Shown: positions 1 through 37,380 of the stretch, in pieces
Numbering within the stretch: position 1 is the stretch's first letter
How the letters are laid out: each line of letters begins with the position of its first letter
Source: a virus
UHGV virus genome: UHGV-0349822
Length of the DNA stretch: 37,380 nt
Reading direction: 5' to 3' (one strand)
Position numbers and translations under genes: made by a program
Notes under the pieces: model-generated
What the model saw: the letters and a program-made list of their open reading frames with translations, nothing else
Databases searched by the model: none
What the model was told of the DNA's origin: nothing

Positions 1-185
1 TGCCAGCATCCTTTTTGTATCGGACGTAAACGGGCCAGCATTGAAAGAATGCATATTTTATTTAATAGCTCCCGTTCGTGTTTTCTCTTGTTAATGGCAT
101 CTTCAGTAAATACAGGGTTACTGATAGTGACACCAATTTCAAAACAACCTTCAGACGTATTAACGTTTGGTAATAACGTTTCCAT
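1..185 (-). CDS. hypothetical early-left protein, N-terminal part only (gene runs off the window start)
   Basis: Reverse-strand ATG at 185-183 preceded by GAGGA Shine-Dalgarno; frame stays open to position 1 (METLLPNVNTSEGCFEIGVTISNPVF...). Absent from the ORF track because there is no stop in the window. Confidence 0.4.
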   Translation of the reverse strand, partial: METLLPNVNTSEGCFEIGVTISNPVFTEDAINKRKHERELLNKICILSMLARLRPIQKGCW

Positions 186-717
186 TATCGCGTCCTCAAC
201 AATGAATTTTGTGATGCGGTGCCTGGTGCCTCCAGGTGACGTTAACCAGTTAACAATTAACGCCGGATACAGAGAATCCACCCATAACACTGTTTTTGGT
301 TTTAACTGTTCCGCGTGCGCTCAGCCGCATTCACCACATCACAAAATTCACTTTAAAAAGGGCGGCAGAGCAGTCACGGAGTAAAACTGATACCGCCAAA
401 CGTCACCAGAAAATTGATAACAGAGGGCGTTGCAGCGGGGTTGTCACTTAAGCGTATGGTCAACCTGACAACCCGGTGTCCTCAATGGGGGAAGGAATAA
501 CCCCGCCATACTTACCGCCGCGCCATTTCGCGGATTGCCACAACCGGAAGCGCACGGTCGACGAAAATTTAACGACAGGCTATCTATGAACCAGCTACCT
601 CGCTGTGCGCTTTCGCGTTATGGTCTGACTTTTCAGGGAAATATCCTTTCAGTAAACTGTCAGTGCCGGATGCTCACCCGTGTCCGGCGCACGCACTCCA
701 CCTCACCTGTGAATAAA

Positions 718-1104
718 TTAATGATTAATTGATATTTTGTTGTTTGATTCAACTTTCCCATCGGATGTGTGATGCTTTAAATCACAGGAATTAATACTGC
801 TTGCTGTAAAATGATTTTCAAGGGGAGCTATTCGAATCCCTTTCTTTTTCATTAACAAGCCAAATCCTTTATTAATGATGTCCATTAATTCCAGAAAGTA
901 TTTTTCATGTAAATCCTGGTTATCAGAGAGCTGCTTCTCTTCGTACAGCCCGATAAAGGCTCGGCGTACGTTACCGGATATATTGTCGATGGTTTCTTTT
1001 TCTACGGTACTCAGGTCAAGAGTCGCCAGTTGAGAGCGAACCACATTCGATGCCATTTCCTGGAATGGTACTGGTAAATCTTTAAATTCCATCGTCAACC
1101 TCAT
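718..1104 (-). CDS. hypothetical protein (128 aa), second gene of leftward early operon
   Basis: ORF in track; start overlaps the stop of the upstream gene (TGATG), indicating translational coupling. AT-rich, N/K/I-rich composition. Confidence 0.5.
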   Translation of the reverse strand: MRLTMEFKDLPVPFQEMASNVVRSQLATLDLSTVEKETIDNISGNVRRAFIGLYEEKQLSDNQDLHEKYFLELMDIINKGFGLLMKKKGIRIAPLENHFTASSINSCDLKHHTSDGKVESNNKISINH

Positions 1105-1349
1105 CAGTCAGTGTTTCTGGTTAACCAGCGACGCGCGCCAGCTTCAGTTTTAAACGTTTTGCTTCTGGTATACGTCATCGCGGTAAACGTACCGTCCTGG
1201 TTGGGGAACACGCCACATACCAGAGATTCGCTGTTGCCAAGATCGATAGTATCCATGCTGACCTCATTTCCCCTTAACGCCGGGGTAGCGGAACAAAAAC
1301 CTGCTGCATAGTTATTAAAGTTGAACCCTGCCGTCATGTTCTTACGCAT
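1104..1349 (-). CDS. hypothetical protein (81 aa), first gene of leftward early operon (sits at the N position but has no arginine-rich motif)
   Basis: ORF in track, immediately downstream of the left operator cluster and transcribed away from the repressor gene. Confidence 0.5.
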   Translation of the reverse strand: MRKNMTAGFNFNNYAAGFCSATPALRGNEVSMDTIDLGNSESLVCGVFPNQDGTFTAMTYTRSKTFKTEAGARRWLTRNTD

Positions 1350-1441
1350 CGGGCTGGCTACTTAACCCCTGACCACTGCCTGGTAACTCGAGGTATTGCC
1401 CTGTATTGTGTGGGACGGGATGGGTTGGTATGGGAAAACTA

Positions 1442-1480
1442 TAGGAAATGCCTAATTACTTGTCAATAGGCTATGCCTAA
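1442..1480. promoter_or_regulatory. left operator cluster (OL-like) with repressor-binding palindromes
   Basis: ATAGGCTATGCCTAA at 1466-1480 is the exact reverse complement of TTAGGCATAGCCTAT at 2105-2119 on the other side of the repressor gene; a TTAGGC/GCCTAA half-site family. Confidence 0.45.
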
Positions 1481-1574
1481 TAATTTGGGCGCGACCTAAT
1501 AGGTGATGGTTTGTGGGAGAGGTAGTAGGAGTTAACTAACGGGAACTAGGAATTTCCCGTCGGACCATATAAGT

Positions 1575-2051
1575 TTAAGTTCCTGTCTTGGTGATGTTCT
1601 GGCTTTTCCGTTTTGATTCTTGATTTTTCAGATAGTTAGCTACCTTCATTTCCATTGCGGCAATGTAGGCGCGAACGTCATGATCAACCCAACTAGGCTC
1701 CGTAGCATTTCCAGATAAGAGGAAAGCCACAATTGCTCTTTTTTCATCAGAGGCGGCTTGATAAAGGCTGTTTATGTCTAAAAGTTCACTTTTTGTATCT
1801 GAAGTGGATGGGGTTGGTATGGGGTATTCGTTAAGCCCCCAATGCTCTGGACCAACCACATCAGAAAAGAAACGCCATAGTTCTGGAAGTTTGTCTTTAC
1901 TTATCGAACCTTTCTTAATCCAGTCATGGATTGATGGTGGTTGGACTTTGAAATGACGTGCGATTTCCGCCTTTGATTTGACGGCTCCTGATGCAATTTT
2001 TTTGTTAATGGCCTGCTCAATCGCTCGGCCTAAGTCTTTACCACTAAGCAT
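1575..2051 (-). CDS. prophage repressor, helix-turn-helix (cI-like; RacR-like by size and context)
   Basis: 158 aa; N-terminal HTH-like segment (SKAEIARHFKVQPPSIHDWIKKG); divergent from a Cro-like gene and flanked by operator palindromes. Confidence 0.75.
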   Translation of the reverse strand: MLSGKDLGRAIEQAINKKIASGAVKSKAEIARHFKVQPPSIHDWIKKGSISKDKLPELWRFFSDVVGPEHWGLNEYPIPTPSTSDTKSELLDINSLYQAASDEKRAIVAFLLSGNATEPSWVDHDVRAYIAAMEMKVANYLKNQESKRKSQNITKTGT

Positions 2052-2077
2052 TGCTTAATAGTCTCCTATGCGCATCG

Positions 2078-2150
2078 CGTTAGGCAATCCCTACTCTCGA
2101 TGTATTAGGCATAGCCTATTGACAATTGCATTAGGCTAAGCCTAATATTG
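2078..2150. promoter_or_regulatory. right operator/promoter region (OR-like) between divergent repressor and cro-like genes
   Basis: Palindromes TTAGGCATAGCCTAT (2105-2119) and TTAGGCTAAGCCTAA (2131-2145) containing TTGACA-like hexamers; divergent gene arrangement. Confidence 0.5.
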
Positions 2151-2175
2151 TTGCGTGTTTTTTGGAATTCATTCG

Positions 2176-2499
2176 ATGAAAAAAGATAACTATTCATTCA
2201 AACGAGCTTGTGCTGTTGTCGGTGGGCAATCAGCAATGGCTAGGCTTTTAGGTGTATCTCCTCCAAGCGTAAATCAATGGATCAAAGGTGTACGTCAGTT
2301 GCCTGCTGAGAGATGTCCTGCGATTGAACGAGCAACAAAAGGTGGTGTCCTGTGTGAAGAACTTCGTCCTGATGTTGATTGGACATACTTACGACGCTCG
2401 TCATGTTATTCGCAGAATATGTCGATGAAGCAACCAAATGACGAAAACGATCATACCCGAAGCATCAAGAGGCAAATGATTCATGAAAATCAAACATGA
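2176..2499 (+). CDS. Cro/YdaS-like HTH regulator
   Basis: ORF in track (start taken at ATG 2176); HTH segment QSAMARLLGVSPPSVNQWIKG; first rightward gene from OR. Confidence 0.6.
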   Translation: MKKDNYSFKRACAVVGGQSAMARLLGVSPPSVNQWIKGVRQLPAERCPAIERATKGGVLCEELRPDVDWTYLRRSSCYSQNMSMKQPNDENDHTRSIKRQMIHENQT

Positions 2500-2908
2500 G
2501 CACATCCGCATGGCGATGAATGCTTGGGCATACCCTGATGGTGAGAAAGTTCCTGCAGCTGAAATAGCCCGGACTTATTTCGAACTGGGGATGACGTTCC
2601 CTGAACTGTACGACGACAGCCATCCGGAAGCCCTGGCCCGTAATACACAGAAAATTTTCCGTTGGCTGGATAAAGACACCCCTGATGCTGTTGAAAAAAT
2701 TCAGGCTCTGTTACCGGCGATCGAAAAGGCAATGCCGCCTCTGCTGGTGGCCCGTATGCGCAGTCACAGCTCTGAGTATTACCGGGAGATTGTCGAACGG
2801 CGGGATCGGCTGGTGAAGGATGTCGACGATTTTGTTGCGTCAGCGGTTGTTTTGTATGACCAGATGAATCGCGGCGGCCCGGCAGGGAATGCTGTGGTGA
2901 TGCACTAA
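2483..2908 (+). CDS. YdaT/CII-like regulatory protein
   Basis: 141 aa starting MKIKHEHI..., as remembered for the Rac prophage YdaT family; overlaps the upstream gene stop. Confidence 0.55.
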   Translation: MKIKHEHIRMAMNAWAYPDGEKVPAAEIARTYFELGMTFPELYDDSHPEALARNTQKIFRWLDKDTPDAVEKIQALLPAIEKAMPPLLVARMRSHSSEYYREIVERRDRLVKDVDDFVASAVVLYDQMNRGGPAGNAVVMH

Positions 2909-2930
2909 AAGCACGGTGTTCGGGGGTTTT

Positions 2931-3893
2931 ATGAGCAGCAAGCTTCATGGTCTTGTCTGGGAAGGGTGCGCCTTCACCGGCATGATCTTATCCAGGGTGG
3001 CGGTTATGGCCCGTCTTGCAGACTACAGCAATGACGAGGGCGTGTCATGGCCTGCCATTGAAACTATCCGGCGTCAGATCGGTGCAAGAAGTGAATCCAC
3101 AGTGAAATCGGCTATTGCAGAACTGGCGAAAGAGGGCTGGCTGACGAAGGAAGAGCGTAAGGTCGGTGGGCGTAATGTAAGCAATATCTATCGACTTAAT
3201 GTGGAAAAACTCGAAGCAGCTGCGGCGGCGGCGCGTGAGTCATATAAACCGAAAAGAAAAATTAGCCCGGCAAAAAATGACCCGTTAACAGTTGACCCGT
3301 CAAATATTGACCCCTCAACGGTTGACCCGTCAAATTTTGATGGATCAACTGTTGATAAAAAACTGCCGATTAGGGGGGCGATGATTGACCCCGATCCGTC
3401 AGTATTAAAACCTGATCCGTCAGATAAAAGATCTTCTTGTCCGGACGCTTCGCAACCGGACCCGCAGACGGCTGAACAGGATTTTTTAACCCGACACCCT
3501 GACGCGGTTGTGTTCAGTGCGAAAAAACGCCAGTGGGGAAGTCAGGAAGATTTGGTGTGCGCACAGTGGATCTGGGGACGAATCGTGAGTCTTTACGAGC
3601 AGGCGGCCAGCTATGATGGCGAGATCACTAGACCGAAAGAACCCAACTGGACAGCATGGGCCAATGACGTTCGCACAATGCGGATGCTGGATGGCAGAAC
3701 TCACAGACAAATTTGTGAAATGTTTGGGCGTCTCCAGCGGGATTCGTTCTGGGTAAAAAACATCATGAGTCCGGCAAAACTCCGGGAAAAATGGGATGAA
3801 CTGGTTATCCGCCTGGGGCGTTCGCCTGCGCAGCGTTGCGTGAATCACATTTCTGAACCGGACACTGAAATTCCGCCGGGCTTCAGGGGGTAA
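2931..3893 (+). CDS. replication initiator (lambda O-like N-terminal DNA-binding domain; linker encodes origin iterons)
   Basis: ORF in track; start chosen at ATG 2931 after a GGGGG Shine-Dalgarno; 5-aa periodic peptide (DPLTV DPSNI DPSTV DPSNF DGSTV) coincides with a 15-bp DNA repeat array. Confidence 0.7.
   Translation: MSSKLHGLVWEGCAFTGMILSRVAVMARLADYSNDEGVSWPAIETIRRQIGARSESTVKSAIAELAKEGWLTKEERKVGGRNVSNIYRLNVEKLEAAAAAARESYKPKRKISPAKNDPLTVDPSNIDPSTVDPSNFDGSTVDKKLPIRGAMIDPDPSVLKPDPSDKRSSCPDASQPDPQTAEQDFLTRHPDAVVFSAKKRQWGSQEDLVCAQWIWGRIVSLYEQAASYDGEITRPKEPNWTAWANDVRTMRMLDGRTHRQICEMFGRLQRDSFWVKNIMSPAKLREKWDELVIRLGRSPAQRCVNHISEPDTEIPPGFRG
3276..3425. repeat. origin-of-replication iteron array inside the initiator gene
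   Basis: Tandem 15-bp units, with GTTGACCCGTCAAAT exact at 3291-3305 and 3321-3335 plus variants (ATTGACCCCTCAACG, TGATCCGTCAG), followed by an AT-rich stretch at 3421-3437. Confidence 0.6.
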
Positions 3894-3933
3894 GTGTTAA
3901 TTTCTGGTCATGAGGTAATTTTCAGGAGGGCTT

Positions 3934-4356
3934 GTGGCAAAAGTTTTTACACAAGAAGAGCGGGAAAAAATTAAAGGGCAGGTTGTTGAACTCGTACGCC
4001 AGAGTGGGCGCGAGACGTTACGACAACTGGAAACTAAAACTGGGGCAACAAGATATCTGATGAGCGTTCTGGCCAGAGAGCTGGTTGCCAGCGGCGATGT
4101 ATACAACTCCGGCTACGGGTTATTCCCCTCTGAACAGGCGCGTAAGGACTGGCAAAACGCCCGCAAAAAACTCTCGAGGGCAAAGGTGAAGAAACCTGCT
4201 GTGGTTGATCCGGACCTTATCTGGTCATCACCTGACGGAGAAATACGTCGCTACGACAGTCGCCTAAACATAATCTGTCGCGAGTGCCGGAAGAGTGAAG
4301 CTATGCAGCGTGTACTGGCTTTCTATCAGGGTAATTTTCAGGAGGCGGTACTGTGA
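3934..4356 (+). CDS. hypothetical early protein (140 aa)
   Basis: ORF in track, GTG start after AGGAGG; flanked by a 16-bp direct repeat GGTAATTTTCAGGAGG (3914-3929 and 4329-4344). Confidence 0.5.
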   Translation: MAKVFTQEEREKIKGQVVELVRQSGRETLRQLETKTGATRYLMSVLARELVASGDVYNSGYGLFPSEQARKDWQNARKKLSRAKVKKPAVVDPDLIWSSPDGEIRRYDSRLNIICRECRKSEAMQRVLAFYQGNFQEAVL

Positions 4357-4413
4357 GTGAAATTAGCTATCAGGCTTCAATTACCGCTGGCATTCGCATC
4401 AAAGGAGAGGAGC

Positions 4414-4770
4414 ATGGAAATAAAACCAGAGGATGAGTTAAGCAATATCGTTTTATTTCCGGTAAAAGAGGATGACCCTCGTAATCAGGTTAATTTTCTT
4501 TATGAGCCATCGGAAAGACCATATTGTCATCACGCCTCTGTCCGGGTTGACGAAAAAGAGCGTCAGGTCCGCTGTAAAATCTGCGGTGCAGTTGTGGAGC
4601 CATTTGACTGGATGCTCTCTGTGGCGAAAAGAGAAACCAGACTGGCAGATGATGTAAGGCTCTTGCGTCAAGAGGAGCGGGAAAGGCGAAAAAATATAGA
4701 AAAGCTAATTCAGATTGAGCGTAACGCGAAAGCGCGGATACGCAGGGCGACAAAATCCAGAACTGAATAA
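4414..4770 (+). CDS. hypothetical protein with C-x2-H...C-x2-C zinc-ribbon-like motif and basic coiled-coil tail
   Basis: In-frame ATG at 4414 after a GGAGAGGAG Shine-Dalgarno within track ORF 4357-4770; motif PYCHH...CKICG. Confidence 0.5.
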   Translation: MEIKPEDELSNIVLFPVKEDDPRNQVNFLYEPSERPYCHHASVRVDEKERQVRCKICGAVVEPFDWMLSVAKRETRLADDVRLLRQEERERRKNIEKLIQIERNAKARIRRATKSRTE

Positions 4771-4863
4771 TTAAATTTAGCTCTGTTAAAAATTTAATCC
4801 TTAACCGGAGGGATTTCTGCACCCTCAGAACATCAGGAGGCCGCCCGAAAGGGCGGTAGTTAA

Positions 4864-5046
4864 ATGCGAAAGTTTAAAATAATTATTGAAACGGGAATAG
4901 CCGGTGGAGATTTCGAGGATGAATTCGAAGTGGATGATGATGCGACGCCTGATGAAATACATGACGAAGCAAAAGATATTTTCTTTAACTACTGCAATTA
5001 CTCATATCACGAAATAAAAGACGAAGAGGAAGAACAAAATGGCTGA
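4864..5046 (+). CDS. small highly acidic protein (60 aa)
   Basis: ORF in track; D/E-rich (FEDEFEVDDDATPDEIHDE...EIKDEEEEQ); GC-rich GNRA hairpin lies between its Shine-Dalgarno and ATG. Confidence 0.45.
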   Translation: MRKFKIIIETGIAGGDFEDEFEVDDDATPDEIHDEAKDIFFNYCNYSYHEIKDEEEEQNG

Positions 5047-5215
5047 TTTTGGTTCAACTAAATACAACGTCAGTTTTGAAGAATGGCATGAACTGTTAAT
5101 GGACTATGCAGAGTTACGTGGTGGCAGTGCTGCTGATGCTGAAGCATGGCGTGATGATTATGAAGCAGGAAAAACTCCGGTCGAAGCATATTGTGATGAG
5201 TGGGGCGATGAATGA
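5039..5215 (+). CDS. small acidic protein (58 aa)
   Basis: ATG 5039 overlaps the upstream stop; translation MADFGSTKYNVSFEEWHELLMDYAELRGGSAADAEAWRDDYEAGKTPVEAYCDEWGDE; stop TGA at 5213-5215 overlaps the next ATG. Below the ORF-track length cutoff. Confidence 0.4.
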   Translation: MADFGSTKYNVSFEEWHELLMDYAELRGGSAADAEAWRDDYEAGKTPVEAYCDEWGDE

Positions 5216-5479
5216 GCGAGGTTAATTATCAGGAAGGGCATGAAACGGCGGGGCAAGCAAAAACAGTGGCATGGCGATATCGCTACGTGAAAAAAAAGGC
5301 GTTACGGACTTTCAGGGGAAGTAGTGGTCTGGTGACTGGAAATATGTACCGAAAAAAGAGGATTGTAACGACAGGCCGAACTATGAAATTCAGGCCTTAT
5401 TCACTGCCCCGCCAGTCCCGGTTACATCAGAAGAACTGGTTAAAGCTGTGCACTTTTATGAACAACTAAAACGCGAAAA
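5212..5479 (+). pseudogene. early gene of unknown function, interrupted by IS2 (3' remainder at 6816-6867) and also split across two frames
   Basis: Two overlapping frames (5212 frame and the frame of ...SGDWKYVPKKEDCNDRPNYEIQALF...VHFYEQLKREN) run into the IS2 end at 5480. Removing IS2 plus one target-duplication copy restores ...LKRENPPASGNLITDSQIRQ*. Confidence 0.4.
5475..5479. repeat. IS2 target-site duplication (GAAAA), copy 1
   Basis: GAAAA directly abuts the IS2 terminus at 5480; identical pentamer at 6811-6815. Confidence 0.8.
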
Positions 5480-5490
5480 TGGATTTGCCC

Positions 5491-6396
5491 CTATATTTCC
5501 AGACACCTGTTATCACTTAACCCATTACTGGCCTGCTGCCGCAGATATTCCCGTGGCGAGCGATAACCCAGTGCACTATGCGGATGCCATTCGTTATAAT
5601 GCTCGAACGCCTCTGCAAGGTTCTTTGCTGCCGTTAACCCGTCTGGTTTAGGCATGATACTGATGTAGTCACGCTTTATCGTTTTCACGAAGCTCTCTGC
5701 TATGCCGTTACTCTCCGGACTCCGCACCGCCGTGTTCTTCGGTTCAAGCCCCAACATCCGGGCAAACTGCCGTGTTTCATTAGCCCGGTAGCATGAACCA
5801 TTATCCGTCAGCCACTCTACTGGAGACGCCGGAAGCTCGTTGCCGAAGCGGCGTTCCACCGCTCCCAGCATGACGTCCTGTACTGTTTCACTGTCGAAGC
5901 CGCCCGTAGTGACTGCCCAGTGCAGTGCCTCACGGTCACAGCAGTCCAGCGCGAACGTGACTCGCAGTTTTTCTCCGTTATCACAGCGGAACTCGAACCC
6001 GTCAGAGCACCATCGTTGATTGCTTTCTTTCACGGCCACTTTGCCAGTATGTGCCCGTTTCGATGGCGGTACAGCGGTTTTTCGCTCAAGCAACAGCGCA
6101 TTCTGTCGCATGATCCGGTAAACACGTTTGGCATTGATCGCAGGCATACCATCAAGTTCGGCCTGTCTGCGAAGCAGCGCCCATACCCGACGATAACCAT
6201 ACGTGGGCAGCTCTCCGATAACATGGTGTATACGGAGAAGCACATCCGTATCATCTGAGTGACGGCTGCGGCGACCATCTTTCCAGTCATCGGTTCGTCT
6301 GAGAATTACGTGCAACTGCGCACGCGACACCCGGAGACAACGGCTGACTAAGCTTACTCCCCATCCCCGGGCAATAAGGGCGCGTGCGCTATCCAC
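5491..6396 (-). CDS. insD: IS2 transposase OrfB (InsD), DDE domain
   Basis: 301-aa ORF in track; recognised as the IS2 OrfB sequence. Confidence 0.9.
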
Positions 6397-6719
6397 TTTT
6401 TTGCACGCCCGTATTCAACGGCTTCTTTAAGGAGTTCATTTTCCATCGTTTTTTTGCCGAGCAGGCGCTGGAGTTCTTTAATCTGCTTCATGGCAGCAGC
6501 AAGTTCAGAGGCAGGAACGACCTGCTCTCCTGCGGCCACAGCAGTAAGACTTCCCTCCTGGTATTGCTTGCGCCAGAGAAATAACTGGCTGGCTGCCACA
6601 CCGTGTTGCCGGGCAACAAGGGAGACCGTCATTCCCGGTTCAAAACTCTGCTGAACAATAGCGATCTTTTCCTGTGTAGTACGCCGTCTGCGTTTCTCCG
6701 GTCCTAAGACATCAATCAT
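6354..6719 (-). CDS. insC: IS2 OrfA (InsC), HTH DNA-binding transposase component
   Basis: Track ORF 6354-6764 trimmed to the [13 protein letters not shown]... start (121 aa); overlaps insD as in the IS2 OrfA/OrfB frameshift arrangement. Confidence 0.9.
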
Positions 6720-6810
6720 CTGCTCTCCAATGACTAGTCTAAAAACTAGTATTAAGACTATCACTTATTTAAGTGATATTGGTTGTCTGGAGATTCAGGG
6801 GGCCAGTCTA

Positions 6811-6815
6811 GAAAA
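6811..6815. repeat. IS2 target-site duplication (GAAAA), copy 2
   Basis: Identical to 5475-5479, directly abutting the other IS2 end. Confidence 0.8.
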
Positions 6816-7034
6816 TCCACCAGCATCCGGAAACCTGATTACAGATTCCCAGATAAGGCAATGAGCTACCTGGCGCAGAACGGGCTGATAAGTATGGGGA
6901 ATGTTTTACGATGAATATTTAGACTAAAGAGTTTGTAACGCTATGTAAGTGATTTTTTCTGGTTTAGATATTTATATATCCGGCCAAATTGAGGTGTGTT
7001 TAAATGTAATTGCACATTGATTGTAGGAGGAATA

Positions 7035-7214
7035 ATGAAAAACGCATTGCAGTTTTTGTTTGTTGCGTTCTGGTTGTTCGTATCATGTATGCCCATCATC
7101 TTCACAGCAAGGTATATGGAAAAAGTTGATGTTTTGATATTAATATTTGGATATATAAATGCCCTTTTTTTAGGGGTGTTCATGGCGGTCATGTGCATTG
7201 AATACTGGCGGTAA
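7035..7214 (+). CDS. small two-helix hydrophobic membrane protein (about 60 aa)
   Basis: In-frame ATG at 7035 with AGGAGG Shine-Dalgarno (track ORF 6996-7214); MKNALQFLFVAFWLFVSCMPIIF...LILIFGYINALFLGVFMAVMCIEYWR; AT-rich locus. Confidence 0.4.
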   Translation: MKNALQFLFVAFWLFVSCMPIIFTARYMEKVDVLILIFGYINALFLGVFMAVMCIEYWR

Positions 7215-7473
7215 ATACAGCGAACGCCATTGGTTTAGTTGGATATTTACTGTGCCGGACAAAAACGGTTTGCGGGGAAATCTTAGTTAAGTAGAATGAC
7301 TGCGGGTGCTTGAGGCTATCTGTCTCAGGCATGAACACCAAAAGGCAGATAGAGAAAAGCCCCAGTTAACATTACGCGTCCTGCAAGACGCTTAACATTA
7401 ATCTGAGGCCATATCTATGCTCTACACACGTAGGTTAGCCTCTTACGTGCCGAAAGGCAAGGAGAAGCAGGCT

Positions 7474-7629
7474 ATGAAGCAGCAAAAGGCGATGCTAATC
7501 GCCCTGATCGTCATCTGTTTAACCGTCATAGTGACGGCACTGGTAACGAGGAAAGACCTCTGCGAGGTACGAATCCGAACCGGCCAGACGGAGGTCGCTG
7601 TCTTCACAGCTTACGAACCTGAGGAGTAA
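7474..7629 (+). CDS. hok: Hok/Gef-family membrane toxin (51 aa)
   Basis: MKQQKAMLIALIVICLTVIVTALVTRKDLCEVRIRTGQTEVAVFTAYEPEE shows the Hok signature (TM helix, conserved C...EVR...EVA.F.AYE); AAGGAGAAG Shine-Dalgarno; in-frame upstream ATG at 7417. Confidence 0.8.
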   Translation: MKQQKAMLIALIVICLTVIVTALVTRKDLCEVRIRTGQTEVAVFTAYEPEE

Positions 7630-7696
7630 GAGACCAGGCGGGGGAGAATCCCTCGCCACCTCTGATGTGTCAGGCATCCTCAACGCACCCGCACTT

Positions 7697-7723
7697 AACC
7701 CGCTTCGGCGGGTTTTGTTTTTT
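7697..7723 (+). terminator. intrinsic terminator downstream of hok
   Basis: AACCCGC-TTCG-GCGGGTT hairpin followed by TTGTTTTTT. Confidence 0.55.
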
Positions 7724-7795
7724 CCTAGCATTCTGGTTTACAATTCGCACACCAGCCTGAACAACTGGCACCTGCTGCGCCAGCAGAGACAACCG

Positions 7796-8074
7796 ATGGC
7801 GCACGATACCAAATTACACAATTCTGATAATTCAGCCGTCTTTGCCAGCAGGCGCGGACGGTGTTTTCACGCATTCAAATCTGACTGGTACCAGCATCCC
7901 CCATGCACTGAAGAACAGGCCGAATGGCTCATTCAGTGTTACCGCAGGCGCGGATACGAGGTTAAAAAAGCCCTTAGCCTCGACTACCGTCACTGGATAA
8001 TCTCCGTCAGGCTTCCTTACTCTGAACGCCCACCGCGTCCGTCCCGCACATTCCAGCAACGCATCTGGAGGTAA
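7796..8074 (+). CDS. hypothetical protein (about 92 aa)
   Basis: In-frame ATG at 7796 within track ORF 7667-8074; the upstream part of that ORF overlaps the hok terminator. Confidence 0.35.
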   Translation: MAHDTKLHNSDNSAVFASRRGRCFHAFKSDWYQHPPCTEEQAEWLIQCYRRRGYEVKKALSLDYRHWIISVRLPYSERPPRPSRTFQQRIWR

Positions 8075-8075
8075 C

Positions 8076-9125
8076 GTGCGGGTATTACTTCGACCTGTTC
8101 TGGTACCGGAACTCGGGCTGGTGATCGTTAAGCCGGGCCGTGAATCCATGCCGGTATTCCACAATACCCGGGTACTGGTGGAGCCGGAACCGAAAAGCAT
8201 GCGTAATCTGCCGTCCGGGGTCGTTCCTGCCGTTCGCCAGCCGCTGGCGGAGGATAAATCATTACTGCCATTTTTCAGCGACGAACGAGTGATTCGTGCT
8301 GCTGGTGGCGCTGGCGCATTGTCTGACTGGTTACTGCGCCATGTTAAATCCTGCCAGTGGCCACACGGCGATTATCACCACAGTGAAACCGTCATTCACC
8401 GTTATGGTACCGGCGCAATGGTGTTGTGCTGGCACTGCGACAACCAGTTGCGTGACCAGACCTCCGAATCACTTGAGCAACTTGCTCACCAAAACCTGTC
8501 AGCATGGATGATTGACGTCATTCGTCACGCAATGAATGGCACACAGGAGCGTGAATTATCGCTGGCTGAATTATCCTGCTGGGCGGCCTGCAATCAGGTG
8601 GTGGATGCACTACCTGAGGCAGTAGCGCGTCGTTCGCTGGGATTACCAGCGGAAAAAATCCGCTCCGTATACCGTGAGAGTGACATCGTACCGGGAGAAC
8701 AGACAGCCATCAGCATACTGAAGCAGCGCACAAAAAATATTGCGCTGCCACTTCACGTCCACCAGCAACAAAATCCACCACAGGAAAAGACGGTGGTCAG
8801 CATTGCCGTTGATCCGGAGTCTCCGGAATCCTTCATGAAACGACCTAAACGTCGCCGCTGGGTTAACGAGAAATACACGCGCTGGGTGAAGACACAGCCG
8901 TGTGCGTGTTGTGGTAAGCCAGCCGACGATCCCCATCACCTGATTGGTCATGGTCAGGGCGGAATGGGGACAAAATCTCACGATATTTTCACGCTACCGC
9001 TGTGTCGGGAGCATCACAACGAGTTTCATGCGAATCCTCTGGCGTTCGAAGAAAAGCATGGTTCTCAGGTTGATTTAATTTTTCGTTTTCTTGATCACGC
9101 CTTTGCAACTGGCGTGCTTGGGTAA
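8076..9125 (+). CDS. DUF968-type prophage protein (YdfU-like) with C-terminal HNH-like Cys/His cluster
   Basis: 349 aa; GTG start after GGAGG; C-terminal CACCGK...PHHLIGHG...CREHHNEFH motif; sits just upstream of rusA and the Q-like gene, as in Qin/DLP12-type prophages. Confidence 0.65.
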   Translation: MRVLLRPVLVPELGLVIVKPGRESMPVFHNTRVLVEPEPKSMRNLPSGVVPAVRQPLAEDKSLLPFFSDERVIRAAGGAGALSDWLLRHVKSCQWPHGDYHHSETVIHRYGTGAMVLCWHCDNQLRDQTSESLEQLAHQNLSAWMIDVIRHAMNGTQERELSLAELSCWAACNQVVDALPEAVARRSLGLPAEKIRSVYRESDIVPGEQTAISILKQRTKNIALPLHVHQQQNPPQEKTVVSIAVDPESPESFMKRPKRRRWVNEKYTRWVKTQPCACCGKPADDPHHLIGHGQGGMGTKSHDIFTLPLCREHHNEFHANPLAFEEKHGSQVDLIFRFLDHAFATGVLG

Positions 9126-9137
9126 AAGAGGTGACTG

Positions 9138-9497
9138 ATGCTCATAGATTTGGTTTTACCTTACCCGCCGACGGTGAACACTTACTGGCGACGCCGTGGC
9201 AGCACATATTTTGTATCAAAAGTCGGTGAGCGTTATCGCCGTGATGTGGCGCTTATTGTTCGCCAGCAGCAACTGAAATTAAACCTGTCCGGAAGGCCGG
9301 CAATAGAAATTATTGCAGAGCCACCGGATAAGCGCCGTCGTGACCTGGACAATATCCTGAAGGCACCACTGGATGTACTGACGCATGCGGGGCTGCTCAT
9401 AGACGACGAGCAGTTTGATGAAATTAATATTGTGCGCGGTCAGCTTGTTCCTGGTGGGCGGTTGGGGATAAAAATCACAGAACTGGAGTATGCATGA
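9138..9497 (+). CDS. rusA: Holliday-junction resolvase RusA
   Basis: 119 aa; RusA-like motifs (YPPTVNTYW...RRRDLDN...GGRLGIKITE) comparable to E. coli RusA. Confidence 0.85.
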   Translation: MLIDLVLPYPPTVNTYWRRRGSTYFVSKVGERYRRDVALIVRQQQLKLNLSGRPAIEIIAEPPDKRRRDLDNILKAPLDVLTHAGLLIDDEQFDEINIVRGQLVPGGRLGIKITELEYA

Positions 9498-10183
9498 ATA
9501 ACCAGTATTTACAGTTTGTTCGTGAGCAACTCATGATTGCCACCGCCGATTTGAGTGGATCAACAAAAGGGCAGCTTGAGGCCTGGCAGGAGAATGCCAT
9601 GTTTGATACAGGGCGTTACAGGCGTAAAAAAATCCGGTACCGCGATGAAGTGACTGGAAAAATGATAACGCGGGATAATCCACCAATCCCGGGAAAGCAA
9701 TCGCTGGCGAAGGGGGCGTCAATTCCTCTCGTCAGTCCGGTTGAGTTTTTGACATCATCGTGGCGGCGGGCTGTTCTGTCTCTTGAAGAACATCATAAAG
9801 CCTGGTTGTTGTGGTGTTACAGCGGGAGTATTTGTTGGGAATATCAGATCGCGATAACGCAGTGGGTGTGGAATGAATTTAAAACCCGGTACGGCACCAG
9901 AAAAATTGCAGGGAAAACGCAGGAGCGCGTGAAGAAGTTGATCTGGCTGGCGGCACAGGATGTCAGAGGATGGATTACCGGGTGTGAGGTCTACCAGAGA
10001 CAGGAGCTTGCCAGACTGTGTGGAGTTAAGCCTGATAACTGGAGCCATAATTATGCGAACTACTGGCGTGAGATGTGCGATATTTTTAAGAGTCTCGATA
10101 GAGAATCTGTGATTTGCACCGTGAAAATAAGAGCGCAACAAAAAGCGATTTTTTCACGACGAGATATTGCAAAAGTCAATTAA
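9494..10183 (+). CDS. putative late-gene antiterminator (Q-like)
   Basis: 229 aa; ATGA overlap with rusA; followed by a promoter-like segment and a short hairpin with a T8 run (tR'-like), then the late-gene block. Position-based call. Confidence 0.45.
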   Translation: MNNQYLQFVREQLMIATADLSGSTKGQLEAWQENAMFDTGRYRRKKIRYRDEVTGKMITRDNPPIPGKQSLAKGASIPLVSPVEFLTSSWRRAVLSLEEHHKAWLLWCYSGSICWEYQIAITQWVWNEFKTRYGTRKIAGKTQERVKKLIWLAAQDVRGWITGCEVYQRQELARLCGVKPDNWSHNYANYWREMCDIFKSLDRESVICTVKIRAQQKAIFSRRDIAKVN

Positions 10184-10242
10184 ATAGCGTACGTTTCGTA
10201 TAAATCTGATATTTTGCCGATTTTGTACGCGATGGCAAAGTA

Positions 10243-10275
10243 AGAAAAAAAACTGCCGTCAGGCGGTTTTTTTTA
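10243..10275 (+). terminator. tR'-like intrinsic terminator downstream of the Q-like gene
   Basis: A8 run, short GC hairpin (CTGCC-GTCA-GGCGG), then T8 run; a candidate pR' (TTGCCG ... ) lies just upstream. Confidence 0.45.
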
Positions 10276-10396
10276 TGCCCAAAATCGCGTCAGCACAGTA
10301 AACACGCTGGTGGTTGCGAATACGGGTCTTTCAGCTTGCTGGCTTTTTCGACAAGAGTTATTGGTATGTCACGTTAACCGGAAAAAGGAAAAAGAC

Positions 10397-10594
10397 ATGC
10401 TAAAACAGCAGGATATGACAGAAACCGCCAGAGTGGTGTTTAATGAATTAAGCGTTACCGAACCGGCGACAGTCGGGGAGATAGCGCAGAATACTTACCT
10501 TTCACGCGAACGCTGCCAGTTAATACTGACTCAGCTGGTTATGGCGGGTCTGGCAGACTATCAGTTCGGTTGTTACAGACGCCTTCCGCAGTGA
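10397..10594 (+). CDS. small hypothetical protein (about 65 aa)
   Basis: In-frame ATG at 10397 after GGAAAAAGGAAAAAG within track ORF 10310-10594. Confidence 0.35.
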   Translation: MLKQQDMTETARVVFNELSVTEPATVGEIAQNTYLSRERCQLILTQLVMAGLADYQFGCYRRLPQ

Positions 10595-10621
10595 AGGCTT
10601 TTTTATTTGTGGTAAATGGGC

Positions 10622-10652
10622 GGCTGGTGGGTGTTAGGGGCACCCACCAGCC
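10622..10652. other. perfect 12-bp-stem hairpin (GGCTGGTGGGTG / CACCCACCAGCC) with 7-nt loop, no flanking U-run
   Basis: Read directly from the sequence; lies between the small ORF and the methyltransferase gene. Confidence 0.5.
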
Positions 10653-10744
10653 ATCTGCTCATGCGTTGGGTTCACAAGCAAACCTCAGGCCCACTGCTTT
10701 GCGCAAAAGCAGAATGAGCCTATCAGAGACAGGCTTAATGATCC

Positions 10745-11794
10745 ATGCTTAATACTGTAAAAATATCCAGTTGTGAGTTAATCAACGCCGACTGCCTGGA
10801 ATTTATCCGGTCGTTACCCGAAAATTCTGTTGACCTGATAGTCACGGACCCGCCGTACTTTAAAGTGAAGCCTGAGGGCTGGGATAACCAGTGGAAGGGC
10901 GACGATGATTACCTGAAGTGGCTGGACCAGTGTCTGGCGCAGTTCTGGCGGGTGCTGAAACCTGTCGGAAGTCTTTACCTGTTCTGTGGTCATCGCCTGG
11001 CATCTGATATCGAAATCATGATGCGTGAACGCTTCAGTGTGCTGAACCATATTATCTGGGCGAAGCCGTCCGGACGCTGGAACGGATGCAACAAGGAAAG
11101 CCTGCGGGCGTATTTCCCCGCCACAGAGCGCATTCTGTTCGCGGAACATTATCAGGGGCCGTATCGTCCGAAAGATGCCGGGTATGCGGCGAAGGGCAGT
11201 GCACTGAAACAGCATGTGATGGCCCCGCTGATTTCTTACTTTCGTGATGCGCGCGCGGCCCTGGGGATAACGGCAAAACAGATTGCAGATGCCACAGGAA
11301 AGAAAAACATGGTGTCGCACTGGTTCAGTGCCAGTCAGTGGCAGCTACCGAACGAAAGCGATTATCTGAAATTACAGTCGCTGTTTGCCCGGGTGGCAGA
11401 AGAGAAACATCAGCGCGGTGAACTGGAAAAGCCCCACCACCAGCTGGTGGATACGTATACGTCACTGAACCGGCAGTATGTGGAGCTGCAGAGTGAATAT
11501 AAGCATCTGCGGCGGTATTTTGGTGTGACGGCGCAGGTGCCGTACACGGATGTGTGGACACATAAACCGGTGCAGTTCTATCCCGGGAAACATCCGTGCG
11601 AAAAACCGGCAGAAATGCTGCAGCAGATAATCAGCGCAAGCAGTCGTCCGGGTGACCTGGTTGCAGATTTTTTTATGGGCTCAGGTTCAACGGTAAAAGC
11701 TGCACTGGCGCTCGGGCGTCGTGCGATTGGCGTTGAACTGGAGACCGGACGTTTTGAGCAGACAGTCAGGGAAGTTCAGGATTTAATCGTTTGA
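10745..11794 (+). CDS. DNA amino-methyltransferase (N6-adenine or N4-cytosine), beta-class motif order
   Basis: 349 aa; DPPY catalytic motif near the N-terminus (LIVTDPPYF) and AdoMet-binding FxGxG (DFFMGSGST) near the C-terminus. Confidence 0.8.
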   Translation: MLNTVKISSCELINADCLEFIRSLPENSVDLIVTDPPYFKVKPEGWDNQWKGDDDYLKWLDQCLAQFWRVLKPVGSLYLFCGHRLASDIEIMMRERFSVLNHIIWAKPSGRWNGCNKESLRAYFPATERILFAEHYQGPYRPKDAGYAAKGSALKQHVMAPLISYFRDARAALGITAKQIADATGKKNMVSHWFSASQWQLPNESDYLKLQSLFARVAEEKHQRGELEKPHHQLVDTYTSLNRQYVELQSEYKHLRRYFGVTAQVPYTDVWTHKPVQFYPGKHPCEKPAEMLQQIISASSRPGDLVADFFMGSGSTVKAALALGRRAIGVELETGRFEQTVREVQDLIV

Positions 11795-11843
11795 AACGGA
11801 TGAGATTGCAGAATTAATTACGCACCATTATTATTCTGCTTCC

Positions 11844-11919
11844 GGCCCTTTAGCTCAGTGGTGAGAGCGAGCGACTCATAATCGCCAGGTCGCTGGTTCA
11901 AATCCAGCAAGGGCCACCA
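11844..11919 (+). tRNA. tRNA with CAU anticodon (likely Ile2/ileZ-like, AUA-decoding after lysidine modification; could be Met)
   Basis: 76 nt; acceptor stem GGCCCTT/AAGGGCC, anticodon loop CUCAUAA, T-arm GGTTCAAATCC, 3' CCA. Confidence 0.8.
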
Positions 11920-12019
11920 TCACAAACCGCCATTAGCTTATCAGGAAGAGCAGACGACACGATAACAGGGTTGTTGGTGCGGGGGCGGGTCCCCGATGGC
12001 GGTCCATTATCGGTATTCA

Positions 12020-12096
12020 GCGTTGTTAGCTCAGCCGGACAGAGCAATTGCCTTCTAAGCAATCGGTTACTGGTTCGAATCCAGTACAGCGCGCCA
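12020..12096 (+). tRNA. tRNA-Arg (anticodon UCU, AGA-decoding)
   Basis: 77 nt; acceptor GCGTTGT/ACAGCGC, anticodon loop CUUCUAA, T-arm GGTTCGAATCC, 3' CCA. Confidence 0.8.
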
Positions 12097-12203
12097 TATT
12101 CATTCTTCCAGATTCCTTTCGGCAGAGCCTTATACTGAAATATACCTGGCTCAGGATATTGTTGAAAATATTATATGTTTGTCAAAAATAAAAGTTCTGT
12201 TAA

Positions 12204-12560
12204 GTGTTGATTGAGAGTTTGTTATACGGTCTAATGGTTTTTTCAGCATTAAATATTTATCATTCATATGGTGTGGGTAGAGTGAATATTGATGAGGCGT
12301 CGGGGTGTTTCATCCTTAGGCAGCGTATTGATATAGTCAATGCAGAACGAGCAAAGGCCTTCAGCCGTTTGACAGTTTTGTTCTGTACTCCTGATCGTCT
12401 TTCGGGAAGAGACGTTATTATTCTGAATAGTGATGCTATACAGAGGGTTTGCGATGAGTTCATGGTGGCTAATTCAGAATTATTTGCTCTTGTTCAGGAG
12501 TACAACAGAATAGCCAGGACCTGTGGTATGGATGAACTTCGGATTACTCATCTGGGGTAG
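12204..12560 (+). CDS. hypothetical cargo protein (118 aa) at the stx-equivalent locus
   Basis: ORF in track (GTG start; alternative ATG at 12233); AT-rich; same orientation as late genes. Confidence 0.35.
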   Translation: MLIESLLYGLMVFSALNIYHSYGVGRVNIDEASGCFILRQRIDIVNAERAKAFSRLTVLFCTPDRLSGRDVIILNSDAIQRVCDEFMVANSELFALVQEYNRIARTCGMDELRITHLG

Positions 12561-12951
12561 ATACATATCTGGATTATCACCGGTTACGGTAAAAAGTGAT
12601 TGCTTACTGTTTTTGTGAATGGCATTGCAGCAGCCGGATAATGTCAGTGCTGGCTGACGGTGTGCTGGTGGCGGGTGTGGTGGTTGCTGCTTTCCCGTTG
12701 CTGAAAAAGAAAACGCCAGACTGTTAGCCGGGTATCAGTTAGCGGGAGAAATTTTTAAATACTTCACAATTCAGGCGGTTGACTGTTGTCTGGTTTGCGG
12801 GGAGTTTGTTAAAAGAAACTGGCATGGTGAATCCCCCTGTGCGGAGGGGCAATCAGCGAGTAGGTATATGGGATAATCGCGGATTCAGGTGCTGGTACTG
12901 AATTCACCGGGAGGCACCCGGCACCATGCAATGGCACATAGCGCCACTCTC

Positions 12952-12980
12952 CAGCCCCTCTCCGGAGGGGCTGTTTATAT
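12952..12980 (+). terminator. intrinsic terminator
   Basis: 9-bp stem CAGCCCCTC/GAGGGGCTG with TCCG loop, followed by TTTATATTGATTTT. Confidence 0.45.
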
Positions 12981-13007
12981 TGATTTTGTCAGATGTGAGT
13001 AAACTCC

Positions 13008-13343
13008 TTATGGACTTTGTTGTTTTAGCCCATAAGGACATATTTGCAGAGTGCAACGGTTATTAAAGCATTCATTCAATACGTTATCTGTATTTGTAGG
13101 GCATTCCTGGCTGTTTTTGATTAAATTCCAGAATGTTTTATTGAATGGTACTACGTTGTAAATGGTTACAGGCAGCACTTTGTTATTGAGCATGATGCCT
13201 GTGTGAGTCAGTGTAAATATACTTTCAGGAGGTAAGAAAGCATCCGATTGATACCAGATTATTAATTTTATTTTACTCCATATGACTGAAAAAGATATTC
13301 CGCATGATGGCTGGATAACTGTATCAATCACAATCCACTTCAT
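13008..13343 (-). CDS. hypothetical cargo protein (111 aa), antisense to late transcription
   Basis: ORF in track; AT-rich; convergent with ORF 12204-12560. Confidence 0.3.
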
Positions 13344-13588
13344 TTAGTTTCCTTGTTTATGCCTTGCTGGTGATGTTCTGAAAAGTATAAATGATATTTT
13401 TGATTGTAAACCATAGAGCAGAATTATTTTTCTGATGTTGTTTATTGTTTATTTAAATGCAGGGTGGTTTATATCTCGTCTTGTAGTTTATCCATGCATA
13501 TCTGCTTGATGATGAGGTTTTTAATTAAGGTATGGTTTTGTGTTTTTTCTGTATTACATGTCAGGTATTTTAAAGAATCATTTTTCAG

Positions 13589-15457
13589 ATGGTGGAAAGA
13601 ACCATGGCATTTAAACACTATGATGTTGTCAGGGCGGCGTCGCCGTCAGATCTTGCGGAAAAGCTGACACATAAACTGAAAGAGGGCTGGCAGCCGTTTG
13701 GTAGTCCGGTGGCCATAACCCCTTATACCCTGATGCAGGCGATTGCAGCAGAAGGTGATGTGGTCGTCAGTGGTGCAACTGAGCCGGAGTGGTACTACGT
13801 CATCGTACTGGCCGGGCAGTCCAATGCCATGGCTTACGGTGAAGGGCTTCCGCTTCCGGATTCATACGATGCGCCCCATCCGCGCATTAAGCAACTGGCC
13901 CGTCGTAACACAGTGACTCCCGGTGGTGAAGTATGCGTATTTAACGACATCATTCCTGCTGACCATTGTCTGCATGATGTTCAGGATATGAGTACGATTA
14001 ACCATCCCCGGGCTGACCTGAGCAAAGGGCAGTACGGCTGTGTCGGACAGGGCTTACATATTGCCAAAAAACTGCTTCCGTATATCCCTAATAACGCGGG
14101 GATCCTGCTGGTACCATGCTGTCGTGGTGGTTCGGCATTCACCCAGGGCACGGAGGGGACATTCAGCGAGTCCACGGGGGCCAGTCAGGATTCGGCTCGC
14201 TGGGGAGTGGGTAAGCCGTTATATCAGGATCTGCTTTTCCGCACGAAGGCAGCATTGCAGAAAAACCCGAAAAACGTTTTGCTGGCGATATGCTGGATGC
14301 AGGGGGAATTCGATATGACGAATGCCAGTTACGCCCAGCAGCCAGCAGCATTTCTTGCAATGGTACAGCAGTTCCGTGCTGACCTTGCCGGGCTGGCGGC
14401 GCAGTGTCACGGTGGAAGTCCGGCATCAGTCCCCTGGATTTGTGGCGACACGACATACGCGTGGAAACAAGAACACGGTACGCAATATGAAGTGGTATAT
14501 GGTGCATATAAAGGTAAAGAATCCCAGCAGATTTATTTTGTTCCCTTTATGACCGATGGTAGCGGAGTTAATACACCGACAAACAACCCGTCAGAAGATC
14601 CTGATATTGTCGGGTCTGGTTATTACGGTTCGGCATCCCGAACGAACAAAAACTGGGTATCATCAAATCGCCCGACGCATTTCAGCTCATGGGCGCGTCG
14701 TGGCATTATTCCCGATCGTATGGCAACCGCTATTCTGAACGCAGCCGGGCGCACCTCAGCCTTCATCAGTGGTAAGGCACCGGAAATCAAACCCTCGCCC
14801 GGCGGCGACACGCCATCGGGTCCGTCTGCAGATACGTCCGTTCGCACAATCTCCCTGCTGCCGACAGCCGGAGAGGCTGCTGCGCAGGGCTGGAGCATTA
14901 AGAATGGCGGAATTCAGTTGTCAGATGGTGTATTTAAGATCACCAAGCAGAGCAATAAAGCCTGGTCCCTGACGCGCCCGGTGGATGACGCAGTCTCCCT
15001 GCTGACACGGGGTGGCAGACTGAGCTGTAAGTTTCGACTGTCAGGCGCACTGACCAACAACCAGTTCGGTCTGGGAATTTATCTGTATACCGATGTAGCG
15101 TTACCTGACGTCGTGGCGATGACCGGGACTGGTAACCCGTTCCTGATGTCGTTCTTCACCCAGACCACAGACGGCAAACTGAATCTGATGCATCACAAGA
15201 AAGCCGGAAACACAAAGTTGGGCGAGTTCGGGAATTACAGTAACGACTGGCAGACGCTGGAGCTGGTGTTCACCGCCGGCAGTGCCACGGTTACTCCGAA
15301 ACTGAATGGAGTGGCTGGCCCGGCATTCCAGGTCATAAAAGACAGTCTGACAGTGGGACTAAATGCACTGACGCTGACGGATATTACCAAAAATGCAACG
15401 TATGGCGTTGAGATAGAAAGTCTGGTGCTGGAGATAAATGCACCGGCATCATCATAA
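13589..15457 (+). CDS. prophage sialate O-acetylesterase-like protein (DUF1737 N-terminus + SGNH esterase), like the nanS-p gene found downstream of stx in Stx phages
   Basis: 622 aa; GQSN block ([14 protein letters not shown]) typical of sialate O-acetylesterases; located immediately before the holin. Start may be the second ATG at 13604. Confidence 0.75.
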
Positions 15458-15606
15458 AAAGTGAGCCAGTCAAATGGAAGGTATCGTTAAACTCACCGGT
15501 AGTGTCAGTGGGTCGTCTGAGACGCCTGCATGAGTTATCAGAGCCATCAGTACTTAACTGGTGGCTTTTTTATTGTTGTCAGCTTCCGGATAACGGGAGA
15601 CGGGGT

Positions 15607-15822
15607 ATGTACCAGATGGAAAAAATCACAACAGGTGTGTCATACACCACGTCAGCGGTGGGAACGGGCTACTGGTTCCTGCAGTTGCTGGACAGGGTTT
15701 CCCCGTCTCAGTGGGCGGCAATAGGCGTGCTGGGGAGTCTGCTGTTTGGGCTGCTGACATATCTGACTAACCTGTATTTCAAAATCAGAGAGGACCGTCG
15801 TAAGGCTGCACGGGGAGAGTAA
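15607..15822 (+). CDS. pinholin (phage 21 S21-like holin)
   Basis: [71 protein letters not shown]; two TM segments and a charged C-terminus, close to the remembered S21 sequence. Confidence 0.8.
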
Positions 15823-15826
15823 TTCA

Positions 15827-16141
15827 ATGACTCAAAACTATAAACTGATTGTGAAAGGGATCCGCAATTTTGAGAATAAAGTTACGGTAACTTTAGCGTT
15901 ACGGGACAAAAAACGCTTTGACGGTGAAATTTTTGACCTGGACATCTCGCTGGACCGTGTTGAAGGTGCCGCGCTGGAGTTTTATGAGGCAGCAGCCAGA
16001 AGGAGCATCAGACAGGTCTTCCTGGATGTTGCTGCCGGGTTATGTGAAGGGGACGAGCTGTTGCCAGAAACGCGCCCCTGTTCAGAGGCGCGGTATACCA
16101 TAAAAATTAACAGTTCTGATAACTCGATTACGGGTTGTTAG
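15827..16141 (+). CDS. hypothetical protein between holin and endolysin (YdfR-like position)
   Basis: 104-aa ORF in track, same position as ydfR between holin and lysozyme in the Qin prophage. Confidence 0.5.
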   Translation: MTQNYKLIVKGIRNFENKVTVTLALRDKKRFDGEIFDLDISLDRVEGAALEFYEAAARRSIRQVFLDVAAGLCEGDELLPETRPCSEARYTIKINSSDNSITGC

Positions 16142-16196
16142 CTTTTTGCAGTTGGCTTTCCGGTATCTTTCATTGGTAGCATCCTGATAAATATCC

Positions 16197-16730
16197 ATGA
16201 GCGCAAAAATCAAATACGGCCTGTCAGCTGCTGTTCTGGCGCTGATTGCTGCAGGCGCGTCTGCTCCTCAAATACTTGACCAGTTTCTGGATGAAAAAGA
16301 GGGTAACCACACTACGGCATACCGCGATGGTTCCGGTTTATGGACCATCTGTCGTGGTGCCACAATGGTGGATGGTAAGCCCGTCATACCGGGAATGAAG
16401 CTGTCGAAGGAAAAATGCGACCAGGTTAACGCTATTGAACGTGATAAGGCGCTGGCATGGGTGGAGCGCAATATTAAAGTACCACTGACCGAACCACAGA
16501 AAGCGGGTATAGCGTCATTCTGTCCCTATAACATTGGCCCCGGTAAGTGTTTCCCGTCGACGTTTTATAAGCGGCTGAATGCCGGTGATCGTAAGGGCGC
16601 ATGCGAGGCGATTCGCTGGTGGATAAAAGATGGTGGGCACGATTGCCGCATACGTTCAAATAACTGCTATGGACAGGTTATTCGTCGTGACCAGGAAAGC
16701 GCATTAGCCTGTTGGGGGATAGATCAGTGA
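16197..16730 (+). CDS. SAR endolysin (T4-lysozyme-like muramidase with N-terminal signal-anchor-release domain)
   Basis: 177 aa; N-terminal weakly hydrophobic SAR segment ([17 protein letters not shown]) followed by an E...D...T catalytic region ([23 protein letters not shown]). Confidence 0.8.
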
Positions 16731-17185
16731 GCAGAGTCGCAGCGATTATTTATACTCTGGTTATCTGCACCATCGTCTGCCTGTCGTGGGCGGTCAATCA
16801 TTACCGTGATAACGCCATCGCCTACAAAGAGCAGCGCGATAACAAGGCCAGTGAACTGGAGAAGGCGAACGCCACCATCGCTGACATGCGGAAGCGTCAA
16901 CGTGATGTAGCAGAACTCGACGCAAGATACACAAAGGAGCTTGCTGATGCTAACGCGACTATCGAAAGTCTCCGTGCTGATGTTTCTGCTGGGCGTAAGC
17001 GCCTGCAAGTCGCCGCCACCTGTGCAAAGTCAACGACCGGAGCCAGCGGCATGGGCGATGGAGAAAGCCCAGGACTTACAGCAGATGCTGAACTCAATTA
17101 TTACCGTCTCCGAAGTGGAATCGACAAGATAACCGCGCAGGTCAACTACCTGCAGGAGTACATCAGGACGCAGTGCTTAAAATAA
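16727..17185 (+). CDS. Rz: i-spanin Rz
   Basis: GTG start overlapping the endolysin stop; [33 protein letters not shown]... closely parallels lambda Rz. Confidence 0.8.
16941..17132 (+). CDS. Rz1: o-spanin Rz1 (lipoprotein) embedded in the +1 frame of Rz
   Basis: Signal peptide with lipobox (LLGVSAC) then a proline-rich stretch ([13 protein letters not shown]); fully nested in Rz. Confidence 0.7.
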
Positions 17186-17225
17186 TTTTAATTTCACTGA
17201 AATTTAATACGTGACTTTCAGGAAA

Positions 17226-17251
17226 ATGCCTCGCAGATGCGGGGCATTTTT
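17226..17251 (+). terminator. intrinsic terminator after the lysis cassette
   Basis: ATGCCTCGC-AGAT-GCGGGGCAT hairpin followed by TTTTT. Confidence 0.6.
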
Positions 17252-17601
17252 GTACAGGTATTTCACCGCGCACCGCAGCGCACTCAACCACGTCGAACCA
17301 AACCCTTTGGAATGAGCCTTTGAGTAGTCAGTTAGTGCTGGTGAGCCTTGACGGGCTGATCTCCTATGCAGCAAAGGTTCATCTCAAAGTAAGGCGAACG
17401 CTATGACAAACCAAGATTCTATAGACCTATCTGATCTTCGTGGAATGGTCAGTTTTCCAGACAAAAGGTAATCACCATAGTCGTATGGCTATGAATCTTG
17501 TTGCTGCAGATAAGCATTTTGTGATTGAAGTGGTCAAATCTCTCAAATGCAGTAAAATGCAGTGCGCTATAATTCAATAACGGAGGGAGTAAGGAGAAGT
17601 C

Positions 17602-18222
17602 ATGAAAGATCAAGATGTTAGGTTCGCGGTGCATCATAAGCTTTTGAAAGAATCGCATTTAGATCCAGACTGCCTTGTGGTCGATGAATTTTCCATATCC
17701 CTTGGCGCCAGTAGAGCAGACATTGCTGTAATAAATGGTGTTATACACGGGTACGAGCTCAAAAGTGAATATGACTCTTTGGAGCGTTTGCCTCTTCAAA
17801 TCAAGCATTATTCTTCTGTAATGGACAAGGTTACTCTTGTCGTAGCTGAGAAACATCTTGAGGGAGCATTAAAGTTAATCCCAGGTTGGTGGGGCGTTAA
17901 AACGGTTTCTGTTGGGCCAAAAGGCGCCATTCTTATAAAGCACATGCGTGGAGAAAAGCTTAATCGAAACCATGACACATTGATGCTCGCTCAATTGCTT
18001 TGGAAAGATGAATGTATCGACGTACTTGAACGATGGGGCTATTCCAAAGGAATCAAAAGCAAGCCCCGATTTGAGTTATGGAATATTATTGCGGAAAATA
18101 TTCCAATAGCGAATCTCAGGCTTGAAGTCAGAACAGCCTTAAAGAAACGCGTAGGCTGGAAAGTTAAGGCTTGGCAGGCTGAGTCTGCGCCAACCAATAA
18201 AGCTGTTTCACGACTAACGTAA
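17602..18222 (+). CDS. cargo protein A (206 aa) with PD-(D/E)xK-like motif (putative restriction-endonuclease-fold nuclease)
   Basis: AGGAGAAG Shine-Dalgarno; motif E29...D40-x11-E52-L-K54 (VVDEF...RADIAVINGVIHGYELK); AT-rich, with several ATA/AGA/AGG codons. Confidence 0.6.
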   Translation: MKDQDVRFAVHHKLLKESHLDPDCLVVDEFSISLGASRADIAVINGVIHGYELKSEYDSLERLPLQIKHYSSVMDKVTLVVAEKHLEGALKLIPGWWGVKTVSVGPKGAILIKHMRGEKLNRNHDTLMLAQLLWKDECIDVLERWGYSKGIKSKPRFELWNIIAENIPIANLRLEVRTALKKRVGWKVKAWQAESAPTNKAVSRLT

Positions 18223-19231
18223 TATGGTGCGTATGTGCAACTTTACGCCATTCTTTAGAGCCGCCAGATTTGTTAGCGCCTAATGATCTTTGGTAAATGT
18301 AATCATCCCCCCAACTAAATTTGGAACCAAAGACTTGATACTCTGGCGAACTAACAAGGGTAGTACATAAGTTTTTAGTTTGGCCCCATCCATTTCCTTT
18401 AACTGCGGTACCTTTTACAAAGATCCATGAGGTATCGTTCGAATATCTCACTGAGACATACTGAGACATGAAGCGTGGGTCTACGCTCGTAATGGTAGAG
18501 CTAGCGGTGGGATAATCACTAAAACTTGGCGTTCTTCCATTGCTAAAATTCTGTACTACGTGCATCCAAAGATCGTATTCATGGCGCGGAATATGATGAA
18601 CTTGATGTTGCGGTATCCCTGCCTGTGATGCTGGGTATGCGGTTGAAGATAAAATCAAGTTTCTCCACGGAGCTTGGCCTGATAATGTGTTGACCATGCT
18701 TAATGCTTGTTGTTTTAAACTATCAGTTGCGTTTTGAATATCTCCAAAATCAATGATTACATCAATTAAACTAGGATGAATATTTAAGTGGTTAACCAGA
18801 CTTGTGAATTGGTGCCATGTCTGGGGGGTGATAGATATAGCGAGCCCATTGATTAAGTTGCGTTGAACAGCATGTATATAGTTTGTTGAATATGCGGGAG
18901 AAACAACAGGGATAATTTCCTTACCATTTACTCTAGCATCTTGGATACACATATCTAGAGGATGATGGCGGCTCGAACCATGTTTATCTAAATATTTAAC
19001 ATCCAGCAAAACAGGACGATTGGCTTTCCAGGATGCCGCAAGGTTAATACCGAAGTCAGATAAGTAAGAACTCAAACTCTTCTTGTAGCATTCGTTTTCA
19101 TAATCCCAGTCTATGTCTGGAATGGTAATGATCGGAGTAAAACCAGAGAGCGTAGTTTGATCTAAAAGCATCAGAGATTCATATTCAGCAGGCTTCCATT
19201 TCAGCTGTGGATAATATTGATGTTGACTCAT
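18164..19231 (-). CDS. cargo protein B (355 aa), unknown function, convergent partner of protein A
   Basis: ORF in track with AAGGAG Shine-Dalgarno 7 nt upstream of ATG; AT-rich; 3' end overlaps protein A by 59 bp. Confidence 0.6.
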   Translation of the reverse strand: MSQHQYYPQLKWKPAEYESLMLLDQTTLSGFTPIITIPDIDWDYENECYKKSLSSYLSDFGINLAASWKANRPVLLDVKYLDKHGSSRHHPLDMCIQDARVNGKEIIPVVSPAYSTNYIHAVQRNLINGLAISITPQTWHQFTSLVNHLNIHPSLIDVIIDFGDIQNATDSLKQQALSMVNTLSGQAPWRNLILSSTAYPASQAGIPQHQVHHIPRHEYDLWMHVVQNFSNGRTPSFSDYPTASSTITSVDPRFMSQYVSVRYSNDTSWIFVKGTAVKGNGWGQTKNLCTTLVSSPEYQVFGSKFSWGDDYIYQRSLGANKSGGSKEWRKVAHTHHITLVVKQLYWLAQTQPAKP

Positions 19232-19454
19232 TAAAACTCCTTAAAATCTTTACTTATCCTAAGTATAGTGTTATGGCGTAACGCCAATTGTTTTTATACA
19301 CTTGAAAACATTAGGAAAAGTTGAGCTATATCTAAATTTACAAAATTGGATGTTATAGAAATCGAGGTTTCAACTAGGCATGGAACTGCAAAATTTTTAA
19401 TGCCTGCACGCGAAAGTCGTTGGCGGGTCCTTTCCGGTGATCCAGACCGTTACG

Positions 19455-19466
19455 GGGCGGCGACCT
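19455..19466. other. cos cohesive-end site (cosN), with cosQ-like and cosB-like flanks
   Basis: GGGCGGCGACCT is identical to the lambda 12-nt cohesive end; flanks (CGTTGGCGGGTCCTTTCCGGTGATCC...GTTACG upstream; CGCGGTTTTTCACTATTTATGAAAATTTT downstream) parallel the lambda genome ends; inverted repeats at about 19561-19615 resemble Nu1 R-sites. Confidence 0.75.
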
Positions 19467-19641
19467 CGCGGTTTTTCACTATTTATGAAAATTTTTCAGG
19501 GAAAATCGTGTCGGTACTTCTCGAATATAACTTTTTGTTTTTTTTAATATTGCATTCATAAATGTCCGACATGAAAGTGTCCGAAAATGCCTTTTTCTGG
19601 CGTTTTCATGTCGGGCCTTGTATTTGATAATGGGTTGTTCT

Positions 19642-20190
19642 ATGAAGGTTAATAAAAAGAGGCTTGCCGAAATTTTTAACGTGGACCCGCGGACGATTGA
19701 ACGCTGGCAGTCTCAGGGGCTCCCTTGCGTCTCCAAAGGCAGTAAGGGCATTGAATCTGTATTTGATACTGCCATGGCAATTCAGTGGTATGCGCAGAGG
19801 GAAACTGATATCGAAAACGAAAAGCTCCGCAAAGAACTGGCCGATTTGCGTGCGGCAGCGGAGTCAGATTTACAACCCGGCACCATTGACTATGAACGCT
19901 ACCGGCTCACAAAAGCGCAGGCAGATGCGCAGGAACTGAAAAATGCCCGTGAAGACGGAGTGGTGCTGGAAACTGAACTGTTTACCTTTATTCTGCAACG
20001 TGTGGCACAGGAGATTTCGGGGATACTTGTGCGTGTGCCGTTGACATTACAGCGTAAATATCCGGACATTTCACCATCACACCTTGATGTGGTGAAAACT
20101 GAAATCGCGAAAGCCTCCAATGTTGCAGCTAAGGCCGGTGAAAACGTGGGCGGGTGGATCGATGATTTCAGACGCACAGAAGGCAGCTAA
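19642..20190 (+). CDS. nu1: terminase small subunit (lambda Nu1-like)
   Basis: [28 protein letters not shown]...[28 protein letters not shown]... closely parallels lambda gpNu1. Confidence 0.85.
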
Positions 20191-20978
20191 TGCAGCCGGT
20201 GCGATAGCTACAGGGCTTTTATCTCTCATTATTCCTGTTCCACTGACGACAGTTCAGTGGGCCAATAAACATTATTACCTTCCTAAAGAGTCGTCTTATA
20301 CCCCGGGGCGGTGGGAAACACTGCCGTTTCAGGTTGGCATCATGAACTGTATGGGCAACGATTTGATTCGCACTGTTAACCTGATTAAATCTGCCCGTGT
20401 TGGTTATACAAAGATGTTGCTGGGAGTGGAGGCTTATTTTATTGAGCGGGGGGATCGATGGCGAAATTGTCTATCAGAGGTCAAAAAAACACGGTGTTTT
20501 CCGGGTGCTGCCGGTAAAAGGTGCATCTGTTTATGGCAAGCCGGTGATCACCATGCCAAAAACCCGCAATCAGCGGGGCGTGTATCTGTGCGAAGTGGGG
20601 ACGGACACCGCAAAAGAAATTCTCTATGCCCGTATGAAAGCCGATCCCACGCCTGCGGATGAAGCCACGTCGTATGCCATCCGTTTTCCTGATGATCCGG
20701 AGATTTTTTCGCAGACAGAGGCGCAGCAACTGGTGGCGGAAGAGCTTGTGGAGAAGTGGGAAAAAGGAAAGATGCGTCTGCTGTGGGATAACAAAAAGCG
20801 GCGTAACGAAGCGCTGGACTGCCTGGTGTATGCCTACGCGGCATTACGTGTGTCCGTGCAACGCTGGCAGCTTGATCTGGCTGTACTGGCAAAATCCCGG
20901 GAAGAAGAGACGACCCGGCCAACCCTTAAAGAACTGGCAGCGAAGCTGTCCGGAGGAGTGAATGGTTACAGTCGCTGA
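20162..20978 (+). pseudogene. A: terminase large subunit (lambda gpA-like) with about 1.1 kb internal out-of-frame deletion
   Basis: N-terminal ~95 aa (to ...LGVEAYFIE, 20162-20446) and C-terminal ~175 aa (GGIDGEIVYQRSKKHG... to 20978) both match lambda gpA but lie in different frames. Nu1-to-W distance is ~0.77 kb versus ~1.9 kb in lambda. Confidence 0.8.
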
Positions 20979-21168
20979 ACTGCAGGCGCTGCGTCAGGCG
21001 CGCCTTGATTTATTAACCGGTAAACGGGTGGTGTCTGTTCAGAAAGATGGTCGCAGAATTGAATATACGGCAGCTTCTCTGGATGAGCTTAACCGGGCGA
21101 TCAATGATGCGGAGTCGGTACTGGGGACAACCCGCCGTCGCCGTCGTCCGCTGGGAGTGAGGTTATGA
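20962..21168 (+). CDS. W: head-tail joining protein gpW
   Basis: 68 aa; LTGKRVVSVQKDGRRIEYTAASL matches lambda gpW. Confidence 0.85.
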   Translation: MVTVAELQALRQARLDLLTGKRVVSVQKDGRRIEYTAASLDELNRAINDAESVLGTTRRRRRPLGVRL

Positions 21169-22757
21169 AACGAACGCCTGTCCTGATTGATGTGAACGGC
21201 GTTCCGCTTCGGGAGAGCCTCAGCTACACCGGTGGCGGTGCAGGATTTGGCGGGCAAATGGCAGAGTGGTTGCCACCCTCGCAGAGTGCCGATGCGGCCC
21301 TGCTGCCCGCGTTGCGTCTGGGGAATGCCCGTGCAGATGATCTGGTGCGCAATAACGGAATAGCGGCCAATGCGGTGGCCCTGCATAAGGATCACATTGT
21401 CGGGCATATGTTTCTGATTAGCTACCGTCCGAACTGGCGCTGGCTGGGGATGCGGGAGACCGCGGCAAAAAGTTTTGTCGATGAGGTGGAGGCGGCCTGG
21501 TCAGAATACGCAGAAGGGATGTTTGGTGAGATCGACGTGGAAGGGAAACGCACGTTTACGGAATTTATCCGTGAAGGTGTGGGCGTTCATGCGTTTAACG
21601 GCGAAATCTTTGTGCAGCCGGTCTGGGATACGGAGAGTACGCAACTGTTTCGTACGCGTTTTAAAGCCGTGAGTCCGAAACGGGTGGACACGCCAGGACA
21701 CGGTATCGGGAACCGTTTTCTGCGGGCCGGTGTGGAGGTTGATCGATATGGCCGTGCCGTTGCGTACCATATCTGTGAGGATGATTTTCCTCGCTCCGGG
21801 AGTGGACGATGGGAACGGATCCCGCGTGAACTACCCACCGGGCGTCCGGCCATGCTGCATATTTTCGAGCCGGTGGAGGACGGGCAGACCCGTGGAGCCA
21901 ATCAGTTTTACAGCGTTATGGAACGGCTGAAGATGCTGGATTCCCTGCAGGCAACACAGCTTCAGTCGGCCATAGTGAAGGCGATGTATGCAGCGACGAT
22001 TGAAAGTGACCTTGATACCGAAAAGGCCTTTGAATATATCGCCGGTGCGCCGCAGGGGCAGAAGGATAATCCGCTTATTAATATTCTGGATAAGTTCTCC
22101 ACCTGGTATGACACGAATAGCGTGACGCTGGGCGGTGTCAAAATTCCGCACCTTTTCCCCGGTGATGATCTGAAACTTCAGACCGCGCAGGATTCAGACA
22201 ATGGATTTTCGGCGCTTGAACAGGCGCTGCTGCGGTATATCGCCGCCGGTCTTGGCGTTTCCTACGAACAGTTGTCCCGTGATTACTCGAAGGTCAGTTA
22301 CTCAAGTGCCCGCGCATCCGCCAATGAGTCGTGGCGCTATTTTATGGGGCGGCGAAAATTTATTGCGTCCCGGCTGGCCACGCAGATGTTTTCCTGCTGG
22401 CTGGAAGAGGCACTTCTTCGGGGGATTATTCGTCCGCCACGGGCACGGTTTGATTTTTATCAGGCGCGATCAGCCTGGTCACGGGCTGAGTGGATTGGAG
22501 CCGGAAGAATGGCCATTGACGGGCTCAAGGAGGTTCAGGAATCAGTGATGCGCATTGAGGCCGGACTGAGCACGTATGAGAAAGAGCTGGCGCTGATGGG
22601 CGAGGATTATCAGGACATTTTCCGCCAGCAGGTCAGGGAATCTGCAGAGCGGGAAAAAGCCGGACTCTCACGTCCGGTGTGGATAGCGCAGGCGTATCAG
22701 CAGCAGATAGCGGAGAGTCGCAGGCCGGAAGAGGAGACAACACCACGTGAGACGTAA
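21165..22757 (+). CDS. B: portal protein gpB
   Basis: 530 aa; extensive match to lambda gpB (e.g. FEPVEDGQTRGAN, LLRYIAAGLGVSYEQLSR, GRMAIDGLKEVQE). Confidence 0.9.
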   Translation: MKRTPVLIDVNGVPLRESLSYTGGGAGFGGQMAEWLPPSQSADAALLPALRLGNARADDLVRNNGIAANAVALHKDHIVGHMFLISYRPNWRWLGMRETAAKSFVDEVEAAWSEYAEGMFGEIDVEGKRTFTEFIREGVGVHAFNGEIFVQPVWDTESTQLFRTRFKAVSPKRVDTPGHGIGNRFLRAGVEVDRYGRAVAYHICEDDFPRSGSGRWERIPRELPTGRPAMLHIFEPVEDGQTRGANQFYSVMERLKMLDSLQATQLQSAIVKAMYAATIESDLDTEKAFEYIAGAPQGQKDNPLINILDKFSTWYDTNSVTLGGVKIPHLFPGDDLKLQTAQDSDNGFSALEQALLRYIAAGLGVSYEQLSRDYSKVSYSSARASANESWRYFMGRRKFIASRLATQMFSCWLEEALLRGIIRPPRARFDFYQARSAWSRAEWIGAGRMAIDGLKEVQESVMRIEAGLSTYEKELALMGEDYQDIFRQQVRESAEREKAGLSRPVWIAQAYQQQIAESRRPEEETTPRET

Positions 22758-24252
22758 TCTTTCACACATTATTGCAGCAGCATTCAATGAACCGCTGCTT
22801 CTGGAGCCCGCCTATGCGCGGGTTTTCTTTTGCGCGCTGGGGCGCGAGATGGGGGCAGCAAGTCTTTCGGTACCGCAACAGCAGGTACAGCTTGATGCTC
22901 CCGGGATGCTGGCTGAAACGGACGAGTACATGGCCGGAGGTAAACGACCGGCCCGTGTTTACCGGGTGGTGAACGGTATTGCGGTACTGCCGGTGACCGG
23001 CACGCTGGTGCACCGGCTGGGGGGGATGCGGCCATTTTCCGGAATGACTGGCTATGACGGCATTGTCGCCTGTCTTCAGCAGGCAATGGCAGATAGCCAG
23101 GTGCGGGGCATACTGCTGGACATTGACAGTCCGGGCGGGCAGGCCGCCGGCGCGTTTGACTGCGCTGACATGATTTACCGCCTCCGGCAGCAGAAGCCGG
23201 TCTGGGCACTGTGTAATGACACGGCCTGTTCTGCGGCCATGCTGCTGGCGTCGGCCTGCTCCCGACGGCTGGTTACCCAGACATCCCGTATCGGTTCCAT
23301 TGGCGTGATGATGAGCCATGTCAGCTATGCCGGTCATCTGGCGCAGGCCGGTGTGGATATCACGCTGATTTACTCAGGGGCGCACAAGGTGGATGGCAAT
23401 CAGTTTGAAGCGTTGCCGGCAGAGGTTCGCCAGGACATGCAGCAGCGGATTGATGCGGCGCGCCGGATGTTTGCCGAAAAAGTGGCGATGTTTACCGGTC
23501 TGTCTATTGATGCAGTCACGGGAACAGAGGCCGCTGTTTTTGAAGGTCAGTCCGGCATTGAGGCCGGGCTGGCGGATGAATTAATCAATGCGTCGGATGC
23601 CATCAGTGTGATGGCCACGGCGCTGAACAGTAATGTCAGAGGAGGCACTATGCCGCAATTAACTGCAACGGAAGCCGCCGTGCAGGAGAACCAGCGAGTG
23701 ATGGGGATCCTGACATGCCAGGAAGCGAAAGGACGTGAACAGCTTGCCACGATGCTGGCAGGGCAACAGGGCATGAGCGTTGAACAGGCCCGGGCGATTC
23801 TGGCCGCGGCGGCACCGCAGCAGCCGGTGGCATCCGCGCAGAGTGAAGCCGATCGCATTATGGCGTGTGAAGAAGCGAACGGTCGTGAACAACTGGCGGC
23901 AACGCTGGCGGCGATGCCGGAGATGACGGTGGAAAAAGCCCGCCCGATCCTGGCGGCTGCACCACTGGCGGATGCCGGGCCCTCACTTCGTGATCAGATC
24001 ATGGCCCTGGATGAGGCAAAAGGGGCAGAAGCGCAGGCTGAAAAACTGGCGGCCTGCCCGGGAATGACCGTGGAGAGCGCCCGGGCTGTGCTGGCTGCGG
24101 GATCAGGTAAGGCAGAACCGGTCTCTGCATCCACAACCGCCCTGTTTGAACATTTCATGGCGAACCATTCACCGGCTGCGGTCCAGGGGGGCGTGTCACA
24201 GGCGTCAGAAGACGGTGATGCGGACGTGAAAATGCTCATGGCCATGCCATGA
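22747..24252 (+). CDS. C: head maturation protease / scaffold gpC (S49 family)
   Basis: 501 aa; GTG start; matches lambda gpC (AFNEPLLLEPAYARVFF, GIAVLPVTGTLV, VWALCND, TLIYSGAHKVDGN). Confidence 0.85.
   Translation: MRRNLSHIIAAAFNEPLLLEPAYARVFFCALGREMGAASLSVPQQQVQLDAPGMLAETDEYMAGGKRPARVYRVVNGIAVLPVTGTLVHRLGGMRPFSGMTGYDGIVACLQQAMADSQVRGILLDIDSPGGQAAGAFDCADMIYRLRQQKPVWALCNDTACSAAMLLASACSRRLVTQTSRIGSIGVMMSHVSYAGHLAQAGVDITLIYSGAHKVDGNQFEALPAEVRQDMQQRIDAARRMFAEKVAMFTGLSIDAVTGTEAAVFEGQSGIEAGLADELINASDAISVMATALNSNVRGGTMPQLTATEAAVQENQRVMGILTCQEAKGREQLATMLAGQQGMSVEQARAILAAAAPQQPVASAQSEADRIMACEEANGREQLAATLAAMPEMTVEKARPILAAAPLADAGPSLRDQIMALDEAKGAEAQAEKLAACPGMTVESARAVLAAGSGKAEPVSASTTALFEHFMANHSPAAVQGGVSQASEDGDADVKMLMAMP
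23690..24110 (+). repeat. three tandem in-frame copies of a roughly 45-aa module in the C-terminal scaffold region of gpC
   Basis: RVMGILTCQEAKGREQLATMLAGQQGMSVEQARAILAAA / RIMACEEANGREQLAATLAAMPEMTVEKARPILAAA / QIMALDEAKGAEAQAEKLAACPGMTVESARAVLAAG; lambda C is remembered as having one copy. Confidence 0.5.
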
Positions 24253-24288
24253 AGTCAGTGCTGAACATCAATACGAGGTTTTAACAAT

Positions 24289-24636
24289 ATGGTGACGAAA
24301 ACCATCACTGAACAGCGTGCGGAAGTACGTATTTTTGCCGGTAATGATCCGGCTCACACCGCCACAGGCAGCAGCGGGATTTCCTCGGCAACACCGGCAC
24401 TGACACCCCTGATGCTGGATGGGGCCACCGGGAAACTGGTGGTCTGGGACGGACAGAAAGCCGGTAGTGCGGTTGGCATACTGGTACTGCCGCTTGAAGG
24501 CACAGAGGCGGTGCTGACCTATTACAAGTCGGGGACCTTTGCGACGGAGGCAATCCGCTGGCCTGAAAGTGTGGATGAACACAAAAAGGCCAACGCCTTT
24601 ACCGGCAGTGCCCTGAGTCACGCGGCGCTGCCGTAA
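24289..24636 (+). CDS. D: head decoration protein gpD
   Basis: 115 aa; DPAHTATG...TPLMLDG...YKSGTF matches lambda gpD. Confidence 0.85.
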   Translation: MVTKTITEQRAEVRIFAGNDPAHTATGSSGISSATPALTPLMLDGATGKLVVWDGQKAGSAVGILVLPLEGTEAVLTYYKSGTFATEAIRWPESVDEHKKANAFTGSALSHAALP

Positions 24637-24693
24637 CACGTTATCAGGCCACCGCGTTGGCCTGACTGATTTCTTAATGAAAGGAACTGATTT

Positions 24694-25722
24694 ATGGGAT
24701 TGTTTACGACCCGCCAGTTACTCGGTTATACCGAACAAAAAGTTAAATTCCGTGCGCTGTTTCTGGAGCTGTTTTTCCGCCGTACGGTGAATTTCCACAC
24801 CGAAGAGGTGATGCTGGACAAAATTACCGGAAAAACGCCGGTGGCGGCCTATGTCTCCCCGATCGTTGAAGGAAAAGTGCTTCGCCATCGCGGTGGTGAA
24901 ACCCGCGTGTTACGTCCGGGCTACGTCAAGCCCAAACACGAATTTAATTACCAGCAGGCGGTTGAGCGCCTTCCTGGTGAAGATCCGGCTCAGCTGAACG
25001 ACCCGGCCTACCGTCGTCTGCGTATCATTACCGATAACCTCAAACAGGAAGAGCACGCCATTGTCCAGGTGGAAGAAATGCAGGCGGTGAATGCCGTGCT
25101 GTATGGCAAATACACCATGGAAGGGGAACAGTTTGACACGGTCGAGGTGGATTTCGGACGCTCTGAAGGAAATAACATTGAGCAGGCCGACGGTAAAAAA
25201 TGGTCTGAGCAGGACCGTGATACGTTTGATCCGACGCATGATATTGACCTTTACTGCGATCAGGCCAGCGGTCTTGTGAATATTGCCATTATGGACGGTA
25301 CGGTCTGGCGTCTGCTGAATGGCTTTAAGCTGTTCCGCGAAAAACTGGATACCCGTCGCGGCTCAAATTCACAACTCGAAACGGCAGTGAAAGACCTGGG
25401 AGCGGTGGTGTCTTTCAAAGGGTATTACGGTGATCTGGCCATTGTGGTGGCGAAAACGTCTTATGTGGCAGACGACGGTACCGAAAAACGTTATCTGCCG
25501 GTGGGCACACTGGTCCTGGGGAATACGGCAGCAGAGGGCATTCGTTGCTATGGTGCCATTCAGGATGCGCAGGCGTTGTCCGAAGGTGTGGTGGCCTCTT
25601 CCCGTTATCCGAAACACTGGCTGACTGTGGGCGATCCGGCCCGTGAATTCACCATGACGCAGTCCGCACCGCTGATGGTGCTGCCGGATCCGGATGAGTT
25701 TGTGGTGGTGCAGGTGAAATAA
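24694..25722 (+). CDS. E: major capsid protein gpE
   Basis: 342 aa; closely parallels lambda gpE (LDTRRGSNS.LETAVKDLG, GDPAREFTM.QSAPLM). Confidence 0.9.
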   Translation: MGLFTTRQLLGYTEQKVKFRALFLELFFRRTVNFHTEEVMLDKITGKTPVAAYVSPIVEGKVLRHRGGETRVLRPGYVKPKHEFNYQQAVERLPGEDPAQLNDPAYRRLRIITDNLKQEEHAIVQVEEMQAVNAVLYGKYTMEGEQFDTVEVDFGRSEGNNIEQADGKKWSEQDRDTFDPTHDIDLYCDQASGLVNIAIMDGTVWRLLNGFKLFREKLDTRRGSNSQLETAVKDLGAVVSFKGYYGDLAIVVAKTSYVADDGTEKRYLPVGTLVLGNTAAEGIRCYGAIQDAQALSEGVVASSRYPKHWLTVGDPAREFTMTQSAPLMVLPDPDEFVVVQVK

Positions 25723-25730
25723 TCCGTGAG

Positions 25731-25759
25731 CGGGGGCGAAATGCCCCCGTGTCTTTTTT
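25731..25759 (+). terminator. intrinsic terminator/attenuator after the major capsid gene
   Basis: CGGGGGC-GAAAT-GCCCCCG hairpin followed by TGTCTTTTTT. Confidence 0.55.
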
Positions 25760-25773
25760 CACAGGAGGCTGAG

Positions 25774-26157
25774 ATGGCAACAAAAGAAGAAAATCTGAAT
25801 CGTCTTCGTCAACTGGCTGGCCTGCTGGGGCGCGAGGCGGATATGTCGGGGAGTGCTGCGGATATTGCGCAACGTGTGTCTGAGTGGGAAGAGGAGCTTG
25901 CTGTTTCCCCGGAGGGCATTATGCACTCTGATGAGAGCGGGGCTGATCAAAATCACACAGACGATGGTGAGCAGTTGAACAACACGGATGCTCCGGATGA
26001 TGTTAAAGCCGTCCGGGTACGGAAGTGCCTGCAAGTAATGGGGTATTGCCCGGAGACAGGTCGTCCCGTTGAGCTGGCGTTACGGGGTATGCGTGTTCTG
26101 GTGCCATCATCACTGGCAACGGCCATGATACAGCACGGAACGGCTGAATATGCGTGA
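25774..26157 (+). CDS. FI: DNA-packaging/head assembly protein FI-like
   Basis: ATG after AGGAGG within track ORF 25726-26157; acidic protein at the lambda FI position. Confidence 0.65.
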   Translation: MATKEENLNRLRQLAGLLGREADMSGSAADIAQRVSEWEEELAVSPEGIMHSDESGADQNHTDDGEQLNNTDAPDDVKAVRVRKCLQVMGYCPETGRPVELALRGMRVLVPSSLATAMIQHGTAEYA

Positions 26158-26503
26158 TTTTCAGAATGCCTTTGATGCTGCCCTCGCCGGGGTAGACAGT
26201 ACGATCGTTGAAGTGATGGGACTCTGTGCGCAGTTCACCTCGGGGGCACAGTGTGGCAGCGAAGTTCAGGGGGTTTTTGACGATCCGGAGTCGCTGGGGT
26301 TTGCCGGTGGCGGGGTCCGTATTGAAGGAAGCTGCCCGTCATTATTTGTGCGGACGGATACGGTTCGTGCCGTGCGGCGTGGTGACACGCTGACCATTAA
26401 TGGTGAGACATTCTGGGTGGATCGTGTTTCTCCGGATGACGGGGGCAGCTGTTATCTCTGGCTCAACCGTGGGCAACCACCCGCAGTTAACCGGCGACGA
26501 TAA
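26150..26503 (+). CDS. FII: head-tail connector gpFII
   Basis: 117 aa; GVFDDPE...FVRTD.VR..RRGDTLTI...FWVDRVSPDDGGSC.LWL.RG.PPAVNRRR matches lambda FII. Confidence 0.85.
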   Translation: MRDFQNAFDAALAGVDSTIVEVMGLCAQFTSGAQCGSEVQGVFDDPESLGFAGGGVRIEGSCPSLFVRTDTVRAVRRGDTLTINGETFWVDRVSPDDGGSCYLWLNRGQPPAVNRRR

Positions 26504-26517
26504 ACGCAGGGTGAATT

Positions 26518-27093
26518 ATGGCGATAAAAGGGCTTGATCAGGCGATTGACAATCTGAGCCGGGTTCGTAAAAACGCCATTCCGGCTGCTTCTGCAATGAC
26601 CATTAACCGCGTGGCCATAACGGCGATTAATCAGTCTTCGTCACAGGTTGCCCGGGAAACCAGGGTGAGACGGAAACTGGTAAAGGAACGGTCCAGACTG
26701 AAACGGGCGACGGTCAGAAATCCGAATGCCAGAATTATCGTTAACCGCGGTGATCTCCCTGTGATTAAGCTGGGGATCAGAATGCTGGGGCGTCGTCCGA
26801 ACAGCATACTCAAAGCCGGTCAGCATCGTTATCAGCGGGCATTTATCCAGCGATTAAATAATGGGCGCTGGCATGTTATGCAACGTCTTCCCCAGGCCAG
26901 ATATGAGGAGGGCAATGACGACAAGGGAAGGAAAAAGCGTAATCGCCTTCCCATTCAGGTGGTGAAAATCCCGATGGCGGCCCCACTGAAACAGGCATTT
27001 GATGAGAATGTTGACCGTATCCGGCGTGAACGCCTGCCTAAAGAACTGGCATACGCGCTGAAACAACAACTGAGGATTGCGATAAAACGATGA
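26518..27093 (+). CDS. Z: tail completion protein gpZ
   Basis: 191 aa; MAIKGL.QA..NLSR...NRVA..AI.QS.SQVARET.VRRKLVKER.RLKRATV matches lambda Z. Confidence 0.85.
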   Translation: MAIKGLDQAIDNLSRVRKNAIPAASAMTINRVAITAINQSSSQVARETRVRRKLVKERSRLKRATVRNPNARIIVNRGDLPVIKLGIRMLGRRPNSILKAGQHRYQRAFIQRLNNGRWHVMQRLPQARYEEGNDDKGRKKRNRLPIQVVKIPMAAPLKQAFDENVDRIRRERLPKELAYALKQQLRIAIKR

Positions 27094-27485
27094 AACACAC
27101 TGACATTCGTGCCGCAGTGCTGGATGCACTCGAGCAGCATGAACACGGGGCGACGCTGTTTGATGGTCGCCCCGTTGTTTTTGACGAAGAGGATTTTCCT
27201 GCGATCGCGGTTTATCTGACGGATGCAGAGTATACCGGTGAAGAGCTGGATGCAGATACCTGGCGGGCCACGCTGCACATTGAGGTGTTTTTACCGGCAC
27301 AGGTACCGGATTCAGAGCTTGATCAGTGGATGGAAAGCCGGATTTACCCGGCGATGACCGCGATCCCGGCACTGGCAGGACTGATTACCACGATGGTTAC
27401 GCAGGGCTATGAGTATCGTCGTGATGACGATATGGCGTTATGGAGTTCTGCAGATCTGACTTATTCCATTACATACGAGATGTGA
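27090..27485 (+). CDS. U: tail terminator gpU
   Basis: 131 aa; [44 protein letters not shown] matches lambda U. Confidence 0.85.
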
Positions 27486-27492
27486 GGACGAT

Positions 27493-28245
27493 ATGGCAAC
27501 ACCAAATCCCCTTGAGCCGGTAAAAGGTGCCGGTACCACTCTGTGGGTTTACAACGGCAAGGGTGATGCTTATGCAAACCCGTTGTCAGACGATGACTGG
27601 CAGCGACTGGCTAAGGTGAAGGATCTGACGCCGGGCGAGATGACGGCAGAATCCTACGATGATAACTACCTGGATGATGAAGACGCGGACTGGACCGCGA
27701 CCGGGCAGGGGCAGAAATCTGCAGGTGATACCAGTTTTACGCTGGCCTGGAAACCGGGAGAGGAAGGCCAGAAAGGGCTTATAGGCTGGTTTGAAAGCGG
27801 CGATGTCCGGGCCTATAAAATCCGTTTTCCGAATGGCACGGTGGATGTGTTTCGTGGCTGGGTCAGCAGTATCGGTAAGGCCGTGACGGCGAAAGAAGTG
27901 ATCACCCGCACGGTGAAAGTCACTAACGTGGGTAAACCTTCTGTAGCGGAAGAACGCAGCAAAATTACGCCGGTCAGTGCGATTAAGGTGACGCCGACAT
28001 CCGGTACGGTGGCAAAAGGGAAAACAACCACCCTGACGGTTTCTTTTGAGCCGGAAAGTGCAACCGACAAGACGTTCAGAGCGGTTTCCGCCGATCCGTC
28101 GAAAGCCACCATTAGTGTGAAAGATATGACAATTACGGTAAACGGCGTGGCGACAGGTAAGGTGCAGATCCCTGTGGTGAGCGGAAATGGTCAGTTCGCC
28201 GCAGTGGCTGAAGTCACCGTTACTGAAGCGGGCGCTGCAGGGTAA
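27493..28245 (+). CDS. V: major tail tube protein gpV (with C-terminal Ig-like domain)
   Basis: 250 aa; near-colinear with lambda V. Confidence 0.9.
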
Positions 28246-28258
28246 ACGGAGGTAATAC

Positions 28259-28690
28259 ATGTTTCTGAAAACAGAACAATTTGAATATAACGGTGTGTCT
28301 GTCACGCTTTCCGAATTGTCTGCGCTGCAGCGTATCGAGCATCTTGCCCTCCTGAAACGGCGTGCAGAACAGGCAGAATCCTGCGGCAACCTGCAGGTAA
28401 GCGTGGAAGATCTCGTCAGAACCGGCGCGTTTCTGGTGGCGATGTCCCTGTGGCATAACCATCCACAGAAAACGCAGTCACCGTCAATGAATGAGGCCGT
28501 GATGAAGATAGAGCAGGAAGTGCTCACCACCTGGCCTGCCGATGCCATTGCCCGGGCGGAAGACGTGGTGTTGTGCCTGTCCGGGATGATCGAAGCTGTT
28601 CGTCCGGATACTGATATTACTGAAGTGGCGAAAAATAACACGCTGACTGATGATGATTTTTCTGCGGGAAAGTCTTCGACGGCGAGCTGA
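28259..28690 (+). CDS. G: tail assembly chaperone gpG
   Basis: 143 aa; MFLKTE.FE.NGV.VTLSELSALQRIEHLAL.KR.AEQAES matches lambda G. Confidence 0.85.
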   Translation: MFLKTEQFEYNGVSVTLSELSALQRIEHLALLKRRAEQAESCGNLQVSVEDLVRTGAFLVAMSLWHNHPQKTQSPSMNEAVMKIEQEVLTTWPADAIARAEDVVLCLSGMIEAVRPDTDITEVAKNNTLTDDDFSAGKSSTAS

Positions 28691-29130
28691 ACTTTGCCCT
28701 CAGACTGGCGCGTGAGATGGGGAGACCCGACTGGCGCGCCATGCTTGCCGGGATGACATCCACCGAATATGCCGACTGGCACCGTTTTTACCGCACGCAT
28801 TATTTTCAGGATACCCAGCTGGATATGCATTTTTCCGGGCTGACGTACGCTGTACTCAGCCTGTTTTTTTGCGATCCGGATATGCATCCCTCTGATTTCA
28901 GTCTGCTTGTCCCCCGGCATGAGGAAGAGCAGGTGGAGAGGCCGGATGAGGACAAAATGCTGATGCAGAAAGCGGCAGGACTTGCCGGAGGCGTCCGGTT
29001 CGGTGGGGACGGAGGGCGCGATATTTTATCGTCTGCGGATGTGGCGGATGTCATGGTGGATGATGCCGCATTAATGATGGCTTCAGCGGGGATTCCGGGA
29101 GGTGTGAGATATGTCCCAGCCGGTTGGTGA
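28259..29130 (+). CDS. T: tail assembly chaperone G-T fusion made by -1 programmed ribosomal frameshift
   Basis: T reading frame (track ORF 28717-29130) is in the -1 frame relative to G and open back to the GGGAAAG slippery heptamer at 28666-28672. Confidence 0.7.
28666..28672 (+). promoter_or_regulatory. -1 ribosomal frameshift slippery site G GGA AAG
   Basis: Heptamer in the G frame, identical to the lambda G-T slippery sequence. Confidence 0.7.
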
Positions 29131-31684
29131 TCTTGTTATTGACCTGAGTCTGGATGCTGTCCGTTTCGATGAGCAGATGAGCCGGGTAAGGCGTCATTTT
29201 TCAGGTCTGGATACCGACGCCAGAAAAACCGCCAGTGCTGTTGAACAGGGCCTGAGCCGCCAGGCGCTGGCTGCACAAAAAGCCGGGATTTCCGTCGGGC
29301 AGTATAAAGCGGCCATGCGAACCCTGCCCGCACAGTTTACGGATATCGCCACGCAGCTTGCAGGTGGTCAGAATCCCTGGCTGATCCTGCTGCAACAGGG
29401 CGGTCAGGTGAAGGACTCCTTCGGCGGGATGATCCCCATGTTCAGGGGGCTTGCCGGTGCGATCACCCTGCCGATGGTCGGGGTCACCTCGCTGGCGGTG
29501 GCGACAGGTGCGCTGGTGTACGCCTGGTACCAGGGAGATTCCACGCTTTCAGCGTTTAATAAAACCCTGGTTCTTTCCGGTAATCAGTCCGGACTGACTG
29601 CCGATCGTATGCTGACTCTCTCAAGAGCCGGGCAGGCAGCAGGGCTGACGTTTAACCAGGCGAGAGAGTCACTGGCAGCCCTGGTGAATGCCGGTGTGCG
29701 TGGTGGTGAACAGTTTGATGCCATCAACCAGAGTGTCGCGCGTTTTGCGTCTGCATCCGGTGTGGAGGTGGATAAAGTCGCTGAAGCCTTCGGGAAGCTG
29801 ACCACTGACCCGACGTCGGGACTGATGGCGATGGCGCGCCAGTTCCGTAACGTGACGGCAGAGCAGATTGCGTATGTTGCACAGCTGCAGCGTTCCGGAG
29901 ACGAGGCCGGGGCATTGCAGGCGGCGAACGATATCGCCACGAAAGGCTTTGATGAGCAGACCCGTCGCCTGAAAGAAAACATGGGAACACTGGAGACCTG
30001 GGCGGATAAAACAGGGAAGGCATTCAAATCGATGTGGGATGCCATTCTGGATATCGGTCGTCCGGAATCCTCAGCGGATATGCTCGCCAGTGCGCAGAAG
30101 GCATTTGATGAGGCGGATAAAAAATGGCAGTGGTACCAGAGCCGGAGCCAGCGCCGCGGTAAAACCTCCTCTTTCCGGGCCAACCTTCAGGGCGCATGGG
30201 ATGACCGGGAAAATGCCCGTCTGGGTCTGGCAGCGGCAACGCTGCAGTCGGATATGGAAAAAGCCGGTGAACTGGCGGCAAGGGACAGGGCTGAGCGTGA
30301 GTCGTCACAGCTGAAGTATACCGGAGAGGCGCAGAAGGCGTATGAGCGCCTGCTGACGCCACTGGAGAAATATACCGCCCGGCAGGAAGAGCTGAATAAG
30401 GCCCTGAAAGACGGGAAAATCCTGCAGGCGGATTACAACACGCTGATGGCGTCGGCAAAAAAGGATTATGAGTCGACGCAGAAAAAGCCGTCCGGTGTGA
30501 AGGTGTCTGCCGGTGAGCGCCAGGAAGACCAGGCGCATGCAGCCCTGCTGGCGCTTGAAACCGAGCTCAGGACGCTGGAAAAACACAGCGGTGTGAATGA
30601 GAAAATCAGCCAGCAGCGCCGGGATTTATGGGAAGCGGAAAATCAGTATGTGGTCCTGAAAGAGGCCGCCACGAAACGGCAGTTATCTGAGCAGGAAAAA
30701 TCCCTGCTGGCCCATGAGAAAGAGACGCTGGAGTACAAACGCCAGCTGGCTGAGCTGGGCGACAAGATTGAACACCAGAAACGGCTGAATGAGCTGGCAC
30801 AGCAGGCGGCGCGGTTTGAACAGCAGCAGAGCGCGAAGCAGGCGGCAATCAGCGCAAAAGCCCGCGGACTCACCGACCGTCAGGCGCAGCGGGAGTCGGA
30901 AGAGCAGCGCCTTCGTGAGGTGTACGGTGATAATCCGGCTGCGCTGGCGAAGGCCACATCTGCACTGAAGAACACCTGGTCTGCGGAGGAGCAGCTTCGT
31001 GGAAGCTGGATGGCCGGGATGAAGTCCGGCTGGGGCGAGTGGGCGGAAAGTGCGACGGACAGTTTTTCGCAGGTTAAAAACGCGGCCACGCAGACCTTTG
31101 ACGGTATTGCACAGAATATGGCAGCGATGCTGACCGGCAGCGAACAGAACTGGCGTGGTTTCACCCGTTCTGTGCTGTCCATGCTGACAGAGATTTTTCT
31201 GAAGCAGGCGATGGTGGGGATAGTCGGGAGTATCGGCAGCGCCATTGGCGGGGCTGTTGGTGGTGGCGCATCCGCGTCAGGCGGTACAGCCATTCAGGCT
31301 GCGGCGGCGAACTTCCATTTCGCGACCGGGGGATTTACGGGGACGGGGGGTAAATATGAACCTGCGGGGATTGTTCATCGCGGGGAGTTTGTCTTCACGA
31401 AGGAGGCGACCAGCCGGATTGGTGTCGGCAATCTGTACCGCCTGATGCGGGGCTATGCGGAAGGTGGTTATGTCGGCGGTGCCGGAAGTCCGGCGCAGAT
31501 GCGGCGGGCGGAAGGCATTAATTTTAATCAGAACAATCACGTGGTGATTCAGAACGACGGCCCCAACGGGCGGGCAGGGCCGCAGCTGATGAAAGCGGTG
31601 TATGAGATGGCCCGCAAGGGGGCACAGGATGAACTCCGGCTGCAGTTGCGTGATGGCGGTATGTTATCAGGGAGCGGTGGATGA
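29111..31684 (+). CDS. H: tail tape-measure protein gpH
   Basis: 857 aa; long alpha-helical/coiled-coil protein with Gly-rich C-terminal region at the lambda H position and of similar length. Confidence 0.9.
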   Translation: MSQPVGDLVIDLSLDAVRFDEQMSRVRRHFSGLDTDARKTASAVEQGLSRQALAAQKAGISVGQYKAAMRTLPAQFTDIATQLAGGQNPWLILLQQGGQVKDSFGGMIPMFRGLAGAITLPMVGVTSLAVATGALVYAWYQGDSTLSAFNKTLVLSGNQSGLTADRMLTLSRAGQAAGLTFNQARESLAALVNAGVRGGEQFDAINQSVARFASASGVEVDKVAEAFGKLTTDPTSGLMAMARQFRNVTAEQIAYVAQLQRSGDEAGALQAANDIATKGFDEQTRRLKENMGTLETWADKTGKAFKSMWDAILDIGRPESSADMLASAQKAFDEADKKWQWYQSRSQRRGKTSSFRANLQGAWDDRENARLGLAAATLQSDMEKAGELAARDRAERESSQLKYTGEAQKAYERLLTPLEKYTARQEELNKALKDGKILQADYNTLMASAKKDYESTQKKPSGVKVSAGERQEDQAHAALLALETELRTLEKHSGVNEKISQQRRDLWEAENQYVVLKEAATKRQLSEQEKSLLAHEKETLEYKRQLAELGDKIEHQKRLNELAQQAARFEQQQSAKQAAISAKARGLTDRQAQRESEEQRLREVYGDNPAALAKATSALKNTWSAEEQLRGSWMAGMKSGWGEWAESATDSFSQVKNAATQTFDGIAQNMAAMLTGSEQNWRGFTRSVLSMLTEIFLKQAMVGIVGSIGSAIGGAVGGGASASGGTAIQAAAANFHFATGGFTGTGGKYEPAGIVHRGEFVFTKEATSRIGVGNLYRLMRGYAEGGYVGGAGSPAQMRRAEGINFNQNNHVVIQNDGPNGRAGPQLMKAVYEMARKGAQDELRLQLRDGGMLSGSGG

Positions 31685-32010
31685 AAACCTTTCGCTGGAA
31701 AGTGAAGCCGGATATGGAGGTGAACTCGCAGCCATCGGTGCGTGAAGTGCGTTTTGGTGACGGGTACTCACAGCGTATGGCGGCAGGGCTGAATGCTGAC
31801 CTGAAAACATACAGGGTGACGCTTTCCGTGACCCGGGAGGAGGCCCGGCATCTGGAAGCGTTCCTGGCAGAGCACGGTGGCTGGAAGGCATTTTTGTGGA
31901 AGCCACCCTATGCATACCGGCAGATAAAGGTGACCTGTGCCGGGTGGTCTGCGCGGGTCGGGATGTTGCGCGTTGAGTTCAGCGCGGAGTTTAAGCAGGT
32001 GGTGAACTGA
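31681..32010 (+). CDS. M: tail tip protein gpM
   Basis: 109 aa; MKTFRWKVKP.M.V.S.PSVR.VRFGDGYSQR matches lambda M. Confidence 0.85.
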   Translation: MKTFRWKVKPDMEVNSQPSVREVRFGDGYSQRMAAGLNADLKTYRVTLSVTREEARHLEAFLAEHGGWKAFLWKPPYAYRQIKVTCAGWSARVGMLRVEFSAEFKQVVN

Positions 32011-32708
32011 TGCAGGATATTCGAGAAGAAAGTCTGAACGAGTCGGTTAAGTCAGAGCAGTCACCGCGGGTGGTACTCTGGGAAATCGACCTGACGGTAC
32101 AGGGTGGTGAGCGGTATTTTTTCTGTAATGAGCTGAATGAAAAAGGGGAGCCGGTCACCTGGCAGGGGCGTAAGTATGAGGCATACCCGATTGACGGCAG
32201 CGGCTTTGAGATGAACGGCCGGGGCAGCAGTGCCAGACCGTCGCTGACGGTGTCCAATCTGTTCGGTCTGGTCACCGGGATGGCGGAAGACCTGCAGAGT
32301 CTGGTGGGGGCCACGGTGGTCCGCCGCCGGGTGTATGCCCGTTTTCTGGATGCGGTGAATTTCGTTGCGGGCAATCCGGAGGCGGACCCGGAGCAGGAGC
32401 TGAGTGACCGCTGGGTGGTGGAGCAGATGTCGCAGCTGACAGCCATGACGGCCTCGTTTGTGCTGGCTACACCGACCGAGACGGACGGGGCGCTGTTTCC
32501 CGGTCGCATCATGCTGGCGAACACCTGTATGTGGGATTACCGGGGAGATGAATGCGGGTATAACGGTCCTGCGGTGGCGGATGAGTTCGACAACCCCACC
32601 ACGGATATCCGTAAGGACAGATGCAGCAAGTGCATGCGCGGGTGTGAACTGCGCAGGAATGTCGGCAATTTTGGCGGTTTCCTTTCCATTAATAAACTTT
32701 CGCAGTAA
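32010..32708 (+). CDS. L: tail tip protein gpL
   Basis: 232 aa; ...GNFGGFLSINKLSQ C-terminus and overall colinearity with lambda L. Confidence 0.85.
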   Translation: MQDIREESLNESVKSEQSPRVVLWEIDLTVQGGERYFFCNELNEKGEPVTWQGRKYEAYPIDGSGFEMNGRGSSARPSLTVSNLFGLVTGMAEDLQSLVGATVVRRRVYARFLDAVNFVAGNPEADPEQELSDRWVVEQMSQLTAMTASFVLATPTETDGALFPGRIMLANTCMWDYRGDECGYNGPAVADEFDNPTTDIRKDRCSKCMRGCELRRNVGNFGGFLSINKLSQ

Positions 32709-32718
32709 ATCCCGGTTT

Positions 32719-33462
32719 ATGACACAGACTGAATCAGCGATTCTGGCGCATGCCCGGCGGTGTGCGCCTGCGGAGTCGTGCGGCTTCGTGATAAGCACGC
32801 CGGAGGGGGAGTGGTATATCCCTTGTGTGAATATTTCTGCAGAGCCGGAGGCGTATTTTCGTATCGCACCGGAAGACTGGCTGCGGGCAGAGATGCAGGG
32901 GGAGATTGTGGCACTGGTCCACAGTCATCCCGGTGGGCTGCCCTGGCTGAGCGAGGCTGACCGGCGGCTGCAGATAAAAAGCGCACTGCCCTGGTGGCTG
33001 GTCTGCCGGGGTGACATTCACAAATTCCGCTGTGTGCCACATCTGACAGGACGGCGCTTTGAGCACGGGGTGACGGACTGTTACACGCTGTTCCGGGATG
33101 CTTATCATCTGGCGGGGACTGAAATGCCGGATTTTCATCGCGAGGATGACTGGTGGCGCAACGGTCAGAACCTTTACCTGGACAATATGGCGGTCACCGG
33201 CTTTTACCGGGTGCCCCTGTCCTCTGCACAGGCGGGCGATATTCTGCTGTGCTGCTTTGGTGCTTCGGTACCGAACCATGCCGCCATTTACTGCGGCAAC
33301 GGTGAGCTTCTTCACCATCTGCCTGAACAACTGAGTAAACGGGAGAGGTATTCCGAAAAATGGCAACGACGAACGCATTCTGTCTGGCGTCACCGCCACT
33401 GGCACGCATCTGCCTTCACGGGGATTTACAACGATTTGGCCGCCGCCTCAGCCTGTATGTGA
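32719..33462 (+). CDS. K: tail tip assembly protein gpK (JAB/MPN + NlpC/P60-like)
   Basis: In-frame ATG at 32719 within track ORF 32458-33462; MTQTESAILAHARRCAPAESCGFV...HSHPGG matches lambda K. Confidence 0.8.
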   Translation: MTQTESAILAHARRCAPAESCGFVISTPEGEWYIPCVNISAEPEAYFRIAPEDWLRAEMQGEIVALVHSHPGGLPWLSEADRRLQIKSALPWWLVCRGDIHKFRCVPHLTGRRFEHGVTDCYTLFRDAYHLAGTEMPDFHREDDWWRNGQNLYLDNMAVTGFYRVPLSSAQAGDILLCCFGASVPNHAAIYCGNGELLHHLPEQLSKRERYSEKWQRRTHSVWRHRHWHASAFTGIYNDLAAASACM

Positions 33463-34040
33463 ACACGGCAGCGGAAGCCATCCGGGCGCTGTCGTTACAG
33501 GTGCCGGGCTTTCGCCGTCAGATGAACGAAGGCTGGTACCAGATACGTATTGCCGGTTATGACACGGCACCGGAGGCGGTGTACGCCCGTCTTCACGAAC
33601 AGCTGGGTGAGGGAACGGTCATCCATATTGTGCCGCGACTGGCCGGGGCCGGAAAGGGTGGACTGCAGATTGTGCTGGGGGCGGCAGCCATCGTGGGCTC
33701 TTTCTTCACTGCCGGTGCCTCGATGGCGTTATGGGGTACAGCCCTGAGTGCCGGCGGTTTTTCTGCCACCACGATGCTGTTTTCACTGGGGGCCAGCATG
33801 ATACTGGGCGGTGTGGCCCAGATGCTGGCCCCGAAGGCAAAAACACCGGAGTACAAAAGCACGGATAACGGTAAACAGAACACGTACTTTTCCTCCCTGG
33901 ATAACATGATTGCCCAGGGTAACCCGATGCCGGTGCCTTACGGGGAAATGCTGGTTGGCTCCCGCCGTATATCCCAGGACATCAGTACCCGTGATGAAGG
34001 CGGGGGCGGAAAGGTCGTGGTTATCGGGCGGCAGGGGTAA
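33360..34040 (+). CDS. I: tail tip assembly protein gpI
   Basis: 226 aa; ARICL.GDLQRFGRR...KQNTYFSSLDNM.AQGN matches lambda I. Confidence 0.8.
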   Translation: MATTNAFCLASPPLARICLHGDLQRFGRRLSLYVNTAAEAIRALSLQVPGFRRQMNEGWYQIRIAGYDTAPEAVYARLHEQLGEGTVIHIVPRLAGAGKGGLQIVLGAAAIVGSFFTAGASMALWGTALSAGGFSATTMLFSLGASMILGGVAQMLAPKAKTPEYKSTDNGKQNTYFSSLDNMIAQGNPMPVPYGEMLVGSRRISQDISTRDEGGGGKVVVIGRQG

Positions 34041-34384
34041 AAAGAATAAAAAAATCCCGCAGTGATCGCGGACAGGAACTGCGGGAGAGTTACGAAGATT
34101 AAGTGTAAGGAATTATTCTTATATCACGACAAAAAAATTAACGCAGAGAAATTATACGCGCCACAGTCAGTTTGTGAAAATGTGAAGATATTCAGAATTT
34201 TTATGCCATTACCGGTTTTAACCAACAGGATTATCGGTGGGCATGAAAGAAAACCCCGGTATCTGCTGATACCGGGGTTTCTCTTTAGCATGGCAGAAAT
34301 GTGTTTCATGCTTTTCGGGCGAAGGATATCCGACTTCTGTACGGAATGGCAAGTGGCGGTTAATTTATTCAGGGGAAGGCTGTA

Positions 34385-37380
34385 TGGGAAAAGGTGGCGG
34401 TAAGGCACACACGCCTCGTGAGGCGAAGGATAATCTCAAATCCACGCAGATGATGAGTGTGATTGATGCGATTGGTGAGGGACCGATAGAAGGTCCGGTG
34501 AAGGGACTGCAGAGTATTCTGGTGAACAAAACCCCACTGACGGACACGGACGGCAATCCCGTGATACACGGTGTGACGGCGGTCTGGCGCGCCGGGGAGC
34601 AGGAGCAGACACCACCGGAAGGCTTTGAGTCCTCCGGAGCTGAAACCGGACTGGGCGTGGAAGTGACGAAGGCAAAACCGGTGACGCGCACCATTACGTC
34701 CGCGAACATTGACCGCCTGCGGGTTACCTTCGGGGTGCAGTCACTGGTGGAGACCACCTCAAAGGGTGACCGTAACCCGGCATCCGTCCGCCTGCTGATT
34801 CAGTTACAGCGTAACGGTAACTGGGTGACAGAAAAGGACGTCACCATTAACGGCAAGACCACCTCACAGTTCCTGGCCTCGGTGATTCTGGATAATCTGC
34901 CTCCCCGGCCCTTTAACATCCGGATGGTCAGGGAGACGGCGGACAGCACCACGGACCAGCTGCAGAATAAGACGCTGTGGTCGTCATACACCGAAATCAT
35001 CGATGTGAAACAGTGCTACCCGAACACGGCCATTGTGGGGCTGCAGGTGGATGCGGAGCAGTTCGGCGGCCAGCAGATGACGGTGAACTACCATATCCGC
35101 GGTCGCATCATCCAGGTGCCGTCAAACTATGACCCGGAAAAACGCACGTACAGTGGTATCTGGGACGGCAGTCTGAAACCGGCATACAGCAACAACCCGG
35201 CCTGGTGCCTGTGGGACATGCTGACTCACCCGCGCTACGGCATGGGAAAACGTCTGGGGGCGGCGGATGTGGACAAGTGGGCGCTGTATGCCATCGGGCA
35301 GTACTGCGACCAGACGGTCCCGGATGGTTTCGGGGGGACCGAGCCGCGGATGACCTTTAATGCGTACCTGGCACAACAGCGTAAGGCGTGGGACGTTCTC
35401 AGTGATTTCTGCTCTGCGATGCGCTGTATGCCGGTATGGAACGGTCAGACGCTGACGTTCGTTCAGGACCGCCCGTCGGATGTGGTGTGGCCGTACACCA
35501 ACAGCGATGTGGTGGTGGATGATAACGGCGTGGGATTCCGCTACAGCTTCAGTGCCCTGAAGGACCGGCACACGGCGGTGGAGGTGAATTACACCGACCC
35601 GCAGAACGGCTGGCAGACCTCCACGGAACTGGTGGAAGACCCGGAAGCCATACTGCGCTACGGACGCAACCTGCTGAAGATGGACGCGTTCGGCTGTACC
35701 AGCCGCGGTCAGGCCCACCGTGCCGGACTGTGGGTGATAAAGACCGAACTGCTGGAAACGCAGACGGTGGATTTCACGCTCGGGTCTCAGGGGCTGCGGC
35801 ACACACCCGGTGACATCATTGAAATCTGTGATAACGACTATGCCGGGACCCTGACCGGCGGACGTGTCCTGTCCATTGATGCTGCCACCCGCACCCTGAC
35901 GCTGGACCGTGAAGTGACACTTCCGGAGACCGGTGCCGCCACGGTGAACCTGATTAACGGCAGCGGTAAGCCGGTGAGTGTGGACATCACCGAACACCCC
36001 GCGCCGGACCGGATACAGGTCAGTACCCTGCCTGATGGTGTGGAGACATACGGGGTGTGGGGACTCTCCCTGCCGTCACTGCGCCGTCGTCTGTTCCGCT
36101 GTGTCTCCGTCCGGGAAAACACGGACGGCACCTTTGCCATCACGGCGGTGCAGCACGTACCGGAAAAAGAAGCCATCGTGGATAACGGTGCCCGCTTTGA
36201 GCCGCAGTCAGGTTCCCTGAACAGCGTCATCCCACCGGCAGTGCAGCACCTGACGGTGGAGGTGAGCGCAGCTGACGGCCAGTATCTGGCGCAGGCGAAA
36301 TGGGACACGCCGCGGGTGGTGAAGGGTGTGCGCTTCAGTCTGCGCCTGACCAGTGGTAAGGGAACGGATGCCAGACTGGTGACCACCGCCATCACCGCAG
36401 ACACGGAGCACCGTTTCAGCGGCCTGCCGCTCGGGGAATACACCCTGACGGTGCGGGCGATAAACAGCTATGGCCAGCAGGGTGAACCTGCCACCACCAC
36501 CTTCCGGATTACCGCACCGGCAGCACCGTCGCGGATTGAGCTGACGCCGGGCTATTTTCAGATAACCGCAACGCCACATCTTGCCGTTTATGACCCGACG
36601 GTACAGTTTGAGTTCTGGTTCTCGGAAAAGCGGATTGCGGATATCAGGCAGGTTGAAACCGCAGCCCGCTATCTTGGCTCGGCGCTGTACTGGATAGCTG
36701 CCAGTATCAATATCAAACCGGGCCATGATTATTATTTTTATATCCGCAGTGTGAATACTGTTGGCAAATCGGCATTCGTGGAGGCTGTCGGTCGGGCGAG
36801 CGATGATGCGGAAGGTTACCTGGATTTTTTCAAAGGAGAAATCGGGAAAACACATCTGGCCCAGGAGCTGTGGACGCAGATTGATAACGGTCAGCTTGCG
36901 CCGGACCTGGCTGAAATCAGGACGTCCATTACGAATGTCAGCAATGAAATCACGCAGACCGTCAATAAAAAACTGGAAAATCAGAGTGCGGCAATCCAGC
37001 AGATACAGAAAGTTCAGGTTGATACAAATAATAACCTGAACAGCATGTGGGCCGTGAAACTGCAGCAGATGCAGGACGGACGCCTTTATATTGCGGGTAT
37101 CGGTGCCGGTATTGAGAATACGCCAGCAGGAATGCAGAGTCAGGTGCTGCTGGCGGCAGACAGGATTGCGATGATTAATCCTGCGAATGGCAACACAAAG
37201 CCGATGTTTGTTGGTCAGGGCGATCAGATATTTATGAATGAAGTGTTCCTGAAATATCTGACGGCTCCCACCATTACCAGCGGCGGTAATCCTCCGGCAT
37301 TTTCCCTGACACCGGACGGGCGGCTGACGGCGAAAAATGCCGATATCAGCGGTAACGTGAATGCGAACTCCGGGACGCTC
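34385..37380 (+). CDS. J: tail tip/central fibre protein gpJ, 5' part (runs off the window end)
   Basis: ATG at 34385; [39 protein letters not shown]... colinear with lambda J; no stop in window. Confidence 0.85.

What the first reader, a model, noticed from the sequence alone, without database searches (positions are those of the whole stretch)
718..1480. Operator palindromes flank the repressor on both sides; leftward operon starts with two coupled small genes rather than an N-like protein
An identical 15-bp operator (TTAGGCATAGCCTAT) occurs in opposite orientation at 1466-1480 and 2105-2119, giving a compact OL-cI-OR layout. The first leftward gene (81 aa) has no arginine-rich motif as in N-type antiterminators and is translationally coupled (TGATG) to a 128-aa AT-rich gene. 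Early antitermination, if any, must work differently, and the pair could be an exclusion or accessory function expressed early.
Basis: seen in the sequence. Interest (0 to 1): 0.4.

Follow-up and report, generated by a model that had tools for sequence, protein, structure and literature searches.

The report
RacR-controlled dicBF-type early-left operon start
This is the left operator/promoter of a Rac-type prophage repressor switch driving a known kind of operon (small genes, then the DicF RNA and DicB cell-division inhibitor), so it is an ordinary mosaic of two well-studied E. coli prophage modules, not a new antitermination system.

Summary
The operator observation is real and understated. 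A 23-bp block (operator plus -35 TTGACA) is repeated exactly, inverted, at 1460-1482 and 2103-2125. Both sides of the repressor carry further copies of the published RacR operator (T/A)TAGGC-n3-GCCTA(T/A). The repressor is RacR (92% identical to K-12). The neighbours are YdaS (Cro-like) and YdaT (CII-like).

The leftward operon is a dicBF-type operon: a ~175-nt leader, a DUF1391 gene (ydfA/ydaF homologue), a 124/128-aa protein of unknown function, a spacer 98% identical to Qin, DicF sRNA (360-411) and dicB (1-185). The same 2.2 kb is 100% identical and annotated in many E. coli genomes.

The "81-aa" gene model is probably wrong. The DUF1391 domain starts at the internal ATG (1256), which has a good Shine-Dalgarno sequence. 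The upstream extension is frameshifted, absent or unconserved in relatives. The TGATG junction is conserved and may be a real start.

No N-like protein, boxA, put-like or covarying RNA structure was found, and nothing shows that antitermination is needed.

One modest new lead: DUF1391 also occurs inside large DarA_N/ArdC-N polyvalent proteins. This hints at an early counter-defence role.

The parts
1..185 (-). dicB (cell-division inhibitor), cut by the window start; distal gene of the leftward operon
   Evidence: PGAP annotation of the identical record. The full protein in L001 is 55/62 identical to K-12 DicB.
360..411 (-). DicF sRNA
   Evidence: Rfam RF00039, 76.7 bits (gathering score 48), full length 1-52. 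52/52 identical to K-12 dicF.
412..717 (-). non-coding spacer upstream of DicF (the precursor-processing region in Qin)
   Evidence: Window 190-711 is 98.3% identical over 522 bp to the K-12 Qin ydfC-dicF-dicB interval. RNase III/E processing in Qin is described in PMC10448788.
718..1104 (-). second gene, 'p124': 124 aa from the ATG at 1092 (PGAP) or 128 aa from the ATG at 1104 that overlaps the upstream stop (TGATG). Conserved helical N-terminal ~55 aa, variable AT-rich C-terminus, function unknown.
   Evidence: phrog_6937, E 1.8e-76; all four PHROG profile matches begin at residue 5. 223 homologues, all hypothetical, Escherichia/Salmonella. AlphaFold2 pLDDT 57, three helices, no PDB fold match. 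Junction conserved in 74 junction sequences from the IMG/VR loci, with 3 of 3 variable sites synonymous in the MRLT frame. No NCBIfam or PADLOC hit.
1104..1256 (-). DUF1391 gene (ydfA/ydaF homologue), 50 aa, first gene of the operon
   Evidence: Pfam PF07151, 93-95 bits. PGAP CDS. SD GAGG lies 5 nt before the ATG at 1256. 43/50 identical to K-12 YdfA and 41/50 to YdaF. AlphaFold2 pLDDT 80.5, beta-beta-beta-alpha.
1257..1431 (-). ~175-nt 5' leader of the PL transcript. C-rich and G-poor in its first 35 nt. Contains a conserved ATG (1337) that opens a uORF or extension of variable length.
   Evidence: Same leader in K-12 Rac upstream of ydaG. Joined just downstream of the predicted PL start to at least 8 different immunity regions in IMG/VR loci. 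Not more stable than shuffles, z = +1.44. 0 compensatory pairs. Divergence 6.2%, between codon positions 1+2 (3.0%) and position 3 (9.5%) of ydfA.
1438..1466 (-). PL promoter (TTGACA-17-TATAGT); predicted start about 1431
   Evidence: 11/12 match; identical arrangement in K-12 Rac.
1441..1499 (.). OL: RacR operators OL1 1441-1455 (over the -10), OL2 1466-1480 (abutting the -35) and weak OL3 1485-1499
   Evidence: Consensus (T/A)TAGGC-n3-GCCTA(T/A) from PMC9638921. OL2 is identical and OL1 is one base different in K-12 Rac.
1575..2051 (-). racR repressor gene (158 aa)
   Evidence: NCBIfam equivalog NF049929, 246.8 bits (cut-off 200). 145/158 identical to K-12 RacR.
2044..2148 (.). OR region: operators 2131-2145 (over the PR -10), 2105-2119, 2080-2094 and 2044-2058 (over the racR ATG); PR at 2119-2148 (+)
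   Evidence: O1-O3 footprinted or assigned in K-12 (PMC9638921).
2176..2908 (+). ydaS-like cro (2176-2499) and ydaT-like cII (2483-2908); the two genes overlap, leaving no room for a nutR/tR1 interval
   Evidence: Pfam YdaS_toxin 103.9 bits and YdaT_toxin 42.6 bits. phrog_163 CII-like.

Best explanation
Region 718-1480 is the left operator/promoter (OL/PL) of a RacR-type lambdoid immunity switch plus the promoter-proximal part of a dicBF-type early-left operon. The prophage is a mosaic integrated at ompW in E. coli.

In the lysogen, RacR binds the (T/A)TAGGC-n3-GCCTA(T/A) palindromes over the -10 (OL1) and next to the -35 (OL2) of PL. It binds equivalent sites at PR. Both early promoters are thereby shut.

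When RacR is lost, PL produces one long transcript, in this order:
- a ~175-nt leader;
- a 50-aa DUF1391 protein (YdfA/YdaF homologue);
- a 124/128-aa helical protein of unknown function, which here replaces ydfB-ydfC;
- a spacer;
- DicF sRNA, cut out by RNase III and RNase E as in Qin;
- DicB and YdfD;
- then the exonuclease, xis and int genes.

There is no N protein. The operon appears to be read through without a dedicated antiterminator, as in Qin.

Shown here: sequence identities, operator and promoter positions, gene content and family memberships. Inferred: RacR occupancy of OL, the transcript structure, and the accessory roles of the two small proteins.
For: - Identity. The first 2200 bp are 100% identical to annotated chromosomes such as ST648, where they read racR, DUF1391, hypothetical, dicB. 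165 genomes cover at least 80% of the query.
- Repressor. RacR equivalog hit at 246.8 bits; 92% identical to K-12 RacR.
- Operators. Enriched and clustered on both sides of racR. They match the published footprint-derived consensus (PMC9638921).
- K-12 Rac has the same OL2, -35, OL1, -10 and leader upstream of ydaG-ydaF.
- Silencing racR in K-12 derepresses ydaG, kilR, recE, xis and int (bioRxiv 10.64898/2026.09.06.749655).
- Downstream genes. DicF at 76.7 bits. DicB 89% and YdfD 94% identical to K-12; spacer 98.3% identical to Qin.
- Architecture. Repressor - YdfA - p124 - DicF - DicB - YdfD is the commonest layout among 80 IMG/VR loci: 67 have p124; DicA-like repressor in 52, RacR in 6.
- The Qin dicBF polycistron, its processing and its repression are documented (PMC10448788).
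- No N signature. No Pfam N hit, no Arg-rich small ORF near PL or PR and no boxA in the window. ydaS and ydaT overlap, so there is no nutR slot.
Against: - RacR binding to OL has not been shown experimentally, here or in the papers I read; they treat only the racR-ydaS intergenic region.
- Transcription from PL through DicF's own terminator to dicB, xis and int is inferred from Qin, not measured.
- The functions of DUF1391 and p124 are unknown.
- The leader is conserved across heteroimmune phages and is unexplained.
- ydfB and ydfC, and the DicA repressor, which define the canonical Qin dicBF operon, are absent. This is a variant, not the same operon.
Confidence: 0.85

Rival explanations
1. 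One reading: the two small genes at the head of the leftward operon replace N. They, or the leader, provide a new kind of early antitermination.
For: - The DUF1391 gene sits where N sits in lambda, directly after PL/OL.
- The ~175-nt leader is conserved from about +10 in prophages with at least 8 different immunity regions, as nutL is among lambdoid phages.
- The leader precedes different first genes: ydfA, ydaG, or none in phage pPE4.
- Functional phages such as Tritos have cI followed directly by the ydfA-like gene, with no N.
Against: - No Arg-rich motif and no boxA anywhere in the window.
- No Rfam hit in the leader.
- The leader folds no better than shuffles, z = +1.44.
- 0 compensatory pairs among 28 leaders.
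- No sequence similarity to any lambda or HK022 record; only 15 phage records match, none of them those phages.
- Terminator-like sites along the operon are at chance level.
- Qin-type operons have a different short leader and still make ydfABC-dicF-dicB-ydfD transcripts.
Confidence: 0.06
2. One reading: an 81-aa (or 77-aa) N-terminally extended DUF1391 protein, translationally coupled through TGATG to a 128-aa protein.
For: - The extension is open and in frame in 43 of 50 long-leader sequences; some phage records annotate 77-83 aa proteins.
- The TGATG junction is present in all 74 junction sequences from the IMG/VR loci.
- The three variable sites between the two ATGs (AGG/AGA, TTG/CTG, TTG/TTA) are all synonymous in the MRLT frame. 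My own estimate is p about 0.05-0.09.
Against: - The ATG at 1349 is GAG in nearly all relatives.
- 7 of 50 long-leader sequences, and K-12 Rac, shift frame and stop at the TAA of GCGTTAAGGGG.
- The amino-acid sequence of the extension is not conserved where the nucleotides are (FNFNNYAAGFC against TLCITAQQVFS).
- Short-leader (Qin-type) loci lack the extension altogether.
- The Pfam domain starts at residue 33.
- A good SD precedes the ATG at 1256 and none precedes 1349 or 1337.
- For p124, all PHROG profiles and most database proteins start at MEFKDLP, and GAGG lies 6 nt before that ATG.
Confidence: 0.15
3. The leader is itself a regulatory device. One version: its C-rich 5' end is a Rho-loading site whose use depends on translation of the conserved uORF. 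Another: a CCCC/GGGG hairpin masks the Shine-Dalgarno sequence. Either would gate expression of the toxic dicBF genes after derepression.
For: - The first 35 nt have 15 C and 4 G.
- The ATGACGG start is conserved in all long leaders, including the 76%-identical pPE4 leader, although uORF length varies from 6 aa to fusion with ydfA.
- The block GTTCCGCYACCC(C)GGCGTTAAGGGGA is invariant in both leader classes and ends in the SD.
- Leader divergence (6.2%) is below that of ydfA third codon positions (9.5%).
Against: - No covariation.
- No stability signal.
- The conservation is modest and could be recent mosaic exchange.
- No experimental data.
Confidence: 0.15

Closest known systems
Rac prophage immunity region of E. 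coli K-12 (racR-ydaS-ydaT, with ydaG-ydaF to the left)
   Same: - RacR is 92% identical.
- Same operator consensus and OR layout, including a site over the racR ATG.
- Identical OL2 plus -35, and a near-identical OL1, -10 and ~175-nt leader.
- A DUF1391 gene lies downstream.
   Different: - In Rac a 44-aa ydaG lies between the leader and the DUF1391 gene, and the operon continues with sieB, kilS and kilR rather than p124, DicF and dicB.
- YdaT is only 46/141 identical.
dicBF operon of the Qin prophage (dicA/dicC; ydfA-ydfB-ydfC-dicF-dicB-ydfD)
   Same: - ydfA-type first gene (86% identical).
- DicF identical; DicB 89% and YdfD 94% identical.
- 522 bp around dicF are 98.3% identical.
- One repressed early promoter drives a polycistron (PMC10448788).
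   Different: - The repressor is RacR with its own operators, not DicA.
- The leader is the long Rac type, not the ~65-nt Qin type.
- ydfB and ydfC are replaced by one unrelated 124/128-aa gene.
Lambda PL-nutL-N early-left operon
   Same: Divergent PL/PR flank the repressor, with multiple operators on each side. A cell-division inhibitor (lambda Kil; here DicF/DicB) and recombination, xis and int genes lie downstream.
   Different: No N, no Arg-rich motif, no boxA/boxB, and no cro-cII interval for a nutR. RacR lacks a LexA-like cleavage domain: it is 158 aa with only HTH-type hits.
HK022 put (RNA-mediated, factor-independent antitermination)
   Same: An N-less lambdoid arrangement with a conserved transcribed element just downstream of PL.
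   Different: No sequence match to any HK022 record. No stable or covarying two-hairpin structure. put is not represented in Rfam as far as the scan shows, so structural membership could not be tested directly.
Polyvalent early-effector proteins of phages and conjugative elements (P1 DarA/DdrB type; ArdC type; Iyer et al. 2017, PMC5512222)
   Same: The DUF1391 domain scores 62-81 bits against Pfam's own model inside large proteins that also carry DarA_N, ddrB-ParB, ArdC-N and DUF3560.
   Different: Here the domain is a free-standing 50-aa protein expressed from an early promoter, not packaged or transferred as part of a giant protein. The cited paper does not name DUF1391.

Membership tests
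RacR-type immunity switch | Repressor is a RacR equivalog | tested here: met
   NF049929, 246.8 bits against a cut-off of 200; 145/158 identical to K-12 RacR.
RacR-type immunity switch | Operators of the form (T/A)TAGGC-n3-GCCTA(T/A) over the divergent promoters | tested here: met
   Sites at 2131-2145, 2105-2119, 2080-2094 and 2044-2058, plus 1441-1455 and 1466-1480. Consensus from PMC9638921.
RacR-type immunity switch | YdaS (Cro-like) and YdaT (CII-like) genes transcribed divergently from racR | tested here: met
   PF15943 at 103.9 bits and PF06254 at 42.6 bits.
RacR-type immunity switch | RacR physically binds OL and represses PL | not testable with these tools
   Inferred from the identical operator sequence and from derepression of left-arm Rac genes on racR silencing.
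dicBF operon (Qin type) | DicF sRNA followed by dicB on the same strand | tested here: met
   RF00039 at 76.7 bits, 360-411(-); dicB at 1-185(-).
dicBF operon (Qin type) | ydfA (DUF1391) as the first gene after the repressed promoter | tested here: met
   PF07151 at 93 bits; 86% identical to YdfA.
dicBF operon (Qin type) | ydfB and ydfC between ydfA and dicF | tested here: not met
   tblastn with YdfB and YdfC finds nothing here. One unrelated 124-aa gene takes their place.
dicBF operon (Qin type) | DicA repressor and the dicBp promoter with its short leader | tested here: not met
   The repressor is RacR and the leader is the long Rac type.
Lambda N / nut antitermination | Small basic protein with an N-terminal arginine-rich motif, encoded first after PL | tested here: not met
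   No Pfam N-family hit. No ORF with 5 or more Arg in its first 25 residues near PL or PR.
Lambda N / nut antitermination | boxA (CGCTCTTA-like) plus a boxB hairpin in the PL and PR leaders | tested here: not met
   No [CT]GCTCTT[TA]A anywhere in the window. No covarying hairpin in the leader. ydaS and ydaT overlap.
HK022 put RNA | Two-stem-loop RNA of ~70 nt downstream of the early promoter, with conserved structure | tested here: inconclusive
   No sequence match to phage records other than close relatives, no excess stability and no covariation. No put model was available to score.
DUF1391 (PF07151) | Match to the Pfam model above its gathering score | tested here: met
   95.1 bits against 27.3, residues 2-48 of the 50-aa product.

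The most novel reading that the evidence does not exclude
The first PL gene encodes a free-standing copy of a small beta-beta-beta-alpha domain (DUF1391). The same domain is embedded in giant DarA_N/DdrB-ParB and ArdC-N/DUF3560 polyvalent proteins of phages and conjugative elements. On this reading YdfA/YdaF is an early counter-defence or host-takeover factor (restriction-alleviation-like). It would be expressed first after derepression, in the slot lambda uses for N and Ral. The conserved C-rich leader with its uORF would gate this expression without N.
Probability: 0.2. Interest if true: 0.5.

Novelty: new member of a known kind. Interest (0 to 1): 0.2.

Why it matters
The finding mainly tidies the annotation.
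- It shows that RacR has a left operator set (OL) as well as the published right one.
- It shows that RacR-type switches can control a dicBF-type cell-division and phage-exclusion operon.
- It shows that the common "81-aa" calls for DUF1391 genes are over-extended.

The one forward-looking point concerns DUF1391, an uncharacterised family found in most E. coli genomes. It is the first gene of many early-left operons, and it recurs as a module in anti-restriction-type polyvalent proteins. That gives a testable hypothesis for its function.

Tried and rejected
- Rfam at gathering and at a permissive E-value on 1-2300: only DicF and a sub-threshold STnc100 hit; nothing in the leader.
- Single-sequence fold of the leader: less stable than 189 of 200 shuffles.
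- RNAalifold on 28 long leaders and 16 short leaders: 0 and 1 compensatory pairs. The 76%-identical pPE4 leader gave only small hairpins out of register. No covariance model was built because diversity is too low.
- boxA and Arg-rich-motif scans: negative.
- blastn of the leader against 50,697 phage records: 15 hits, all close relatives; none to lambda or HK022.
- p124: Pfam, NCBIfam, PADLOC and PDB sequence searches were all empty or insignificant. The AlphaFold2 model is low-confidence (pLDDT 57) and Foldseek against PDB gives E of 1 or worse.
- DUF1391: Foldseek against PDB and BFVD gave nothing with E below 0.09. Weak resemblances to three-stranded-sheet-plus-helix DNA-binding domains (lambda Int N-domain, AP2/ERF, HNH-associated domains) are only a lead. 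Pfam at E up to 10 shows no second family.
- A 19-residue HMM match to gpD/SHP head-decoration proteins (E 0.013) was rejected as spurious. It probably explains the "head-DNA stabilization protein D" mis-annotation in some phage records.
- My first guess that pPE4 carries two DicF copies was not upheld by Rfam at gathering score. They are divergent elements in the DicF position.

Full report
**What the window is**

The first 2200 bases are 100% identical to the chromosomes of many E. coli strains, for example ST648 (NZ_CP008697). 165 genomes cover at least 80% of the stretch.

In that record the element is a lambdoid prophage integrated next to ompW. Going leftward from the repressor it reads: int, xis, a RecE-like exonuclease, ydfD, dicB, a gap, a hypothetical protein, a DUF1391 protein and racR. 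Then come a YdaS-like HTH gene, a YdaT-family gene, replication genes, Q, lysis genes and lambda-like head and tail genes.

**The observation**

The 15-mer TTAGGCATAGCCTAT is present exactly at 1466-1480 (-) and 2105-2119 (+).
- With up to three mismatches there are six matches in 37 kb against 0.73 expected; no shuffle reaches six. Five of them (four sites) lie in two clusters on either side of the repressor gene.
- The exact inverted repeat is in fact 23 bp (1460-1482 / 2103-2125). It includes the -35 hexamer TTGACA of each outward-facing promoter.
- The promoter scan finds exactly these two as the best sites in the region: PL is TTGACA-17-TATAGT (11/12) and PR is TTGACA-18-TAATAT.
- Operator-like palindromes lie at 1441-1455 (over the PL -10), 1466-1480, weakly at 1485-1499, and at 2131-2145 (over the PR -10), 2105-2119, 2080-2094 and 2044-2058 (over the repressor's start codon).

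The OL-repressor-OR reading is therefore correct.

**What the switch is**

The repressor is RacR.
- It hits the NCBIfam equivalog at 246.8 bits (cut-off 200).
- It is 145/158 identical to K-12 RacR.

The rightward genes are YdaS (Cro-like) and YdaT (CII-like).

The operator consensus 5'-(T/A)TAGGC-n3-GCCTA(T/A)-3' was already derived by footprinting and comparison for the racR-ydaS intergenic region of K-12, including a site over the racR ATG (PMC9638921). That paper does not treat the left side.

K-12 Rac carries the same OL2 plus -35, an OL1 differing by one base, the same -10 and a homologous leader downstream of racR. A 2026 preprint reports that silencing racR derepresses ydaG, kilR, recE, xisR and intR. 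Together these make RacR control of PL very likely, although direct binding to OL remains untested.

**What the leftward operon is**

Rfam finds DicF at 360-411 on the minus strand (76.7 bits, full length). It is identical to K-12 dicF. The window begins inside dicB (1-185).
- The 522 bp around dicF are 98.3% identical to Qin.
- DicB is 89% and YdfD 94% identical to the K-12 proteins.
- The first gene is a DUF1391 protein, 86% identical to Qin YdfA and 82% to Rac YdaF.

In Qin this operon is a single repressed polycistron from which DicF is excised by RNase III and RNase E. Species reaching dicB-ydfD are seen there without any N-like factor (PMC10448788).

Two things differ from Qin. The repressor and leader are of the Rac type, and ydfB-ydfC are replaced by one unrelated 124/128-aa gene. 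This allele is common. Among the 80 IMG/VR loci with the closest DUF1391 genes:
- 67 carry the 124-aa gene;
- the commonest order is repressor - YdfA - p124 - DicF - DicB - YdfD;
- the repressor is DicA-like in 52 loci and RacR in 6.

**Gene models**

The 81-aa ORF is very probably over-extended.
- Pfam DUF1391 covers residues 33-79 only.
- PGAP aa from the ATG at 1256, which is preceded by GAGG at the right distance.
- The ATG at 1349 is GAG in nearly all relatives.
- Of 50 long-leader sequences examined, 7 shift frame and end in a 20-aa uORF at the TAA of GCGTTAAGGGG, as does K-12 Rac.
- Where the nucleotides are similar the peptide is not (FNFNNYAAGFC against TLCITAQQVFS).
- The 31 Qin-type short-leader sequences have no extension at all.

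For the second gene, the PHROG profiles and most database proteins start at MEFKDLP (ATG at 1092, with GAGG six bases upstream). However, the TGATG overlap is present in all 74 junction sequences from the IMG/VR loci, and the three variable positions between the two ATGs are all synonymous in the MRLT frame. The coupled start at 1104 therefore stays plausible. The 3' half of this gene is 31% GC against 52% for the window.

**The leader**

From the predicted start near 1431 to the ATG at 1256 is about 175 nt. The same leader is found in K-12 Rac. In IMG/VR loci it is joined, within about ten bases of the start site, to at least eight different operator/promoter regions, each with its own palindrome.

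In phage pPE4 a 76%-identical leader is followed directly by the pre-DicF-type spacer and two divergent elements in the DicF position, with no ydfA or p124. This suggests that the small genes are a cassette inserted into a non-coding backbone.

I found no sign that the leader is a nut- or put-like element.
- Rfam finds nothing there even at a permissive threshold.
- It folds less well than most shuffles, z = +1.44.
- RNAalifold on 28 leaders gives no compensatory pair.
- The window has no boxA-like sequence and no Arg-rich small ORF near either early promoter.
- blastn against 50,697 phage records finds only 15 close relatives.

Its divergence (6.2%) lies between codon positions 1+2 (3.0%) and position 3 (9.5%) of ydfA, so constraint is at most moderate. 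Its C-rich 5' end, conserved uORF start and invariant CCCC...GGGG/SD block leave room for a Rho- or translation-based control. That is speculation.

Terminator-like sites along the operon are no more frequent than in shuffles.

**The two proteins**

p124:
- It has 223 detectable relatives, all unnamed and limited to Escherichia and Salmonella.
- It has a conserved ~55-residue N-terminal part and interchangeable C-termini.
- The AlphaFold2 model is a low-confidence three-helix protein with a disordered tail, and it matches nothing.
- The defence and naming libraries are silent on it.

DUF1391:
- It models with fair confidence (pLDDT 80.5; core above 90) as a three-stranded sheet followed by a helix.
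- Foldseek gives no significant match in PDB or BFVD.
- A full HMMER scan of 1.84 billion cluster representatives finds 332 relatives.
- Ten of the larger ones, 440-935 aa, were scanned against Pfam: five also carry DarA_N and two carry ArdC-N plus DUF3560. A further DarA_N + DUF1391 protein (897 aa) and a 1572-aa protein with DarA_N, DUF1391 and ddrB-ParB turned up among their cluster members. The 1572-aa protein sits on an 85-kb contig of otherwise Pfam-less genes.
- These are the architectures of the "polyvalent" early-effector proteins of phages and conjugative elements (PMC5512222), though that paper does not name this domain.

By association, a free-standing DUF1391 at the head of an early operon may be a counter-defence or host-takeover module. 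It is an inference, not a demonstration.

**Verdict**

The sequence facts are real. The interpretation that something must replace N is not supported. The locus is a mosaic of two well-known E. coli prophage modules: Rac immunity plus its leader, and Qin-type dicBF. It is identical to annotated genomes.

The minor additions are:
- an explicit OL for RacR;
- the corrected DUF1391 gene model;
- the p124 allele of the dicBF operon;
- the DUF1391-polyvalent-protein link.

Interest is low (0.2). Novelty: a new member of a known kind.

Noticed in passing
window 360-411 (-) and 1-185 (-): DicF sRNA (identical to K-12) and the start of dicB lie just left of the finding.
   Followed up: yes
window 153-362 (-) and 12793-12982 (+): Full STnc100 match (132 bits) downstream of Q and the tRNA genes, ending in a strong hairpin at 12952-12973. 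A sub-threshold STnc100-like hit (38.7 bits, gathering score 47) lies between DicF and dicB.
   Followed up: no
window 5212-6719 and 23858-25364: An IS3-family element (5491-6719) is inserted in the early-right region next to a pseudogene. The S49 head-maturation protease is annotated as frameshifted. The prophage is probably defective.
   Followed up: no
window 7304-7714: A hokD/sok type I toxin-antitoxin locus (sok 117 bits) with a strong intrinsic terminator (7697-7714) lies between PR and the Q gene (9494-10183). Without N it is unclear how PR transcription would reach Q.
   Followed up: no
window 1539-1560: Hairpin ACGGGAA-N8-TTCCCGT lies 15 nt after the racR stop and has no U tract. K-12 Rac has the same hairpin one base pair shorter. 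It may be a racR transcript end or an insulator before OL.
   Followed up: partly
window 1422-1434 and 1811-1823: The exact 13-mer GGGTTGGTATGGG occurs at the PL start/leader 5' end and again inside racR (linker codons PIPTP). About 22 of 24 surrounding bases are alike. I have no explanation.
   Followed up: no
metagenomic proteins P0306, P0332, P0336, P0340, P0342, P0386, P0388, P0317, P0348; loci L088/L089: The DUF1391 domain is embedded in large proteins with DarA_N, ddrB-ParB, ArdC-N and DUF3560 domains (polyvalent-protein architectures).
   Followed up: partly
L086 (phage vB_Apl-pPE4, PP818812) 2440-3100: The same long leader (76% identical), behind a DicA-like repressor, is followed directly by a pre-DicF-type spacer, two tandem divergent elements in the DicF position (not DicF by Rfam) and kil. 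There is no ydfA or p124. The listed host is Actinobacillus, which is odd for so enterobacterial a sequence.
   Followed up: partly
phage records ON470583, ON470580, ON470614, PV340562: DUF1391 genes are annotated 'head-DNA stabilization protein D'. This is probably propagated from a spurious 19-residue similarity to gpD/SHP (E 0.013).
   Followed up: partly
window 17602-19231 and 13008-13343: A 'sce7726 family' gene and a 'beta family' gene are inserted between the lysis and terminase genes. iraM (anti-adapter) lies downstream of the tRNAs. Both look like moron-type cargo.
   Followed up: no

What the first reader, a model, noticed from the sequence alone, without database searches (positions are those of the whole stretch)
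1575..2908. Rac-type immunity module: repressor held against potentially toxic YdaS/YdaT-like genes
The divergent 158-aa repressor, Cro/YdaS-like and YdaT-like (MKIKHEHI...) genes resemble the racR-ydaS-ydaT arrangement of the E. coli Rac prophage, where the repressor is essential because the two genes it represses are toxic. If that holds here, this defective prophage could act as an addiction module. The homology is recalled from memory, not verified.
Basis: partly seen in the sequence, partly recalled or inferred. Interest (0 to 1): 0.4.

Follow-up and report, generated by a model that had tools for sequence, protein, structure and literature searches.

The report
RacR-type prophage immunity switch
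This is the ordinary on/off control region of a lambda-like prophage in E. coli (a RacR repressor facing Cro-like and CII-like regulators); it is already well studied and is not an addiction module.

Summary
The 158-aa repressor (1575-2051, minus strand) is 92% identical to K-12 RacR. The next gene (2176-2499) is 85% identical to YdaS. The third (2483-2908) belongs to the YdaT family, but it is only 31% identical to Rac YdaT and 95% identical to the crystallised YdaT of prophage CP-933P.

The module is a mosaic. Its exchange point lies just after a YdaT-box (2476-2493) that is identical to the K-12 one.

racR is flanked on both sides by RacR operators of the published type (TAGGC-N3-GCCTA, three per side). 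These overlap two near-consensus outward promoters, PL and PR. With the replication initiator gene that follows ydaT, this is a lambda-style cI/cro/cII/O immunity region.

Published experiments show that YdaS and YdaT are Cro and CII analogues, and that CP-933P YdaT is not toxic. They also show that the whole Rac prophage can be deleted and that its excision rescues RacR-depleted cells. The addiction-module reading is therefore not supported.

The prophage is indeed defective: it has a 1112-bp deletion in terL and an IS3 insertion. The same arrangement is found in about 530 complete E. coli genomes and is already annotated. It is already known and of low interest.

The parts
3..185 (-). dicB (cell-division inhibitor). 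It is the distal gene of the leftward operon and is cut by the window start.
   Evidence: Translation METLLPNVNTSEGCFEIG.... Annotated as dicB in genomes that are 100% identical here.
360..411 (-). DicF small RNA, upstream of dicB in the leftward operon.
   Evidence: Rfam RF00039, 76.7 bits against a gathering score of 48.
718..1349 (-). The first two genes downstream of PL: a DUF1391 protein (1104-1349, or 1104-1256 as annotated) and a 128-aa protein of unknown function (718-1104).
   Evidence: Pfam PF07151, E=7e-27. PHROGs families of unknown function. RefSeq annotation.
1438..1466 (-). PL: a leftward sigma-70 promoter, TTGACA-17 nt-TATAGT, matching 11 of 12 consensus positions.
   Evidence: Promoter scan. 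Conserved in K-12 Rac (alignment).
1441..1499 (.). OL: three RacR-type operator candidates at 1441-1455, 1466-1480 and 1485-1499. The first two overlap PL.
   Evidence: Pattern TTAGGCNNNGCCTAA with up to 2 mismatches gives 7 hits against 1.05 expected; 6 of the 7 flank racR. The exact TAGGC-N3-GCCTA core occurs at 1467-1479. The published consensus is (T/A)TAGGC-n3-GCCTA(T/A) (PMC9638921).
1539..1560 (-). Hairpin just downstream of the racR stop codon, with no U-tract. Also present in K-12. It may be a weak terminator.
   Evidence: Folds (z-score only -1.8). The terminator scan found no site.
1575..2051 (-). racR: the prophage repressor (CI analogue), 158 aa.
   Evidence: No Pfam, PHROGs or PDB match, and so no S24 peptidase domain hit.
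2044..2058 (.). Operator 'O3' of the K-12 literature, overlapping the racR start codon (CTAAGCATTGCTTAA).
   Evidence: Identical core to the K-12 sequence ACTAAGCATTGCTTAAT. Footprinted in PMC9638921. Three mismatches to the consensus.
2080..2145 (.). OR: three RacR operator candidates at 2080-2094, 2105-2119 and 2131-2145. The last two overlap the -35 box and the spacer of PR.
   Evidence: A 23-nt perfect inverted repeat, 1460-1482 against 2103-2125, joins OL/PL to OR/PR.
2119..2148 (+). PR (the PydaST promoter): TTGACA ... TAATAT.
   Evidence: Promoter scan. The same boxes were mapped experimentally in K-12 (PMC9638921).
2176..2499 (+). ydaS: Cro analogue, 107 aa. It is 9 aa longer than K-12 YdaS, and its 3' end overlaps ydaT by 17 nt.
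   Evidence: Matches solved Cro structures (3bd1, E=2.8e-10). PHROGs phrog_35, transcription regulation. Alignment.
2266..2298 (-). Counterpart of the reverse promoter PracR4 (PRE analogue) inside ydaS. The -10 box TACGCT is kept. The -35 box is CTGACG here and TTGACG in K-12.
   Evidence: Read from the sequence and the alignment. The boxes are named in PMC11879457. Promoter activity was not tested here.
2476..2493 (.). YdaT-box ATGATTCATGAAAATCAA, spanning the ydaT start codon.
   Evidence: It is the only match in the window, and it is exact: 18 of 18 identical to the footprinted K-12 box (PMC11879457). One mismatch to the CP-933P site TTGATT-N6-AATCAA (PMC9986795).
2483..2908 (+). ydaT: CII analogue of the CP-933P lineage, 141 aa. 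Arg60 and Trp61 of the recognition helix are present.
   Evidence: PHROGs phrog_163 'CII-like transcriptional activator', E=2e-47.
2494..2510 (.). Mosaic junction. Rac-like DNA (87% identical to K-12) ends here and CP-933P-like DNA begins.
   Evidence: Megablast hit boundaries: K-12-type hits end at query 1107 (window 2506), and ydaT-only hits start at query 1076-1079. In the alignment, similarity collapses after ...CATGAGCACATC.
2931..3893 (+). O-like replication initiator gene, with an internal iteron array (15-nt period, 3257-3355). It completes the cI-cro-cII-O gene order.
   Evidence: PHROGs phrog_391, E=2e-115. Pfam HTH_36. Tandem repeats.

Best explanation
The region is the immunity (lysis/lysogeny switch) region of a defective lambda-like prophage of E. 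coli, inserted next to ompW.

Proposed mechanism:
- RacR is the CI analogue. It binds TAGGC-N3-GCCTA operators on both sides of its own gene and shuts two strong outward promoters.
- PR drives ydaS (Cro analogue), ydaT (CII analogue) and the O-like replication gene.
- PL drives a leftward operon that ends in the division inhibitors DicF and DicB. In the closest genomes this operon continues into exonuclease, xis and int.
- If RacR falls, YdaS takes over the switch. YdaT binds the YdaT-box at its own start codon and activates a reverse promoter inside ydaS, which re-supplies RacR.

The module is a natural chimera: Rac-type racR, ydaS and YdaT-box, joined to a CP-933P-type ydaT.

What is shown here: gene identities, operator and promoter sequences, the mosaic junction, and the distribution among genomes. 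What is inferred from published K-12 and CP-933P experiments: binding, repression and activation. It is not a toxin-antitoxin or addiction module. At most, the repressor is conditionally essential while the prophage it silences is still present.
For: Gene identities.

Independent functional labels: PHROGs calls ydaT 'CII-like transcriptional activator' and the next gene 'replication initiation O-like'. YdaS matches solved Cro structures.

Operators: six of the seven window-wide matches to the RacR consensus flank racR, against 1.05 expected for the whole window. The exact palindrome core occurs only there.

Promoters: PL and PR are the only two promoter-like sites in 1000-3200, and both overlap operators. 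A 23-nt perfect inverted repeat links them.

Other sequence evidence: the YdaT-box is identical to the footprinted K-12 box. DicF and dicB lie downstream of PL. A sequenced phage record, vB_EcoS-683R6, carries an 87% identical RacR-type region.

Literature:
- RacR footprints and the operator consensus (PMC9638921).
- YdaT-box, PracR4 activation, and Rac/CP-933P YdaT cross-activation of the Rac box (PMC11879457).
- YdaS and YdaT as Cro and CII analogues, and bistability (PMC8630535).
- YdaT structure and its DNA site (PMC9986795).
- Leftward Rac genes rise 40-70-fold when RacR is low (PMC11014345).
Against: No binding or expression data exist for this particular allele set.

The -35 box of the PracR4 counterpart carries a T-to-C change (CTGACG), so YdaT-dependent re-supply of RacR may be weaker or lost.

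CP-933P YdaT was reported not to bind the repressor-ydaS intergenic region in its own prophage (PMC11879457), so part of the Rac circuit may be missing here.

In K-12, YdaS did not repress racR as lambda Cro represses cI (PMC9638921), so the lambda analogy is imperfect.

No N-like antiterminator was identified. The IS3 insertion may uncouple PR from the late genes.
Confidence: 0.88

Rival explanations
1. This is a toxin-repressor addiction module: RacR is held against two toxic proteins, YdaS and YdaT, so the host cannot lose the element.
For: In K-12, racR could be deleted only in a ydaS-ydaT deletion background, and ydaS or ydaS-ydaT expression was lethal (PMC5700373, PMC5700377). Rac YdaT is toxic through rcsA (PMC11014345, PMC11879457).

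Here, all 1086 E. coli genomes with a racR match carry at least 80% of the gene. Full-length Rac-type ydaS is present in 1085 genomes. One genome keeps racR after deletion of ydaS-ydaT. No racR-less full ydaS class appeared in the sampled rows. These are counts only; the genome lists were not intersected.
Against: The entire Rac prophage can be deleted (PMC5700373). Excision rescues RacR-depleted cells (PMC11014345; bioRxiv 10.64898/2026.09.06.749655). This is the opposite of addiction.

The supposed toxins are transcriptionally silent, so none would persist after loss of the element.

The ydaT here is the CP-933P type (95% identical), for which no toxicity was detected (PMC8630535). YdaS alone was not toxic in PMC11014345.

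This ydaT type occurs in 1873 genomes, up to 6 copies per genome, mostly beside other repressors. It is therefore not specifically paired with RacR.

The co-occurrence of racR and ydaS is equally what is expected of an immunity module inherited as a unit.
Confidence: 0.05
2. The repressor is conditionally essential, but the lethal cargo is not ydaS or ydaT. It is the other genes RacR silences: DicF and DicB through PL, in-situ replication from the O-like gene and its iterons, and possibly the lysis genes.
For: PL with its operators points at DUF1391, a 128-aa gene, DicF and dicB. DicB and DicF are established cell-division inhibitors; this rests on general knowledge and on the product names. 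The CP-933P-type YdaT is non-toxic (PMC8630535). The O-like gene with iterons follows ydaT.
Against: No transcription data were obtained. No terminators or processing sites between PL and dicB were examined beyond a simple scan, which covered only 1000-3200. The IS3 insertion at about 5480-6720 probably blocks read-through to Q and the lysis genes. In K-12, a kilR deletion did not appear to explain racR essentiality; the authors attributed essentiality to ydaS-ydaT instead (PMC5700373).
Confidence: 0.3
3. YdaS and YdaT form a classical type II antitoxin-toxin pair, as the Pfam names ('YdaS_toxin', 'YdaT_toxin') and the RefSeq product names suggest.
For: Only the family names and the original RASTA-Bacteria prediction cited in PMC5917428.
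Against: No experimental support was found in the 2010 study cited in PMC5917428 and PMC9986795. PMC5700373 and PMC8630535 both conclude that the two are not a toxin-antitoxin pair. YdaT is a tetrameric POU-like DNA-binding protein (PMC9986795). PADLOC gave no hit.
Confidence: 0.02

Closest known systems
racR-ydaS-ydaT immunity region of the E. coli K-12 Rac prophage
   Same: Divergent gene order. RacR is 92% and YdaS 85% identical. The intergenic region is about 90% identical, with the same PR boxes and the same operators (including the site over the racR ATG). The OL/PL region is the same and the YdaT-box is identical.
   Different: ydaT is only 31% identical. YdaS is 9 aa longer and overlaps ydaT. 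The -35 box of the PracR4 counterpart is CTGACG. The prophage sits at ompW, whereas Rac integrates at ttcA (PMC11014345). The leftward operon carries DicF and dicB where K-12 has kilR and recET, and the replication genes differ.
ydaS-ydaT part of the paaR2 immunity region of cryptic prophage CP-933P (E. coli O157:H7)
   Same: YdaT is 95% identical to the crystallised protein 8bt1. Its binding site lies at the end of ydaS and the start of ydaT, and an O-type gene follows (PMC9986795, PMC8630535).
   Different: The repressor is RacR, not PaaR2, and there is no paaA2-parE2 toxin-antitoxin pair beside it. YdaS is the Rac type; PMC8630535 reports CP-933P YdaS as 26% identical to Rac YdaS. The box has A instead of T at its first base.
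Bacteriophage lambda immunity region (cI, cro, cII, OL/PL, OR/PR, PRE, O with ori iterons)
   Same: Same gene order and logic. The repressor gene lies between two tripartite operator sets that overlap outward promoters. It is followed by a Cro-like gene, a CII-like gene and then a replication initiator with internal iterons.
   Different: RacR has no detectable sequence similarity to CI and no S24 peptidase domain hit. No N or cIII gene was identified. In K-12, YdaS did not repress racR, and PracR4 lies about 190 bp from the activator site (PMC9638921, PMC11879457).

Membership tests
RacR repressor (NCBIfam NF049929, equivalog) | Whole-protein score above the curated cut-off, with full-length alignment. 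| tested here: met
   246.8 bits against a cut-off of 200, covering residues 1-145 of 158. 92% identical to K-12 RacR over 158 aa.
RacR repressor (NCBIfam NF049929, equivalog) | Cognate operators (T/A)TAGGC-n3-GCCTA(T/A) in the racR-ydaS intergenic region. | tested here: met
   Sites at 2080-2094, 2105-2119 and 2131-2145, plus 2044-2058 over the ATG, and three more sites at 1441-1499. This is 7 hits against 1.05 expected. Binding itself was not tested.
YdaS / Cro-like HTH (Pfam PF15943) | Score above the gathering threshold. First gene of the rightward operon, divergent from the repressor. | tested here: met
   103.9 bits against 30. 85% identical to K-12 YdaS. Matches Cro structure 3bd1, E=2.8e-10. 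Position confirmed.
YdaT / CII analogue (Pfam PF06254) | Score above the gathering threshold. | tested here: met
   42.6 bits against 21.
YdaT / CII analogue (Pfam PF06254) | Conserved Arg in the recognition helix (Arg60 in CP-933P YdaT, Arg57 in Rac YdaT), followed by Trp. | tested here: met
   The sequence ...QKIFRWLDK places R60 and W61. The requirement is stated in PMC9986795 and PMC11879457.
YdaT / CII analogue (Pfam PF06254) | Cognate inverted repeat TTGATT-N6-AATCAA at the ydaS/ydaT boundary. | tested here: met
   ATGATTCATGAAAATCAA at 2476-2493. It is the only hit in the window with 1 mismatch or fewer, and it is identical to the K-12 box.
Lambdoid immunity region | Repressor gene bracketed by operator sets that overlap divergent early promoters PL and PR. 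| tested here: met
Lambdoid immunity region | Gene order repressor / cro / cII / replication initiator. | tested here: met
Lambdoid immunity region | RecA-stimulated self-cleaving repressor (S24 peptidase domain). | tested here: not met
   RacR gave no Pfam hit of any kind. This feature is not universal among lambdoid repressors; PaaR2 also lacks it (PMC8630535).
Type II toxin-antitoxin / addiction module | Toxin and antitoxin co-transcribed, with the antitoxin neutralising the toxin protein. | tested here: not met
   racR is divergent from ydaS-ydaT and acts on promoters. Repression alone is sufficient in K-12 (PMC5700373).
Type II toxin-antitoxin / addiction module | Loss of the element kills the cell (post-segregational killing). 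| not testable with these tools
   For the K-12 archetype the opposite holds: the rac deletion strain is viable and excision rescues (PMC5700373, PMC11014345; bioRxiv 10.64898/2026.09.06.749655).
Type II toxin-antitoxin / addiction module | An intrinsically toxic protein product. | not testable with these tools
   The CP-933P YdaT, 95% identical to this one, showed no toxicity (PMC8630535). Reports on YdaS toxicity conflict (PMC5700373 against PMC11014345).
Known anti-phage defence systems (PADLOC) | A profile hit for any of the three proteins. | tested here: not met
   No families for RacR, YdaS or YdaT.

The most novel reading that the evidence does not exclude
Mosaic exchange has re-wired a Rac-type switch. 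RacR now guards a Qin-like DicF/DicB division-inhibitor operon on its left, and on its right a non-toxic CP-933P-type CII analogue in place of the toxic Rac YdaT. Any essentiality of racR in this strain would then come from DicB/DicF or from in-situ replication, not from ydaS-ydaT. The exchange point sits immediately after the shared YdaT-box and the first 8 codons. That conserved regulatory site may therefore double as the recombination linker that lets CII and replication modules swap between immunity types.
Probability: 0.3. Interest if true: 0.25.

Novelty: already known. Interest (0 to 1): 0.1.

Why it matters
It matters little beyond correct annotation. The Pfam and RefSeq 'toxin' names for YdaS and YdaT invite a toxin-antitoxin or addiction reading that the experimental literature has largely overturned. 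This locus is a clean example of why genetic context (operators, promoters, cI-cro-cII-O order) should override those names.

The natural chimera does offer one modest experiment. It pairs Rac-type RacR and YdaS with the non-toxic CP-933P-type YdaT. Testing racR essentiality in such a strain would show whether RacR essentiality in E. coli depends on YdaT toxicity or on general prophage derepression.

Tried and rejected
- Pfam, PHROGs, PADLOC and PDB sequence searches with RacR found no domain or structural relative. The best PDB E-values were 0.6-1.5. Nothing can therefore be said here about its fold or about how it is inactivated.
- PADLOC gave no hits for YdaS or YdaT, so a defence-system reading was dropped.
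- The intrinsic-terminator scan of 1000-3200 found none. The hairpin after racR is conserved in K-12 but is not statistically unusual (z-scores -1.8 and -0.8).
- I searched for further YdaT sites (TTGATT-N6-AATCAA, up to 3 mismatches). Only the box at 2476-2493 stands out, and the total of 20 hits equals chance. The weak YdaT 'operators' reported in the K-12 intergenic region have no recognisable motif and could not be assessed.
- The direct repeat GGGTTGGTATGGG (1422-1434 and 1811-1823) was considered as a regulatory element. With only two short copies, one inside racR, I treated it as probable chance.
I used megablast against the E. coli collection and ORF lists instead.
- The classical YdaS/YdaT toxin-antitoxin reading was considered and rejected on published evidence.
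Full report
**1. The observation**

The ORF list and the sequence show a 158-aa ORF at 1575-2051 on the minus strand. A divergent HTH ORF on the plus strand ends at 2499. Its biologically supported ATG is at 2176, as in K-12 YdaS and in RefSeq annotation. A 141-aa ORF beginning MKIKHEHI lies at 2483-2908. The coordinates and descriptions in the finding are correct.

**2.

- RacR: the repressor passes the NCBIfam equivalog model for RacR (246.8 bits, cut-off 200). It is 92% identical to K-12 RacR over all 158 residues.
- YdaS: the second protein passes Pfam PF15943 (E=3.8e-30) and is 85% identical to K-12 YdaS.
- YdaT: the third protein passes Pfam PF06254 (42.6 bits against 21), but it is only 31% identical to K-12 YdaT. 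It is 95% identical to the crystallised YdaT of the O157:H7 cryptic prophage CP-933P, PDB 8bt1.

**3. The module is a mosaic**

- DNA from 1406 to about 2506 is 87% identical to K-12 Rac. The similarity stops within the first codons of ydaT.
- From about 2475 rightwards the DNA matches a ydaT type that occurs beside many different repressor/cro pairs.
- The overlap of the two similarity blocks is the 18-nt inverted repeat ATGATTCATGAAAATCAA (2476-2493) plus the first 8 codons. This repeat is base-for-base the 'YdaT-box' footprinted in K-12 (PMC11879457). It differs at one base from the CP-933P YdaT site TTGATT-N6-AATCAA (PMC9986795).
- The same paper showed that Rac and CP-933P YdaT cross-activate the Rac box. 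The natural chimera is therefore expected to work. This is an inference.

**4. Regulatory anatomy**

- Operators: the published RacR operator is (T/A)TAGGC-n3-GCCTA(T/A) (PMC9638921). The exact core TAGGC-N3-GCCTA occurs three times in 37 kb, at 1467, 2106 and 2132, against 0.07 expected.
- Allowing two mismatches to TTAGGCNNNGCCTAA gives seven hits against 1.05 expected. Six of them flank racR: 1441-1455, 1466-1480 and 1485-1499 on the left, and 2080-2094, 2105-2119 and 2131-2145 on the right.
- The K-12 'O3' site over the racR start codon is also conserved, at 2044-2058.
- Promoters: the only two sigma-70-like promoters found in 1000-3200 are outward-facing and overlap these sites. PR is TTGACA...TAATAT at 2119-2148, the boxes mapped experimentally in K-12. 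PL is a leftward TTGACA-17-TATAGT at 1466-1438.
- A 23-nt perfect inverted repeat (1460-1482 and 2103-2125) shows that the same operator-plus-minus-35 unit is used on both sides.
- All of this is conserved in K-12 Rac.

**5. Surroundings**

- To the right of ydaT lies an O-like replication initiator (PHROGs phrog_391, E=2e-115) with an internal 15-nt iteron array at 3257-3355. A DUF977 / Ren-like gene follows.
- PHROGs labels the ydaT product 'CII-like transcriptional activator'. YdaS matches solved Cro proteins.
- To the left, PL reads into a DUF1391 gene, a 128-aa gene, the DicF sRNA (360-411; Rfam 76.7 bits) and dicB (3-185).
- In the closest genomes, ydfD, an exonuclease, xis and int follow, next to ompW.
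- The layout is therefore lambda's: PL/OL, repressor, OR/PR, cro, cII, O. It carries a Qin-like dicF-dicB cargo on the left arm.

**6. How it most likely works**

Shown here are the gene identities, the operator and promoter sequences and their placement, the YdaT-box, and the mosaic junction.

Inferred from published experiments on the 92%/85% identical K-12 proteins and the 95% identical CP-933P YdaT:
- RacR binds the operators and silences PR, and by the same logic PL (PMC9638921). Leftward Rac genes rise 40-70-fold when RacR is low (PMC11014345).
- YdaS acts as the Cro-like counter-regulator and promotes excision (PMC11014345, PMC8630535).
- YdaT is a tetrameric POU-like DNA binder. It activates a reverse, PRE-like promoter to raise repressor synthesis (PMC9986795, PMC11879457).
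- In this window the counterpart of that reverse promoter keeps its -10 box (TACGCT, 2266-2271) but has CTGACG instead of TTGACG at the -35 box (2293-2298). Its strength here is unknown.
- RacR has no Pfam hit, and so no S24 peptidase hit. That argues against RecA-stimulated self-cleavage of the kind seen in lambda CI.

**7. The 'toxic genes / addiction module' interpretation**

The K-12 basis is real. racR could be deleted only together with ydaS-ydaT (PMC5700373, PMC5700377). The interpretation does not transfer, for four reasons.

(a) Jobling argued that YdaS and YdaT are Cro and CII analogues whose ectopic expression is harmful, as cII overexpression is. [quoted passage not shown] Later work confirmed the regulatory roles (PMC8630535, PMC9986795, PMC11879457).

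(b) The YdaT toxicity traced to rcsA activation concerns the Rac allele. YdaS alone was not toxic in that study (PMC11014345). The CP-933P allele, 95% identical to the one here, showed no toxicity (PMC8630535).

(c) Addiction requires that loss of the element kills. The whole Rac prophage can be deleted (PMC5700373), and its excision is how RacR-depleted cells recover (PMC11014345; bioRxiv 10.64898/2026.09.06.749655). Because the supposed toxins are transcriptionally silent, nothing toxic would remain after loss.

(d) The CP-933P-type ydaT is found in 1873 of 5426 complete E. coli genomes, at up to six copies per genome. racR is found in 1086. This ydaT type is therefore mostly kept beside other repressors.

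**8. A natural-variation check**

- racR is present in 1086 genomes, always with at least 80% of its length. All 60 sampled rows are annotated as racR.
- Rac-type ydaS is present at full length in 1085 genomes and as fragments in 5 more.
- One genome (PSS-07) keeps racR while ydaS, ydaT, ydaU and part of ydaV are deleted.
- This is compatible with racR being needed while the rightward operon is intact. It is equally what is expected of an immunity module inherited or lost as a unit.
- The genome lists could not be intersected, and pseudogene flags are not shown in the hit tables.

**9. Is the prophage defective?**

Yes. The window is 100% identical to several complete genomes except for a 1112-bp deletion inside the large terminase gene, with the junction at window 20447/20448. 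The deletion splits a 656-aa ORF into two out-of-frame pieces. An IS3 element at about 5480-6720 interrupts the early-right region between the replication genes and hokD / Q. In the closest genomes int and xis are intact to the left of the window, so escape by excision is plausible here as well.

**10. Novelty**

About 530 complete E. coli genomes hold at least 80% of the 1400-3100 stretch, including many O157:H7 strains. PGAP already annotates racR and the 'toxin YdaT family protein'. The regulatory logic has been dissected in at least eight papers.

Two small points are not stated in the literature I read. First, this allele set is a Rac/CP-933P chimera joined at the YdaT-box. Second, RacR's PL here heads a dicF-dicB operon.

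Verdict: already known, low interest.

Noticed in passing
window 20120-20978 (junction 20447/20448): The large terminase gene carries a 1112-bp out-of-frame internal deletion relative to otherwise 100% identical genomes. The 656-aa ORF is split into 180-aa and 193-aa pieces. All eight top-ranked complete genomes listed have the intact gene.
   Followed up: yes
window about 5480-6720 (transposase ORF 5491-6396, minus strand): An IS3-family element is inserted in the early-right region, truncating a hypothetical gene (5212-5469). It lies between the replication genes and hokD / Q, so it is probably polar on late-gene expression from PR.
   Followed up: partly
window 360-411 (-) and 3-185 (-): DicF sRNA (Rfam 76.7 bits) and dicB lie downstream of the RacR-controlled PL. 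A Qin-type division-inhibitor operon is therefore under a Rac-type repressor.
   Followed up: partly
window 3257-3355: An array of five to six 15-nt iterons lies inside the O-like replication gene. It is also visible as the repeated peptide DPSTVDPSN. This is a probable prophage origin of replication.
   Followed up: partly
window 7304-7479 (+): A Sok antisense RNA match (Rfam 117 bits) lies next to the gene annotated hokD in the near-identical genomes. This is a type I toxin-antitoxin locus and a more conventional 'addiction' candidate than racR/ydaS-ydaT.
   Followed up: no
window 17602-18222 (+) and 18164-19231 (-): Two convergent, overlapping genes lie between the lysis cassette and the terminase. 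RefSeq calls them 'sce7726 family' and 'beta family'. They match PADLOC models cll, beta and PD-Lambda-2_C (E down to 3e-32), so this is a likely anti-phage defence moron in a known lambdoid hotspot.
   Followed up: partly
window 11844-11916, 12020-12093, 12793-12982: Two tRNA genes (annotated Ile and Arg in the near-identical genomes) and an STnc100 sRNA match (132 bits) lie downstream of the Q / DNA-methyltransferase region.
   Followed up: no
window 1422-1434 and 1811-1823: An exact 13-nt direct repeat, GGGTTGGTATGGG, has one copy just outside PL and one inside the racR coding sequence. It is probably chance and remains unexplained.
   Followed up: no
window 2433-2499 compared with L001 7030-7090: Relative to K-12, ydaS has a 12-nt deletion and has lost the K-12 TGA stop (T-to-C change). 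The protein is 107 aa instead of 98, and the gene reads through the YdaT-box and overlaps ydaT by 17 nt. Translational coupling of the two genes is possible.
   Followed up: partly
L005 (E. coli PSS-07) 3401-4480: This is a Rac prophage in which ydaS (after codon 22), ydaT, ydaU and the 5' part of ydaV are deleted while racR is intact. It is a natural repressor-only remnant.
   Followed up: partly

What the first reader, a model, noticed from the sequence alone, without database searches (positions are those of the whole stretch)
4864..5215. Two overlapping small, very acidic early proteins: possible DNA mimics or anti-restriction factors
A 60-aa protein (FEDEFEVDDDATPDEIHDE...EEEEQ) and a 58-aa protein (…EEWHELLMDYAELRGGSAADAEAWRDDYEAGK…DEWGDE) sit back to back in the early region. 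Small, strongly acidic early phage proteins are often DNA mimics that inhibit restriction or other DNA-binding defence proteins. This is inference from composition and position only.
Basis: inference. Interest (0 to 1): 0.45.

Follow-up and report, generated by a model that had tools for sequence, protein, structure and literature searches.

The report
Two small acidic prophage accessory proteins
Two real, conserved, very acidic 60- and 58-residue proteins of unknown function sit in a mobile accessory cassette of an E. coli Rac-like prophage; they are plausible inhibitors of host DNA-handling proteins, but nothing yet shows that they are DNA mimics or anti-restriction factors.

Summary
ORF A (4864-5046, 60 aa, net charge -15) and ORF B (5039-5215, 58 aa, net -12) overlap by 8 nt. 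They are the two most acidic of the window's 233 ORFs. Both are genuine genes under purifying selection. A belongs to Pfam DUF7167 / phrog_1997. B has no Pfam family (phrog_519). They lie in the delayed-early region of a Rac-like lambdoid prophage, between the replication genes and Q. They belong to a translationally coupled cassette (leader, A, B, C) that is also found in the Ea22-rich accessory region of Stx phage ArgO145.

Outside E. coli prophages the two genes travel separately. A occurs in Klebsiella and Enterococcus phages. B occurs in Ackermannviridae, KP34-like phages, Mu-like and P22-like prophages and about 400 IncI2 plasmids.

Confident models give a beta-hairpin plus helix for A and a three-helix bundle for B. 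Neither resembles any solved protein specifically, known DNA mimics included. Acidity is conserved across both families.

The DNA-mimic or anti-restriction reading is neither refuted nor demonstrated. My best guess, at about 0.4, is that each is a stand-alone stoichiometric binder of a basic, nucleic-acid-binding surface on a host protein. Interest is moderate to low.

The parts
4771..4834 (+). Upstream part of a roughly 95-nt conserved leader that moves with the cassette. It contains an AT-rich palindrome and a first hairpin at 4808-4826.
   Evidence: The same sequence precedes A when the upstream gene is different: DUF4406, a methyltransferase-like ORF, or an Ea22-like gene. The hairpin is predicted. 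No sigma-70 or terminator consensus was found.
4835..4863 (+). Translation initiation region of A. It reads SD-like AGGAGG (4835-4840), a 7-bp GC hairpin GCCGCCC-GAAA-GGGCGGT (4840-4857), then AGTTAA before the ATG.
   Evidence: RNA fold. The element is present in every E. coli context, including the minimal 34-nt junction in ArgO145. One compensatory G-C to A-T variant occurs in 4 loci, but several single-mismatch variants also exist. The idea that the hairpin brings the SD to about 6 nt from the ATG is my inference.
4864..5046 (+). Gene A: 60-aa acidic protein, DUF7167 / phrog_1997. The model has a beta-hairpin (residues 2-8 and 17-23), a helix (29-43), an ordered C-terminal segment and a disordered acidic tail (53-60).
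5026..5030 (+). GAGGA Shine-Dalgarno for B, lying within the codons of A's acidic tail (GAA GAG GAA GAA), 8 nt before B's ATG.
   Evidence: Read directly from the sequence. Its function as an SD is inferred.
5039..5215 (+). Gene B: 58-aa acidic three-helix protein (helices 13-26, 34-42, 47-55), phrog_519, no Pfam family. W16, W37, Y41 and W55 are conserved, as is an acidic set at D33, E35, D39, D40, E42 and D53.
5212..5480 (+). 5' part of gene C, the third cassette gene, whose start overlaps B's stop as ATGA. It is a pseudogene here, with a +2 frameshift in an A-run near 5291-5299 and an in-frame TAG.
   Evidence: Alignment to an intact 171-aa allele in L056. Allele census. RefSeq annotates it as 'frameshifted; internal stop'. 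Other prophages carry an Ead/Ea22-like gene at this position.
5481..6810 (-). IS2-type insertion sequence interrupting gene C. It encodes HTH_Tnp_1 and rve ORFs, has 33-nt imperfect terminal inverted repeats, and is flanked by a 5-bp GAAAA duplication (5476-5480 and 6811-6815).
6811..6914 (+). 3' remnant of gene C after the IS (...ENPPASGNLITDSQIRQ / ...NGLISMGNVLR).
4414..4770 (+). Most frequent upstream neighbour of the cassette: a basic 118-aa protein (137 aa from the GTG at 4357) that matches a TFIIB-type zinc-ribbon model below threshold and has a lysine/arginine-rich C-terminal half. phrog_1621, function unknown. It is not part of the mobile cassette.

Best explanation
A and B are two unrelated, independently mobile, single-domain accessory proteins of mobile genetic elements. 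In E. coli lambdoid prophages they have been joined into one translationally coupled cassette (leader, A, B, C) that is expressed with the delayed-early genes.

Neither protein has room or motifs for catalysis, and their charge excludes direct DNA binding. Each most likely works stoichiometrically. It would dock its conserved acidic face onto a basic, probably nucleic-acid-binding, surface of a host or competitor protein and block or redirect that protein. This is host takeover or anti-defence by electrostatic competition, 'DNA-mimic-like' in the broad sense.

What is shown: the genes are real; the families, folds, conserved acidity, cassette structure and distribution are as described. What is inferred: the binding mode and the class of target. 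Candidate targets are RecBCD-type nucleases, type I R-M enzymes, and H-NS-like silencers for B.
For: - Real, selected genes.
- Acidity is a family trait. Median net charge is -12 for A (40 sequences) and -9 for B (54 sequences). Nine columns in A and six in B are at least 90% acidic.
- Confident compact folds without cofactor or catalytic motifs (pLDDT 89 and 87).
- Every occurrence retrieved was in a phage, a prophage region or a plasmid.
- The genes sit in accessory slots: the nin-like region here, the Ea22-rich accessory region of Stx phage ArgO145, and between N and cIII in P22-like prophages.
- A lies beside exonuclease genes in Klebsiella Guernseyvirinae and Enterococcus Herelleviridae phages. 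B lies between the DNA polymerase and the 5'-3' exonuclease in a KP34-like phage.
- B occasionally occurs as an appended module on a GemA-domain protein and on other longer phage proteins, as expected for a docking domain.
- Tight coupling: 8-nt and 4-nt gene overlaps, and a leader that travels with the cassette.
Against: - No assay, co-fold or electrostatic surface calculation was possible.
- In IncI2 plasmids B heads the T4SS operon rather than lying in the leading region.
- In Det7 B lies just after the major capsid gene, and in Mu-like prophages between the lysis and terminase genes. 'Early' is therefore not universal.
- A-like folds occur in phages of Gram-positive and Gram-negative hosts. 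This argues for a very conserved target or a phage-internal role rather than a strain-specific defence system.
- Small acidic proteins also serve as antitoxins, chaperones or assembly factors.
Confidence: 0.4

Rival explanations
1. One reading: one or both are true DNA mimics that inhibit restriction enzymes, working like Ocr or ArdA against type I R-M.
For: Composition fits: 33% and 28% D+E, pI 4.05, conserved family-wide. B homologues sit between N and cIII in P22-like prophages, which from memory is where lambda and P22 carry ral. Orphan methyltransferases lie within a few kb in ArgO145 and in a large-phage contig carrying an A homologue.
Against: There is no sequence, profile or fold similarity to any solved protein, so none to the solved mimics, assuming they are represented in the libraries. 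No ArdA, Ocr or KlcA Pfam hit at E<=1. The identifiers searched are absent from the held EVADES tables. IncI2 B is not in the leading region, where plasmid anti-restriction genes usually sit. Each protein could imitate only a few base pairs unless it oligomerises.
Confidence: 0.12
2. They are developmental or host-physiology modulators, like the small lambda exo-xis proteins (Orf60a, Orf61, Orf63, Ea8.5, Ea22). They would bind a host regulator and bias the lysis-lysogeny decision or prophage induction, and would not counter defence.
For: In ArgO145 the A-B pair lies among Ead/Ea22-like genes. In many E. coli prophages the gene after B is an Ead/Ea22-family protein. Published work shows that exo-xis genes modulate lysogenisation and induction (PMC3824215, PMC7093339, PMC10869804, as listed).
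Against: A and B also occur in strictly virulent phages (Ackermannviridae, Guernseyvirinae, Herelleviridae, KP34-like) and in conjugative plasmids, none of which makes a lysogeny decision. Neither was detected as related to a solved structure, which should include the lambda Orf63 and Ea22 NMR structures if they are in the library copy.
Confidence: 0.2
3. They have a phage-internal accessory role. They would be small acidic adaptors or chaperones for the element's own DNA replication, recombination or transfer proteins, in the way acidic tails of SSB-type proteins recruit partners.
For: They neighbour replication and recombination genes in several lytic phages. B is fused to a GemA-domain protein and to other longer phage proteins. 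B lies at the head of the IncI2 transfer operon.
Against: No neighbouring gene is conserved across contexts. A partner-specific adaptor would be expected to travel with its partner.
Confidence: 0.15
4. They are antitoxin-like neutralisers of an adjacent basic protein: gene C or the upstream Zn-ribbon protein.
For: Small acidic proteins that are translationally coupled to neighbours are typical of antitoxins. The upstream Zn-ribbon protein is basic, with pI 8.9-9.4.
Against: Neighbours vary freely. C is a pseudogene in the window and in 33 of 121 distinct contexts while A and B remain intact. A and B occur alone elsewhere. No PADLOC or toxin-family hits.
Confidence: 0.05
5. They are not genes: chance ORFs or annotation artefacts.
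For: They are very short, and A has a skewed, tail-rich composition.
Against: Family conservation across distant phages, dN/dS of 0.08 for B, confident folds and a conserved start context.
Confidence: 0.01

Closest known systems
Pfam DUF7167 (PF23768) / PHROG 1997 for A; PHROG 519 for B
   Same: A matches DUF7167 end to end (55 bits against a 24.4 cut-off) and phrog_1997 (E=9e-31). B matches phrog_519 (E=4.5e-23).
   Different: These are families of unknown function and provide no mechanism. B matches only positions 76-137 of the 143-position phrog_519 profile, so that PHROG mixes longer proteins with the 58-aa module.
T7 Gp5.9, a 52-aa acidic RecBCD inhibitor acting by DNA mimicry (from memory)
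   Same: Similar size, acidity and lack of enzymatic features. Like gene 5.9, the lytic-phage homologues sit in the DNA-metabolism cluster next to an exonuclease gene.
   Different: No PDB sequence or profile hit. The model of A is a beta-hairpin plus helix and that of B a three-helix bundle, whereas Gp5.9 is helical and dimeric as I recall it. RecBCD inhibition is untested.
Ocr (T7 gp0.3) and ArdA, DNA-mimic anti-restriction proteins
   Same: Strongly acidic, carried by mobile elements, and early or accessory in placement.
   Different: Ocr and ArdA are larger, elongated dimers (116 and about 166 aa, from memory). There is no Pfam, PDB or fold similarity. B in IncI2 is not in the leading region, where ardA typically sits.
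Lambda exo-xis small proteins (Orf63, Orf61, Orf60a, Ea8.5, Ea22)
   Same: A similar genomic niche in Stx phages, with Ead/Ea22-like neighbours. These are also small early accessory proteins with poorly defined targets.
   Different: No detectable homology. A and B are also present in virulent phages and plasmids.
Small acidic anti-CRISPRs that mimic DNA, such as AcrIIA4, AcrIF2 and AcrIC5
   Same: Single-domain proteins of roughly 50-90 aa that are acidic and block a DNA-binding site. EVADES notes that AcrIC5 is highly acidic.

Membership tests
Pfam DUF7167 (A) | Score above the Pfam gathering threshold over the full domain | tested here: met
   55.1 bits against a 24.4 cut-off; residues 2-53 match profile positions 1-60 of 60.
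PHROG 519 (B) | Significant match to the PHROG profile | tested here: met
   E=4.5e-23, but only to profile positions 76-137 of 143.
DNA-mimic proteins (functional class) | Small size, pI about 3-5 and a high D+E fraction | tested here: met
   60 and 58 aa, pI 4.05, D+E 33% and 28%. The trait is conserved across both families.
DNA-mimic proteins (functional class) | Surface carboxylates arranged with the geometry of a DNA phosphate backbone | not testable with these tools
   Model coordinates are not exposed, so no electrostatic or geometric analysis could be done. Only the sequence positions of conserved acidic columns are known.
DNA-mimic proteins (functional class) | Competitive binding to the DNA site of a DNA-binding protein | not testable with these tools
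   No complex prediction or assay is available.
Known mimic and anti-restriction families (Ocr, ArdA, ArdB/KlcA, Gam, Gp5.9, Arn, Ugi/p56, AcrIIA4) | Sequence or fold homology to a characterised member | tested here: not met
Plasmid leading-region anti-defence genes | Location in the leading region, next to oriT on the side away from the relaxase | tested here: not met
   In IncI2 pS2.14-2, mobC and the relaxase lie at 14.3-19 kb. B lies at 59.5 kb, heading the CaiF/GrlA - DUF1187 - B - SPFH - NfeD - T4SS operon. The leading-region side is inferred from the relaxase position.
Type II toxin-antitoxin (antitoxin role) | A conserved adjacent toxin partner | tested here: not met
   Neighbours differ between contexts, and C is often a pseudogene while A and B stay intact.
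Obligate A-B heterocomplex | Co-occurrence of both genes wherever either is found | tested here: not met
   A and B are adjacent in 160 of 162 E. coli-type loci. A occurs without B in Klebsiella and Enterococcus phage loci, and B without A in Ackermannviridae, KP34-like and IncI2 loci. 198 phage records carry B against 35 carrying A.

The most novel reading that the evidence does not exclude
B defines a new portable three-helix acidic inhibitor module. It is used by temperate and virulent enterobacterial phages, by Mu-like and P22-like prophages, and by IncI2 and large Klebsiella conjugative plasmids. It would neutralise one conserved proteobacterial DNA-binding factor, such as RecBCD, a type I R-M enzyme or an H-NS-type silencer. 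A would be a second, even more widespread mini-inhibitor, with A-like folds in phages of Gram-positive hosts too, aimed at a universally conserved DNA enzyme. Either would be a new anti-defence or counter-silencing family with a new fold.
Probability: 0.2. Interest if true: 0.65.

Novelty: new member of a known kind. Interest (0 to 1): 0.33.

Why it matters
The 701-nt region that contains A and B matches 2,642 of 5,426 complete E. coli genomes. B is also carried by about 400 IncI2 plasmids, the type that includes the mcr-1 plasmid examined here, and by Ackermannviridae and KP34-like phages of Salmonella and Klebsiella. If either protein switches off a host nuclease, restriction enzyme or silencer, it would affect phage host range, prophage spread and plasmid establishment, and it would add a new small-inhibitor fold. 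If they are merely accessory modulators, the finding is an ordinary pair of 'hypothetical prophage proteins'.

Tried and rejected
- Sequence homology to known functions: Pfam, NCBIfam, PADLOC and PHROGs give only unknown-function families.
- PDB by single sequence and by profile gives nothing significant. For A the hits are de novo designed proteins and uL23 at E=0.02. For B the best is SecA at E=0.24. I treated all of these as noise.
- Literature: searches for the family names, accessions and peptide motifs, and of the EVADES supplementary tables, found nothing on these proteins.
- Domain fusions of B: most longer 'fusions' look like frameshift or readthrough artefacts (P0229, P0114, P0201). 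Only GemA+B (P0264), a 374-aa protein with a C-terminal B module (P0304) and a tandem B-B protein (P0321) look genuine, and none names a target.
- Plasmid leading-region hypothesis for B: rejected for IncI2.
- Antitoxin hypothesis: rejected because the neighbours vary.
- Own promoter or terminator for the cassette: no consensus site.
- Covariation in the leader hairpin: one compensatory variant against several mismatch variants, so inconclusive.
- K-12 Qin region: no annotated 58- or 60-aa counterpart, so no K-12 functional data can be borrowed. Rac was not fetched.
- The IMG/VR locus scans returned only near-identical E. coli copies. They were useful for the context census but not for diversity.

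Full report
**1. The observation**

A is 4864-5046 (60 aa) and B is 5039-5215 (58 aa), and both contain the quoted peptides. A has 20 acidic and 5 basic residues. B has 16 and 4. Both have a calculated pI of 4.05. Of the 233 ORFs of at least 45 aa on either strand of the window, these two rank first and second for negative charge per residue. A's stop and B's start share 8 nt (ATGGCTGA). B's stop and the next start share ATGA.

**2. They are real genes**

- A matches Pfam DUF7167 over its whole length (55 bits, cut-off 24.4) and phrog_1997 (E=9e-31).
- B has no Pfam or NCBIfam family but matches phrog_519 (E=4.5e-23).
- Profile searches retrieve full-length homologues down to about 40% identity.
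- An exhaustive HMMER scan of 1.84 billion cluster representatives finds 164 B-family clusters at E<=1e-3. Nearly all are stand-alone proteins of 47-80 aa.
- B against its IncI2-plasmid copy (88% amino-acid identity) gives dN/dS = 0.08. A against a Klebsiella phage copy gives dN = 0.21 with synonymous sites saturated.
- The ATG at 4864 is the true start of A. A TAA lies immediately upstream in frame, and MRKF is the family-wide N-terminus.

**3. Context and anatomy**

The window is an E. coli Rac-like lambdoid prophage. The local gene order is racR (minus strand), ydaS (cro-like), ydaT, an HTH_36 replication protein, DUF977, a basic ORF with a sub-threshold zinc-ribbon match, A, B, C, an IS2 element, DUF968, RusA and antiterminator Q. 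By synteny with lambda this is the delayed-early region between the replication genes and Q, the equivalent of nin.

The 701-nt stretch that holds A and B matches 2,642 of 5,426 complete E. coli genomes, and 656 records match it at 99% identity or more.

A census of 121 distinct IMG/VR contexts shows that A and B form a cassette with a third gene, C. The intact form of C is 171 aa and begins MSEINYQEGHET. Other prophages have an Ead/Ea22-family protein of 185-270 aa at this position.

In the window C is dead. It carries a +2 frameshift in an A-run near 5291-5299 and an in-frame TAG. An IS2 sits at 5481-6810 with 33-nt terminal inverted repeats and a GAAAA target duplication. The same 85-aa frameshifted allele occurs in 33 of the 121 contexts. 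A and B therefore remain intact while C decays.

The cassette carries its own leader. About 95 nt upstream of A are conserved even when the upstream gene is different. The last 34 nt are present in every context examined. These 34 nt contain an SD-like AGGAGG, a 7-bp GC hairpin with a GAAA loop at 4840-4857, and then AGTTAA-ATG.

Taken linearly, the SD lies 23 nt from the ATG. If the hairpin forms, the effective spacing is about 6 nt. This resembles the bridged ribosome-binding sites I recall for T4 genes 38 and 25. It is my inference. Covariation support is thin: one compensatory variant in 4 loci, set against several single mismatches. B's SD (GAGGA, 5026-5030) lies within the codons of A's acidic tail.

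**4. Distribution**

In Stx phage ArgO145 the same A-B pair, followed by an Ead/Ea22-like gene, lies in the Ea22-rich accessory region. Its neighbours there include a PAPS-reductase-like gene, an HNH endonuclease, a toxin-antitoxin pair, an anti-repressor and a DNA methyltransferase. The cassette is therefore mobile between the two early operons of lambdoid phages.

In E. coli-type loci A and B are adjacent in 160 of 162 cases. Elsewhere they separate.

A alone:
- Klebsiella Guernseyvirinae phages, where it overlaps the start of a 454-aa exonuclease gene, with a Gp2.5-like SSB and the DNA polymerase a few genes downstream.
- Enterococcus Herelleviridae phages, directly after an exonuclease gene.
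- A Klebsiella lambdoid phage, and contigs of about 64 and 149 kb that look like large phages.

B alone:
- Ackermannviridae, after the major capsid gene in Det7.
- A KP34-like podovirus, between the DNA polymerase and the 5'-3' exonuclease.
- A Lastavirus.
- Mu-like Aquitalea prophages, between the lysis genes and the gp27-family (Phage_Mu_Gp27) gene upstream of the portal. The next gene there is a 66-aa ORF with a sub-threshold Acb2/Tad1-hairpin hit (19.9 bits against a cut-off of 27).
- P22-like prophages, between N and cIII in the PL operon. From memory, this is the slot where lambda and P22 carry ral.
- 554 plasmid records, 412 of them at 80-90% identity.

In the IncI2 plasmid examined, B is the third gene of an operon that reads CaiF/GrlA-like regulator, DUF1187, B, SPFH, NfeD, T4SS. 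It has the same 8-nt overlap junction as in the window. This position is far from mobC and the relaxase, so it is not in the leading region.

Phage records with B (198) far outnumber those with A (35). The two proteins are thus independent modules and not an obligate pair.

**5. Structure**

AlphaFold2 models built on 40- and 54-sequence alignments are confident.

- A has pLDDT 89. It is a beta-hairpin (2-8, 17-23) followed by a helix (29-43) and an ordered C-terminal segment. The acidic tail (53-60) is disordered.
- B has pLDDT 87. It is a three-helix bundle (13-26, 34-42, 47-55).

In B the near-invariant residues include aromatics (W16, W37, Y41, W55) and an acidic set on helix 2 and the end of helix 3 (D33, E35, D39, D40, E42, D53). 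I infer that the aromatics form the core. In A nine columns are at least 90% acidic, including the FEV-DDD-AT loop. Median net charge is -12 for family A and -9 for family B, so acidity is a selected trait.

Foldseek against BFVD shows that A's fold recurs in uncharacterised proteins of about 57 aa from E. coli phage phAPEC8, Lactococcus phage 949 and Streptomyces phage Paedore.

Longer proteins that carry a B-like module are rare and mostly artefactual. Three look genuine: a GemA+B protein, a 374-aa protein with a C-terminal B module, and a tandem B-B protein.

**6. What they most likely do**

Shown:
- two unrelated miniproteins that were found here only in phages, prophage regions and plasmids;
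- conserved acidic residues;
- no catalytic or cofactor motifs;
- carriage in accessory slots, with translational coupling in this cassette.

Inferred: each acts stoichiometrically, binding a basic, probably nucleic-acid-binding, surface on a host or competitor protein and blocking or redirecting it. I put about 0.4 on this broad statement.

The strict version, a true DNA mimic that inhibits restriction, gets about 0.12. It fits composition and some positions. However, the folds match no known mimic, the identifiers searched are absent from the held EVADES tables, and IncI2 B is not in a leading region.

A modulator of phage development, like the lambda exo-xis proteins (papers listed), gets about 0.2. 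The occurrence of both genes in virulent phages and plasmids argues against it.

A phage-internal adaptor role gets about 0.15. The lack of any conserved partner gene argues against it.

An antitoxin role gets about 0.05, because the neighbours vary and C decays while A and B persist.

The homologues of B retrieved here are almost all from Proteobacteria, mainly Enterobacterales. That is compatible with targets such as RecBCD, type I R-M enzymes or H-NS. The CaiF/GrlA-headed IncI2 operon makes an H-NS-type counter-silencing role worth testing. The much wider spread of A-like folds suggests a universally conserved target or a generic phage function.

**7. Comparison with known systems**

In how they probably work, they most resemble small acidic phage inhibitors: T7 Gp5.9, Ocr and ArdA, and acidic anti-CRISPRs. 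In their genomic niche they most resemble the lambda exo-xis miniproteins. Membership in any of those families was tested by sequence, profile and fold, and is not met. Their only memberships are DUF7167 / phrog_1997 (A) and phrog_519 (B), both of unknown function.

**8. Verdict**

The interpretation remains an untested but reasonable hypothesis, so the verdict on it is 'cannot tell'.

The genes are already catalogued as hypothetical proteins. If they are functional inhibitors they would be new members, with new folds, of a known kind. Interest is moderate to low (0.33). Small acidic hypothetical proteins are common in phages, although the very wide carriage of these two makes them worthwhile targets for a simple anti-defence or interaction screen.

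Noticed in passing
window 4835-4863: An SD-like AGGAGG lies 23 nt from A's ATG. A conserved 7-bp GC hairpin with a GAAA loop (4840-4857) sits between them. If the hairpin folds, the effective spacing becomes about 6 nt, a possible hairpin-bridged ribosome-binding site. The element travels with A in every E. coli context. Covariation is limited: one compensatory variant against several mismatch variants.
   Followed up: partly
window 4771-4834: A roughly 60-nt AT-rich palindrome plus a second hairpin (4808-4826) also moves with the cassette when the upstream gene differs. It may be a recombination linker or a regulatory leader. No promoter or terminator consensus was found.
   Followed up: partly
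window 5212-6914: Cassette gene C is a pseudogene, with a +2 frameshift in an A-run and an in-frame TAG. It is split by an IS2 element (5481-6810) that has a GAAAA target duplication. The frameshifted 85-aa allele is shared by 33 of 121 distinct prophage contexts, so the frameshift is not specific to this IS-bearing copy.
   Followed up: yes
L010 1090-1474 (IncI2 plasmid pS2.14-2): B (88% identical) follows a DUF1187 gene with the same 8-nt ATGGCTGA overlap seen between A and B. It lies behind a CaiF/GrlA-like regulator at the head of the SPFH-NfeD-T4SS operon of an mcr-1 IncI2 plasmid, not in the leading region.
   Followed up: partly
L178 5001-5156 and L179 3485-3640: In P22-like prophages a B homologue (49% identity) sits in the PL operon between N and cIII, next to a PF27050 (Phage_P22_Y8K6) gene and upstream of Erf/SSB or GamL/RecT. 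From memory, this is the slot where lambda and P22 carry ral.
   Followed up: partly
L175 5159-5359: In a Mu-like Aquitalea prophage the gene immediately after the B homologue encodes a 66-aa protein with a sub-threshold Acb2/Tad1-hairpin Pfam hit (E=9e-4, 19.9 bits against a cut-off of 27). This may be an anti-CBASS or anti-Thoeris sponge neighbour.
   Followed up: partly
P0264, P0304, P0321: There are rare proteins in which the B module is appended to a GemA domain, sits at the C-terminus of a 374-aa protein whose N-terminal region looked ParB-like to me by eye (Pfam found no family at E<=0.01), or is duplicated in tandem. This suggests a portable docking domain.
   Followed up: partly
window 4414-4770: A basic 118-aa protein (phrog_1621, unknown function) with a sub-threshold TFIIB-type zinc-ribbon match and a lysine/arginine-rich C-terminal half is the most common upstream neighbour of the cassette.
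   Followed up: no
phage records PP818812.1 (hit H26) and OR844942.1 (hit H74): An 'Actinobacillus' phage carries a 93%-identical copy of E. coli A. An 'Enterococcus' phage record of 111 kb carries a B homologue with the same match statistics as the Kuttervirus copies (59.6% identity). The host labels or the assemblies may be questionable.
   Followed up: no
window 27090-27485: The third most acidic ORF of the window (131 aa, net charge -19) lies in the tail module just before a 250-aa ORF. It was not examined. From memory, its size and position suggest a lambda gpU-like tail terminator.
   Followed up: no

What the first reader, a model, noticed from the sequence alone, without database searches (positions are those of the whole stretch)
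5212..6867. Complete IS2 with intact GAAAA target duplications disrupts an early gene that is also frame-split at A-runs
IS2 (1331 bp, 5480-6810) is flanked by identical 5-bp GAAAA repeats (5475-5479 and 6811-6815), so it arrived by transposition and the insertion can be computationally reverted. The host gene upstream is already split between two frames, and the two frames would be connected by a -1 shift at A AAA AAG heptamers (5292-5298 and 5349-5355). This is either a decayed pseudogene or, less likely, a frameshift-expressed gene. The downstream frame has no start codon of its own.
Basis: seen in the sequence. Interest (0 to 1): 0.45.

Follow-up and report, generated by a model that had tools for sequence, protein, structure and literature searches.

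The report
IS2 inserted in a dead prophage gene
An intact IS2 insertion sequence, still flanked by its 5-bp target duplication, sits in a small gene of unknown function in a Rac-like E. coli prophage; that gene had already been killed by a stop codon and an A-run frameshift, so this is ordinary prophage decay that standard annotation already flags.

Summary
A complete 1331-bp IS2 lies at 5480-6810 on the minus strand, flanked by GAAAA at 5475-5479 and 6811-6815. Removing it in silico gives a sequence 100% identical to an uninterrupted site in E. coli FDAARGOS_536. Only 34 of 5426 complete genomes carry the IS2 junction.

The host gene belongs to PHROG 660 (function unknown) and lies in the delayed-early region of a Rac-like prophage. 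Homologues are single-frame proteins of 104-171 aa. Compared with them, the window allele has:
- an A6-to-A8 expansion (+2) at 5290-5297;

The same TAG occurs with A6, A7, A8 and A9 runs in other strains. The homopolymer is therefore drifting in a gene that was already dead.

A -1 shift at the first heptamer hits that TAG after 8 codons. The second heptamer is at 5352-5358, not 5349-5355. It has no stimulatory structure, is not conserved in the family, and in this window would read into IS2.

NCBI's PGAP annotation already calls 5212-5480 "frameshifted; internal stop; incomplete". Verdict: a decayed pseudogene plus a late IS2 insertion, already known, low interest.

The parts
5212..5479 (+). 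5' part of the pseudogene (PHROG 660 family, function unknown). The ATG is at 5212. Frame 1 is homologous up to the A-run; from 5298 on the homologous frame is frame 0.
   Evidence: PGAP on the near-identical ST648 chromosome annotates 5212-5480 as 'frameshifted; internal stop; incomplete'.
5290..5297 (+). A8 homopolymer. It is +2 relative to the A6 of intact alleles (GTG AAA AAA GGC) and is the frameshift lesion. It contains the first AAAAAAG heptamer (5292-5298).
   Evidence: Alignments. A6, A7, A8 and A9 variants are seen among near-identical alleles.
5322..5324 (+). TAG stop in the ancestral frame (frame 0). Intact alleles have a sense codon here, for example AAT CTG TGG in L003; an NCBI homologue, P0022, has Q.
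5352..5358 (+). Second AAAAAAG heptamer, in phase for a -1 shift from frame 1 to frame 0. This A6 run has the same length in all alleles compared. Most family members read ACA AAA (T K) here, so it is not a lesion and not conserved.
   Evidence: There is no significant downstream structure.
5475..5479 (.). Left copy of the 5-bp target-site duplication GAAAA.
   Evidence: The empty-site alleles carry a single GAAAA.
5480..6810 (-). Complete IS2 (IS3 family), 1331 bp. The 41-bp right inverted repeat is at 5480-5520 and the 42-bp left inverted repeat at 6769-6810.
6354..6719 (-). IS2 orfA (insC), 121 aa, identical in protein sequence to K-12 InsC1.
   Evidence: PGAP annotation.
5491..6396 (-). 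IS2 orfB (insD), 301 aa, no internal stops, 11 aa differences from K-12 InsD1. It is expressed as a 409-aa OrfAB fusion by -1 frameshifting.
   Evidence: PGAP annotates 'IS3 family transposase, programmed frameshift' at 5491-6719.
6396..6402 (-). IS2's own A AAA AAG slippery heptamer (IS coordinate 409). This is the only heptamer in the finding's range (5212-6867) that lies in an annotated programmed frameshift.
6811..6815 (.). Right copy of the 5-bp target-site duplication GAAAA.
6816..6864 (+). 3' end of the 104-aa form of the gene (...NPPASGNLITDSQIRQ, stop at 6862-6864), continuous with frame 0 of 5298-5479 once IS2 and one GAAAA are removed.
6830..6914 (+). Out-of-frame relic of the ancestral C-terminus (KPDYRFPDKAMSYLAQNGLISMGNVLR, stop at 6912-6914). 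One extra G at 6829-6830 (GG to GGG, as in L015) would put it in frame.
   Evidence: BLASTP to the C-termini of P0012 and P0066, E = 4e-09 each. The 121-aa allele P0180/L015 is shown.

Best explanation
The locus is a small delayed-early gene of a Rac-like lambdoid prophage. It lies between the replication genes and hokD, the DUF968 gene, rusA and Q. It belongs to PHROG 660, whose function is unknown, and it has decayed in several steps.

1. Loss of the ancestral C-terminus. A 57-nt segment still present in E. coli W is missing, and a one-base difference (GG versus GGG at 6829-6830) leaves the conserved ...PDKAMSYLxxNGLIS... tail out of frame.
2. A nonsense codon, TAG at 5322-5324.
3. Slippage of an A6 run to A8 at 5290-5297.
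4. Last, insertion of an intact IS2. The IS3-family copy-out/paste-in mechanism produced the usual 5-bp duplication, here GAAAA.

Shown here: every lesion, the empty site, the intact alleles, the intactness of IS2, and the rarity of the IS2-bearing allele.

Inferred:
- The order of steps 1-3, from parsimony: the TAG is shared by the A6, A7, A8 and A9 alleles.
- The IS2 insertion was selectively neutral for this gene, because the gene was already dead.
- IS2 may add transcriptional polarity on the way to the late-gene activator Q in a prophage that is already defective; the window also has a 1.1-kb deletion in terL.

No functional product of the host gene is expected from this window.
For: - IS2 boundaries and target duplication.
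- IS2 identity and intactness: colinear with K-12 IS2A; InsC 0 and InsD 11 aa differences, inverted repeats of 42 and 41 bp, its own heptamer retained. K-12 IS2A likewise splits yaiX and has a 5-bp duplication, ATTAC.
- Empty site: 100% identity over 626 nt in FDAARGOS_536. PGAP marks the gene there 'frameshifted; internal stop'.
- Intact allele: WP_001529162.1, 104 aa, has A6 and no TAG.
- Family: 328 homologues with E <= 0.001. The 120 best listed include many of 104-171 aa, and the 12 aligned are colinear in one frame.
- PHROG 660: E = 3.6e-31 over residues 2-99 of the intact protein, but only residues 2-31 of the window's frame-1 ORF.
- The TAG co-occurs with A6 (L004, L013), A7 (L002), A8 (window, L001) and A9 (L014).
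- The IS2 junction is found in 34 of 5426 genomes, while 1338 genomes hold at least 80% of the reverted sequence.
- The broken and intact products are both common: the exact 85-aa and 104-aa products are each on at least 1000 contigs.
- PGAP annotates the same coordinates as a pseudogene in the ST648 chromosome.
Against: - Two rare alleles restore the reading frame by a +1 insertion downstream of the A8 run: L007 (one contig, seen in two samples) and L008-L011 (10 contigs). This could mean the C-terminal part is still worth having in some lineages.
- The A9 and GGG alleles each rest on one short Logan contig and could be assembly errors.
- The order of the TAG and the A-run change is a parsimony argument that recombination could confound.
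- No expression data were available.
Confidence: 0.9

Rival explanations
1. The gene is expressed by -1 ribosomal frameshifting. Ribosomes start at 5212 in frame 1 and slip at A AAA AAG (5352-5358) into frame 0, so they bypass both the A8 frameshift and the TAG. In IS-free strains they would make a roughly 105-aa protein with about 20 replaced residues.
For: - The heptamer is in the right phase, and frame 0 is open from 5325 to the natural stop in the reverted sequence.
- A AAA AAG is among the most efficient E. coli slippery motifs when stimulators are present (PMC4066793).
- Natural alleles that bridge the same interval in frame 1 and then return to frame 0 exist: P0005/L007 and P0092/L008-L011.
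Against: - There is no stimulatory structure at the usual spacing. The only hairpin starts 14 nt downstream, at -8.7 kcal/mol with z = -1.5. The longer folds give z between -0.8 and +0.8.
- Without stimulators, heptamers gave at most about 10 times a 0.055% background.
- The two-frame architecture is absent from homologues. Most read ACA AAA at this site.
- Near-identical alleles carry A6, A7 or A9, which gives different or no frame offsets.
- In this window the shifted frame runs into IS2 and ends at 5651, so the native C-terminus cannot be made.
Confidence: 0.03
2. The 85-aa frame-1 ORF (5212-5469) is itself the functional gene in this lineage, and IS2, which lands 10 nt after its stop codon, does not disrupt it.
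For: - The ORF is intact, starts with ATG overlapping the upstream stop (ATGA at 5212-5215), and ends before IS2.
- Its exact product is predicted on at least 1000 contigs.
Against: - From residue 32 on it has no similarity to the family. That part is the out-of-frame reading of a conserved coding sequence.
- Sister alleles with A6, A7 or A9 do not keep this frame.
- PGAP treats it as a pseudogene.
- Its abundance is explained by spread of one near-identical prophage allele: 620 records are at least 99% identical to the reverted query.
Confidence: 0.03
3. The A-run is a phase-variable contingency switch (A6 to A9) that turns the gene on and off.
For: Four run lengths occur among otherwise near-identical alleles.
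Against: - All the A7, A8 and A9 alleles inspected also carry the TAG, so none of these lengths restores an open ancestral frame.
- Both intact alleles examined at the DNA level (L003, L015) have A6. No TAG-free allele with another run length was seen.
- An 8-base run is short for efficient phase variation (general knowledge, not tested here).
Confidence: 0.02
4. The A8 run or the TAG is a sequencing or assembly error in this window.
For: Homopolymer indels are a common error type (general knowledge).
Against: The same sequence is 100% identical in independent complete genomes (34 genomes carry the IS2 junction). The exact frame-1 product is seen on at least 1000 contigs.
Confidence: 0.01

Closest known systems
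IS2 of E. coli K-12 (for example IS2A, which splits the yaiX pseudogene), IS3 family
   Same: Both are 1331 bp with imperfect terminal inverted repeats of 42 and 41 bp. Both have orfA/orfB with an A AAA AAG -1 frameshift site and a 5-bp target duplication, and both interrupt a gene.
   Different: The window copy differs from K-12 IS2A at 57 nucleotides (95.7% identity). InsC is identical and InsD differs at 11 residues. This variant is the one found at 100% identity in other non-K-12 genomes.
Programmed -1 frameshifting at A AAA AAG (dnaX, IS3-family transposases)
   Same: The same heptamer occurs in the correct phase at 5292-5298 and 5352-5358 of the host gene.
   Different: There is no stimulatory structure at the usual spacing and the site is not conserved in homologues. 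The first site leads into a TAG, and the two-frame layout is a recent +2 mutation. The resemblance is accidental.
Pseudogenes of cryptic lambdoid prophages (Rac/Qin type) as annotated by NCBI PGAP
   Same: A small early-region ORF of unknown function is broken by a homopolymer frameshift, a nonsense codon and an IS element. It sits in a prophage with further damage, namely a terL deletion.
   Different: Nothing of substance. This exact locus is already annotated as 'frameshifted; internal stop; incomplete' in RefSeq genomes.

Membership tests
IS2 (IS3 family) | Length of about 1331 bp and colinearity with reference IS2 | tested here: met
   1331 bp, with no indels and 57 mismatches against the K-12 feature annotated 'insertion sequence:IS2A'.
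IS2 (IS3 family) | Imperfect terminal inverted repeats | tested here: met
   The 42-bp and 41-bp ends align with one gap. The outer part is conserved and the inner 10 bases are identical.
IS2 (IS3 family) | Two overlapping ORFs (orfA/orfB) joined by -1 frameshifting at A AAA AAG | tested here: met
   OrfA is 121 aa and OrfB 301 aa, both without internal stops. The heptamer is at IS coordinate 409, and the conceptual fusion is 409 aa. PGAP annotates 'programmed frameshift'.
IS2 (IS3 family) | 5-bp target-site duplication and an identifiable empty site | tested here: met
   GAAAA on both sides. A single GAAAA is present in the uninterrupted alleles, with 100% identity. K-12 IS2A has the 5-bp duplication ATTAC.
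IS2 (IS3 family) | Transposition activity of this copy | not testable with these tools
   This can only be inferred from the intact ORFs and ends.
Programmed -1 ribosomal frameshift gene | Slippery X XXY YYZ heptamer in the zero-frame phase | tested here: met
   A AAA AAG at 5292-5298 and 5352-5358, both in phase with the 5212 frame.
Programmed -1 ribosomal frameshift gene | Stimulatory downstream structure at the usual short spacing, or an upstream SD-like element | tested here: not met
   Folds downstream of both heptamers are no more stable than shuffles (z from +0.8 to -1.5). The only hairpin starts 14 nt after the second heptamer. By reading the sequence, there is no clear SD-like element; only GGTG lies 17 nt upstream.
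Programmed -1 ribosomal frameshift gene | Conservation of the heptamer and of the two-frame architecture among homologues | tested here: not met
   Homologues are single ORFs with A6 at the first site and mostly ACA AAA at the second.
Programmed -1 ribosomal frameshift gene | The shifted frame is open to a meaningful C-terminus | tested here: not met
   The first heptamer leads to TAG after 8 codons. The second leads into IS2 in this window, ending at 5651. It would be met only in the IS-free allele.
PHROG 660 (phage protein family of unknown function) | Significant full-length match to the family profile | tested here: met
   The intact allele scores E = 3.6e-31 over residues 2-99. The window's frame-1 ORF matches only residues 2-31. 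The conceptually repaired window protein is 91-92% identical to its two closest aligned homologues, P0002 and P0005. Pfam, NCBIfam and PDB sequence searches give no significant match.

The most novel reading that the evidence does not exclude
In IS-free strains that carry the A8+TAG allele, a low level of near-full-length protein is made by unstimulated -1 slippage at the second A AAA AAG heptamer, a 'savior' frameshift. The rare +1 suppressor alleles (L007; L008-L011) would then show that reading the 5298-5352 interval in the alternative frame is tolerated and sometimes selected. The gene would be leaky rather than dead.
Probability: 0.04. Interest if true: 0.25.

Novelty: already known. Interest (0 to 1): 0.07.

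Why it matters
It matters little. The locus is a clean, fully reconstructable example of stepwise prophage gene decay: a C-terminal frameshift, a nonsense codon, homopolymer drift and then an IS insertion. The IS2 junction is a lineage marker present in 34 of 5426 complete E. coli genomes, including the strain named ST648. It also illustrates that A AAA AAG heptamers lying in phase next to a frame break are not evidence of recoding. Nothing here bears on an open question.

Tried and rejected
- I first took proteins P0182 and P0183, which show 'Q' at the TAG position, as proof of a CAG ancestor. Their DNA (L013, L014) has TAG, and the look-up says 'translates_to_query: no'. The Q is therefore an artefact of how those contigs were translated. 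A real Q at this position remains only in NCBI homologues such as P0022, so CAG-to-TAG is an inference.\n- Pfam, NCBIfam and PDB sequence searches for the gene family found nothing significant, so the family's function stays unknown.\n- The consensus promoter/terminator scan of 5000-7700 gave nothing above chance, so IS2 polarity remains an inference.\n- One paper retrieved for the IS2 target duplication (PMC11708052) uses 'IS2' only as a junction label and was useless. The 5-bp rule was instead checked directly on K-12 IS2A.\n- A position-by-position comparison of the window with CP008697 failed because of a 1111-bp indel. BLAST resolved it.\n- I considered sequencing error, phase variation and the 85-aa ORF as the true gene, and rejected each (see the rival explanations).

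Full report
**The observation.** Reading 4900-7300 and re-indexing with a script confirms a 1331-bp element at 5480-6810. Its ends are TGGATTTGCCCC... and ...GGGGGCCAGTCTA, and GAAAA lies at 5475-5479 and 6811-6815. The element is on the minus strand. It is colinear, without indels, with the feature annotated 'insertion sequence:IS2A' in E. coli K-12 MG1655 (57 mismatches, 95.7% identity). It is 100% identical to copies in other genomes.

The IS2 copy is intact:
- OrfA/InsC (6354-6719, minus strand) is identical in protein sequence to the K-12 protein.
- OrfB/InsD (5491-6396, minus strand) has 11 substitutions and no stops.
- The terminal inverted repeats are 42 and 41 bp.
- IS2's own A AAA AAG frameshift heptamer is present at 6396-6402 on the minus strand. 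The conceptual OrfAB fusion is 409 aa.

K-12 IS2A also has a 5-bp duplication, ATTAC. A 5-bp match has a chance probability of about 1/1024. The stronger proof is the empty site. Removing 5480-6815 in silico gives a 626-nt sequence that is 100% identical to an uninterrupted locus in strain FDAARGOS_536. In all, 1338 genomes hold at least 80% of it. The IS2 junction itself occurs in only 34 of 5426 complete genomes, including the strain named ST648.

**The host gene and its frames.** The ATG ORF 5212-5469 (85 aa) is in frame 1 and stops 10 nt before IS2. After reversion, frame 0 reads ...GVTDFQGK*WSGDWKYVPKKEDCNDRPNYEIQALFTAPPVPVTSEELVKAVHFYEQLKRENPPASGNLITDSQIRQ*.

- The first heptamer is at 5292-5298, inside an A8 run (5290-5297).
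A -1 shift at the first heptamer therefore ends after 8 codons.
- The restored ORF stops at 6862-6864.
- The downstream frame has no ATG. Its first start-like codon is GTG at 5448.
- AAAAAAG is not enriched in the window: 11 observed against 6.7 +/- 2.6 expected.

**Comparison with other alleles.**
- Strain 10034292-3 carries an uninterrupted, unshifted 104-aa gene (WP_001529162.1). It has GTG AAA AAA GGC (A6) where the window has A8, and GAG AAT CTG TGG where the window has GGG AAG TAG TGG.
- A database search found 328 homologues with E <= 0.001. The 120 best listed include many of 104-171 aa, and the 12 aligned are colinear in a single frame. They share a conserved core, AWRYRYVKK...GDWKYVP.KEDCNDRPNYEIQALF, and have variable N- and C-terminal extensions.
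- The family is PHROG 660, of unknown function. The intact protein matches at E = 3.6e-31 over residues 2-99. The window's 85-aa ORF matches only residues 2-31, that is, up to the A-run.
- Pfam, NCBIfam and PDB sequence searches gave no significant match.

The window allele is therefore a frameshifted (+2) and nonsense-mutated copy. The same TAG is found with A6 (E. coli W, L004; L013), A7 (strain 2 HS-C, L002), A8 (the window; L001) and A9 (L014). The simplest reading is that the TAG came first and the homopolymer has since drifted without constraint. IS2 came last, because an otherwise identical IS-free allele exists and the IS-bearing allele is rare.

Broken and intact alleles are both abundant. 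The exact 85-aa and 104-aa products are each seen on at least 1000 contigs, and the 36-aa A6+TAG product on 75 contigs.

**Even the 104-aa form is truncated.**
- The stretch 6830-6914, in another frame, encodes KPDYRFPDKAMSYLAQNGLISMGNVLR*. This matches the C-termini of 171-aa and 132-aa homologues (E = 4e-09 each).
- A 121-aa allele (P0180/L015) with GGG instead of GG at 6829-6830 has this tail in frame.
- E. coli W retains a 57-nt segment that is missing from the window.

**Existing annotation and context.** The first 20.4 kb of the window are almost identical to the chromosome of strain ST648 (CP008697). There PGAP annotates 5212-5480 as a pseudogene ('frameshifted; internal stop; incomplete; missing C-terminus') and 5491-6719 as 'IS3 family transposase, programmed frameshift'.

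The surroundings are a Rac-like lambdoid prophage. Upstream lie dicB, racR, a YdaT-family gene, replication genes and a DUF977 gene. Downstream lie hokD/sok, a DUF968 gene, rusA, Q, and then lysis, head and tail genes.

**Could the gene be expressed by recoding?** Formally, a -1 slip at 5352-5358 would carry ribosomes from frame 1 into frame 0 past the TAG. Six points argue against this being a programmed event:
1. Folding of the RNA downstream of both heptamers is no better than shuffled controls (z from +0.8 to -1.5). The only hairpin, at -8.7 kcal/mol, begins 14 nt after the heptamer.
2. In the systematic E. coli study, heptamers without stimulators gave at most about ten times a 0.055% background (PMC4066793).
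3. The second heptamer is not conserved. Most homologues read ACA AAA there.
4. The two-frame layout is absent from homologues.
5. Sister alleles have frame offsets of 0, +1 and +3.
6. In this window frame 0 runs into IS2 and ends at 5651.

One observation points the other way. Two rare alleles restore the frame by a +1 insertion. One has T to TT just after the TAG (L007/P0005). The other has AA to AAA at CCG-AAC (L008-L011/P0092, 10 contigs from one sequencing series). These may be second-site suppressors under selection or neutral accidents. The numbers are too small to tell.

**Verdict.** The feature is ordinary and already annotated in RefSeq.

Noticed in passing
window about 20447 (ORFs 20120-20662 and 20397-20978): Relative to the near-identical ST648 prophage (CP008697), the window lacks 1111 bp inside the large terminase gene, which is split into two short ORFs. 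This is a further sign that the prophage is defective.
   Followed up: partly
window 22747-24252: The S49-family head protease/scaffold ORF is intact (501 aa) in the window. In CP008697 it is annotated as frameshifted and split into 103-aa and 408-aa ORFs.
   Followed up: partly
L007 1501-1818; L008-L011 (for example L008 1501-1818): Two independent +1 insertions in the A8+TAG background restore a 105-aa ORF by reading past the TAG in the alternative frame. They may be second-site suppressors.
   Followed up: partly
L013 601-915; L014 385-702 (proteins P0183, P0182): The protein collection holds products in which the in-frame TAG is rendered as Q, although the DNA has TAG. This is evidently a translation or gene-calling artefact and could mislead homology-based repair of pseudogenes.
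   Followed up: yes
window 6816-6827, 9 nt right of the IS2 target: Family members diverge completely just after ...CGC GAA AAT CCA CCA (ENPP). This mosaic boundary almost coincides with the IS2 insertion point and is probably a coincidence.
   Followed up: no
window 7035-7214 (+), within ORF 6996-7214: A small, very hydrophobic ORF (59-72 aa, MKNALQFLFVAFWLF...) lies between the pseudogene and hokD. It is called as a gene on Logan contigs but is not annotated by PGAP.
   Followed up: no
window 7304-7629: A complete hok/sok type I toxin-antitoxin locus: Rfam sok at 117 bits over 7304-7479, and hokD CDS at 7474-7629.
   Followed up: partly
window 5480-6810: The 57 differences from K-12 IS2A leave InsC unchanged; all 11 amino-acid changes fall in InsD.
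   Followed up: partly
window about 28260-29131 (L006 29371-30242): A gpG/gpT tail assembly chaperone pair, the classical lambdoid programmed -1 frameshift, lies in the window. The slippery site was not inspected.
   Followed up: no

What the first reader, a model, noticed from the sequence alone, without database searches (positions are those of the whole stretch)
6996..7726. Hok-family toxin with in-frame N-terminal extension, next to a small two-helix membrane protein, with no obvious antisense partner
The 51-aa Hok ORF (7474-7629) has a strong Shine-Dalgarno sequence and a clean terminator, but an in-frame ATG at 7417 could give a 70-aa extended form instead of the usual out-of-frame mok overlap. 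Hok toxins are normally held in check by a Sok antisense RNA and mRNA fold-back elements; I could not identify a convincing antisense promoter or terminator by eye. An unrelated small hydrophobic protein gene (7035-7214) lies just upstream. Whether this locus is an active type I toxin-antitoxin module or a relF/hokD-like relic is open.
Basis: partly seen in the sequence, partly recalled or inferred. Interest (0 to 1): 0.5.

Follow-up and report, generated by a model that had tools for sequence, protein, structure and literature searches.

The report
Ordinary prophage hok/sok toxin-antitoxin locus
This is a complete, ordinary copy of the well-known hok/sok RNA-controlled toxin-antitoxin module carried by an E. 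coli lambdoid prophage; its antisense antitoxin gene is present, and its "in-frame extension" is the normal leader frame for this branch of the family.

Summary

The locus is not atypical.
- The window matches E. coli chromosomes at 100% identity, where the gene is annotated hokD.
- The full 441-nt locus occurs in 4004 of 5426 complete E. coli genomes.
- It is 93% identical to hokW-sokW of Sakai prophage 5, an experimentally proven type I toxin-antitoxin system.
- The Rfam hok-leader model (RF01794) scores 117 bits, the same as K-12 hokC.

All regulatory parts map:
- hok promoter;
- tac (5' translational activator element) and fbi (3' fold-back element), paired in the predicted fold, with compensatory changes across species;
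- ucb and dcb (complementary boxes);
- mok (leader reading frame);
- a 77-nt Sok gene on the minus strand (7425 to 7349). Its promoter, TTGCCT-17-TAACCT, is identical to the sokW promoter region.

In-frame mok is the majority state: 32 of 47 loci. It is annotated as such for K-12 mokC and for Sp5 orf74.

Unlike K-12 hokD/relF, which lost its leader, this copy is intact.

The upstream small ORF has no family and shows no sign of purifying selection, so its coding status is doubtful.

Verdict: already known, low interest.

The parts
7270..7297 (+). Putative hok/mok mRNA promoter: -35 TTGCGG (7270-7275), 16-nt spacer, -10 TAGAAT (7292-7297). Transcription start about 7304.
   Evidence: Read from the sequence. 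The -10 lies at a conserved position in homologues: TATAAT in hokC, TATATT in Photorhabdus. The Sp5 hokW locus has the same hexamers. Inferred; not mapped experimentally here.
7304..7724 (+). Full-length hok mRNA, about 420 nt, running from the tac 5' end to the terminator U-tract.
   Evidence: The Rfam RF01794 model starts at 7304. Terminator. The whole-transcript fold has dG -169.6 kcal/mol, z = -6.8, with the 5' and 3' ends paired.
7302..7315 (+). tac (translational activator element), GCGGGTGCTTGAGG, at the 5' end of the mRNA.
   Evidence: Identical to the K-12 hokC and Sp5 hokW leaders. Pairs with fbi in the MFE and centroid folds. Duplex dG -27.3 kcal/mol.
7357..7363 (+). ucb (upstream complementary box), the anti-SD of mok, AAGCCCC. 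It pairs with the mok SD in the closed form and with tac in the Rfam consensus (open) form.
   Evidence: GCC/GGC pairing with 7404-7406 in the full-length fold. tac-ucb pairs in the Rfam consensus alignment are near-invariant across 41 loci (helix 1).
7364..7404 (+). Sok-target hairpin of the mRNA. Its complement forms the terminator hairpin of Sok. It is 18 nt longer than in hokC.
   Evidence: Rfam alignment. Four base pairs show compensatory AU<->GC changes across 41 loci (helix 2).
7405..7408 (+). mok Shine-Dalgarno sequence (GAGG), 8 nt upstream of the mok ATG.
   Evidence: Sequence. Invariant GAGG column in alignment A5. Sequestered in both predicted folds.
7417..7629 (+). mok leader reading frame. 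Here it is in frame with hok, giving a 70-aa ORF made of 19 leader codons plus Hok.
   Evidence: ORF list. The ATG aligns with the mokC ATG of K-12 and with Sp5 orf74. Frame survey of 47 loci.
7438..7442 (+). dcb (downstream complementary box), GCCTC, pairing partner of the mok SD in the Rfam consensus structure.
   Evidence: Rfam alignment. The five SD/dcb pairs are invariant in 38-41 of 41 loci (helix 3).
7349..7425 (-). Predicted Sok antitoxin RNA, about 77 nt: a 15-nt single-stranded 5' tail covering the mok start codon, a long hairpin, and a UUUUCUCU tail.
   Evidence: Positional homology to the annotated K-12 sokC, 16952..17010. Fold dG -31.9 kcal/mol, z = -4.8. The Sp5 sokW RNA, 71 nt complementary to the hokW leader, was detected by Northern blot (PMC8621323). 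The ends are inferred, not mapped.
7432..7460 (-). sok promoter: -35 TTGCCT (7460 to 7455), 17-nt spacer, -10 TAACCT (7437 to 7432).
   Evidence: The window and Sp5 are identical across this stretch. The hokW-paper probe YO-597 (CCTTGCCTTTCGGCACGTAAGAGGCTAACC) is the exact reverse complement of window 7434-7463. The 'pro-less' construct of that paper altered the -10 element and abolished protection (PMC8621323). From the primer sequences I infer that the altered hexamer is the one homologous to this TAACCT. It aligns with the R1-type TTGCGC / TATCCT.
7459..7464 (+). hok Shine-Dalgarno sequence, AAGGAG. It overlaps the sok -35 hexamer on the other strand.
   Evidence: Sequence. CAAGGAG is nearly invariant in A5.
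7474..7629 (+). hok toxin gene, 51 aa, MKQQKAMLIALIVICLTVIVTALVTRKDLCEVRIRTGQTEVAVFTAYEPEE.
   Evidence: Pfam PF01848, E 2.9e-23. PHROG 251 'MokW-like host killing', E 7.8e-33. Annotated hokD, WP_000813254.1, in identical E. coli chromosomes. The coding DNA differs from K-12 hokD by one synonymous base.
7637..7657 (+). GC-rich 3' hairpin (GGCGGGGGAGAATCCCTCGCC), the expected protective 3' end of the processed, translatable mRNA.
   Evidence: Formed in both folds. Conserved GGCGGGG...CCCCGCC block in all homologues. The role is inferred from the R1 model (PMC9841398).
7678..7692 (+). fbi (fold-back inhibitory element), CCTCAACGCACCCGC, complementary to tac with one bulged C.
   Evidence: Pairs with tac in the MFE fold. 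The duplex is preserved at about 45-49 nt after the stop codon in most of the 38 non-redundant loci; in the six hokC-type loci (one of them IS186-disrupted) the best duplex maps elsewhere. Compensatory changes: GGGTGC/GCACCC <-> GGGCGC/GCGCCC; GAGG/CCTC <-> GAGA/TCTC; GAAG/CTTC.
7697..7724 (+). Intrinsic terminator of the hok mRNA: AACCCGC-TTCG-GCGGGTT followed by a T-run.
   Evidence: Terminator scan. The same terminator is present at K-12 hokD and in phage Rac.
7035..7214 (+). Neighbouring 59-aa hydrophobic ORF in an AT-rich stretch (30-39% GC). It is not part of the toxin-antitoxin module and its coding status is doubtful.
   Evidence: No Pfam, PHROG or NCBIfam hit. Homologues occur only in E. 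coli and Shigella at 58-100% identity (most above 90%), all unnamed. The DNA is in 1570 of 5426 genomes and mostly unannotated. Frameshift variants occur at the T7 run. All 4 substitutions against the Shigella copy are nonsynonymous.

Best explanation
The region 7270-7724 is an intact hok/sok-type type I toxin-antitoxin module of the hokD/hokW subtype. It sits in the early-right (nin/Q) region of an E. coli lambdoid prophage.

Proposed mechanism, with the basis of each step:
1. A constitutive promoter makes a stable mRNA of about 420 nt. Its 5' tac pairs with the 3' fbi, and the mok Shine-Dalgarno sequence is held by ucb, so neither mok nor hok is translated. This structure is predicted here and supported by covariation.
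2. Slow 3' trimming removes fbi and allows refolding into a translatable form. This is inferred from plasmid R1.
3. The short-lived Sok RNA, about 77 nt, is made from its own promoter on the opposite strand. It covers the mok ribosome-binding site and start codon and triggers RNase III cleavage. The gene and promoter are located here by identity to sokW. The activity is inferred from the sokW experiments.
4. When Sok decays (prophage induction, loss of the element or transcription arrest), ribosomes translate mok across the hok start region. This permits synthesis of the 51-aa Hok, which inserts in the inner membrane and depolarises or lyses the cell. This step is inferred.

The ATG at 7417 is the mok start. 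Being in frame with hok is a common neutral variant, because only mok translation, not the Mok peptide, matters. By analogy with hokW-sokW, the likely role is to hasten lysis and phage release on induction and/or to stabilise the prophage.
For: Family membership:
- Rfam RF01794 (hok leader) covers 7304-7479 on the + strand at 117.1 bits (gathering score 59), E 3e-26.
- The same model scores 118.3 on K-12 hokC, 113.5 on Sp5 hokW, 111.1 on phage Rac and 87.2 on an R1-type plasmid locus. It gives no hit on the truncated K-12 hokD locus.
- Pfam HOK_GEF, E 2.9e-23.

Identity and distribution:
- 100% identity to E. coli chromosomes that annotate hokD.
- The full locus is at least 80% covered in 4004 of 5426 genomes.
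- 93.2% identity over 411 nt to VT2-Sakai/Sp5. Alignment A2 shows the sok promoter stretch to be identical.

Experiments on the Sp5 homologue (PMC8621323):
- HokW is toxic.
- sokW expressed from its own promoter protects, and mutation of its -10 abolishes protection.
- Protection partly requires RNase III and Hfq.
- sokW RNA disappears after mitomycin C.
- Deletion of the locus halves phage release.

RNA structure:
- tac and fbi are paired in the MFE and centroid folds, z = -6.8, with three covarying positions across genera.
- Consensus leader structure on 41 loci: 74.8% of cells paired against 36-42% for slid controls. There are 79 double-sided changes against 44.8 expected, reached by 0 of 500 shuffles.
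- The Sok fold has z = -4.8.

mok frame:
- K-12 mokC shares its stop codon with hokC, so it is in frame.
- Frame survey of 47 loci: 32 in frame, 9 at +1, 2 in the third frame.
- In R1, translation of mok up to the hok start is what is required, not the Mok product (PMC9841398).
Against: - Nothing was measured for this particular copy. The Sok ends, promoter activity, 3' processing and toxicity are all inferred by homology.
- The sok -10 (TAACCT) matches only 3 of 6 consensus positions and failed the generic promoter scan.
- The MFE fold of a 3'-truncated mRNA moves tac into a local hairpin but keeps the mok SD paired with ucb. Thermodynamic prediction alone therefore does not reproduce the open, translatable form.
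[quoted passage not shown] An intact-looking chromosomal locus may therefore be weakly active or inactive.
- The window and Sp5 differ at 6 of the 77 Sok positions and in the last residues of Hok.
Confidence: 0.9

Rival explanations
1. The locus looks intact but is functionally silent: a decaying chromosomal hok copy that is never activated, as K-12 hokA, hokC, hokD and hokE have been described.
For: Chromosomal hokA, hokB and hokC loci with all elements reportedly failed to mediate post-segregational killing or rifampicin activation (summarised in bioRxiv 10.1101/2025.08.07.668861). Degenerate copies exist among close relatives: L006 has a mutated tac, L044 and L048 have frameshifted hok, and L007, L028 and L046 lack the leader. 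An IS2 sits 660 nt upstream.
Against: Every element is present and scores like the functional loci. The sok promoter stretch is identical, and the tac/fbi pair matches, in the experimentally active hokW-sokW. The Hok protein is identical to K-12 HokD/RelF, a hok-like inner-membrane toxin (PMC3598666, citing Gerdes et al. 1986). The IS2 lies outside the transcription unit. R1 hok is toxic from a single chromosomal copy when Sok is removed (PMC9841398).
Confidence: 0.08
2. The real gene product is the 70-aa in-frame protein, an N-terminally extended Hok isoform with its own properties, rather than a leader frame that merely enables translation of the 51-aa Hok.
For: The 70-aa ORF is open and has its own SD. 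It is the form annotated in VT2-Sakai (orf74) and, as MokC, in K-12. When mok is in frame, ribosomes starting at 7417 must produce a Hok-containing polypeptide.
Against: Among loci with near-identical Hok the same ATG is at -57, -58 or -56. All three frames occur, and in the third frame mok stops at the hok AUGA. The 19-codon extension is therefore not conserved as protein. Its sequence is instead constrained by the sok promoter and RNA pairing. hok keeps its own strong SD and ATG. PHROG and Pfam profiles cover only the 51-aa part. In R1 the Mok product is dispensable (PMC9841398).
Confidence: 0.05
3. The upstream hydrophobic ORF (7035-7214) and hok form a two-gene membrane module, for example a second toxin or an immunity partner.
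For: The ORF lies 260 nt upstream of hok on the same strand. It has a strong AGGAGG SD and two predicted hydrophobic segments. The pair is also adjacent in a Shigella flexneri locus (L008), in a degenerate E. coli copy (L006) and in three phage records.
Against: - The ORF region is in only 1570 genomes, against 4004 for the hok locus.
- It is absent from Sp5, phage Rac, hokC and all non-Escherichia/Shigella loci.
- It matches no protein family.
- Frameshifted versions are common.
- All 4 substitutions against the Shigella copy are nonsynonymous.
- It lies outside the hok transcript, whose promoter is downstream of it.
Confidence: 0.03

Closest known systems
hokW-sokW of Sakai prophage 5 (VT2-Sakai), E. 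coli O157:H7 (Takada et al. 2021, PMC8621323)
   Same: - 93.2% DNA identity over 411 nt.
- Same hok promoter hexamers, tac, extended Sok hairpin, sok promoter stretch (identical) and fbi.
- Same in-frame 70-aa mok/hok ORF, annotated there as orf74.
- Same kind of host element, a lambdoid prophage.
   Different: - Six substitutions in the mok SD-to-ATG spacer, the first mok codons and the hairpin loop, that is, in the Sok 5' tail and loop.
- The Hok C-terminus is ...FTAYEPEE here and ...FVDYESEK in HokW.
- The sequence after fbi differs: the window has the hokD-type terminator, Sp5 does not.
- The flanking genes differ.
hokC/mokC/sokC (gef) of E. coli K-12
   Same: - The leader aligns along its whole length and has the same Rfam score, 118 versus 117 bits.
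- mokC is in frame with hokC at -57, exactly as here.
- The annotated sokC position maps onto window 7425 to 7349.
   Different: - The hokC Sok-target hairpin is 18 nt shorter.
- The sok -35 is TTGACC.
- In K-12 an IS186 copy lies about 20 bp downstream of hokC, and homology to intact hokC loci ends there, before fbi.
- The hokC locus is chromosomal rather than prophage-borne.
- HokC is 82% identical to this Hok.
hokD (relF) of the K-12 Qin prophage
   Same: - Same Hok protein; the coding DNA differs by one synonymous base.
- Same 3' UTR, fbi and terminator.
- Same type of prophage neighbourhood, followed by a DUF968 gene and Q.
   Different: In K-12, homology stops about 14 nt upstream of the hokD ATG. 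The promoter, tac, ucb, mok and sok are replaced by relBE, and there is no Rfam leader hit. There hokD is co-transcribed with relBE (PMC3598666). The window copy is the complete, ancestral-type locus.
hok/sok (parB) of plasmid R1, the family paradigm
   Same: - Same order and spacing of elements: mok AUG at mRNA position 114 here versus 116 in R1, and hok AUG at 171 versus 174.
- tac GGNNGCTTGAGGCT, GCCCC ucb, GAGG mok SD, GCCTCTTAC dcb region and CAAGGAGAAG hok SD are all alignable (PMC9841398).
- The mechanism is presumed identical.
   Different: - HokW, the close relative of this Hok, is 44% identical to R1 Hok (PMC8621323).
- In R1 the mok offset is 58 nt, so mok is out of frame (derived from positions in PMC9841398). 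Here it is 57, in frame. However, an IncFII plasmid whose Hok is identical to R1 Hok also has the in-frame -57 ATG.
- The sok promoter is TTGCGC/TATCCT in the R1 type and TTGCCT/TAACCT here.
- R1 is a plasmid and the system acts in plasmid maintenance; this locus is in a prophage.

Membership tests
[quoted passage not shown] | A roughly 50-aa Hok/Gef membrane toxin (Pfam PF01848) with a conserved hydrophobic helix and the TRKxLCE motif. | tested here: met
   PF01848, E 2.9e-23, 81.6 bits against a cut-off of 22. PHROG 251, E 7.8e-33. The coding DNA differs from K-12 hokD by one synonymous base, so the protein is identical.
[quoted passage not shown] | A mok leader frame starting about 57-58 nt upstream of hok, with its own SD, and reading across the hok translation-initiation region. 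| tested here: met
   ATG at 7417 with GAGG at 7405-7408; the frame is open through 7474. It aligns with the mokC, Sp5 orf74 and R1-type mok ATGs.
[quoted passage not shown] | mok out of frame with hok. This is a feature of the R1 paradigm, not of the family. | tested here: not met
   The offset here is 57, in frame. This does not exclude membership. The curated K-12 member mokC is in frame. In 47 loci, 32 are in frame, 9 are +1 and 2 are in the third frame. In R1 only translation of mok is required, not the peptide (PMC9841398).
[quoted passage not shown] | A structured mRNA leader with the tac/ucb stem, the Sok-target hairpin and the mok-SD/dcb stem (Rfam RF01794). | tested here: met
   117.1 bits against a gathering score of 59, full model length. 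On 41 loci, 74.8% of cells are paired against 36-42% when slid, and covariation is 0.126 against 0.092 in shuffles, reached by 0 of 500.
[quoted passage not shown] | Long-range 5'-3' fold-back (tac-fbi) closing the full-length mRNA. | tested here: met
   A 14-bp duplex, dG -27.3 kcal/mol, formed in the MFE and centroid folds of the 421-nt transcript, z = -6.8. Compensatory changes occur at three positions across Escherichia, Kluyvera, Photorhabdus, Pantoea and Citrobacter.
[quoted passage not shown] | A Sok antisense RNA gene with its own promoter and terminator, complementary to the mok translation-initiation region. | tested here: met
   Minus strand 7425 to 7349. Promoter TTGCCT-17-TAACCT, in a stretch identical to the sokW promoter region (primers). 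Positional homology to the annotated sokC. Hairpin plus U-tail, z = -4.8. Expression itself was not tested.
[quoted passage not shown] | Hok is toxic, and Sok neutralises it post-transcriptionally in an RNase III-dependent manner. | not testable with these tools
   Shown for the 93%-identical hokW-sokW (PMC8621323). K-12 RelF/HokD, which has the identical protein, is described as a hok-like toxin targeting the inner membrane (PMC3598666, citing Gerdes et al. 1986).
[quoted passage not shown] | Slow 3' processing of the full-length mRNA to a translatable truncated form. | not testable with these tools
   The sequence prerequisites are present: fbi lies downstream of a GC-rich protective hairpin at 7637-7657. 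Removing fbi in silico relocates tac to a local hairpin but does not open the mok SD.

The most novel reading that the evidence does not exclude
In the in-frame arrangement, ribosomes starting at mok necessarily make a 70-aa Mok-Hok fusion. This longer isoform might have its own activity, for example different membrane targeting, toxicity or timing.

The single-base indel that switches mok between frames lies inside the sok -35 hexamer (TTGCCT versus TTGACC). It might therefore couple antitoxin promoter strength to the toxin isoform produced. Nothing here excludes this, and no paper read here addresses it.
Probability: 0.07. Interest if true: 0.35.

Novelty: already known. Interest (0 to 1): 0.1.

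Why it matters
It matters little for discovery. The locus is a textbook type I toxin-antitoxin module that is already annotated (hokD) and is characterised in a 93%-identical prophage copy (hokW-sokW).

The useful outcomes are practical:
- The antitoxin RNA and mok are routinely left unannotated in genome records. Only 'hokD' is annotated at this place, so a reader of raw sequence or of annotation will wrongly see an orphan toxin.
- The K-12 reference copy of hokD is the truncated exception. Most E. coli genomes (4004 of 5426) carry the complete form.
- The mok frame is free to vary, with all three frames found, which fits the view that only its translation matters.

Tried and rejected
- **Generic promoter and terminator scan.** It found no minus-strand promoter and no Sok terminator. 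I rejected this as evidence of absence. The sok -10 (TAACCT) matches 3 of 6 positions, below the tool's threshold, and the Sok hairpin has bulges. Homology to sokW and sokC locates both.
- **Small ORF 7035-7214.** Pfam, PHROGs and NCBIfam gave nothing. A search of 5.8 billion proteins found only unnamed E. coli and Shigella near-identical copies.
- **Downstream 92-aa ORF (7796-8074).** I tested whether it is Rem of K-12 Qin. BLASTP found no similarity. It matches PHROG 1212, of unknown function.
- **tRNA-like hairpin around the TadA editing motif (TACG at 7612-7615).** A local fold is no better than shuffles, z = +0.86, so I make no structural claim.
- **Fold of the 3'-truncated mRNA.** I hoped to see the open tac/ucb form. 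Only relocation of tac to a metastable-type local hairpin was predicted, so this is not used as support for activation.
- **Relic hypothesis (relF-like).** Rejected because the leader is complete here and absent in K-12 hokD.
- **Pedersen & Gerdes 1999 and Poulsen 1991.** These papers are not in the searchable library. Statements about them come second-hand from papers that cite them.
Full report
**What is in the sequence**

- A 51-aa ORF at 7474-7629, preceded by AAGGAG (7459-7464).
- An in-frame ATG at 7417, which gives a 70-aa ORF.
- A stem-loop with a T-run at 7697-7724.
- A hydrophobic 59-aa ORF at 7035-7214 behind an AGGAGG.

The 51-aa product matches Pfam HOK_GEF (E 2.9e-23) and PHROG 251 'MokW-like host killing' (E 7.8e-33).

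**Origin and frequency**

The stretch 6811-8100 is 100% identical to E. coli chromosomes such as strain ST648. There the gene is annotated hokD. It lies in a lambdoid prophage between replication-region genes and DUF968, RusA and Q. An IS3-family element (IS2) sits just upstream.

The 441-nt locus 7290-7730 is at least 80% covered in 4004 of 5426 complete E. coli genomes, with a median of two places per genome. It also occurs in 102 phage records. One of these is VT2-Sakai, that is Sakai prophage 5, at 93.2% identity.

**The regulatory RNA elements are all present**

Rfam family RF01794 is named 'sok' but models the hok mRNA leader on the sense strand. It matches 7304-7479 over its full length at 117.1 bits, against a gathering score of 59. 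The same model gives:

| Locus | Bits |
|---|---|
| K-12 hokC | 118.3 |
| Sp5 hokW | 113.5 |
| Phage Rac | 111.1 |
| R1-type IncFII locus | 87.2 |
| K-12 hokD locus | no hit |

Alignment with K-12 explains the missing hit. At K-12 hokD, homology to the window starts only about 14 nt before the hok ATG, because relBE occupies the place of the leader. The K-12 hokC leader, in contrast, aligns with the window from tac to the hok start.

The window therefore carries the complete form of the locus, and K-12 hokD/relF is a truncated remnant. That remnant is known to be co-transcribed with relBE (PMC3598666).

**tac and fbi**

The 5' end GCGGGTGCTTGAGG (7302-7315) is complementary to CCTCAACGCACCCGC (7678-7692) with one bulged C.

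Folding the predicted full-length transcript 7304-7724 pairs these two ends in both the minimum-energy and centroid structures. The energy is -169.6 kcal/mol and z = -6.8 against shuffles. In that fold the mok Shine-Dalgarno GAGG (7405-7408) is held by GCCCC (7359-7363). This is the 'closed' form described for R1 (PMC9841398).

I collected 53 related loci from one-genome-per-species contigs. In most of the 38 non-redundant loci that have a tac, the best 5'-3' duplex lies 45-49 nt after the stop codon. In the six hokC-type loci (one of them IS186-disrupted) it maps elsewhere. The duplex shows compensatory changes:
- GGGTGC/GCACCC in Escherichia and Kluyvera becomes GGGCGC/GCGCCC in Photorhabdus and Pantoea.
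- GAGG/CCTC becomes GAGA/TCTC.
- One Citrobacter locus has GAAG/CTTC.

I mapped the Rfam consensus leader structure onto my own alignment of 41 leaders.
- 74.8% of cells are paired, against 36-42% when partners are slid.
- There are 79 double-sided changes, against 44.8 expected. No shuffle of 500 reached the observed value.
- Four AU<->GC switching pairs lie in the Sok-target hairpin.

**The antisense partner**

K-12 annotates sokC at 16952..17010, opposite the hokC leader and overlapping the first 9 nt of mokC. Transferring this through the alignment places Sok on the window's minus strand from about 7425 to about 7349.

That 77-nt RNA folds as a 15-nt free 5' tail, a long hairpin and a UUUUCUCU tail. 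The energy is -31.9 kcal/mol and z = -4.8. This is the classical Sok shape, and it covers the mok SD and start codon.

Upstream on the minus strand lie TTGCCT (7460 to 7455), 17 nt, and TAACCT (7437 to 7432).

The window and Sp5 are identical through this promoter stretch. The hokW mRNA probe of Takada et al. (YO-597, CCTTGCCTTTCGGCACGTAAGAGGCTAACC) is the exact reverse complement of window 7434-7463.

Takada et al. showed the following (PMC8621323):
- sokW expressed from its own promoter protects against HokW.
- Mutating the sokW -10 element removes protection, and sokW in trans partly restores it.
- RNase III and Hfq contribute to protection.
- Both RNAs are detected by Northern blot.

The generic promoter scan missed this promoter because its -10 matches only 3 of 6 consensus positions. 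That is why it was not visible by eye.

**The in-frame ATG**

The ATG at 7417 occupies the same alignment column as the mok start of K-12 mokC, Sp5 orf74, phage Rac mok and an R1-type locus.

In K-12, mokC (16751..16960) and hokC (16751..16903) share a stop codon. The curated MokC is therefore an in-frame 19-residue extension of HokC. VT2-Sakai annotates the 70-aa in-frame form as its 'gef homolog'.

Across 47 loci the results were:

| Position of the mok ATG | Loci |
|---|---|
| -57, in frame | 32 |
| -58, +1 frame, as in R1 and phage Rac | 9 |
| -56, third frame, terminating at the hok AUGA | 2 |
| No mok ATG (three lack the leader; one has ATA) | 4 |

Even an IncFII plasmid whose Hok is identical to R1 Hok has the in-frame -57 ATG. 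In R1 itself the offset is 58, from the positions given in PMC9841398.

That paper also confirms that translation of mok up to the hok start region is required, not the Mok peptide. Frame is therefore expected to drift, and the in-frame state is ordinary.

The frame switch between the hokW/hokD type and the Rac type is a single T inside the sok -35 hexamer, GG-CAAGG versus GGTCAAGG.

**How it most likely works**

The proposed sequence of events is:
1. Constitutive transcription gives a stable mRNA that is closed by tac-fbi and is translationally inert.
2. Slow 3' trimming and refolding follow.
3. Unstable Sok binds the mok initiation region, and RNase III cleaves the duplex.
4. When Sok falls, mok is translated. 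This opens the hok initiation site, and Hok kills or lyses the cell through the inner membrane.

Shown here: the presence, conservation and covariation of the elements, and the predicted closed fold. Inferred from R1 and hokW-sokW: processing, Sok turnover, RNase III action and toxicity.

In Sp5, mitomycin C removes sokW, HokW then appears about an hour before endolysin, and deleting the locus halves phage release (PMC8621323). The same role is the best guess here. Prophage stabilisation or phage exclusion are alternatives.

A caveat is that some intact chromosomal hok loci were reported not to mediate post-segregational killing (summarised in bioRxiv 10.1101/2025.08.07.668861).

**The neighbouring small ORF**

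ORF 7035-7214 lies in an AT-rich stretch of 30-39% GC.
- It has no hit in Pfam, PHROGs or NCBIfam.
- It has only unnamed E. coli and Shigella homologues, most above 90% identical.
- Its DNA is in 1570 of 5426 genomes and is usually unannotated. It is also in three phage records.
- Protein clusters with a shifted C-terminus at the T7 run are frequent.
- The four substitutions relative to a Shigella copy are all nonsynonymous, and a third copy is multiply frameshifted.

It lies upstream of the hok promoter and is absent from most hok loci. I see no link to the toxin-antitoxin module and regard its coding status as doubtful.

**Verdict**

This is a complete, common and already characterised type of hok/sok locus, and interest is low.

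Noticed in passing
window about 5480-6810 (right end read at 6754-6810; transposase ORF A on the minus strand at 6354-6764): An IS2 (IS3-family) element is inserted about 660 nt upstream of hok. It splits an upstream prophage ORF, which is annotated as a frameshifted or incomplete pseudogene in the identical ST648 record. It lies outside the hok transcription unit. The left boundary was not verified.
   Followed up: partly
window 7612-7615 (TACG; Tyr47 codon of Hok): The single Tyr near the Hok C-terminus is encoded by TAC within a TACG motif. This is the TadA A-to-I editing motif, reported to recode Tyr to Cys at the equivalent position (46 in the numbering of that paper) of hokC, hokD and hokE mRNAs (PMC5630033). 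A local fold gave no significant hairpin.
   Followed up: partly
window 7455-7460, and alignment A5 columns about 175-180: The one-base indel that toggles mok between in-frame (-57) and +1 (-58) lies inside the sok -35 hexamer: TTGCCT in the hokD/hokW type and TTGACC in the Rac, Kluyvera and hokC types. The hokC type regains -57 through a second one-base deletion near the sok -10. Two Escherichia species (L015, L017) have mok in the third frame, stopping at the hok AUGA.
   Followed up: partly
window 7160-7166 (T7 run inside ORF 7035-7214): Many database versions of the small ORF differ by a frameshift at this homopolymer, giving an unrelated C-terminus (...FFRGVHGGHVH). This could be real length variation or a sequencing error.
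   Followed up: partly
window 360-411 (-), 11844-11916 (+), 12020-12093 (+), 12793-12982 (+): Other Rfam hits in the window are a DicF sRNA (76.7 bits), two tRNA genes (annotated tRNA-Ile and tRNA-Arg in the identical record) and STnc100 (132 bits). These are typical of Qin, Rac and Stx-like lambdoid prophages.
   Followed up: no
window 7796-8074 (+): A 92-aa ORF sits between hok and the DUF968 gene, where K-12 Qin has rem. It has no detectable similarity to K-12 Rem. It matches PHROG 1212, of unknown function.
   Followed up: partly
L018 (Acinetobacter idrijaensis, 275-bp contig), L023 (Xanthomonas pisi, 431-bp contig), L056 (Candidatus Scatousia MAG), H72 (Actinobacillus phage vB_Apl-pPE4): Hok sequences 96-100% identical to E. 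coli HokD turn up in assemblies of unrelated taxa. Those in genome assemblies are on tiny or short contigs, which looks like E. coli DNA contamination or mislabelled records rather than true hosts.
   Followed up: no
L002 (K-12 hokC locus) and L016: In K-12-type strains the hokC locus ends in IS186 about 20 bp after the stop codon, and homology to intact hokC loci ends there, before fbi. Intact hokC loci of other Escherichia species keep a tac-complementary fbi.
   Followed up: partly

What the first reader, a model, noticed from the sequence alone, without database searches (positions are those of the whole stretch)
11844..12096. Phage tRNAs decode the rare codons that are enriched in the AT-rich cargo genes
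The two tRNAs have CAU (Ile2-type if lysidine-modified, reading AUA) and UCU (Arg, reading AGA) anticodons. Cargo gene A (17602-18222) contains at least five ATA, two AGA and two AGG codons in 206 codons, which are rare in E. coli core genes. In Stx phages the ileZ-argN-argO trio is known to sit at this position; here only two tRNAs are recognisable and the 100-bp spacer between them (11920-12019) may be a decayed third one.
Basis: partly seen in the sequence, partly recalled or inferred. Interest (0 to 1): 0.4.

Follow-up and report, generated by a model that had tools for sequence, protein, structure and literature searches.

The report
Prophage rare-codon tRNAs with decayed third
This is the well-known ileZ–argN–argO tRNA block of Shiga-toxin-type lambdoid prophages, here in a toxin-free E. 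coli prophage with the middle tRNA degenerated; its codons are over-used by the whole prophage rather than by the "cargo" genes in particular, so the finding is real but ordinary.

Summary
The window has a tRNA(CAU) at 11844-11919 and a tRNA-Arg(UCU) at 12020-12096. The 100-bp spacer is a degenerate copy of argN (UCG), the third tRNA of Stx2 phages. The CAU tRNA is Ile2-type: PGAP calls it tRNA-Ile, and it is 89.5% identical to ileX versus 67.5% to metT. The same two-tRNA form occurs in phiP27, mEp460 and 34 of 124 sampled loci. The block occurs in 3,061 of 5,426 complete E. coli genomes.

Gene A's codon counts are exact, and cargo is ATA-rich (22.4 vs 8.4 per 1000 in the rest of the prophage). 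But AT-rich non-cargo genes are equally rich, and the cargo effect vanishes once gene GC is controlled (p=0.21). Cargo holds only 16 of 93 ATA and 7 of 58 AGA codons. Two of the four cargo genes are antisense. Gene A's module accompanies the tRNA block in 1 of 20 loci, the window itself. The whole prophage over-uses ATA, AGA and AGG 3.7- to 6.6-fold relative to host core genes, which fits ordinary codon supplementation.

Additional points: a conserved promoter-like TTGNNN-17-TATTAT precedes ileZ, and the terminator after argO is missing in this variant. Already known; low interest.

The parts
9494..10183 (+). Late antiterminator Q gene (context: the tRNAs lie downstream of it on the same strand)
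   Evidence: Pfam Phage_antiter_Q, E=4.5e-83; PGAP annotation
10255..10267 (+). Terminator-like hairpin followed by T8, 72 nt after the Q stop codon (candidate tR'). A second one lies at 10581-10598.
   Evidence: Consensus scan and sequence read. Its role as tR' is inferred from lambdoid architecture, not shown.
10745..11794 (+). DNA methyltransferase gene immediately upstream of the tRNA block, as in many Stx2 phages
   Evidence: Pfam N6_N4_Mtase, E=2.7e-44; same order in AP012536 and phiP27; present upstream in 61 of 105 sampled loci
11806..11834 (+). Promoter-like element belonging to the tRNA module: -35 TTGCAG (11806-11811), 17-nt spacer, -10 TATTAT (11829-11834), then a GC-rich 9-nt segment before ileZ +1
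   Evidence: TATTAT is present in all 122 loci (113 at -15..-10, 9 shifted by 1 nt). A TTG-type -35 sits about 17 nt upstream in at least 5 unrelated upstream contexts, while the spacer sequence varies. Homology in genomes lacking the methylase starts at 11805. The consensus scan did not report it because the -35 matches only 3 of 6. Function is inferred.
11844..11919 (+). tRNA-Ile2 (anticodon CAU, presumably lysidine-modified, reading AUA); homologue of phage ileZ and chromosomal ileX
   Evidence: ARAGORN; Rfam 72.5 bits; PGAP tRNA-Ile; 89.5% identity to ileX versus 67.5% to metT; only 4-5 distinct alleles among 31 and 85 loci
11927..12006 (+). Degenerate argN (pseudo-tRNA, 80 nt). Acceptor stem, D arm, T stem and CCA are retained. 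The anticodon arm is replaced (11953-11979) by a 7-bp hairpin with a 3-nt loop. The T loop is destroyed (GCGGGTC instead of TTCGAGT).
   Evidence: Alignments to argN, to phiP27 and to a PGAP 'tRNA-OTHER'; not called by ARAGORN, Rfam or PGAP; fold z-score -1.0; the replaced segment is unique in the window
12020..12096 (+). tRNA-Arg (anticodon UCU, reading AGA and weakly AGG); homologue of phage argO
   Evidence: ARAGORN; Rfam 68 bits; PGAP tRNA-Arg; 2 differences from argO of Stx2a_1447 (U48, and G69 giving a U4.G69 pair)

Best explanation
Window 11806-12096 is the conserved tRNA module of Stx-type lambdoid prophages (ileZ-argN-argO), here in a toxin-free, Qin/Rac-like and probably defective E. 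coli prophage. It lies in the late region, after Q, two terminator-like hairpins and a DNA methylase, and just before the slot that holds stx in Stx phages. In this window that slot holds DUF3927, the STnc100 sRNA and iraM. Two genes look functional. The first is a tRNA-Ile2 whose CAU anticodon would be converted by host TilS to lysidine-AU and so read AUA. The second is a tRNA-Arg(UCU) that reads AGA and, less well, AGG. The middle gene, argN (UCG), is a pseudogene of the same lineage as in phage phiP27. The likely mechanism (inferred, not shown) is that the block is transcribed from its own conserved sigma-70-like promoter, and also by Q-antiterminated read-through from the late promoter. 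Host RNases process the transcript. The products add to the host's scarce ileX/ileY and argU tRNA pools. This eases translation of ATA, AGA and AGG codons, which the whole prophage uses 3.7- to 6.6-fold more often than host core genes. The benefit is general to the AT-richer phage genes and is not tailored to the cargo genes at 17602-19231.
For: Identity: two strong tRNAs; PGAP tRNA-Ile and tRNA-Arg in a record matching window 11700-12200 at 100%; 89.5% to ileX; C4-G69, C5-G68, A73, C29-G41, A37 and A38 kept. Module homology: 289 phage records, mostly Stx2-converting; same order as in AP012536, annotated ileZ/argN/argO, and in phiP27, annotated ileZ/argO. Ubiquity: (3,061 of 5,426 complete E. 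coli genomes, up to 13 copies per genome). Pseudo-argN: which together show a decay series from intact argN, to a variant with only the anticodon arm replaced that PGAP still calls 'tRNA-OTHER', to phiP27, to the window type. Constraint on the flanking tRNAs: (few alleles, and paired T-stem changes in argO) while the flanks are highly diverse. Codon demand. Prophage versus host core is ATA 9.5 vs 2.6, AGA 5.9 vs 1.2 and AGG 4.5 vs 0.7 per 1000, all p<1e-9. Even the structural genes are 2.2- to 5.6-fold enriched. Promoter. In Stx phages the adjacent co-transcribed stxA has 72-81 cognate codons per 1000. PMC7366253 reports three tRNAs in Stx2a/c/d phages and two in Stx2e phages. PMC7946995 and PMC10264068 describe codon compensation as the standard reading.
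Against: No expression, processing, aminoacylation or lysidine data exist for this locus. The promoter is only a conserved consensus-like pair, and the generic scan missed it. The phage ileZ has A27/C43 where ileX has G27.U43; the effect on TilS or IleRS is unknown. The most highly expressed structural genes avoid these codons altogether (major capsid protein: 0 ATA, AGA or AGG in 342 codons), so the need may be modest. The prophage still uses CGG heavily (14.3 vs 5.4 per 1000 in host) and CGA (4.7 vs 3.6) although argN (UCG) is dead, so dependence on phage tRNAs is not strict.
Confidence: 0.8

Rival explanations
1. One reading: the tRNAs are kept specifically to decode rare codons concentrated in the AT-rich cargo (moron) genes of this prophage, such as gene A at 17602-18222.
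For: Cargo genes are the richest class for ATA (22.4 per 1000; OR 4.0 vs structural genes, p=4e-5; OR 2.7 vs the rest of the prophage, p=0.001) and have AGA at 9.8 per 1000. iraM, next to the tRNAs, has 6 ATA in 111 codons. In Stx phages the adjacent cargo gene stxA has 72-81 cognate codons per 1000. A module-intrinsic promoter could supply tRNAs in the lysogen, when cargo is expressed.
Against: The enrichment is explained by base composition. AT-rich non-cargo genes have 20.8 ATA, 9.6 AGA and 8.0 AGG per 1000, and the cargo term is non-significant after a GC covariate (logOR -0.33 +/- 0.26, p=0.21). AGA is not significant against the rest of the prophage, and AGG is lower in cargo. Cargo holds only 17% of ATA, 12% of AGA and 5% of AGG codons. 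iraM and the beta-family gene are antisense to the tRNAs. Gene A's module co-occurs with the tRNA block in 1 of 20 loci with enough downstream sequence, and that one is the window itself. The block occurs in 56% of complete E. coli genomes with many different neighbours.
Confidence: 0.1
2. Anti-defence reading: the phage tRNAs replace host tRNAs that are cleaved by anticodon nucleases during infection (colicin D on tRNA-Arg, PrrC/VapC-type enzymes, OLD-type nucleases).
For: This is a general hypothesis with experimental support in other phages (PMC10264068; PMC12445682). Colicin D is listed there among the tRNA-depleting enzymes, and from general knowledge it targets tRNA-Arg. The anticodon stems of the phage copies differ from those of ileX and argU.
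Against: The anticodon loops are identical to the host's: CTCATAA in ileZ and ileX, CTTCTAA in argO and argU. So there are none of the loop mutations that mark evasion in PMC10264068. Neither anticodon stem carries the paired CNG motif cut by P2 OLD (compared with the sequences). Both anticodons are exactly those of the rarest host tRNAs whose codons the phage over-uses, as codon compensation predicts.
Confidence: 0.08
3. The block has no present function. It is a relic of an ancient capture of chromosomal tRNA genes that persists as a conserved linker where lambdoid phages recombine.
For: The flanks change abruptly at both edges of the block (nucleotide diversity 0.17-0.38 in the flanks versus 0.002-0.006 in ileZ and 0.046-0.056 in argO). 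PMC7366253 suggests the tRNAs mark a region captured by an ancestral phage. One of the three genes has decayed repeatedly.
Against: ileZ and argO are far more conserved than argN or the flanks, and argO shows paired (compensatory) T-stem changes. Both score as strong canonical tRNAs. The promoter hexamers are conserved while the spacer varies. argO is only distantly related to E. coli argU, so it is not a recent capture from E. coli.
Confidence: 0.04

Closest known systems
ileZ-argN-argO tRNA cluster of Stx2-converting lambdoid phages (e.g. Stx2a_1447, AP012536; from memory also the 933W/Sp5 type)
   Same: Same genes in the same order and position (Q ... DNA methylase - tRNAs - moron slot - nanS-like esterase - lysis genes). 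About 90% nucleotide identity over window 11500-12111. ileZ is identical and argO differs at 2 positions.
   Different: argN (UCG) is a pseudogene here. No stx genes follow; DUF3927, STnc100 and iraM occupy that slot. The hairpin plus T-run terminator that follows argO in 75 of 88 intact-trio loci is absent.
Two-tRNA block (ileZ, argO) of Stx2e phage phiP27 (NC_003356) and non-Stx phage mEp460 (LR597641)
   Same: The same replaced anticodon arm in the middle element and the same two callable tRNAs. mEp460 is 98% identical to window 11805-12500. PMC7366253 notes that all the Stx2e phages it analysed carry only Met(CAU)+Arg tRNAs.
   Different: phiP27 keeps a normal T loop with a mismatched T stem, whereas the window has an intact T stem and a destroyed T loop. 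These are independent further lesions on the same variant. phiP27 carries stx2e downstream.
Chromosomal minor tRNAs ileX/ileY (tRNA-Ile2, k2CAU) and argU (tRNA-Arg UCU) of E. coli
   Same: The same anticodons and anticodon loops. ileZ is 89.5% identical to ileX and has the acceptor-stem pairs C4-G69 and C5-G68, which (from memory of the TilS literature) distinguish tRNA-Ile2 from tRNA-Met.
   Different: A27/C43 in ileZ instead of G27.U43 in ileX. argO differs from argU throughout its stems. The phage genes are carried on a prophage and are present in addition to the chromosomal copies.
Codon-compensation model for phage-encoded tRNAs (Bailly-Bechet et al. 2007, as summarised in PMC7946995 and PMC10264068)
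   Same: The tRNAs correspond to codons that the phage uses more than the host does, a side effect of lower GC content.
   Different: This is a temperate and here probably defective prophage with only two working tRNAs, and nothing has been tested experimentally.

Membership tests
Canonical tRNA (Rfam RF00005) | Covariance-model score above the gathering threshold (29 bits) and a cloverleaf called by a tRNA finder | tested here: met
   11844-11919 scores 72.5 bits and 12020-12096 scores 68 bits; ARAGORN calls both
Canonical tRNA (Rfam RF00005), middle element 11927-12006 | The same criteria applied to the spacer | tested here: not met
   No tRNA hit even at E<=10 on 341 nt. ARAGORN and PGAP do not call it. 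There is no 7-nt anticodon loop and the T loop lacks TTC.
tRNA-Ile2 (lysidine, ileX type) | CAU anticodon together with an isotype call of Ile rather than Met | tested here: met
   PGAP annotates tRNA-Ile in a record matching window 11700-12200 at 100% and in all other listed genomes. Identity is 89.5% to ileX versus 67.5% to metT/U and 59.7% to metZ.
tRNA-Ile2 (lysidine, ileX type) | Acceptor-stem pairs C4-G69 and C5-G68 (TilS determinants, recalled from the literature) and IleRS elements A73, C29-G41, A37, A38 | tested here: met
   All are present in the alignment with ileX, while metT has U4-A69 and A5-U68.
tRNA-Ile2 (lysidine, ileX type) | G27.U43 wobble pair at the top of the anticodon stem, as in ileX | tested here: not met
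   The window and all phage copies have A27/C43. Whether this matters for TilS is unknown, so it lowers certainty only slightly.
tRNA-Ile2 (lysidine, ileX type) | C34 actually modified to lysidine and the tRNA charged with Ile | not testable with these tools
   Needs mass spectrometry of the tRNA or aminoacylation assays
tRNA-Arg (UCU, argU/argO type) | UCU anticodon with ArgRS elements A20, C35 and G/A73 (recalled from the literature) | tested here: met
   Sequence read: D loop AGCCGGACA (A20), anticodon TCT, G73 before CCA. PGAP annotates tRNA-Arg.
ileZ-argN-argO module of Stx-type lambdoid phages | Homologous sequence located downstream of Q (often with a methylase between) and upstream of the stx/moron slot and the lysis genes | tested here: met
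   About 90% identity to Stx2 phages across the block, with the same gene order
ileZ-argN-argO module of Stx-type lambdoid phages | Three intact tRNA genes including argN (UCG) | tested here: not met
   The middle gene is degenerate. The window belongs to the two-tRNA variant (34 of 124 sampled loci, including phiP27 and mEp460).
ileZ-argN-argO module of Stx-type lambdoid phages | Shiga toxin genes immediately downstream | tested here: not met
   No Stx homologue in the window. DUF3927, STnc100 and iraM occupy the slot. Only 11 of 84 sampled loci with at least 1.5 kb downstream have stx, so stx is not a defining feature of the module.
Codon-compensating phage tRNAs | Cognate codons over-represented in phage genes relative to host genes | tested here: met
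   ATA 3.7-fold, AGA 5.0-fold and AGG 6.6-fold (odds ratios) versus 50 host core genes, all p<1e-9
Anticodon-nuclease-evading phage tRNAs | Anticodon-loop or stem changes relative to the host tRNA that block cleavage | tested here: not met
   The loops are identical to ileX and argU, and there is no paired CNG motif

The most novel reading that the evidence does not exclude
The middle element is not junk but a long-lived tRNA-like RNA. An argN-derived cloverleaf whose anticodon arm has been replaced by a closed hairpin is co-transcribed and processed with ileZ and argO. It might act as something other than a decoder, for example as a decoy or competitor for tRNA-binding enzymes or nucleases, or as a processing or spacing element. 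Supporting this reading: the same derived 'AGACGACA' insertion is shared with a stand-alone 81-nt tRNA-like element between yahL and yahM, a locus present in about 95% of E. coli chromosomes. The variant also makes up about a quarter of sampled phage tRNA blocks and retains acceptor stem, D arm, T stem and CCA.
Probability: 0.06. Interest if true: 0.5.

Novelty: already known. Interest (0 to 1): 0.12.

Why it matters
It matters little beyond correct annotation. It shows that the "Stx-phage" tRNA block is a general, very common lambdoid module: it occurs in 56% of complete E. coli genomes and is mostly not next to stx. The CAU gene should be read as tRNA-Ile2, not tRNA-Met, which is how ARAGORN and many phage records label it. 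The two-tRNA form carries a recognisable argN pseudogene. It is also a caution for codon-based arguments, because rare-codon enrichment in AT-rich morons is what base composition alone predicts, so it cannot by itself link a tRNA to a cargo gene. The conserved promoter-like element, and the terminator present in the three-tRNA form, suggest the block is an autonomous transcription unit. That would be relevant to whether these tRNAs are available in lysogens.

Tried and rejected
1. Literature: 'ileZ' does not occur anywhere in the searchable library. The 933W paper, the phiP27 paper and the Bailly-Bechet paper are not held. Statements about them therefore rest on GenBank annotations and on papers that cite them.

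2. Rfam at a permissive threshold on 11800-12140 gave only chance-level extra hits (an antisense Plastid-ycf2 match, YrlA at E=0.98); I rejected these.

3. Polymorphism as a test of constraint on the pseudo-argN was inconclusive. The window-type haplotype is young (19 of 31 middle elements identical), and one outlier locus inflated the argO diversity figure. Its few variants are poly-G slippage, a G-to-C change that breaks a hairpin pair, and a G-to-A change that breaks an acceptor pair. There is no covariation.

4. I searched for a source of the replaced 27-nt segment. There is no second copy in the window. The only relative found is the yahL-yahM relic, whose flanks contain no ileZ or argO remnants.

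5. The P2-OLD and anticodon-nuclease evasion ideas were checked against the sequences and are not supported.

6. The second host chunk I fetched for a baseline turned out to be another prophage, so only its first 10.8 kb was used.

Full report
OBSERVATION. ARAGORN finds exactly two tRNA genes in the window: anticodon CAT at 11844-11919 and TCT at 12020-12096, both on the + strand. The Rfam tRNA model scores them 72.5 and 68 bits against a threshold of 29. Nothing in the 100-bp spacer reaches even E<=10 for the tRNA model.

CONTEXT. The window matches the chromosome of E. coli strain ST648 (NZ_CP008697.1) at 99.98% identity, apart from one deletion. PGAP annotation and Pfam show a lambdoid (Qin/Rac-like) prophage. 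In order it contains:
- dicB, DicF and racR on the left, then an IS3 insertion and hokD/sok
- DUF968, rusA and Q (9494-10183)
- a small ORF and a DNA methyltransferase (10745-11794)
- the two tRNAs
- DUF3927 (12596-12727), the STnc100 sRNA (12793-12982) and iraM (13008-13343, minus strand)
- a SASA/NanS-like esterase, then holin, lysozyme and Rz
- two AT-rich genes (17602-18222 on the plus strand, 18164-19231 on the minus strand)
- terminase, head and tail genes

Two terminator-like hairpins with T-runs follow Q, at 10255-10267 and 10581-10598. The tRNAs therefore sit inside the Q-dependent late region. Treating those hairpins as tR' is an inference from lambdoid architecture.

WHAT THE BLOCK IS. 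Megablast of 11500-12500 hits 289 phage records, mostly Stx2-converting phages. These align at about 90% identity over 11500-12111. In AP012536 the features under the match are annotated DNA methylase, ileZ, argN, argO and then stx2A/B. In phiP27 they are annotated DNA methyltransferase, ileZ, argO and then stx2e. ARAGORN gives CAT-TCG-TCT for the Stx2a phage and CAT-TCT for phiP27 and mEp460. The block occurs in 3,061 of 5,426 complete E. coli genomes, with up to 13 copies per genome. It is a common lambdoid module, not a peculiarity of toxin phages. PMC7366253 reports three tRNAs in Stx2a/c/d phages and two (Met-anticodon plus Arg) in all the Stx2e phages it analysed.

ILE2 OR MET? ARAGORN labels the CAT gene 'Met' from the anticodon alone. 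PGAP annotates it tRNA-Ile, both in a record matching window 11700-12200 at 100% and in every other listed genome. I verified my recalled ileX sequence: it matches at 100% and is annotated tRNA-Ile, with a match in 5,424 of 5,426 genomes. I also fetched metT, metU and metZ from MG1655. The window gene is 89.5% identical to ileX, 67.5% to elongator Met and 59.7% to initiator Met. It keeps C4-G69 and C5-G68, where metT has U4-A69 and A5-U68, and it keeps A73, C29-G41, A37 and A38. From memory of the TilS/IleRS literature, these are the Ile2 determinants. One difference is A27/C43 instead of G27.U43. The UCU gene differs from argO of Stx2a_1447 at two positions (U48, and G69 giving a U4.G69 pair), and it has A20, C35 and G73.

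THE SPACER. The alignment shows that 11927-12006 is homologous to argN:
- Retained: acceptor stem (CCGCCAT/ATGGCGG), D arm, T stem, discriminator and CCA.
- Replaced: the anticodon arm and variable region become GACGACACGATAACAGGGTTGTTGGTG (11953-11979). This segment is 4 nt longer overall and folds into a 7-bp hairpin with a 3-nt loop (z = -1.0, no better than shuffles).
- Destroyed: the T loop, which reads GCGGGTC instead of TTCGAGT.

I scanned IMG/VR for ileZ-3'...argO-5' and classified 124 loci. Eighty have the intact trio and 34 have this same replaced arm, which ARAGORN never calls. A few have other anticodons in the middle gene (TTT, TCT). In strain 2011C-4315 the same replaced arm sits on intact D and T arms, and PGAP calls it an 82-nt 'tRNA-OTHER'. 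phiP27 adds a T-stem mismatch, and the window type adds a broken T loop and a G.U pair in the D stem. Intact argN is also the most polymorphic of the three genes: 46 distinct middle sequences among 85 loci, versus 5 for ileZ and 20 for argO.

CODON TEST. I mapped 45 genes from the PGAP table into window coordinates. Gene A has exactly 5 ATA, 2 AGA and 2 AGG in 206 codons.

Frequencies per 1000 codons:
| Gene set | ATA | AGA | AGG |
|---|---|---|---|
| Host core (50 genes, 16,095 codons) | 2.6 | 1.2 | 0.7 |
| Whole prophage | 9.5 | 5.9 | 4.5 |
| Cargo (DUF3927, iraM, gene A, beta-family gene) | 22.4 | 9.8 | 2.8 |
| Early/regulatory | 12.8 | 11.0 | 7.3 |
| Lysis/esterase | 12.5 | 5.4 | 3.6 |
| Structural | 5.7 | 3.8 | 3.8 |

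- Cargo versus the rest of the prophage: ATA OR 2.7 (p=0.001), AGA OR 1.8 (p=0.19), AGG OR 0.6.
- Rare-codon frequency tracks gene GC (Spearman -0.58, p=3e-5).
- Non-cargo genes with GC below 0.46 have 20.8 ATA, 9.6 AGA and 8.0 AGG per 1000.
- A cargo term adds nothing to a binomial model that includes GC (logOR -0.33 +/- 0.26, LRT p=0.21).
- Cargo holds 16 of 93 ATA, 7 of 58 AGA and 2 of 44 AGG codons.
- Co-oriented genes downstream of Q hold 57 ATA, 31 AGA and 28 AGG, of which gene A contributes 5, 2 and 2.
- iraM and the beta-family gene are antisense to the tRNAs.
- The whole prophage is enriched over host core genes 3.7- to 6.6-fold (all p<1e-9), and even the structural genes are enriched 2.2- to 5.6-fold.
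- The major capsid gene has none of these codons.

LINKAGE TEST. tblastn of window proteins against the 124 oriented loci shows that gene A and its partner are present in 1 of 20 loci with at least 7.5 kb downstream of argO, and that one is the window itself. The window-type block is instead linked to the segment right next to it. Among loci with at least 3.5 kb downstream, DUF3927 is present in 17 of 18 and iraM in 13 of 18. Stx2A follows the block in only 11 of 84 loci with at least 1.5 kb downstream. Where stx is present the classical argument does hold: stx2A has 15 ATA, 6 AGA and 2 AGG in 319 codons (72 per 1000), and stx2eA reaches 81 per 1000.

EXPRESSION ANATOMY (inferred). Anchoring 122 loci at ileZ +1 shows TATTAT at -15..-10 in 113 loci and shifted by one base in the other 9. 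A TTG-type hexamer (TTGCAG, TTGCGG, TTGAAG, TTGCAA or TTGATT) lies about 17 nt upstream. This holds in at least five unrelated upstream contexts, and the spacer sequence differs between them. In genomes without the methylase, homology begins at 11805, exactly at the -35 element. In the window this is TTGCAG at 11806-11811 and TATTAT at 11829-11834, followed by a GC-rich 9-nt segment before the mature 5' end. The generic scan missed it because the -35 matches only 3 of 6. Downstream of argO, 75 of 88 intact-trio loci have a stable hairpin followed by a T-run, but only 6 of 32 window-type loci do, and the window has none. The ancestral module thus looks like an autonomous promoter-tRNAs-terminator unit embedded in the late operon. 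In the window variant, transcription may run on towards DUF3927 and STnc100.

RIVALS. The anti-defence reading (PMC10264068, PMC12445682) finds no support. The anticodon loops are identical to those of ileX and argU, and the stems lack the paired CNG motif cut by P2 OLD. A pure relic or recombination-linker reading is contradicted by the strong conservation of ileZ and argO against very diverse flanks and by paired T-stem changes in argO.

SIDE FINDING. An element about 80% identical to the pseudo-argN lies alone between yahL and yahM in K-12, overlapping the yahM start. The locus is present in 5,171 of 5,426 genomes, and no tRNA is annotated there. The element shares the derived 'AGACGACA' insertion with the window variant but has a neat 5-bp stem and 7-nt loop (CAGGATT). 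ARAGORN forces it into 'tRNA-Ser(GGA)', while Rfam finds nothing. Homology does not extend into the flanks. So the replaced-arm lineage is old. This leaves a small chance that it is a functional tRNA-like RNA rather than junk.

VERDICT. The thing itself is the already-known lambdoid ileZ-(argN)-argO module in its two-tRNA form. Novelty: already known. Interest: low.

Noticed in passing
window ~20447 (corresponds to L004 20447-21557): Relative to strain ST648, the window lacks 1,111 bp inside the large terminase gene. The length is not a multiple of 3, so the gene is truncated and frameshifted. The prophage copy in the window is therefore probably unable to package DNA (the ORFs compared with the gene table).
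   Followed up: partly
window 17602-18222 (+) and 18164-19231 (-): The 'cargo' pair between Rz and the small terminase gene is convergent and overlaps by 59 bp. Gene A matches the PADLOC candidate model 'cll' (E=4e-31; PGAP 'sce7726 family'). Its partner is a Pfam Beta_protein (E=2e-55) that also matches PADLOC PD-Lambda-2_C (E=3e-32) and 'beta'. This is probably an anti-phage defence moron.
   Followed up: partly
L131 1500-1580 (E. coli K-12, between yahL and yahM): A stand-alone 81-nt argN-like tRNA-like element in a locus present in about 95% of E. coli chromosomes, not annotated as a tRNA and overlapping the yahM start codon region. It shares the 'AGACGACA' insertion with the window's pseudo-argN. 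ARAGORN calls it tRNA-Ser(GGA), and Rfam does not call it.
   Followed up: partly
window 12097-12180; L001 3597-3640: Intact-trio loci usually have a hairpin plus T-run terminator right after argO (75 of 88), directly upstream of stx in Stx2 phages. Window-type loci mostly lack it (6 of 32 have it), and the window has none.
   Followed up: partly
L013, L052, L025 (IMG/VR loci); L130 526-607: The middle tRNA gene of the block varies in anticodon between phages: TTT on an Arg-like body in L013 and L052, TCG changed to TCT in L025, and a PGAP 'tRNA-OTHER' in strain 2011C-4315. PMC7366253 also mentions a Pro tRNA in phage TL-2011c.
   Followed up: partly
window 12793-12982 (+), 7304-7479 (+), 360-411 (-): Three Rfam sRNA hits: STnc100 (132 bits) in the stx-equivalent slot next to iraM, sok antitoxin RNA next to hokD, and DicF next to dicB.
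   Followed up: no
window 5491-6719 (-): An IS3-family transposase is inserted in the early region next to a frameshifted pseudogene (5212-5480). This is another sign that the prophage is decaying.
   Followed up: no
window 12068 and 12089 (argO positions 48 and 69): The window's argO allele has U48 where almost all other loci have C48 (only 2 of 31 window-type loci share U48). It also has G69, giving a U4.G69 pair where Stx phages have U4-A69. The effect on function is unknown.
   Followed up: no
L129 10996-50000 (strain ST648 chromosome 3,510,996-3,550,000): The second host chunk fetched for the baseline is an unrelated prophage that carries its own tRNA-Arg gene (L129 35579-35655).
   Followed up: no
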